32,513 nt of DNA, from positions 1-32,513 of the forward strand of contig CAMDBZ010000001.1 of the NCBI GenBank assembly GCA_945889565.1, read 5' to 3'. Of the stretch, positions 1 through 32,513 are shown piece after piece. The translations under genes and the position numbers were made by a program. Position 1 is the stretch's first letter; every line of letters begins with the position of its first letter. The notes beneath the pieces are model-generated. The model was not told the origin of the DNA, made no database searches, and saw only the letters and a list, made by a program, of their open reading frames with translations. This stretch comes from Thermoflexus hugenholtzii JAD2 (lineage in GTDB: Bacteria; Chloroflexota; Dehalococcoidia; UBA2979).

Positions 1-8822: not shown

Positions 8823-9563
8823 GTGTTCGCCGACCCGCCACTCGAGGCCGCGGGGCCGCAGCCGCCGCGCGGCGAATGGCGCAGCAGCGACCTGCTGCTG
8901 GGCGCGGCGCTGCTGGTGGCGAGCATCCTGGGGCTGACGGCGCTCCTCGCGCTGTACGCGGCGGTGAGCGGCGCCGACCGCGGGGGCGGCGTTGTGGCGG
9001 CCGCGGCGACGCTCGTGTTCGAGGTGGGGCTGGGCGGCATCGTGGCGCTGCTCGCGTGGCGGCGCGGGCTGCGGCCGCGCGACCTCGGCTTCGTGCGGCC
9101 GCGGCGCTGGCGGCCGCTGGGGCTGGCGTGGGCGGGCGTGTACGTCGCGCTGGTGGCGTACCAGCTGGTGCTCGCGCTGATCGCGGCGCTGGGGGTGGAC
9201 ACCTCGGGGCTGAGGGAGGGCAACGCGCTGCCGCTGGGCGACGACGCGGGGGCCGTGGAACTCTCGCTGCTGGCGCTTTCGGTGGTGGTCGGCGCGCCGC
9301 TGGGCGAGGAGCTGTTCTTCCGGGCGCTGCTCTATCGGGGCTTTCGGCGGCTGTGGGGGGTGCTGCCGGGCATCGCGGCGAGCGCGCTGGTGTTCGCGAG
9401 CTTCCACCTGGACGTGGGGGTGCTGGTGCCGTTCGTGCTGGTGGGGGCGCTGCTGGCGTGGTCGTACGAGGCGAGCGGGTCGCTCTGGGTGCCGATCGCG
9501 GTGCATGCGCTGTTCAACGGGGCGTCGTTCGCGCTGCAGCTGGTGTTGGAGGGCCCAGGGTGA
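8823..9563 (+). CDS. CPBP family intramembrane glutamic/metallo-protease (CAAX protease/Abi-like)
   Basis: Multi-pass hydrophobic protein with the three family motifs in order: [11 protein letters not shown] (EExxxR), FASFH (FxxxH), HALFN (HxxxN). GTG 8823 lies 9 nt after the trpB stop. Confidence 0.85.
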
Positions 9564-9603
9564 GCGCTCGCAGGCGCTGGTGGGCGCTGCTACCCTCGCT
9601 GCC

Positions 9604-10416
9604 ATGACTGGCGCGGTGACCACGGACCGGCTCGGCGAGCTATTCGCGCGGACGCGGGCGGCGGGGCGACCGGCGCTCATCGGCTTCGTGCCGGGGTGCT
9701 GGCCGGAGCTCGACGCGACCGTGGCGATCGCGCAGGCGGCCGAGGCGGGGGGCATGGACGCGCTGGAGCTGGGCGTGCCGTTCAGCGACCCGCTGGCGGA
9801 CGGCGTGACGAACCAGCTGGCGTACCAGCAGGCGCTCGCAGCCGGCGCGACGCCGGCGGCGGTGCTGGCGCAGGCGGCGGCGATCCGCGCGGCGGGCGTT
9901 CGCATGCCGTTACTGCTCATGGGATACTGCAACCCGCTGTTCGCCTACGGCACGGAGCGCTTCGTGCGGGACGCTGCGGCGGCGGGCGTCGACGGGTTGA
10001 TCGTCGTGGACCTGCCGCCGGAAGAGGCGGGCGAGCTGGAGCGGGCGGCGCGAGCGGCGGGCGTGCACGTGGTGTACCTGCTGGCGCCGACCTCGACGAC
10101 GGAGCGCATCGCGCTGGTGGCCCGGCACGCAAGCGGGTTCATCTACTGTGTGAGCGTGACGGGCGTGACCGGAGCGCGCGCCGCGCTGGCCGAGGAGCTG
10201 CCCGCGTTCCTGGCGCGGGTCCGCAAGCACACCGCGCTGCCGCTGGCGGTGGGCTTCGGGATCTCGACGCGCGCGCAGGTGGCGGCAGTCGGCGCGCTGG
10301 CCGACGCGGTGATCGTGGGCAGCGCGTTCGTGCAGGCGGTAGCGGCGGCGCCACGTGCGGAGCGCGCGGCGGCGGTGCGGGCGTTCACGGCGGAGCTGTG
10401 CGGCCGTGGAGGCTGA
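9604..10416 (+). CDS. trpA: tryptophan synthase alpha chain
   Basis: ATG 9604. Motifs present: [38 protein letters not shown]. There is no obvious SD, and the gene starts 40 nt after the CPBP gene. Confidence 0.92.
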
Positions 10417-10429
10417 GGGGCGGCGACAG

Positions 10430-10816
10430 ATGCTCGTACGCGGAATTCGCGGAGCGACGACGGTGGAGGCGAACACGCGCGAGGCGATCCTCGACGCGGC
10501 AAGCGAGCTGCTCGCGGAGCTCGTGCGCGCAAACGACGTCCAGCGCGACCATGTCGCGTCGATCATCTTCACGACGACGCCTGATCTCAACGCAGAGTTT
10601 CCAGCGGTGGCGGCGCGGAGCGCGGGCTGGACGGACGTGGCGCTGATGTGCGGCCACGAGATGAACGTGCCGGGCAGCCTGCCGCGCTGCCTGCGCATCC
10701 TGATGCACGTGAACACGGAGCGCGGCCTGCACGAGCTGCGGCACGTCTATCTACGCGGGGCGCGCGCGCTGCGCCCCGACCTTGTGAGCGAACAGCATGT
10801 GGAGGCGACACCGTGA
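10430..10816 (+). CDS. aroH: chorismate mutase, AroH class
   Basis: MLVRGIRGATTVEANTREAIL...TTTPDLNAEFPA...RHVYLRGARALRPDL matches B. subtilis AroH along its whole length as I recall it (MMIRGIRGATTVE...ATPDL..FPA...RHVYL...LRPDL). Confidence 0.9.
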   Translation: MLVRGIRGATTVEANTREAILDAASELLAELVRANDVQRDHVASIIFTTTPDLNAEFPAVAARSAGWTDVALMCGHEMNVPGSLPRCLRILMHVNTERGLHELRHVYLRGARALRPDLVSEQHVEATP

Positions 10817-11853
10817 TCGTGATAATGAGTGCGATGGGGACCGCGGAGCAGCGTGCCGCCGTGGTGGCGCGGCTCGAGGACCTGGGGCTGCGGGGGCAGG
10901 AGATCGTGGGCGAGTCGCGGACGGTGATCGCGGTGCTGGGAGCCGTGTATCCGGAACTACGGGACGAGCTGGGCACGATGGACGGCGTGGACGAGGTGTT
11001 GCGGGTGTCCAAGCCGTACAAGCTGGCGAGCCGCGAGGTGCACCAGGACGACACGATCGTGCGGCTGTCACACGGGGTGTCGGTGGGCGGCGGGCGGCCG
11101 GTGGTGATGGCGGGGCCGTGCTCGATCGAGAGCGAGACGCAGCTGTGGGAGGCGGCGCGCGGCGTGCGCGACGGCGGCGCGCACCTTCTGCGCGGCGGGG
11201 CGTTCAAGCCGCGCAGCTCGCCGTACTCGTTCCAGGGCATGGGCGTGCCGGGGCTGAAGCTGCTGCGGGCCGCTGGTGACGAGTTCGGCATGCCGGTGAT
11301 CAGCGAGCTGCTGTCGGTGCGCGACGTGGATGCGGTGGCGCAGTACTCGGACGTGCTGCAAATCGGCGCGCGCAACATGCAGAACTTCGTGCTGCTGGAG
11401 GAGGCCGGCAAGACCGGCAAGCCGGTGATGCTGAAGCGTGGGCTGGCCGGGACGATCGAGGAATGGCTGCTGGCGGCGGAGTACATCCTGAACGAGGGCA
11501 ACCCCAACGTGATCCTGTGCGAGCGGGGCATCCGCACGTTCGAGACGGCGACGCGCAACACGATGGACCTGAACGCGATCGCGCTGGTGAAGCGGCTCAG
11601 CCACCTGCCGGTGATCTCCGACCCGTCGCACGGCACCGGGAAGTGGTACCTCGTGGAGCCGATGTCGATGGCGAGCCTGGCGGTGGGCGCGGACGGGCTG
11701 ATGATCGAGGTGCACCCGAGCCCGGATCACGCGCTGTCGGACGGCGCGCAGTCGTTGACGCCGGCGAACTTCGCGGGGCTGATGCGCGCGGGCGCGGCGC
11801 TGGGCGTGGCGCTCGGCCGGCCGTTCGCCGACGTGCCGCAGCGGGTGGCGTAA
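10813..11853 (+). CDS. aroF: 3-deoxy-7-phosphoheptulonate (DAHP) synthase, type I-beta, with N-terminal ferredoxin-like regulatory domain
   Basis: GTG 10813 overlaps the aroH stop (GTGA), with GGAGG at 10801-10805. The core carries MAGPCSIES, LRGGAFKPRSSPYSFQG, IGARNMQNF and SDPSHG. An N-terminal extension of about 70 aa precedes the core, as in Thermotoga-type enzymes. Confidence 0.9.
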   Translation: MIVIMSAMGTAEQRAAVVARLEDLGLRGQEIVGESRTVIAVLGAVYPELRDELGTMDGVDEVLRVSKPYKLASREVHQDDTIVRLSHGVSVGGGRPVVMAGPCSIESETQLWEAARGVRDGGAHLLRGGAFKPRSSPYSFQGMGVPGLKLLRAAGDEFGMPVISELLSVRDVDAVAQYSDVLQIGARNMQNFVLLEEAGKTGKPVMLKRGLAGTIEEWLLAAEYILNEGNPNVILCERGIRTFETATRNTMDLNAIALVKRLSHLPVISDPSHGTGKWYLVEPMSMASLAVGADGLMIEVHPSPDHALSDGAQSLTPANFAGLMRAGAALGVALGRPFADVPQRVA

Positions 11854-11859
11854 CCGCGC

Positions 11860-12657
11860 GTGCTACGCCGGGCGGCGACGGACACGGGTGCCAGCGACCC
11901 GTTCGTACTGCAGCTGGCCGCGTTCGAGGGGCCGCTCGACCTGTTGCTGCACCTGCTCGATCAGCAGCGGCTGGACATCACCGAGGTGTCGCTGCTGGCG
12001 GTGACGGAGCAGTACCTCGCGCACCTGCGTGCGGGTGAGGTGGTGGACCTCGATGCGCTCTCGGAGTTCATCGCGGTGGGAGCGCGGCTGCTGCTGCTGA
12101 AGTCGCGCGCGCTGCTGCCGCGCGACCCGAGCGAGGAGCCCATCGCGGGGGACGACGACGAGGACCCGGCGGCGCTGGTGGCGCGGTTGCAGGAGTACCG
12201 GCGCTTCAAGGAGGCGGCGGAGTTCCTGCGCGCGCTGGAGGTGGAGCATCGGCAGGGGTACCGGCGCGCGGCGACGCCGCCGGAGCTGCCACTGCCCCCG
12301 GGCCTCGACGGGGTGACGCTGCCGACGCTGGTCTCGCTGTTGCAGCAGGCGCTGGACCGCGTGCCGGCGCCGCGGCCGGCGCCGGCGGTGATGCCGCGCG
12401 AGCGCGTGCGGCTGGCGGACCGGGTGGCGGCGCTGGCGGCGCGGCTGGAGCGCGAGGGACGCGTGTCGTTCCGGGCGCTTGTCGAGAGCGCGGCGACACG
12501 CATCGACGTGATCGTCGAGTTCCTGGCGGTGCTCGAGCTGATCAAGGCGCGCTTCCTGGAGGCGCGGCAGGCGGAGGCGTTCGGCGATATCGAGCTCGTG
12601 CGGGTGCCCGGCGGCGAGGTCCCGGCGACGCTCGACGACGCGCTGGTGGAGGCGTAG
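11860..12657 (+). CDS. scpA: segregation and condensation protein A
   Basis: FEGPLDLLLHLLDQQRLDITEVSLLAVTEQYL is the typical ScpA N-terminus. It starts 6 nt after the DAHP synthase stop. Confidence 0.85.
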   Translation: MLRRAATDTGASDPFVLQLAAFEGPLDLLLHLLDQQRLDITEVSLLAVTEQYLAHLRAGEVVDLDALSEFIAVGARLLLLKSRALLPRDPSEEPIAGDDDEDPAALVARLQEYRRFKEAAEFLRALEVEHRQGYRRAATPPELPLPPGLDGVTLPTLVSLLQQALDRVPAPRPAPAVMPRERVRLADRVAALAARLEREGRVSFRALVESAATRIDVIVEFLAVLELIKARFLEARQAEAFGDIELVRVPGGEVPATLDDALVEA

Positions 12658-12727
12658 CCGGCGCGCCCGCCCGCGCGGGAGCCGGCGCTCGCATGCGCGG
12701 GGTACGAGGACGAGAAGGGCGGAGCGG

Positions 12728-13648
12728 GTGTTGCTGACTCGCGACGAGCTCCGTCACGCCGTGCGGCCGGGCCCGCAGGCACTCACCATCGGCGTGTTCG
12801 ACGGGGTGCATCGCGGGCACCAGATGCTGCTCGCGCGGCTGCAGGACGAAGCGCGCGCGCGCGGCCTGGGCGCGGGCGTGGTGACGTTCCACCCGAACCC
12901 GCTGGCGGTGCTGCGGCCGGAGTCGCCGTTCGCTTACCTGACCACGCTGGAGCAGCGCGTGGAGTTGCTGCAGGCGGCCGGGGTGGACTGGGTGGCGGTG
13001 GTGCAGTTCACCTCCGAGCTGGCGCTCGTGTCGGCGGAGGACTTCGCGCGCGTGCTGGTGGAGGAGGCGCGGCTGCGGCTGCTGCTGGTGGGCGAGAACT
13101 TCGCGCTGGGGCGCGGGCGCGAGGGCACGGTGGAGCGATTGCGCGCGATCGGGGCGGACGCGGGGTTCGAGGTGATGGCAGTACCGCTGCTGGCGGCCTC
13201 GGAGGACGGGATCTCGTCGACGCGCGTGCGGAAGGCGCTCGCGGAGGGGGCGATGGAGCTCGTGTCGCAGCTGCTTGGGCGGCCGTTCTCGTTGCGCGGG
13301 CCGGTGCTGCGCGGCGACGAGCGCGGGCGCACGATCGGCTTCCCGACGCTGAACATCGGCACGAGCGCGGACCAGGCGTTGCCGCCGAACGGCGTGTACG
13401 TGACGCGCGTGGAGCTGGGTGAGGCGCGCTACCCCGGCACGACGAACATCGGCACGCAGCCGACGTTCGACGGCACGCGGCGGCGCGTGGAGACGCACGT
13501 GCTCGACTACGCGGGCGACGCGTACGGGCAGGTCGTGCGCATCGAGCTGCTGCGGCGGCTGCGCGACGAGCGCAAGTTCGAGGGCGTCGAGGCGCTCGTC
13601 GCGCAGATCGGCGACGACGTGGCGGCGACACGGGCGTACTTCGGGTGA
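12728..13648 (+). CDS. ribF: bifunctional riboflavin kinase / FMN adenylyltransferase
   Basis: Motifs present: IGVFDGVHRGHQ, GENFALG, GFPTLN, ETHVLD. Confidence 0.92.
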   Translation: MLLTRDELRHAVRPGPQALTIGVFDGVHRGHQMLLARLQDEARARGLGAGVVTFHPNPLAVLRPESPFAYLTTLEQRVELLQAAGVDWVAVVQFTSELALVSAEDFARVLVEEARLRLLLVGENFALGRGREGTVERLRAIGADAGFEVMAVPLLAASEDGISSTRVRKALAEGAMELVSQLLGRPFSLRGPVLRGDERGRTIGFPTLNIGTSADQALPPNGVYVTRVELGEARYPGTTNIGTQPTFDGTRRRVETHVLDYAGDAYGQVVRIELLRRLRDERKFEGVEALVAQIGDDVAATRAYFG

Positions 13649-14865
13649 GCGCGCGGCGCATGGCGGACGTCGACGAGCAGCTCGCGGTGCTGCTCCGCGG
13701 GACCGACTTCGGCGACGAGGCGACGCGACGCACGATGGAGCGCGAGCTGCGCGCGCGCCTCGCCGAAGATCGGCCGCTGCGCGTGTACTGCGGGTACGAC
13801 CCGACCTCGGTGGACCTGCACCTCGGGCACACGTTGTCGATGCGCAAGCTGCGGCAGTTCCAAGACTTCGGGCACGAGGTGACGTTTCTCATCGGGAACT
13901 TCACGGGGCTCGTCGGCGATCCCTCGGACCGCGATAAGCGGCGTCCGATGGTGAGCGCGGAGACGCTGGCGGCGAACGCCACGACGTACGCCCAGCAGGC
14001 GGGGCGCATCCTCGACATGTCGGGGGCGGCCGTGCGCTACAACGCGGAGTGGCTCGGGAAGCTCTCGTTCGCGGACGTGATCCGGCTGTGCTCGCACTTC
14101 ACGGTGGCGGAGTTCCTGCGGCGCGACAACTTCGCCCGCCGCATGGAGCGCGACGAGCCGGTGTACCTGAGCGAGTTCCTGTACGGGCTGATGCAGGCGT
14201 ACGACGCGGTGGCGCTGGAGGCGGACGTGCAGGTCGGCGGCACGGAGCAGCTGTTCAACCTGATGGCGGGGCGGAAGCTACAGGAGGCGCACGGGCAGCA
14301 GCCGCAGATTGTGATCACGTTACCGCTGCTCGTGGGCACCGACGGCCACGAGAAGATGTCCAAGTCGCTGGGGAACTACATCGGCGTGGACGAGCCGGCG
14401 CGCGAGGTGTTCGGCAAGGTGATGTCGGTGCCGGACCCGGCGATGCGCGACTACTTCACGCTGCTGACGAGCGTGCCGGCGGACGAGGTGGATGTGCTCG
14501 TCGGCGGGCCACCGCTTGCGGCGAAGAAGCGGCTCGCGGAGGCGATCACGGCGTCGTTGCACGGCGCGGCGGCGGCCGCGGAGGCGCGCGCGTACTTCGA
14601 GGCGACGGTGCAGCGACGCGAGACGCCGGAGGAGATGCCGGCGTACCGCATCGCGGCCGGTGCGGAGCGCGGGCTGGCCGACGTGCTGGTGGCGGCGCGG
14701 CTCGCGAACAGCAAGGCGGAGGTGCGGCGGCTGGTGGCGCAGAAAGCGATCCGCATCAACGGGGGGCTGGCCGATCACTTCGACGAGCCGCTGGCGGACG
14801 GCGACGAGCTGAAAGTGGGCCCGCACCGCTTCCTGCGCATCGTGGACGAAGGGGCGCGCGCGTGA
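13645..14865 (+). CDS. tyrS: tyrosine--tRNA ligase (type 2)
   Basis: HIGH-type motif DLHLGHTL, KMSKS motif KMSKSLGN, and a C-terminal S4-like domain. GTG 13645 overlaps the ribF stop (GTGA); ATG 13660 is the alternative start. Confidence 0.93.
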   Translation: MSARRMADVDEQLAVLLRGTDFGDEATRRTMERELRARLAEDRPLRVYCGYDPTSVDLHLGHTLSMRKLRQFQDFGHEVTFLIGNFTGLVGDPSDRDKRRPMVSAETLAANATTYAQQAGRILDMSGAAVRYNAEWLGKLSFADVIRLCSHFTVAEFLRRDNFARRMERDEPVYLSEFLYGLMQAYDAVALEADVQVGGTEQLFNLMAGRKLQEAHGQQPQIVITLPLLVGTDGHEKMSKSLGNYIGVDEPAREVFGKVMSVPDPAMRDYFTLLTSVPADEVDVLVGGPPLAAKKRLAEAITASLHGAAAAAEARAYFEATVQRRETPEEMPAYRIAAGAERGLADVLVAARLANSKAEVRRLVAQKAIRINGGLADHFDEPLADGDELKVGPHRFLRIVDEGARA

Positions 14866-15320
14866 TCGACGGTGGCATCGGCGTCGACATCGCGGCGATC
14901 GTGCAGAACATCGCGGAGGCGGAGGTCGTGACGCTGCACTTCCCGATGCTGCGCCAGACGTTGCTGCTCGATAGCCGCAGCGACGAGCACGAGGGCCCGC
15001 TGGTGACGGTGGTGCCGATGGTGAACAACTCGGCGGAGCGGCTGGCGTCGCTGCGGCGGCTGCGGCCGCGGTTCGAGCGGCCGAGCTCGCTCTCGATGAT
15101 CGCGTGGCCCGCGTCGGTGGAATGCCTGCGCCGCGAAGGCGTGTGGGATGCGGTGCTGGCGCGGCTCGCGGACAGCGGCGACGCGCGGGCGGTGGCCGCT
15201 GCGGGACGAGCGCTCTCGCGGCTGCGCGCGCTGGAGCTCGTCGAGATCCGCCAGGTGATCGTGGGGATGGAGTACCGCACGGTGTGGGGTCGCGCGGGGG
15301 CGGGCGACCGCAAGCCGTAA
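14862..15320 (+). CDS. hypothetical protein (152 aa), no recognisable domain
   Basis: GTG 14862 overlaps the tyrS stop (GTGA). The amino-acid composition is balanced (I, V, L, E, N, M, W present), unlike the Arg/Ser/Pro-rich alternative frames. Stop is TAA 15318-15320. Confidence 0.55.
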   Translation: MIDGGIGVDIAAIVQNIAEAEVVTLHFPMLRQTLLLDSRSDEHEGPLVTVVPMVNNSAERLASLRRLRPRFERPSSLSMIAWPASVECLRREGVWDAVLARLADSGDARAVAAAGRALSRLRALELVEIRQVIVGMEYRTVWGRAGAGDRKP

Positions 15321-15428
15321 GCGTGGCGCTGCGCGGACTACGCCACCGTCGCGCTTCGAACCTCGGACCCTCACTTCGGCCCTGTCGACGACAATCGTCA
15401 GCTCGATCTCCGCCAGGGCGAGGCCGTC

Positions 15429-15812
15429 CTAGGCCAGACTCAACCCTTCGGGAAGCAGCGCTATCTCGGTCGCTGCGAGGGCGAGCGCACCTACCGATAC
15501 CAGCGTCAGCCACCTCGCCTCCGCCGCTCGAAATCCATCGATCAGGCCGAACATTGCCCAGGCCCACAGAATGTTCCAACTCGCGATGAACAAGAGGTAA
15601 GTCGCAATCATGGGGTACACCCATAGCGGCGTCGGTCCACATGACTGGCCGTACTCGCAAGCCGACTGTTCGTAAGGGTCGATGCCGATCCCCGCCAGCA
15701 GCCGCTCATACGCCACCCAGGCGACGATGGATACCGCGCTCGCAGCTGCCACTCCAATCAGTCCGAGAGGATTCCGGAGCACACGTGTGAACTCACTCGC
15801 TGGAGGCCGCAT
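15429..15812 (-). CDS. small hydrophobic membrane protein (127 aa; about 3 TM segments), unknown function
   Basis: This is the C-terminal part of the 834-aa track ORF. ATG is at 15812, with an alternative GTG at 15851 that lies 2 nt after the EF-G2 stop. TM-like stretches: LGLIGVAAASAVSIVAWVAY, LWVYPMIATYLLFIASWNILWAWAMFGLI, LTLVSVGALALAATEIALL. G+C is locally much lower (31/60 at 15541-15600). Confidence 0.5.
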   Translation of the reverse strand: MRPPASEFTRVLRNPLGLIGVAAASAVSIVAWVAYERLLAGIGIDPYEQSACEYGQSCGPTPLWVYPMIATYLLFIASWNILWAWAMFGLIDGFRAAEARWLTLVSVGALALAATEIALLPEGLSLA

Positions 15813-15853
15813 CTCTCCAGATGGGCCTCCGCGCGGCTCGCCCTCGCTCACGA

Positions 15854-17911
15854 TTACGCCTCCGCGGTGGCGAGCTGCTTCAGCACCTGGTCCTGGACGT
15901 TCGCGGGGACCTCGGCGTAATGGTCGAAGGCGGTGGTGAAGCGGCCGCGGCCGCCGGTGAGCGCACGCAGGTCCACGGCGTAGCGTTGCACCTCGGCGAG
16001 CGGGGCTTCGGCCTGCACGATGCTGACGTCGCCGGCGGGCTCGACGCCGTGCACGTGGCCGCGGCGGCTGTTGAGGTCGCTCATTACGTCGCCGACGTGG
16101 TCGCCGGGGACGCGGATGGTCAGGCGCATCATCGGCTCCAGCAGCACGGGGCGCGCCTGGAGCATGCCCTGCTTGAGCGCCTGCGCGGCGGCGAGCTTGA
16201 ACGCCATCTCGGACGAGTCGACGGCGTGCGCGGAGCCGTCGAGGAGCGTCACGCACACGTCGACGATCGGCGAGTGCGCGAGCGGGCCGGCGGGGAGCGT
16301 CTCGACGATGCCCTTCTCGACGGCGGGGATGAACTGGCGCGGCACGTTGCCGCCGACGACGTGCTCCTCGAACGTGAAGCCGGCGCCGCGAGCGGCGGGG
16401 TGGATCTCGATCACGACGTGGCCGTACTGACCGTGGCCGCCGGTCTGCTTCTTGTGGCGGTACTCGGACTTCGCGGTCGCGCTGATCGTCTCGCGGTAGG
16501 GGACGCGCGGGAGGGTGGCGTCGACGGCGACGCCGAAGTTCTTTTCGAGGCGGGCAGCGGCGATCTGCGCCTGCGCGTCGCCGATGGTGGTGACGATCAC
16601 CTCCGCGGTGTCCGGGTCGCGGTGCACGCGGATGGTGGGATCCTGCTCGACGATGCGCGCGAGCGCGTGCGACAGTTTGTCGACGTCGGCCTTGGTGCGC
16701 GGGTGCAGCGCGGAGCGGTAAGTGGGCTCGGGGAACGGGAGCGGCGGCAGGCGCAGCGCCTTCTGCGCCTCGGAGGCGACGAACGTGTCGCCGGTGGTGG
16801 TGACGGCGAGCTTCGCGGCGACGCCGATGTCGCCGGCGACGAGCTCGGCGACGGCGATCTGCTCCTTGCCGCGCATCAGGAAGAGATGGCCGAGGCGCTC
16901 GGCGGCGGCGTGCTGCACGTTGTAGGGGTTCGCGTCCGGCTTGAGCGTGCCGGAGAGCACGCGGATGTAGGTGAGCCGGCCGACGAACGGATCGGCGGTG
17001 GTCTTGAACACGTGCGCGACGAGCGGCCCCTCGGCGGTGGTGGCCAGCGACTCGCCGGAGTCGAGGCGGTGCTCGCGGCCGAGCGGCGACGGGAGCAGCG
17101 CGACGAGGCGATCGAGCAACGCGTGGACGCCGATGGCGGCGAAGCCGGAAACGGCGAACACGGGCACGATGTCGCCTGCGTGCACGGCGGCCGCGAGCGC
17201 CGCCTCGAGGCGCGCGGTGTCGATCGCCGCGCCGTCCAGGTACGCCGTGAGCAGCTCGTCGTCGGTCTCGGCGACGGACTCGATCAGCTGGTCGCGCGCG
17301 GCCGCGACGGCGTCGGCAAGCGCGTCCGGGACGGGCGCGGGCGCGCCGTCGGCGCCGGTGCGCGCTTCGCCGGAGACGACGTCGACGACGCCGCTGAAGG
17401 AGTGTGCGGCGCCGATGGGCATCGTCACGGGCACGACGCGCGTGCCGAAGCGGGCGCGCAGCGCGGCGAGCACGGCGGCGAAGTCCGCGTTCTCGCGATC
17501 CATGCGCGTGACGACGAGCGCGCGGGGGAGCGCGCCGCGCCGGTCGGCGTGGTTCCAGGCGGTGTCGGTGCCGCCCTGGAGGCCGGCGACGGCGTCGACG
17601 AGCACGAGCGCGGCGTCGGCGGCGTGCGTCGCGGCGATGGCCTCGCCCTCGAAGTCCGGGTAGCCGGGGGCGTCGAGCACGTTGAGGCGGCGGTCCTGCC
17701 ACTCGACGGCGAGCAGCGACGTGGAGATGGAGTAGCGGTGCTGATGCTCCTGGTCGTCGAAGTCGGAGACGGTGTTGCGGTCCTCGACGCGGCCCATGCG
17801 CCCGATGGCGCCGGAAACGAAGAGCAGCGCCTCGGCGAGCGTCGTCTTCCCCGTGCCGCCGTGGCCGAGCAGGACCACGTTGCGGAGATGTTCGGGGCTG
17901 TACGCTCTCAC
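15854..17911 (-). CDS. elongation factor G paralogue (EF-G2 type translational GTPase)
   Basis: GTG 17911 has GGGAGG 6 nt upstream. G1 is GHGGTGKTTL, G3 is DAPGY, and G4 is the variant TRMD. The five-domain EF-G body is present (GDIGVAAKL, ETISATAKSEYRHKKQTGGHGQYGHV, FKLAAAQA). The N-terminus resembles Thermus EF-G-2 as I recall it (GHAGSGKTTLTEALL...DAPGYGDF). Confidence 0.9.
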   Translation of the reverse strand: MRAYSPEHLRNVVLLGHGGTGKTTLAEALLFVSGAIGRMGRVEDRNTVSDFDDQEHQHRYSISTSLLAVEWQDRRLNVLDAPGYPDFEGEAIAATHAADAALVLVDAVAGLQGGTDTAWNHADRRGALPRALVVTRMDRENADFAAVLAALRARFGTRVVPVTMPIGAAHSFSGVVDVVSGEARTGADGAPAPVPDALADAVAAARDQLIESVAETDDELLTAYLDGAAIDTARLEAALAAAVHAGDIVPVFAVSGFAAIGVHALLDRLVALLPSPLGREHRLDSGESLATTAEGPLVAHVFKTTADPFVGRLTYIRVLSGTLKPDANPYNVQHAAAERLGHLFLMRGKEQIAVAELVAGDIGVAAKLAVTTTGDTFVASEAQKALRLPPLPFPEPTYRSALHPRTKADVDKLSHALARIVEQDPTIRVHRDPDTAEVIVTTIGDAQAQIAAARLEKNFGVAVDATLPRVPYRETISATAKSEYRHKKQTGGHGQYGHVVIEIHPAARGAGFTFEEHVVGGNVPRQFIPAVEKGIVETLPAGPLAHSPIVDVCVTLLDGSAHAVDSSEMAFKLAAAQALKQGMLQARPVLLEPMMRLTIRVPGDHVGDVMSDLNSRRGHVHGVEPAGDVSIVQAEAPLAEVQRYAVDLRALTGGRGRFTTAFDHYAEVPANVQDQVLKQLATAEA

Positions 17912-17979
17912 GGTTCGCCTCCCTGGTGTGCAAGCGCGCTCCTCACCTGAGCGCCCGCACCATGGGTTGCCCGGGGGCG

Positions 17980-18025
17980 GCCCTCGCCCCCAGCCCCTCC
18001 CCCCGCGAAGCGGGGCGAGGGGGGC
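17980..18025. repeat. GC-rich palindromic REP-like element, copy 1
   Basis: GCCCTCGCCCCCAGCCCCTCCCCCCGCGAAGCGGGGCGAGGGGGGC. An internal hairpin pairs CCCCTCCCCCCGC with GCGGGGCGAGGGG (12 of 13 bp). About 90% identical to copy 2. It lies in the divergent intergenic region. Confidence 0.65.
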
Positions 18026-18157
18026 AAGACACGGGCATCGTAGCGCTCCGGGGGCGGCCTCACAAACGTGATACGTCGTGTCGATTATCGTGCTTGAGAT
18101 GCTGCATGACCTCGACGAGCGCGCGGGTGGCTGGGAGCTGAGGCACGGGGGGCGCGG

Positions 18158-18547
18158 ATGATCGCCGCGTGGGTGCTGGGACACTCGTCGGCGCGGCCGG
18201 CGCGGGCGGTGCTGCTGGCGGGCGCAGCGTGGCTGGTCGCGGTGGCGCTGTTCGTCGTCGTGGGGATGGCCGCGTTCGTGCTGTCGGGCGTCGACGGCGG
18301 GACCGCGCGCGCGATCCTTGTGCTGTACCCGCTGTTCTTCAGCGCGTCGGCAGTGGCGGTGTGGCTGCTGTACGTGACGCTGTACTACGCGGGCTTCCGG
18401 CTGCGCGCCAGCTATCCGGGTCGACGCGACGCGCTTGCGGCGGCGCACCGGCGCGCGCTGCAGTGGACGGCGCTGCTGCTGTACGCGTACGCGCTGATCG
18501 CGCTGGTGGCGGCGGGCGTGCTGCTGGTGCTCGCAGCGCTGGGCTGA
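18158..18547 (+). CDS. small integral membrane protein (129 aa, about 4 TM segments), unknown function
   Basis: ATG 18158. The protein is strongly hydrophobic (AVLLAGAAWLVAVALFVVVGMAAFVL, ILVLYPLFFSASAVAVWLLYVTLYY, LLLYAYALIALVAAGVLLVLAAL) with short positively charged loops. Confidence 0.6.
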   Translation: MIAAWVLGHSSARPARAVLLAGAAWLVAVALFVVVGMAAFVLSGVDGGTARAILVLYPLFFSASAVAVWLLYVTLYYAGFRLRASYPGRRDALAAAHRRALQWTALLLYAYALIALVAAGVLLVLAALG

Positions 18548-18553
18548 GTCTTG

Positions 18554-18580
18554 GGCGGCGCGGCTCCGGTCCGCGCCGCG
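18554..18580 (+). terminator. GC-rich hairpin downstream of the small membrane-protein gene (possible terminator, no U-tract)
   Basis: GCGGCGCGG (18555-18563) pairs with CCGCGCCGC (18571-18579), giving a 9-bp stem and a 7-nt loop. Confidence 0.3.
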
Positions 18581-18632
18581 TGCAGTCTCGGGCGGCGCCG
18601 ACTGCGGGCACGCCGGGCCGCGGCACCTCGGA

Positions 18633-18679
18633 GCCCTCACCCCCGGCCCCTCTCCCCGCGTCGCGGGGCGAGGGGAGGC
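18633..18679. repeat. GC-rich palindromic REP-like element, copy 2
   Basis: GCCCTCACCCCCGGCCCCTCTCCCCGCGTCGCGGGGCGAGGGGAGGC. Same orientation as copy 1. It lies between the convergent 3' ends of the membrane-protein gene and recJ, where it may act as a bidirectional terminator hairpin. Confidence 0.65.
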
Positions 18680-18685
18680 GGAGCG

Positions 18686-20407
18686 CTAACTCGGGTCGCT
18701 GGGGCGCAGGTCGAGCACCTCGAGCTGGAGGGTGCCGCGCAGCGAGTCGCGGCGGAAGGGGTAGGCGAGGTCGGCGAGCTGGCCGTCGGGGACGGCGCGC
18801 TCCGCGGATCGGAAGGCGATCGCGCGCCAGGTGGCGGGGCCTTCCTTCAGCTTGAATTGCAGGTGCGCCTGGTCGGCGCCGAGCAGCTTGCTCTCGAGGA
18901 TGCGCACGCCGCGCGCGAGGAACGTGGGGGTGACGTTGCCGGGGCCGTGCGGCCCGACACGCTGGAGCCAGCGCAGCACGTCGCTGTTGACGGCGCGTAG
19001 CGGGAGCTCGGCGTCGATGGCGAGCTCGGGGATGAGCTGCTCGGCGGTGAGGTGACGCGCGGCGTCGGCGATGAGCGTGGCGCGCACCTCGGGCAGGCGC
19101 GCGGGGTCGAGCGAGAAGCCGGCCGCGGCGCGGTGGCCGCCGAAGCGCGCGAAGAGGTGCGCGTGGCGCTGCAAGAGCGCGGTGATGTCGAACACGGGGA
19201 GCGAGCGGCAGGAGGCGCGCCCCTCACCATCGCGCAGCTCCATGACGATAGCGGGGCGGTGGAACTGCTCGACGAGGCGCGAGGCGACGAGGCCGACGAT
19301 GCCCGCCGAGAGCTCGTCGGAGGCGACGACGAGCAGCGGGCCGGCGCGCTCCGCCTCGGTGAGCAGCGACGCGGCGAGCTCGCACGCGCGCGTGGTGTCG
19401 GCGCGACGGCGCTCGTTCAGCACCTCGAGGCGGGCGGCGAGCGCGGCGGCGGTGTCGGGGGAGTCGGTGAGCAGCAGGTCGAGCGCGAGGCGAGCGTGCT
19501 CCATGCGGCCGGCGGCATTGAGCCGCGGGCCGAGCGCCCAGCCGCACATCTCGACGTCGGCGTCGGCGAGGTCGACGCGCGCGACCGCGGCGAGCGCGCG
19601 CAGGCCGGGGCGGCGCGTGCGCGCGAGCGCGACGAGGCCGATACGCACGAGGTCGCGTGTCTCGCCGAGCAGCGGCGCGAGGTCGCAGATGCAGCCGAGC
19701 GCGGCGAGCGCCCGGTGCTCGTCCGGGTCGTAGGGCACGCCGAGGCGGTCGTACAGGTCGTGCACGACTTTGTAGGCGACGCCGACGGCGGCGGGCTCCG
19801 AGCCGTACTGGGAGCCGTCGAGCTTGGGGTTGACGATGGCGAGGGCGTCCGGCAGCACGTCCGGCGCGGTGTGGTGGTCGATGATGATGGCGTCCATGGC
19901 GAGCTCGTTGGCGAGCGAGATCTCGGCGACGGCGGAAGTGCCGCAGTCGGCGGTGACGAACACGGTGGCCCCGCGCGCGCGCAGCTCGCGGACGGCGGCG
20001 GCGTTGGGGCCGTAGCCCTCGCTGAAGCGGTCCGGGATGTAGGGCATGGGCAGGGCGCCGAGCGCGGCGAGGCCCTCGGTGAGCACGACGGTGGAGGTGA
20101 TGCCGTCGACGTCGAAGTCGCCGAAGACGGCGACGCGCTCGCCGGCGCGGCAGGCCTGCGCGAGACGGTCGACGGCGACGTCGAGGTTGGGCATGAGCGT
20201 GGCGGCGGTGAGCTCGCCCGGCGCGCCGAGGTAGTGCTCGCCCTCGGCGACGGAGCGCACGCCGCGGTGCGCGAGCAGCGTGGAGACGAGCGTGGGCCAC
20301 GGCGCGCCCTCGAACGCGGCGATGTCGCCGGGGGCGCGCAGGCGCCAGCGGCGGCCGGGGGAGCCGGGGAGCAGCAGGTCGGCGGCGGGCGCGGGGGCGG
20401 TGGTCAT
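18686..20407 (-). CDS. recJ: single-stranded-DNA-specific exonuclease RecJ
   Basis: DHH-family motifs are present (VFGDFDVDGITS, ADCGTS, IIIDHHT), together with the DHHA1 region (GGHRAAAGF) and a C-terminal OB-like domain. Confidence 0.93.
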   Translation of the reverse strand: MTTAPAPAADLLLPGSPGRRWRLRAPGDIAAFEGAPWPTLVSTLLAHRGVRSVAEGEHYLGAPGELTAATLMPNLDVAVDRLAQACRAGERVAVFGDFDVDGITSTVVLTEGLAALGALPMPYIPDRFSEGYGPNAAAVRELRARGATVFVTADCGTSAVAEISLANELAMDAIIIDHHTAPDVLPDALAIVNPKLDGSQYGSEPAAVGVAYKVVHDLYDRLGVPYDPDEHRALAALGCICDLAPLLGETRDLVRIGLVALARTRRPGLRALAAVARVDLADADVEMCGWALGPRLNAAGRMEHARLALDLLLTDSPDTAAALAARLEVLNERRRADTTRACELAASLLTEAERAGPLLVVASDELSAGIVGLVASRLVEQFHRPAIVMELRDGEGRASCRSLPVFDITALLQRHAHLFARFGGHRAAAGFSLDPARLPEVRATLIADAARHLTAEQLIPELAIDAELPLRAVNSDVLRWLQRVGPHGPGNVTPTFLARGVRILESKLLGADQAHLQFKLKEGPATWRAIAFRSAERAVPDGQLADLAYPFRRDSLRGTLQLEVLDLRPSDPS

Positions 20408-20476
20408 GGGCGTGCCTCGGGGGAGGTTGGGGGCATTGTCGGTGGTGGGGCGGGAGGGGGGAAGCGGCGTGAGACC

Positions 20477-21520
20477 CTACGGAGCGGACGAAGTCACCCA
20501 GCCTTCTCTACTCAGCCGCTCCCAAGCGATGCCAATCGCACGCTCGCCGAAGATTCGCCGCTTCCGCTCGTTCCAGCTGTGAACGGCGGCTACCACCTGG
20601 CCCAAATCGCGCCCGGTGTTACCCAGCTCATGCACTGCCCAATCAACCGTCGCAATCAGCTCCATTCCATGGGGAGTTTCAAACCCTTCAATGAGCCGAC
20701 TCACGCGCTCCAATCGATGAAGTGATTCCTCGTGCCCCTGTAGAAAATTGCTCGCTTCCTGGATGCCGTCAGGCAAAACCGCAATCTCAGCGCCGCGACT
20801 TCGATCGCCGTAACCTCGCGTGAAATGACCTTCAGTTGCCTGAAGGACGAAGTTCAGATTCTCGGCATACGGGCCGTACTTATCCTTAACGTAGTTGAGC
20901 TTCAGCTGCTCACCTGCCCTCTGCAGCAGGTACGCCAATTTCTGAATCTCGAGAAGAGTCAGTCGGTAGCCGATACCTTGGTACCGCTCCATTACCGCGA
21001 TCAGGATCGCACGTCCGGGCGTCATGTCCGGACGCTTCGTTCTGACCCTCATCTCATCGGCGACTGGGGCACCGTCGGGCTCGAAAAGCAGCACCTCGAC
21101 GCCGGGCAACGCCTCGAAAGCGCGTTCGATCCGCGGTCGAACTTCGCTCCAATCTAGGCCACCGTTCCCGCATCCGAGCGGAGGAACGGCCACTGACTTC
21201 AAGCCCAGTCGCCGAACGTCCCCGACGAGTGCCTGCAGCCCAGCTTCGATGTCCTCTAGGCGAGACTTGCCGCGCCAATGGCGTTTCGTCGGGAAGTTGA
21301 TGATGAAGCGGGGATGCTCGCCGAGCATCGGCACCACCAGCATCCTTCCGACCTCGACCTCGCCCGCACGGCACGCTCGCTCGTAGACCTTGTAGTTGCC
21401 GGGGAAAGCCTGTTTGAACTGTAGCGCGATGCCTTTACCCATCACACCGACGCAGTTAACAGTATTCACCAGCGCGTCGGCGTCGGCATCGAGTAGATTC
21501 CCTCGCATCAGGTCAATCAT
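20477..21520 (-). CDS. darG: DarG-type antitoxin: N-terminal macrodomain (ADP-ribosyl-DNA glycohydrolase) plus C-terminal toxin-binding domain
   Basis: Macrodomain motifs ALVNTVNCVGVMGKGIALQFK and PPLGCGNGGL. The C-terminal part of about 190 aa carries LLEIQKLAYLLQ...DKYGPY. The gene sits directly downstream of darT (15-nt gap). G+C is lower than in the flanks. Confidence 0.88.
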   Translation of the reverse strand: MIDLMRGNLLDADADALVNTVNCVGVMGKGIALQFKQAFPGNYKVYERACRAGEVEVGRMLVVPMLGEHPRFIINFPTKRHWRGKSRLEDIEAGLQALVGDVRRLGLKSVAVPPLGCGNGGLDWSEVRPRIERAFEALPGVEVLLFEPDGAPVADEMRVRTKRPDMTPGRAILIAVMERYQGIGYRLTLLEIQKLAYLLQRAGEQLKLNYVKDKYGPYAENLNFVLQATEGHFTRGYGDRSRGAEIAVLPDGIQEASNFLQGHEESLHRLERVSRLIEGFETPHGMELIATVDWAVHELGNTGRDLGQVVAAVHSWNERKRRIFGERAIGIAWERLSREGWVTSSAP

Positions 21521-21535
21521 GATAGCACCGATGTT

Positions 21536-22195
21536 CTAGTAATACCACTCCCGCTTCACGCGCACGGGGCGCGCGCGCCCGTTCTGCTCGGCCGCTAGCG
21601 CCGCCTGCACGTGACCAGCGACGTCGGGGTTCATGACTCCGATTGCCTCGATCGCGTCCCACGGCAGGAAACCGCGCGTAAGAAACTCGGCCTGCCGACG
21701 GCGTTTGCGATCCCCGTCTTCGACCGTGTCATTCCAGTAAGTTCTGGTCATCAACGGCCAATCGACCTTATCGAGATCCGCCGGGTCAGTGAAAAACTGT
21801 GTCGTCGCTACGATCGCGTGACCATCCGTGAAGACGAACCGCGCACCGGTCTGCTGGACCCCCACGAACGAACTAACGAGGTGAACTATGGTGTCCTGAA
21901 CACGACCGGGTACACGGCCGGACTTAATGGGAAGGAGCATGGGCGGCCGGACACAGAAGAACAGCGGGACGTAGTCGTGCAGACCACCACCTTGGCCGCA
22001 AGGCACGATCGTCTCAGCCCGCCGCTTCTGGACCTCGGCGTAGGCGATGCTGGTGTGGCGAATACCTCGGGCTGCCAGCCCAGCGTGACAAGTAAGGCCG
22101 CCGTCCTTCAGGATCGACGGCAGATTGCTCACGTCGGTGATGTGAATCAGGGGAACCTGGTTCGGCACTGGAAACGGTGGCGGCAAGGGCGACAC
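21536..22195 (-). CDS. darT: DarT-type DNA ADP-ribosyltransferase toxin (DUF4433 family)
   Basis: 219 aa. It aligns nearly end to end with Thermus aquaticus DarT as I recall it: PLIHITDVSNLPSIL, SIAYAEVQKRRA, GGLHDYVPLFFC.RPPML, IVHLVSS, FVFTDGHA, RRQAEFL (glutamate at the position of the catalytic Glu), REWYY C-terminus. The start at GTG 22195 is tentative. Confidence 0.9.
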   Translation of the reverse strand: MSPLPPPFPVPNQVPLIHITDVSNLPSILKDGGLTCHAGLAARGIRHTSIAYAEVQKRRAETIVPCGQGGGLHDYVPLFFCVRPPMLLPIKSGRVPGRVQDTIVHLVSSFVGVQQTGARFVFTDGHAIVATTQFFTDPADLDKVDWPLMTRTYWNDTVEDGDRKRRRQAEFLTRGFLPWDAIEAIGVMNPDVAGHVQAALAAEQNGRARPVRVKREWYY

Positions 22196-22286
22196 TCCCG
22201 AAACCTCTGGGCTACCCGCATCCTAGCCGACGACGCGGCAGTCCTGCACTTCCTCTCAACACCCGCAACTCTTGCGCAACCTGAAT

Positions 22287-23564
22287 CTACCCCTCCCACC
22301 GGCGGAAGATCAGGCTCGAGTTGTGGCCGCCGAAGCCGAGTGAGTTCGACATGGCCCAGTCGATGCGGAGGTCGCGGGGGCCTTCGGGGACGTAGTCGAG
22401 GTCGCAGTCGGGGTCGGGGATGATGAGGTTGCGCGTCTTGTGGATGCGCTGGTCGCGGATCGAGAGCACGGTGACCGCGGCCTCGATGCCGCCGCACGCG
22501 CCGAGGGTGTGGCCGACCATCGACTTCGTCGAGGACATCGGGATGCCGCGCGCGGCTTCGCCGAAGACGGTCTTCACGGACATCGTCTCGAACTTGTCGT
22601 TGAGCGGCGTGCTGGTGCCGTGGGGGTTGATGTAGTCGATGTCGCTGGCGGGGATGCCGGCCTTGCGCAGCGCGATGTTCATGGCGCGCGCAGCGCCCTC
22701 GCCGTGCTCGGACGGTTGCGTGACGTGGAAGGCATCGGCGGACTGCCCGTAGCTGACGAACTCGGCGAGGATGTTCGCGCCGCGCGCACGCGCGAACTCG
22801 AGGTCTTCGAGCACGAGCGTGGCGGCGCCTTCGCCGAGCACGAAGCCGTCGCGCTCGAGGTCGTACGGGCGGGAGGCGTGCTCGGGGTCGTCGTTGCGCT
22901 TCGTGGAGAGCGCGCGCGACGACGCGAAGGAGGCGATGCCCATGCGCGTGATGCAGGACTCCGCGCCGCCTGCGAGCATGGCGACGGCATCGCCGCGGCG
23001 GATCACCTCGAGGGCGGTGCCGAGGGCGTCGGCGCCGGAAGCGCAGGCGGAGACAGGGTTGTAGTTCGGGCCGCGCGCGCCGAACTGGATGGAGACCTGG
23101 CCCGCGGCCATGTCCGGGATGAACATCGGCACGAGGAAGGGGGAGACGCGGCCGGGGCCCTTCTCGAAGAGCACGTGGAACTGTTCCTCGAGCGTGGTGA
23201 GGCCGCCGATGCCGGAGCCGATCATCACGCCGATCTCGTCGCGGTGCGCGGGGATGTCGAGGCCGGCGTGCGCGATCGCTTCGCCCGAGGCGGCGATCGC
23301 GAGGTGCACGAAGCGGTCCATGCGGCGCGCTTCCTTGCGGTCGACGTACTGCAGTGCGTCGAAGCCCTGCACTTCCCCGGCGATCGTCGAGTCCAGATCG
23401 GTGGTATCGCAGAGCGTGATCGGGCGTATGCCGTTCGCGCCATCGAGCAGCGCGCTCCACGTTTGCTCGCGGCCGATGCCGACGCCGGTGACCATGCCAA
23501 TACCAGTGATGACGACGCGACGCCCCGTGTTGAAGCGGGCGCCGGCGTCATTCGCGAGTGTCAT
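22287..23564 (-). CDS. fabF: 3-oxoacyl-ACP synthase II (KAS II), downstream paralogue
   Basis: RRVVITGIGMVT, active-site Cys in VSACASG, His in NPHGTSTPLND and STKSMVGHTLGACG. ATG 23564 overlaps the stop of the upstream KAS gene (TGATG on the minus strand). Confidence 0.92.
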   Translation of the reverse strand: MTLANDAGARFNTGRRVVITGIGMVTGVGIGREQTWSALLDGANGIRPITLCDTTDLDSTIAGEVQGFDALQYVDRKEARRMDRFVHLAIAASGEAIAHAGLDIPAHRDEIGVMIGSGIGGLTTLEEQFHVLFEKGPGRVSPFLVPMFIPDMAAGQVSIQFGARGPNYNPVSACASGADALGTALEVIRRGDAVAMLAGGAESCITRMGIASFASSRALSTKRNDDPEHASRPYDLERDGFVLGEGAATLVLEDLEFARARGANILAEFVSYGQSADAFHVTQPSEHGEGAARAMNIALRKAGIPASDIDYINPHGTSTPLNDKFETMSVKTVFGEAARGIPMSSTKSMVGHTLGACGGIEAAVTVLSIRDQRIHKTRNLIIPDPDCDLDYVPEGPRDLRIDWAMSNSLGFGGHNSSLIFRRWEG

Positions 23565-24802
23565 CAGTTGCCCTCCCAGCGCGCGAAGACGAGCGCGGAG
23601 TTATGTCCGCCAAGCCCGACCGACGTGCTCATTGCGTGGCGCACTGTAGCGCGCCGCGCGGTGTTGGGCACGTAGTCGAGGTCGCAGTCGGGGTCGGGCG
23701 TGCGGTAGTTGATCGTCGGCGGCACGAGCTGGTGGTGGCACGCGAGCACGGTGATCGCCGCCTCGACTGCACCGGCGGCGCCCATCATGTGGCCGAGCAT
23801 CGACTTCGTCGACGAGACCATGAGTCGGTCCGCGTGCGCGCCGAAGAGCGCGCGGATCGCGCGCGTCTCGACGCGGTCGTTGAGCGGGGTGCTCGTGCCG
23901 TGCGCGTTGATGTAGTCGAGCGTGTCGAGCGCGACGCCGCCGCGCGCGAGCGCGCGCTCCATGGCGCGCCGGATGCCGCGCCCGTCCTCGGCGGCGGCGA
24001 CCATGTCGAAGGCGTCGTTGGAGGTGGCGCTGCCGCTCCACTCGGCGTAGATGCGCGCGCCACGCACGAGCGCGTGATCGAGCGCCTCGAGCACGAGCAC
24101 ACCGGCACCCTCGGAGAGCACGAAGCCGCTGCGATCGCGGTCGAAGGGGCGGCTCGCCTGCGTGGGGTCGGGGTGCTCGGCGAGCGCGCGCATCGCGTGG
24201 AAGCCGGCGTAGTAGATCGGGCGCAGGGGCGCCTCGAAGCCGCCGGCGAGCATCACCTGCGCGTCGCCACGCGCGATCAACTCGGCGGCCTCGCCGATGG
24301 CGGCGCCGCCGGTGCTGCACGCGGCGGTGATGGCGAAGTTCGCGCCGTCCGCGCCGAGCGCGATGGCGACAAGGCCGCTCGCGGTGTCGGGGAGCATGTG
24401 CGCGATGAGGAACGGGCTGACGCGGCGCGGGCCCTTCTCGTCGAGCAGTTGCTGGTTCTCGACGATCAGGTGCGCGCCGCCGATGCCGGAGCCGAGCAGC
24501 ACGCCGACGGCGCCGGGAGGCTCGGCGCGCACGTCGAGCGCGGCGTCGGTGACGGCGAGCTGGGCGGCGGCCATCGCGAGGGCAGAGGAGCGGTCGATGC
24601 GGCGCAGCAGCTTGGGCTCCACCCACGCAGCGGGGTCCCAGTCGTGGAGCTCGCCGGCGATCGGGCAGTCGTAGGCCGAGGCGTCGAAGCTCGTGATGCG
24701 CGCGATGCCGGAGCGCCCGGCGACGAGCGCGTCCCATGTGGAGGGCGCGTCGTTGCCGAGCGGCGTGAGCAGGCCGAGGCCGGTGACGACGACGCGCGGC
24801 AC
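23564..24802 (-). CDS. 3-oxoacyl-ACP synthase II (KAS II), upstream paralogue
   Basis: PRVVVTGLGLLT, active-site Cys in TAACSTGG, His in NAHGTSTPLND and STKSMLGHMMGAAG. I place the start at GTG 24802, 4 nt after the fabD stop. The Ser/Pro-rich track extension to 24901 overlaps fabD and is rejected. Confidence 0.9.
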   Translation of the reverse strand: MPRVVVTGLGLLTPLGNDAPSTWDALVAGRSGIARITSFDASAYDCPIAGELHDWDPAAWVEPKLLRRIDRSSALAMAAAQLAVTDAALDVRAEPPGAVGVLLGSGIGGAHLIVENQQLLDEKGPRRVSPFLIAHMLPDTASGLVAIALGADGANFAITAACSTGGAAIGEAAELIARGDAQVMLAGGFEAPLRPIYYAGFHAMRALAEHPDPTQASRPFDRDRSGFVLSEGAGVLVLEALDHALVRGARIYAEWSGSATSNDAFDMVAAAEDGRGIRRAMERALARGGVALDTLDYINAHGTSTPLNDRVETRAIRALFGAHADRLMVSSTKSMLGHMMGAAGAVEAAITVLACHHQLVPPTINYRTPDPDCDLDYVPNTARRATVRHAMSTSVGLGGHNSALVFARWEGN

Positions 24803-24806
24803 CGCG

Positions 24807-25844
24807 CTATCGGGGCGCGGGCTCGGGGGGGAGGGCTGAGATCGGGATCGGGTCGATGCGGGCGTCGTCGAGCGAGACGGCGACGAGGCGATCCGAGACA
24901 CGCTTCACGAGGCGGGCGAGCACGTGGCCGGGGCCGACCTCGACGAAGGTGTCGACACCCTGCGCGGCCATGCGTTGCACGTTGGCCTGCCAGTACACGG
25001 GCGAGCGTAGCTGCTCCTCGAACTCGCGGCGGACCTCGGCGGCGGTGCGCAGCAGCTCGGACGTGCGATTGGAGACGATGGGGCGGACGGGGTCACGCAG
25101 CGGGACTTCGCGGATGATCTGCGCGAACTCGTGGGCCTGTTCGAAGTGCAGCGGGGTGTGGCTGGAGACGCGCACCTTCAGCTGGATCACCTTCGCCTGC
25201 AGCGTGCGGGCGCGCTCCATCGCGCGCTCGAGCGCGCTGATGTCGCCGGAGATGACGGTCTGCGTGTCGAGGTTGTGGTTTGCGACGTCGACGCGGTCGG
25301 CGGGCGAGCGCGTAGCCTGCTCGCAGATCTCCTGCACGGTGGCGGTGTCGAGGCCGATGATCGAGGCCATGCCCACGGGGCGCTGCTGGTTCAGGTTGCT
25401 CATCAGCCGCGAGCGCTCGATCACCACGAGCAGGGCGTCGCGGAAGCTCATCGCCTCGGCGGCGACGGCGGCCGAGAAGAGGCCGAGGGAGTGGCCGCCG
25501 AAGACGCGCGGGCGCACGAGGCGGCCAACCTCAGCGAGCTTCTCGCGCATGGCGCCGACGATGGCGACAGAGGTGGTGAGCACGGCGGGCTGAGTGAAGG
25601 TGGTCTCGGACAGCGCTTCGGCGGACGAGTCGAAGCAGATCGCGGCGATGTCCAGGCCGGTGACGTCGCTTGCTTCCTCGAAGGTGCGACGCGCGGCCTC
25701 GGAGTGGGCGTGCACGAGGCGGCCCATGCCGGGGGCCTGGGAGCCCTGCCCGGGGAAGATCAGGGCGAGGGCATCGGTGTCGTCAGTCGGGCCGTCCTCG
25801 CCCTGCGAGGCGTTCAGCCGGGGGTCCAGCGCGGTGTCGTTCAC
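24807..25844 (-). CDS. fabD: malonyl CoA-ACP transacylase
   Basis: LIFPGQGSQAPGMG, active-site GHSLGLFSA, VSSHTPL. GTG 25844 has GGAGG about 10 nt upstream. There is an N-terminal extension of about 25 aa before the conserved FPGQGSQ. Confidence 0.92.
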   Translation of the reverse strand: MNDTALDPRLNASQGEDGPTDDTDALALIFPGQGSQAPGMGRLVHAHSEAARRTFEEASDVTGLDIAAICFDSSAEALSETTFTQPAVLTTSVAIVGAMREKLAEVGRLVRPRVFGGHSLGLFSAAVAAEAMSFRDALLVVIERSRLMSNLNQQRPVGMASIIGLDTATVQEICEQATRSPADRVDVANHNLDTQTVISGDISALERAMERARTLQAKVIQLKVRVSSHTPLHFEQAHEFAQIIREVPLRDPVRPIVSNRTSELLRTAAEVRREFEEQLRSPVYWQANVQRMAAQGVDTFVEVGPGHVLARLVKRVSDRLVAVSLDDARIDPIPISALPPEPAPR

Positions 25845-25892
25845 GGCTGCGGGGCCTCCTGAGCCCCTCGGCGTCCCGCCTCGCCGCTCTCC

Positions 25893-25901
25893 ATGCTACC
25901 A
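25893..25901 (-). promoter_or_regulatory. possible extended -10 element (TGGTAGCAT) for the fabD-KAS-KAS transcript
   Basis: The reverse complement of ATGCTACCA reads TGGTAGCAT and lies about 49 nt upstream of the fabD start. No convincing -35 element was found. Confidence 0.25.
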
Positions 25902-25922
25902 GAGTTGGCCGCACGAACGAGC

Positions 25923-27482
25923 CTAGGGGGCGTCGAGGGTTTTGCGCGCGTCTGGGAGCGCGCGGAGCAGGTCCTGGGCCAGGCCGGCGGCGGCCCCGTA
26001 CTCGGCGGCGACCATGGCGGCGGATTCGCCGTGCAGGTAGACGGCGGCGGTGGCCGCGTCGAAGGGGTCCGCGCCCTGGGCGACGAGACCGACGATGAGG
26101 CCGGCGAGCACGTCGCCGGTGCCGCCGTGGGCGAGCATCGGGTTGGCGACCGAGGAGAGCCGCGCGCGCCCGTCGGGGGCGGCGACGATGGTGCACGCGC
26201 CCTTGAGCACGACCACGGAGCGCGTGGCCTGCGCGTAGCGCGTGGCGCAGTCGAGGCGGTTGGCCTGCACGTCGTCGGCGGTGCGGCCGAGCAGGCGCGC
26301 CATCTCGCCGGGGTGCGGAGTGAGGATGCACGGGGCGGCGAAACGCTCGTGCCAGCCGGGTTCGTCGGCGAGCGCGTTGAGCGCGTCGGCGTCGAGCACC
26401 ACGGCGTTGAGGCCGGGCACGCCATCGAGGCCGGCGAGCAGCGTGCGCACGAACTCGCGGCTGGCGGGTGTGAGGTCGAGGCCGGGCCCGACGAGCAGCG
26501 CGCTCGCGCCAGGGAGCGCGCGCAGCAACGCCCGCGCGCCGTCGGCGTTCAGCACGCCGTCGGTGTCCGGGAGCGGCTCGTGGGTGGCGTCCCGGAAGTA
26601 TGTGAGCAGCGGCTGCGCCGAGGCGGGGGCGGCGATCGTGGTGAGGCCGGCGCCGGCGCGAGCGCAGGCCTCGGCGGCGAGCACGGCCGCGCCGGGGTAG
26701 CGGCGCGAGCCGGCGGCGAGCACGGCGCGGCCGAAGCTGCCCTTGTGGGCGTCGAGCGGACGCGGCGGCGCGGCGCGCTGCGCGGCGCGGAGGTCGATCT
26801 CGTCGTACGGCAGGTCGGGGCCGAGGTCGTCCGGGATGCCGATGTCGACGCGGACCACCTGGCCGCCGAGCATGCGCGCGGGGAACTGGAACATGCCGAT
26901 CTTCGCGTAGCCGAAGCAGAGCGTGAGGTCCGCGCCGACGGTGTGTGGGTCGGCGCGGCCGGTGTCGGCGTCGATGCCGGTGGGCACGTCGAGCGCGATG
27001 ATCTGAAAGCGGCGGCTGCGGCGGGTGCGGATGGCGCCCAGGTGATCGAGGATCGCGGCCAGGTCGCCCTCGATGGGGCGATGCGCGCCGATGCCGAGCA
27101 GCGCGTCGAGCACGCCGGCCGTGCGTTCGAGCATCTCGTCGAGGTGCGCGAGCCCCGGGTCGTCCGCGACGGTGCTCACGACCACGCCGGCTTCGAGCGC
27201 GAGCTGCAGCGCCGGGTCGTCGGCGGGACGAGGGGCGAGCAGGTAGGCGTGGACGTCGGCCTCGTAGTCGCGCAGGTTGGCGGCGGCGATCAGGCCGTCG
27301 CCGCCGTTGTTGCCGGGTCCGACGAGCACGACGACGAGCCGCTCCTCGAGCTGGCCGAACGCGAGCCATGTTTCCTGCGCGGTAGCAAGGCCCGCGGAGT
27401 TCATGAGCGCCCACTCGGTCTTGCCGCGGGCGACAGCCTCGGCCTCGAGCGCGTGCATCTGGGCGGTGGTGACGAGCTTCAT
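25923..27482 (-). CDS. nnr: bifunctional NAD(P)H-hydrate repair enzyme (epimerase / ADP-dependent dehydratase)
   Basis: The N-terminal YjeF_N domain has LVGPGNNGGDGL. The C-terminal carbohydrate-kinase-like domain has LVGPGL and GGTGDVLAG. ATG 27482 overlaps the acpS stop (ATGA). Confidence 0.9.
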   Translation of the reverse strand: MKLVTTAQMHALEAEAVARGKTEWALMNSAGLATAQETWLAFGQLEERLVVVLVGPGNNGGDGLIAAANLRDYEADVHAYLLAPRPADDPALQLALEAGVVVSTVADDPGLAHLDEMLERTAGVLDALLGIGAHRPIEGDLAAILDHLGAIRTRRSRRFQIIALDVPTGIDADTGRADPHTVGADLTLCFGYAKIGMFQFPARMLGGQVVRVDIGIPDDLGPDLPYDEIDLRAAQRAAPPRPLDAHKGSFGRAVLAAGSRRYPGAAVLAAEACARAGAGLTTIAAPASAQPLLTYFRDATHEPLPDTDGVLNADGARALLRALPGASALLVGPGLDLTPASREFVRTLLAGLDGVPGLNAVVLDADALNALADEPGWHERFAAPCILTPHPGEMARLLGRTADDVQANRLDCATRYAQATRSVVVLKGACTIVAAPDGRARLSSVANPMLAHGGTGDVLAGLIVGLVAQGADPFDAATAAVYLHGESAAMVAAEYGAAAGLAQDLLRALPDARKTLDAP

Positions 27483-27922
27483 GCGAGCCGCCCGCGGGCG
27501 CGCATCCAGCCGACGAGCCGCTCGCGCGCCTCGGCGGGGTCCTGCTCGCGGTGCGCCTGCGCGCAGACGACGACGGCGACGGCGAACGAGGCGAGGTGGC
27601 TCAGCGACACGTCGATGGCGTCGAGGCCGATCAGGGCGGCGCGCTCCGCGGCGCCGCCGGTGAGGTAGACGAGCGGCTTGCCGCGGCGGTCGGGCAGCAC
27701 CTCGATGTCGCGCCACGCGACGGAGCGGGCGCCAGTGCCGAGGGCTTTCATGACGGCCTCCTTGGCGGCGAAGCGCGCGGCGAGCTCCGGGACGCGACCG
27801 CGGCAGAACGCAGCCTCGGCGGGCGTGAAGACGCGGTCGATGAAGCGCTCCGGGTGGCGTGCGAGCACGCTCCGCACGCGATCGATCTCGATCATGTCGA
27901 CGCCGACGGCGTGGGTGCTCAC
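27479..27922 (-). CDS. acpS: holo-ACP synthase (4'-phosphopantetheinyl transferase)
   Basis: VGVDMIEIDRV, ERFIDRVFTPAE, RFAAKEAVMKALG, GKPLV, SLSH. The start is placed at GTG 27922. The upstream part of the 499-aa track ORF is an Arg/His-rich artefact antisense to folD. Confidence 0.85.
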   Translation of the reverse strand: MSTHAVGVDMIEIDRVRSVLARHPERFIDRVFTPAEAAFCRGRVPELAARFAAKEAVMKALGTGARSVAWRDIEVLPDRRGKPLVYLTGGAAERAALIGLDAIDVSLSHLASFAVAVVVCAQAHREQDPAEARERLVGWMRARGRLA

Positions 27923-27930
27923 GAGGCGCG

Positions 27931-27939
27931 ATTCTAGCA
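27931..27939 (-). promoter_or_regulatory. extended -10 element TGCTAGAAT, 8 nt upstream of the acpS GTG (leaderless transcript candidate)
   Basis: The reverse complement of ATTCTAGCA (27931-27939) reads TGCTAGAAT. Only CGCGCCTC separates it from the GTG at 27922, and there is no SD. Confidence 0.4.
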
Positions 27940-27951
27940 CGGAGCGCCGCC

Positions 27952-27957
27952 TATACT
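27952..27957 (+). promoter_or_regulatory. -10 element TATACT, 7 nt upstream of the folD GTG (leaderless transcript candidate)
   Basis: TATACT (27952-27957) is followed by CGGCGGC and then GTG at 27965. There is no SD and no room for a 5' UTR. Confidence 0.35.
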
Positions 27958-27964
27958 CGGCGGC

Positions 27965-28864
27965 GTGACAGCGCGGATCATCGATGGCAACGCGATTGCG
28001 GCGGCGGTGCGTGCGGAGGTGGCGGCCGCGGTCCAGGCGCACGCCGCGCGCGGAGGTCGGCCGCCGCACCTGACGGCGGTGCTGGTGGGCGACGACCCGG
28101 CGTCGGCGACCTACGTGCGCAACAAGGCGGCAGCCTGCGCCGAGGTCGGCATGTCGACGGACACCGTGCGGCTGCCCGCCGACGCCTCGCAGGCGCAGGT
28201 GCTGGCCGAGGTGGCACGGCTGAACGCCGACGCGGGCGTCTCCGGCATCCTCGTGCAGACGCCGCTGCCGCCGCAGGTGGACGAGCTGGTCGTGATGTGC
28301 GCGCTCGACCCCGCGAAGGACGTCGATGGGCTGCACCCGCAGAGCCTCGGCCGGCTCGTGCAGGGGGCGCCAGGGCTGGTGCCGTGCACGCCGGCGGCGG
28401 TGCAGCAGCTGCTGTTGCGCTCGGGCATCGACCCGGCGGGGGCGCGCGTGGTGATCGTCGGGCGGTCGATGCTGGTCGGGAAGCCGCTCGCGCTGCTGCT
28501 GGCGAACAAGGCGGCGGGCGGCAACGCGACGGTGACGATCGCGCACACCGCCACGCGGGACCTGGGCGCGGTGACGCGGGAGGCGGAGATCCTGGTGGCG
28601 GCGGTGGGCCGGCCGGGCACGATCACGGCGGCGATGGTGCGGCCGGGCGCGACGGTGATCGACGTGGGCATCAACCGCGTGGCGGCGCCCGAGCGCAAGA
28701 GCGGCTTTCGGCTCGTCGGCGACGTGGACTACGACGCCGTGGCCGCGGTGGCCGGGGCGATCACGCCGGTGCCGGGCGGGGTGGGCCCGATGACGGTCGC
28801 GATGCTGCTCGCCAACACGCTGCGCGCGGAGCAGGACGCGGGGGGCGCGCGCGTGCGAACATAG
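27965..28864 (+). CDS. folD: bifunctional methylenetetrahydrofolate dehydrogenase / methenyltetrahydrofolate cyclohydrolase
   Basis: IIDGNAIAA, LVGDDPASATYVRNK, GILVQTPLP, GRSMLVGKP, PVPGGVGPMT. Confidence 0.93.
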   Translation: MTARIIDGNAIAAAVRAEVAAAVQAHAARGGRPPHLTAVLVGDDPASATYVRNKAAACAEVGMSTDTVRLPADASQAQVLAEVARLNADAGVSGILVQTPLPPQVDELVVMCALDPAKDVDGLHPQSLGRLVQGAPGLVPCTPAAVQQLLLRSGIDPAGARVVIVGRSMLVGKPLALLLANKAAGGNATVTIAHTATRDLGAVTREAEILVAAVGRPGTITAAMVRPGATVIDVGINRVAAPERKSGFRLVGDVDYDAVAAVAGAITPVPGGVGPMTVAMLLANTLRAEQDAGGARVRT

Positions 28865-28870
28865 CGCGTG

Positions 28871-30005
28871 ATGGACGAGCTCCAACAACGCATCGCGGAA
28901 CTGCTCGCGCGGGTGCGGGACGTTCAGGTGCGACTTTGACCTCCCTACGCGGGAGCGGGAGCTAGCACAGCTCCGCATTCAGACCGCCGACCCCGACCTG
29001 TGGAACGACCAGCGGCGCGCGCAGAAGCTGCTGCGCGAGGCGTCGCGCATCGAATCGCTGGTCACGACGTGGCACGGGCTCGAACGCGGGCTCGAGGAGG
29101 CGCAGGAGCTCGCGGCGCTGGGCGCCGAGGCGAGCGAGGCGGAGCGCGCGGGGCTGCAGGCGGACCTCGAACGCGAGCTGGCGGAGGCGACGGCGACGTT
29201 CGCCGGGCTCGAGCTCGCACTCACGCTCGGCGGTCCGTACGACGACCACAACGCGGTGCTGGACGTGCACGCGGGCGCAGGTGGCACCGAGGCGCAGGAC
29301 TGGGCGGAGATGCTGCTGCGCATGTACCTGCGCTGGGCAGAGCAACGGGGCTTGAGCGCCGAGATCCTGTCGATCAGCAGCGGCGAGGAGGCGGGCATCA
29401 AGTCGGTCAGCATCCGCATCGCCGGGGAGAACGCGTACGGGCTGCTGCGGTCGGAGCGCGGGGTGCACCGGCTGGTGCGCATCTCGCCGTTCGACGCGGC
29501 GCACGGCCGGCACACAAGCTTCGCGCTGGTGGAGGTGGTGCCGGAGATCGTGCAGGACGAGGCGGAGATCGAGATCCGGCCGGAGGAACTGCGCATCGAT
29601 ACGTTCCGCGCGAGCGGGCACGGCGGGCAGAACGTGCAGAAGAACGACACGGCGGTGCGCATCACGCACCTCGCGTCCGGGATCGTGGTGACGTGCCAGA
29701 ACGAGCGCTCGCAGTCGCGCAACCGCGAGGTGGCGATGCAGGTGCTGATCTCGCGGCTGCTCGAGAAGGAGCTGGAGCGGCAGGAGGCGGAGCGGCTGGC
29801 CCTCAAGGGCGTGCACGTCGAGGCGGGCTGGGGGAACCAGATCCGATCGTACGTGCTCCATCCGTACAGAATGGTGAAGGACGTGCGCACCGGCCTGGAG
29901 AGCAGCGACCCGACCGCAGTGCTGGACGGACGGCTGGACGACTTCATGAGCGCGTATCTGCGGCACCAGGTGGGGCCCGGCGCGACGGAGGGGATGGCAG
30001 GCTGA
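28871..30005 (+). CDS. prfB: peptide chain release factor 2, requiring a programmed +1 ribosomal frameshift at 28934-28940
   Basis: Frame 0 reads ATG 28871 MDELQQRIAELLARVRDVQVRL, then in-frame TGA at 28937-28939. The +1 frame from GAC 28938 continues DLPTRERELAQLRIQTADPDLWNDQRRAQKLL and joins the track ORF 29256-30005. That ORF carries SPF (RISPFD) and GGQ (SGHGGQNVQK). Confidence 0.9.
28926..28940 (+). promoter_or_regulatory. prfB +1 frameshift site: internal SD-like AGGTG, 3-nt spacer, CTT TGA C
   Basis: AGGTG CGA CTT TGA C has the same architecture as the E. coli prfB site AGGGGG TAT CTT TGA C. Confidence 0.85.
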
Positions 30006-31432
30006 TGCCTCGAACGTGGGCTGGGAGCGGCGGCGCGCTGGCCGTCGTCGCGCTGGTCGTGGTCGCGGCAAGCGTGGCGCTGGCGCTGGTGGCGGCGCCG
30101 CCCCGCGTGGGGCAGGCGCAGGCGCAGGCGGGGGCGCAGGCGCCGCAGGTGACGCAGTCGGCGGTGACCTCGAAGGACCCGAGCGCGATCACGTTCTCGC
30201 TGCGCGTGGCGGCGCCGGGCGGGGTGAAGAGCGCGAAGCTCGACTACCAGGTGAAGAACCCGGACGGCGCGGTGGGCGGCAGCGGCGCGGCGCAGGTGTC
30301 CCCCGGCGCCGAGGTGGACCTGAGCTTCACGCTGACCACGCGCGACAACACGCGCTACATCCCGGTGGGCTCGCAGTTCGGCTACCGCTGGGAGATCGAG
30401 ACGAACGACGGCGCGAAGACGACCACGCCGGAGGCGACGTACCTGTTCCTCGATGGGCGCTACCAGTGGCGGAGCCAGAGCGACGCGAACGTGTCGGTGT
30501 ACTGGTACGGCAACAACGAGACGGCGGCCCAGGCGGCGCTGCAGGCGACGCGCACGGCACTCGAGGCGACGAGCAAGCTGCTCGAGGCGCAGGTGGACTA
30601 TCCAGTGCGCGTGCTCGTGTGGCGCTCGGAGGAGGACGGGAAGCTCGCGATGCGGCAGCAGAGCGCGAGCTTCGACGCGCAGGTGCGCACGGGCGGGCAG
30701 CGCGTGGCGCCGGACGTGCTGTTCGTGTTCGACAACGTGCCGGACGTGGTGCGGCACGAGGCGGCGCACATCGTGACGCACATCGCTGGCGACGGGCCGT
30801 TCATCGGGCTGCCGTCGTGGCTGGACGAGGGCACCGCGGTGTACATGCAGCAGGATCCGGGGCCGGGCTACCGAGCGGGGCTGGGCGCGGCGATCCTGGC
30901 CGACCGCACGCAATCGCTGCGCTCGATGCAGTCTGCGGCGTCACGGCCGGGCGAGGTCGACGTGTTCTACGGGCAGTCGTGGTCGACGGTGAAGTACCTC
31001 ATCGACGAGTACGGGCAGCCGAAGTTCGCGCAGCTGTTCCGCACGATCAACGGCGGCGCGCGGCCGGACGACGCGCTGCGCACGGTGTACGGGCTGGACC
31101 AGGACGCGTTGTACAACGCGTGGCGGCAGAAGAACGGGCTGGCGCCCGTGGCCGCGAGCGGACCGAGCGGCGGGAGCGGCCAGGCGGCGGCGGAGGGCAC
31201 GCGCGCGCCGCTGAGCATCCCCACATCGAGCGCCGGCAACCAGTCGGGGCAGTCCGGCGAGAGCGGGCAGAGCGGCCAGACGGGCGAGCAGGGGCAGGCG
31301 GCGGGCGACGAATCGAGCGGCTCGAACGCGACGGGCGCGGTGCTGATGCTGGTGGCGACACTCGGGCTCGCGGGCCTGCTGGGCGCGGGCGGGTTCTGGA
31401 TGTACCGCGGACGCGGGCGCGCGGGCAGCTAG
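30005..31432 (+). CDS. membrane-anchored MA-clan zinc metallopeptidase-like protein (HEXXH...E)
   Basis: ATG 30005 overlaps the prfB stop (TGATG). The N-terminal signal/TM is ALAVVALVVVAASVALALVAA. HEAAH lies in VVRHEAAHIVTH, with WLDEGTAVY about 20 aa downstream (gluzincin third ligand). A low-complexity SGQSGESGQSGQTGEQGQ linker and a C-terminal TM (VLMLVATLGLAGLLGAGGFWMY) follow. Confidence 0.7.
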   Translation: MPRTWAGSGGALAVVALVVVAASVALALVAAPPRVGQAQAQAGAQAPQVTQSAVTSKDPSAITFSLRVAAPGGVKSAKLDYQVKNPDGAVGGSGAAQVSPGAEVDLSFTLTTRDNTRYIPVGSQFGYRWEIETNDGAKTTTPEATYLFLDGRYQWRSQSDANVSVYWYGNNETAAQAALQATRTALEATSKLLEAQVDYPVRVLVWRSEEDGKLAMRQQSASFDAQVRTGGQRVAPDVLFVFDNVPDVVRHEAAHIVTHIAGDGPFIGLPSWLDEGTAVYMQQDPGPGYRAGLGAAILADRTQSLRSMQSAASRPGEVDVFYGQSWSTVKYLIDEYGQPKFAQLFRTINGGARPDDALRTVYGLDQDALYNAWRQKNGLAPVAASGPSGGSGQAAAEGTRAPLSIPTSSAGNQSGQSGESGQSGQTGEQGQAAGDESSGSNATGAVLMLVATLGLAGLLGAGGFWMYRGRGRAGS

Positions 31433-32307
31433 TCGCGCGGGAGGTAGAGGCCGCTCGGGCGGGGCTCGAAGCCGGTCGGTCCGCGACGGGCAGGCGATTC
31501 GTCGGGGTCGAGGGCGGCGGGGTCGAGCGCGGCGAGCTCGGCGAGCTCCGCCTCGCTGTGGTACGGCGACGCGAGGATGTGCTCGCGCTCGACGGGCGTG
31601 CTGTCGCCGGCGGCGGCGCGCGCGAGCTGCTCGATGAGCTCGCCTTCGTCCCACACGCCGATGAAGCGCTGGCCGGCGGCGGGACGCATGCCGACGTAGG
31701 TGATCGGCACCTCGTGCACCGCGCGCCCGGCGGCGAGGCGCGGGAACTCGACGACCTCGATGAAGCGCGGGCGCAGCCGTGGCGTCTCGGTGGCGAGCGC
31801 GGCGCACAGGCGCAGCATGTGCGCGGAGAAGGCGTCGTACGGCGCGCCGAGCACCTCCAGCGCGACGCTGTCGGCGGGCGCGTCGTCGAGCGCGCGCAGG
31901 CGCTCGCGGTCGGCGTCGGCGATCGGGGTGTTGCCAGAGCTGAGCATGACGAGCGCGTCCACCATCGCGCCGAAGAGCAGGCCGGACCACAGGCCGTGCA
32001 CGCGCAGCTCGCGGCCGGCGCGGCCGCGCAGCACGGTGAGCGGGAGCAGCTCGACGCCGGCCTGCTGCGCGCGCGCGGCGTGGCGATCGACGTCGTACAG
32101 CGTGAGCGAGAGGTTGGCGTGCAGGCCCGCGAGCTGGCGCGCGGCGGCCAGGACGTCGGGGCAGTGCACGCACGGGTCGCGGTCGGTGCGCACGAGGGCG
32201 GACTCGGCCTGTGTCCACACGTCGATGGCGACGGGGCCGGTGAGCGCGCTCGCGAAGTGCGCAGCGACGGCCTGCAGCTCGTCGCGGCCGATCGGCGGGT
32301 TGGTCAT
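31429..32307 (-). CDS. thioredoxin-fold protein, PDO/glutaredoxin-like two-unit architecture with a single CxxC (CVHC)
   Basis: ATG 32307 has AAGGAGG 6 nt upstream. CVHC lies in the first unit. The second unit has APYDAFS where PDO-type proteins have CPYC. The family assignment is by eye only. Confidence 0.55.
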   Translation of the reverse strand: MTNPPIGRDELQAVAAHFASALTGPVAIDVWTQAESALVRTDRDPCVHCPDVLAAARQLAGLHANLSLTLYDVDRHAARAQQAGVELLPLTVLRGRAGRELRVHGLWSGLLFGAMVDALVMLSSGNTPIADADRERLRALDDAPADSVALEVLGAPYDAFSAHMLRLCAALATETPRLRPRFIEVVEFPRLAAGRAVHEVPITYVGMRPAAGQRFIGVWDEGELIEQLARAAAGDSTPVEREHILASPYHSEAELAELAALDPAALDPDESPARRGPTGFEPRPSGLYLPRD

Positions 32308-32513
32308 CGGGCGCCTCCTTGTGGGTCTCGCCGAGGGGGGCGGAGCGTGCGCAGGCCGAGCCAGAGGCGCTGCGCGGCGGTGAGCGGCGCGAGCGCGGCG
32401 AGCAACCACAGTGCGGGCGTGAGCGCGCCGATCAGCAACGCGACGCCGAGCACGACCACGCGCTCGGCGCGGGTGAAGAGGCCATCGGTGAGCTTCTCGC
32501 CGAGCCCCTCGAC
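32304..32513 (-). CDS. C-terminal fragment of a membrane protein, possibly CDP-alcohol phosphatidyltransferase-like; 5' end lies outside the window
   Basis: The reverse strand from 32513 reads VEGLGEKLTDGLFTRAERVVVLGVALLIGALTPALWLLAALAPLTAAQRLWLGLRTLRPPRRDPQGGAR and stops at TGA 32306-32304. That stop overlaps the ATG of the downstream gene (ATGA). Not in the ORF track because no start lies in the window. Confidence 0.35.
   Translation of the reverse strand, partial: VEGLGEKLTDGLFTRAERVVVLGVALLIGALTPALWLLAALAPLTAAQRLWLGLRTLRPPRRDPQGGAR

Follow-up and report, generated by a model that had tools for sequence, protein, structure and literature searches.

Two adjacent, low-G+C genes on the minus strand separate the second of two beta-ketoacyl-ACP synthase (KAS) genes from recJ in the 32,513-nt stretch of DNA analyzed here (the window). 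This arrangement raises the question of whether the two genes encode a complete DarT/DarG toxin–antitoxin (TA) system, how they came to lie at this position and whether their proximity to recJ has any bearing on their role. An earlier note on this DNA had described them as a horizontally acquired TA and defence module and had regarded the neighbouring recJ as possibly coincidental. We consider it highly probable that they constitute a DarTG2-class TA module (type II/IV) that is intact and that reached its place between recJ and the second KAS gene by horizontal acquisition, as a minimal cassette of two genes, and that the adjacency to recJ is accidental. Family membership at the equivalog level, a foreign composition and absence from eleven relatives all argue for the acquired module. 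The positions of the relevant features are compiled in Table 1.

Table 1. Features of the darTG locus (window coordinates).
Feature	Positions	Strand	Description
recJ, downstream flank	18686-20407	-	Pfam DHH, DHHA1 and RecJ_OB; GC3 0.97
Native recJ leader, outside the insert	20408-20466	-	C-rich, conserved with relatives
Whole inserted cassette	20467-22287	-	About 1.82 kb, about 94% coding
darG	20477-21520	-	Putative antitoxin, predicted DNA ADP-ribosyl glycohydrolase; 347 aa
DarG C-terminal helical domain (residues 186-336)	20513-20965	-	Predicted DarT-binding/inhibitory domain
DarG N-terminal macrodomain (residues 1-152)	21065-21520	-	Pfam Macro PF01661, 6e-24
DarG Lys79 codon	21284-21286	-	Lys of FPTK, aligned with the Thermus PTK lysine
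darT-darG spacer	21521-21535	-	15 nt
darT	21536-22195	-	Predicted ssDNA thymidine ADP-ribosyltransferase toxin, DarT2 class; 219 aa, GTG start
DarT catalytic Glu170 codon	21686-21688	-	GAG; aligned to Thermus E160
darT leader, part of the insert	22196-22286	-	91 nt
Second KAS gene, upstream flank	22287-23564	-	Pfam ketoacyl-synt N- and C-terminal domains

Family membership of the two proteins

The open reading frames have the strand, positions and sizes (219 and 347 aa) reported in the earlier note; other gene callers give DarT a length of 216 or 210 aa. Of the family models proposed in that note, PF14487, Macro PF01661 and the PADLOC models of DarT (8.5e-65) and DarG (1.5e-133) were matched. 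The two PADLOC entries, PDLC02991 and PDLC02990, fall on neighbouring genes, which places both DarTG components side by side. DarT aligned with profile positions 2–201 of 201 in PF14487 (E 3e-58; 197 bits, cut-off 22.5) and with positions 2–204 of 204 in the NCBIfam equivalog NF048013 (228.4 bits, cut-off 150), while DarG aligned with positions 1–338 of 338 in the equivalog NF048014 (453.6 bits, cut-off 250).

The motifs on which the first reading was built were each recovered where expected: LIHITDVSNLPSIL, GGLHDYVPLFFC, FVFTDGHA, QAEFL and REWYY at residues 16, 70, 120, 168 and 215 of DarT, and NTVNCVGVMGKGIALQFK, PPLGCGNGGL, LLEIQKLAYLLQ and DKYGPY at residues 19, 113, 189 and 213 of DarG. 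The N-terminal macrodomain attributed to DarG was confirmed by Pfam and by its match to the macrodomain of Thermus aquaticus DarG (PDB 5M31, E 3e-53). The PTK lysine is kept, and we take this residue, K79 here, to be the equivalent of the catalytic K80 of Thermus DarG.

The T. aquaticus system (DarTG2; PDB 7OMV–7ON0, 5M31/5M3E) has the same two-gene architecture. Residues 11–219 of DarT aligned with residues 7–210 of Thermus DarT (7OMV, E 4e-39), in which R51, M78, H119 and E160 correspond to the conserved R59, M86, H126 and E170 of the protein studied here. Among the ART roles assigned to these positions are those of the catalytic glutamate (E160), R51, the base-coordinating H119 and the oxocarbenium-stabilising methionine (PMC11543638). 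The earlier description of an almost end-to-end match holds for coverage, but DarT is only about 40% identical to its Thermus counterpart; the pair studied here also differs in having a high-GC Chloroflexota host. Identity to the nearest database relative of DarT reaches 61%, and at these values the target motif of the enzyme is not predictable.

The C-terminal domain of DarG matched chain B of PDB 7YK3, the C-terminal domain of Mycobacterium tuberculosis DarG in complex with DarT (E 3e-22). A resemblance of this region to SocA/DUF4065 antitoxin domains had also been proposed. Pfam models, DUF4065/Panacea included, did not match residues 173–347 of DarG even at E ≤ 10, but one paper describes this region of DarG and DUF4065 proteins as remotely homologous, giving a marginal E value (1e-3) between a DUF4065 protein and 7YK3 (PMC13621843).

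The Pfam and NCBIfam matches of DarG include a macrodomain but no NADAR domain. Since the antitoxin is a macrodomain protein, the pair falls into the thymidine-specific DarTG2 class, which is defined by a macrodomain antitoxin rather than by NADAR (PMC11543638). DarTG1 systems (DarT1 with NADAR, e.g., that of E. coli C7) have in common with it an ART-fold DarT-family toxin and the logic of TA and phage defence (PMC11543638); however, their antitoxin is a NADAR domain and their target base is guanosine. Further, the position equivalent to H119 is occupied by His in the DarT described here and by Asn in DarT1. The cassette is therefore not of the DarTG1 type, given its macrodomain DarG and this His residue.

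The M. tuberculosis pair (Rv0059/Rv0060; 7YK3, 5M3I) is similar in the C-terminal domain of DarG and in its macrodomain (E 8e-51 to 5M3I), and it is also chromosomal and adjoins a gene of DNA metabolism, presumably dnaB. In contrast, the match of DarT to its mycobacterial counterpart is far weaker (7YK3 chain A, E 6e-13). According to two reports, the mycobacterial system is long-resident and serves growth control, with an essential DarG (PMC7689832, PMC12170906), whereas the cassette analyzed here looks recently acquired.

Foreign composition and boundaries of the cassette

The composition of the module had been called clearly foreign, and the 60-nt counts quoted in support (31/60 G+C at 20881–20940 and 51/60 at 19081–19140) are exact. 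Over its full length, the module has a G+C content of 0.604 vs. 0.732 elsewhere in the window. This dip is far beyond chance, lying about 8 SD below the mean; the lowest value among 536 other windows of 1810 bp was 0.692 (SD 0.016). GC3 is 0.68 in darG and 0.74 in darT, compared to 0.93–0.97 in six neighbouring genes, and the third-position G–C skew is about 0 in the module vs. −0.32 to −0.42 in the neighbours. By the same measure, recJ is a native high-GC gene. The un-ameliorated GC3 of the cassette points to a recent arrival. The darTG genes of relatives also have a G+C content of about 0.60–0.61, within contigs of 0.67–0.69, which is a donor-like value for the cassette found here.

Pfam assignments upheld the co-directional array proposed for this region, acpS-nnr-fabD-KAS-KAS, darT-darG and recJ. 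The upstream KAS gene is intact to its stop codon and retains the C-terminus ...SLIFRRWEG kept in relatives. Nucleotide homology to L049, a relative with a RecJ 84% identical to that encoded here, breaks off within the KAS stop codon at position 22288 and restarts at position 20466. The insertion is hence bounded, relative to L049, by the KAS stop codon and by a point 59 nt before the start codon (ATG) of recJ. The recJ leader stands at the beginning of a 270-nt alignment to L049 (overall identity 88%), with near-identity in the approximately 45 nt just before the ATG. Between these boundaries lie the darT leader, darT, the 15-nt spacer, darG and a tail of around 10 nt, with no further genes. 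An assembly chimera was rejected, as six other contigs, assembled from six samples, carry the 1.9-kb sequence and its two junctions at 100% identity.

No integrase, tRNA or flanking repeats had been noticed at first reading, and the dedicated searches agreed with this. The tRNA scan of the whole window was negative, Pfam identified no integrase or transposase among the genes called at approximately 12.5–29.5 kb of the window (L024 and L025), and a search around the insert for direct or inverted repeats, such as target-site duplications and terminal inverted repeats, returned nothing beyond short chance matches of low identity. By tblastn, no remnant of the KAS 3′ end was detected in the window downstream of darG; such a remnant is present in L049 and L050, in the former as a 62-nt copy inside the cargo. 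The locus does not show the features of a classical genomic island or integrative element, there being no tRNA, no mobility genes in the nearest 8 kb or so, no meaningful flanking repeats and no KAS 3′ remnant.

The KAS–recJ junction and the proximity to recJ

The synteny comparison that the earlier note had proposed, from which the boundaries against L049 were obtained, covered eleven related lineages in which KAS and recJ are adjacent. Most of them display more of the array acpS-nnr-fabD-KAS-KAS-recJ-EF-G, and none has darTG at the junction. In four relatives the junction is empty (about 0–130 bp) and in seven it holds other cargo: a Phd/PIN pair in L002, HigA and a HigB-like protein in L049, and elsewhere a trypsin-like protease, a glyoxalase/YjbR set or unrelated genes. 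Cargo sizes range from 0.5 to 2.9 kb, and three of the cargos are unrelated TA pairs (twelve lineages sampled). The junctions of the P0123 lineage (RecJ 93%) and of P0141 were read from gene calls, and a metagenome scan with RecJ, which gave no more than 15 loci, added no further close junctions.

As a variable cargo site, the KAS–recJ junction resembles other such sites and defence hotspots between conserved core genes in that a single fixed position carries small cargos that differ by lineage; in contrast with them, the cargo is small, no integrase was seen and the contents are not exclusively related to defence.

These junctions also bear on whether darTG could have been present at this site in the common ancestor and then lost in the relatives. 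TA loci are often lost, and the closest relative lineage (L004/L034, RecJ 88%) leaves its junction out of view, since its contig begins inside recJ. However, the site is clean and empty in four relatives and occupied by different cargo in seven, the GC3 values and the difference in skew are incompatible with a long residence, and the nearest homologues of DarG and DarT occur in mobile contexts rather than in sister lineages. In the present data, darTG is seen at this site in no closer relative, and the DarTG gene trees do not follow those of RecJ and KAS. Ancestral presence followed by loss was rejected on the composition and on the empty sites, and we regard it as extremely unlikely.

The closest DarG (73% identical) is encoded just downstream of the genes for the small and large terminase subunits on an IMG/VR viral contig, and another close one (69%) lies amid integrases, DDE transposases, GmrSD_C and RadC. 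A DarG relative was found at 80 IMG/VR loci, full-length in 40 and with an adjacent DarT in 34; wherever both genes were present (34/34), the toxin preceded the antitoxin with a short gap. DarT also occurs in 80 plasmid records and in the Thermus phage phiMa. No RecJ homologue was near DarG, whether in the 80 viral loci or around the two closest relatives.

In the cassette, too, darT lies directly upstream of darG on a common strand, and the 15-nt gap fits a single operon and perhaps translational coupling. The leader contains AGAGG, 8 nt before the GTG start codon of darT. The earlier note had pointed to the palindrome TTGCGCAA in this leader as a possible autoregulatory operator. The palindrome is indeed present at 22272–22279, as the only copy in the window, but perfect 8-mer palindromes number 351 in all, about one per 91 nt, and neither TTGCGCAA nor any common palindrome was found upstream of 30 related darT genes (in this comparison, the row of L067 is a slicing artefact). 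The operator was rejected because of this chance-level frequency and lack of conservation. A sigma-70 scan of the locus detected no promoter-like site, the sole terminator-like site in the intrinsic terminator scan was on the wrong strand inside darG, and Rfam gave no match at the gathering threshold in the window and none at E ≤ 1 in the module.

RecJ is a member of the RecF pathway. The short distance between the genes could suggest that DarTG was co-opted for the control of replication or repair, co-expressed with a RecJ that processes ADP-ribosylated ssDNA gaps. The genes share a strand, and only 69 nt, with no terminator-like site, separate the darG stop codon from the recJ ATG. In E. coli, DarT lesions are dealt with by RecF-pathway recombination and NER (PMC7003065), and endogenous growth control by DarTG is described for M. 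tuberculosis (PMC12170906); a coupling here would be similar to the endogenous control of replication in that species. Nevertheless, the missing RecJ in the viral and closest-relative contexts, the empty or unrelated junctions of the eleven relatives and the recent arrival indicated by GC3 all stand against such coupling, and the EPEC repair study makes no mention of RecJ (PMC7003065). We therefore judge the coupling very improbable. The possible coincidence raised in the earlier note is in line with our data: the junction is empty or unrelated in relatives and the closest DarG proteins are never encoded beside recJ, so the adjacency is positional.

A broader proposal is that KAS–recJ is a dedicated, integrase-free cargo-exchange site of this Chloroflexota clade, which would favour TA/defence cassettes through the KAS 3′ end, and that read-through into recJ would link DarT activity and RecJ supply transcriptionally. 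We consider this improbable. The cassettes cited for it are DarTG here, Phd/PIN in L002 and the HigBA-like pair in L049. Separately, the 62-nt copy inside the L049 cargo hints at a mechanism involving the KAS 3′ end.

Predicted activity and significance of the module

It is established that DarT2 attaches ADP-ribose to thymidine in ssDNA, that DarG undoes this modification and that DarTG protects against phages (PMC5179494; PMC11543638). DarG works in two ways, enzymatically and by binding DarT (PMC8832971; PMC13621843). Based on family membership, the DarT of this locus would be toxic and would modify thymidine: with NAD+ as substrate, it would mono-ADP-ribosylate thymidine in ssDNA within a short sequence motif and thereby block replication. 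The macrodomain of DarG would strip the ADP-ribose off DNA, while the C-terminal helical domain would bind and inhibit DarT. Both genes would be expressed as one operon, toxin first, with possible read-through from the KAS genes and into recJ. Upon phage infection this balance may be upset, whereupon free DarT would modify phage and host DNA and the infection would be aborted. An anti-phage role is thus a prediction from the family.

As a different explanation, darTG could be a functional but purely selfish addiction module, kept since its loss kills the cell, with no gain in defence or physiology for the host. The cassette is compact and without partner genes, further defence genes were not seen in the nearest 8 kb or so, and the junction gathers other TA pairs (those of L002 and L049), as would be expected of selfish, self-stabilising cassettes. 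On the other hand, DarTG2 systems gave phage protection when tested (summarised in PMC11543638), and the viral contig that carries the closest relative fits a conflict between phages or between phage and host. We consider a purely selfish module unlikely, although less so than the other alternatives discussed here; selfish and defence roles are not mutually exclusive and are not separable from sequence alone.

As an acquired DarTG2 module, the pair is an ordinary further member of a well-known family, which NCBIfam/PGAP and PADLOC would already name. It adds one DarTG2 pair from an uncultured high-GC lineage of Chloroflexota, with nearest relatives at 61% (DarT) and 73% (DarG) identity. A diverged DarT2 could interest users of DarT2 for DNA editing (PMC13368585); the enzyme found here gives no sign of unusual properties. 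The locus provides a clean natural case of a minimal 1.8-kb TA cassette with boundaries defined at the nucleotide level, without mobility genes and with a phage-borne closest relative. Finally, the KAS–recJ junction, with its three unrelated TA families, may be a site at which to study the integrase-free movement of TA and defence genes.

Family and class of the darT-darG pair

Two neighbouring minus-strand ORFs, encoding proteins of 219 and 347 aa, were found where the earlier note had placed them, and every peptide motif that it quoted was at its expected position. The 219-aa product covered the whole Pfam DarT profile (PF14487, E 3e-58) and also matched the NCBIfam toxin_DarT equivalog (228 bits; cut-off 150) and the PADLOC DarT model (8.5e-65). 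The 347-aa product matched the Pfam Macro domain, the NCBIfam antitoxin_DarG equivalog over its full length (454 bits; cut-off 250) and the PADLOC DarG model (1.5e-133). The identification as DarT and DarG, a careful call, was right.

DarT residues 11-219 aligned with residues 7-210 of the Thermus aquaticus DarT structure (E 4e-39, approximately 40% identity). Catalysis by DarT2 requires E160 (the ART glutamate), H119 (base-coordinating), R51 and a methionine that stabilises the oxocarbenium intermediate (PMC11543638). All four residues are kept in the alignment to Thermus DarT, as E170, H126, R59 and M86; position E160 is alanine in the Thermus crystal construct, and the glutamate of the QAEFL motif falls exactly on that site.

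In DarG, residues 1-152 matched the DarG macrodomains of Thermus (3e-53) and Mycobacterium tuberculosis (8e-51). The lysine of the PTK motif, which by our own count of the alignment we take to be K80 in Thermus DarG, is conserved here as K79. Residues 186-336 matched chain B of 7YK3 (3e-22), from the crystal structure in which the C-terminal domain of M. tuberculosis DarG is in complex with DarT. The C-terminal domain had been likened to SocA/DUF4065 antitoxins; a profile search of this half returned no Pfam family at E<=10, but DUF4065 proteins have been called homologous to the DarG C-terminal domain on a marginal E value of 1e-3 to 7YK3 (PMC13621843, 2026), so that remote homology, rather than family membership, is plausible.

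DarTG2 systems have a macrodomain antitoxin and a thymidine target, whereas DarTG1 systems have a NADAR antitoxin and are guanosine-specific (PMC11543638). Since the antitoxin of the window pair is a macrodomain and not a NADAR protein, the pair belongs to DarTG2 and not to DarTG1; recognised at equivalog level by curated models, it is a textbook member of that class. By analogy with the family, DarT would ADP-ribosylate thymidine in ssDNA in an NAD+-dependent manner and stall replication, the DarG macrodomain would strip the modification, and the C-terminal domain would bind and inhibit DarT, as described for thymidine modification, its removal and DarT inhibition (PMC5179494, PMC8832971, PMC13621843). 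Phage infection would then free DarT activity and abort the infection (summarised in PMC11543638). The window pair may serve in defence, in mere addiction, or in both.

Composition and boundaries of the insert

The 60-nt G+C counts of the earlier note (31/60 and 51/60) were exact, and its description of a foreign composition held over the whole module. In the sliding-window profile, GC fell from 0.70-0.78 to 0.56-0.62 over approximately 20500-22250, where the sign of the GC skew also flipped. GC was 0.604 in 20477-22286 vs. 0.732 in the remaining window, and the lowest value among other 1810-bp windows was 0.692 (sd 0.016), which places the module about 8 SD out. GC3 was 0.68 in darG and 0.74 in darT vs. 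0.93-0.97 in six neighbouring genes, and the strong third-position C-over-G bias of native genes (-0.32 to -0.42) was lacking in darT and darG. The cassette is thus of foreign origin.

The genes native to the host lie almost all on the minus strand, with GC3 of 0.93-0.97 and a strong third-position C-over-G bias, and for this reason the plus-strand GC skew is positive everywhere except in two foreign patches. The second, foreign-looking in composition (15429-15851, minus strand; GC 0.63, GC3 0.70, skew reversed in the profile), is a gene that directly follows the EF-G-like one and encodes a predicted membrane protein of 140 aa; the same population (locus L024) also has it, and a homologue was absent from seven related loci.

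Pfam matches confirmed the co-directional array reported previously, in the order AcpS, NAD(P)HX repair (YjeF_N and Carb_kinase), FabD-like acyltransferase, KAS, KAS, darT-darG and RecJ (DHH, DHHA1 and RecJ_OB domains), and showed that it continues with an EF-G-like GTPase. Between recJ and the EF-G-like gene, a 129-aa ORF of the opposite strand (18158-18547, plus) has no Pfam match on record; ORFs of like size and position were called in L024 and in L049, a locus of a relative whose RecJ is 84% identical, so this could be a small gene that is conserved.

Nucleotide homology to L049 on the KAS side ended at 22288, within the stop codon, and restarted at 20466, 59 nt 5' of the recJ ATG, which sets the insert at approximately 20467-22287. 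These 1,821 bp, 94% of them coding, hold darT with its leader and, after a 15-nt spacer, darG in an operon layout, and nothing else. In line with the earlier note, which had seen no integrase, tRNA or direct repeats, gene calls revealed no mobility genes within approximately 8 kb on either side, a scan found no tRNA in the window, and a repeat search found no flanking repeats of note; nor was a KAS 3'-end remnant found in the window. The cassette may have entered by recombination via the conserved flanks or in an older site-specific event whose traces have since been lost.

Seven contigs on record encode exactly this DarG protein. The six with DNA, from six samples, matched the window at 100% identity across the 1.84-1.90 kb compared, and every contig reaching a flank had KAS 5' of darT or recJ 3' of darG. 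This rules out a chimeric assembly: the cassette is real and fixed in a population, and the complete identity leaves no within-population variation from which selection could be read.

An autoregulatory operator had been proposed in the 91-nt spacer upstream of darT. The palindrome TTGCGCAA is indeed present there (22272-22279), but perfect 8-mer palindromes number 351 in the window, approximately one per 91 nt, so one is expected in this spacer, and neither TTGCGCAA nor any other common palindrome occurred in 30 distinct darT upstream regions of related loci. An AGAGG motif lies 8 nt 5' of the darT GTG start. No sigma-70-like promoter was detected, although Chloroflexota promoters may differ, and no Rfam family matched the module.

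Mobile relatives of the cassette

At least 8,000 relatives of DarG were retrieved at E<=1e-20, the nearest non-self one being 73% identical among the matches listed; the nearest DarT relative was 61% identical. The 73% DarG and its DarT (L030:481-5111, L031, L053) lie right after genes for the small and large terminase subunits and two tiny ORFs, and the contig is listed as viral in IMG/VR (IMGVR_UViG_3300014205_007818). With terminase genes directly upstream, the carrier of this relative is thus a phage or a similar element. A 69% identical DarG is surrounded by three integrase genes, a GmrSD_C-like gene, DDE transposases and RadC. Eighty IMG/VR loci carry a DarG relative (40 full-length, 34 with DarT directly upstream), and relatives of DarT were also found on 80 plasmid records and in Thermus phage phiMa. 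When 20477-22195 is compared with L030, the close-relative locus L033 and database matches, DarT is markedly more diverged than DarG (53-55% identity at loci where DarG has 69-72%, and 61% vs. 73% for the best match of each), which may reflect either a toxin that evolves faster or an exchange of partners.

The darTG genes of close relatives have a GC of approximately 0.60-0.61 within contigs of 0.67-0.69, so the cassette lineage has a composition of its own. Together with the viral, plasmid and integrase/transposase contexts, this supports recent horizontal acquisition from a mobile pool. A RecJ scan of the genome collection placed the window among uncultured Chloroflexota, with relatives recorded as Dehalococcoidia or Chloroflexi bacterium. 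Three related loci (L001-L003; RecJ 66-68% identical) kept all or most of the AcpS-NNR-FabD-KAS-KAS-RecJ-EF-G order and had no DarT or DarG within approximately 20 kb, which agrees with the acquisition of a TA/defence module put forward in the earlier note.

The KAS-recJ junction in related lineages

Nearer and more distant relatives were sampled by searching the protein collection and looking up contigs, and the junction was readable in twelve lineages.

Contents of the KAS-recJ junction in twelve lineages
Lineage or locus	Coordinates	Contents	Remarks
Window population	21536-22195 (-), 20477-21520 (-)	DarT-DarG	
L003, L052, L133, L135		Empty	0-130 bp
Contig of P0123		349-aa ORF, no Pfam match on record	Opposite strand; RecJ 93%
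L049, also L050	L049:3107-5938	Mixed cargo	~2.8 kb; RecJ 84%
L051	L051:4386-6000	No recognisable gene	~1.6 kb
L001	L001:9478-9966	162-aa ORF, no Pfam or NCBIfam match	
L002	L002:9166-9848	Phd/YefM antitoxin and PIN-domain toxin	Opposite strand to recJ
L134	L134:2416-4204	Three genes (unknown, glyoxalase-like, YjbR)	
Contig of P0141		Trypsin-like protease	

In L002, the PIN-domain (VapC-like) toxin gene (PF01850, 6e-07) overlaps that of the antitoxin (PF02604, 6e-10; TIGR01552). The L049 cargo includes a HigA-family antitoxin (TIGR02607, 75 bits vs. a cut-off of 47.7) adjoined by a HigB-like 99-aa protein (PF05015, full-length but sub-threshold, E 2e-4), a truncated radical-SAM gene and a 215-aa ORF without meaningful family match. 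It also holds a remnant of 62 nt that copies the KAS 3' end (L049:4837-4898, L050:~2050-2110; ending in GLGGHNSSLVFRRWEG and the stop) and lies approximately 1.8 kb beyond the true KAS stop. This remnant is 85% identical to the KAS end of L049 and 89% to that of the window, and resembles a footprint left when the KAS 3' end underwent an earlier insertion or recombination. In L051:2254-4386, both KAS genes were called as short fragments of 292 and 274 aa alongside an antisense ORF that overlaps, suggesting frameshift errors of assembly or pseudogenes.

RecJ is a member of the RecF pathway. A gap of just 69 nt lies between darG and recJ, and a search found nothing like a terminator in it, so read-through is possible. 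Since DarT lesions in Escherichia coli are repaired by RecF-pathway recombination and NER (PMC7003065), a functional link between darTG and recJ is conceivable. However, at no other locus in the data examined did RecJ lie near DarG, with no homologue at any of the 80 IMG/VR loci, and in relatives the site is empty or holds unrelated cargo. We therefore consider such coupling very improbable; the adjacency, which had been noted as perhaps coincidental, is explained by where the variable site lies.

Given these differing contents, the KAS-recJ junction is a variable cargo site. At least eight alternative contents occur there, DarTG among them, and three of the eight or more are unrelated TA pairs. 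The one mildly new element here is this variable junction itself, where different small cassettes collect, three TA families among them, although no mobility genes are visible.
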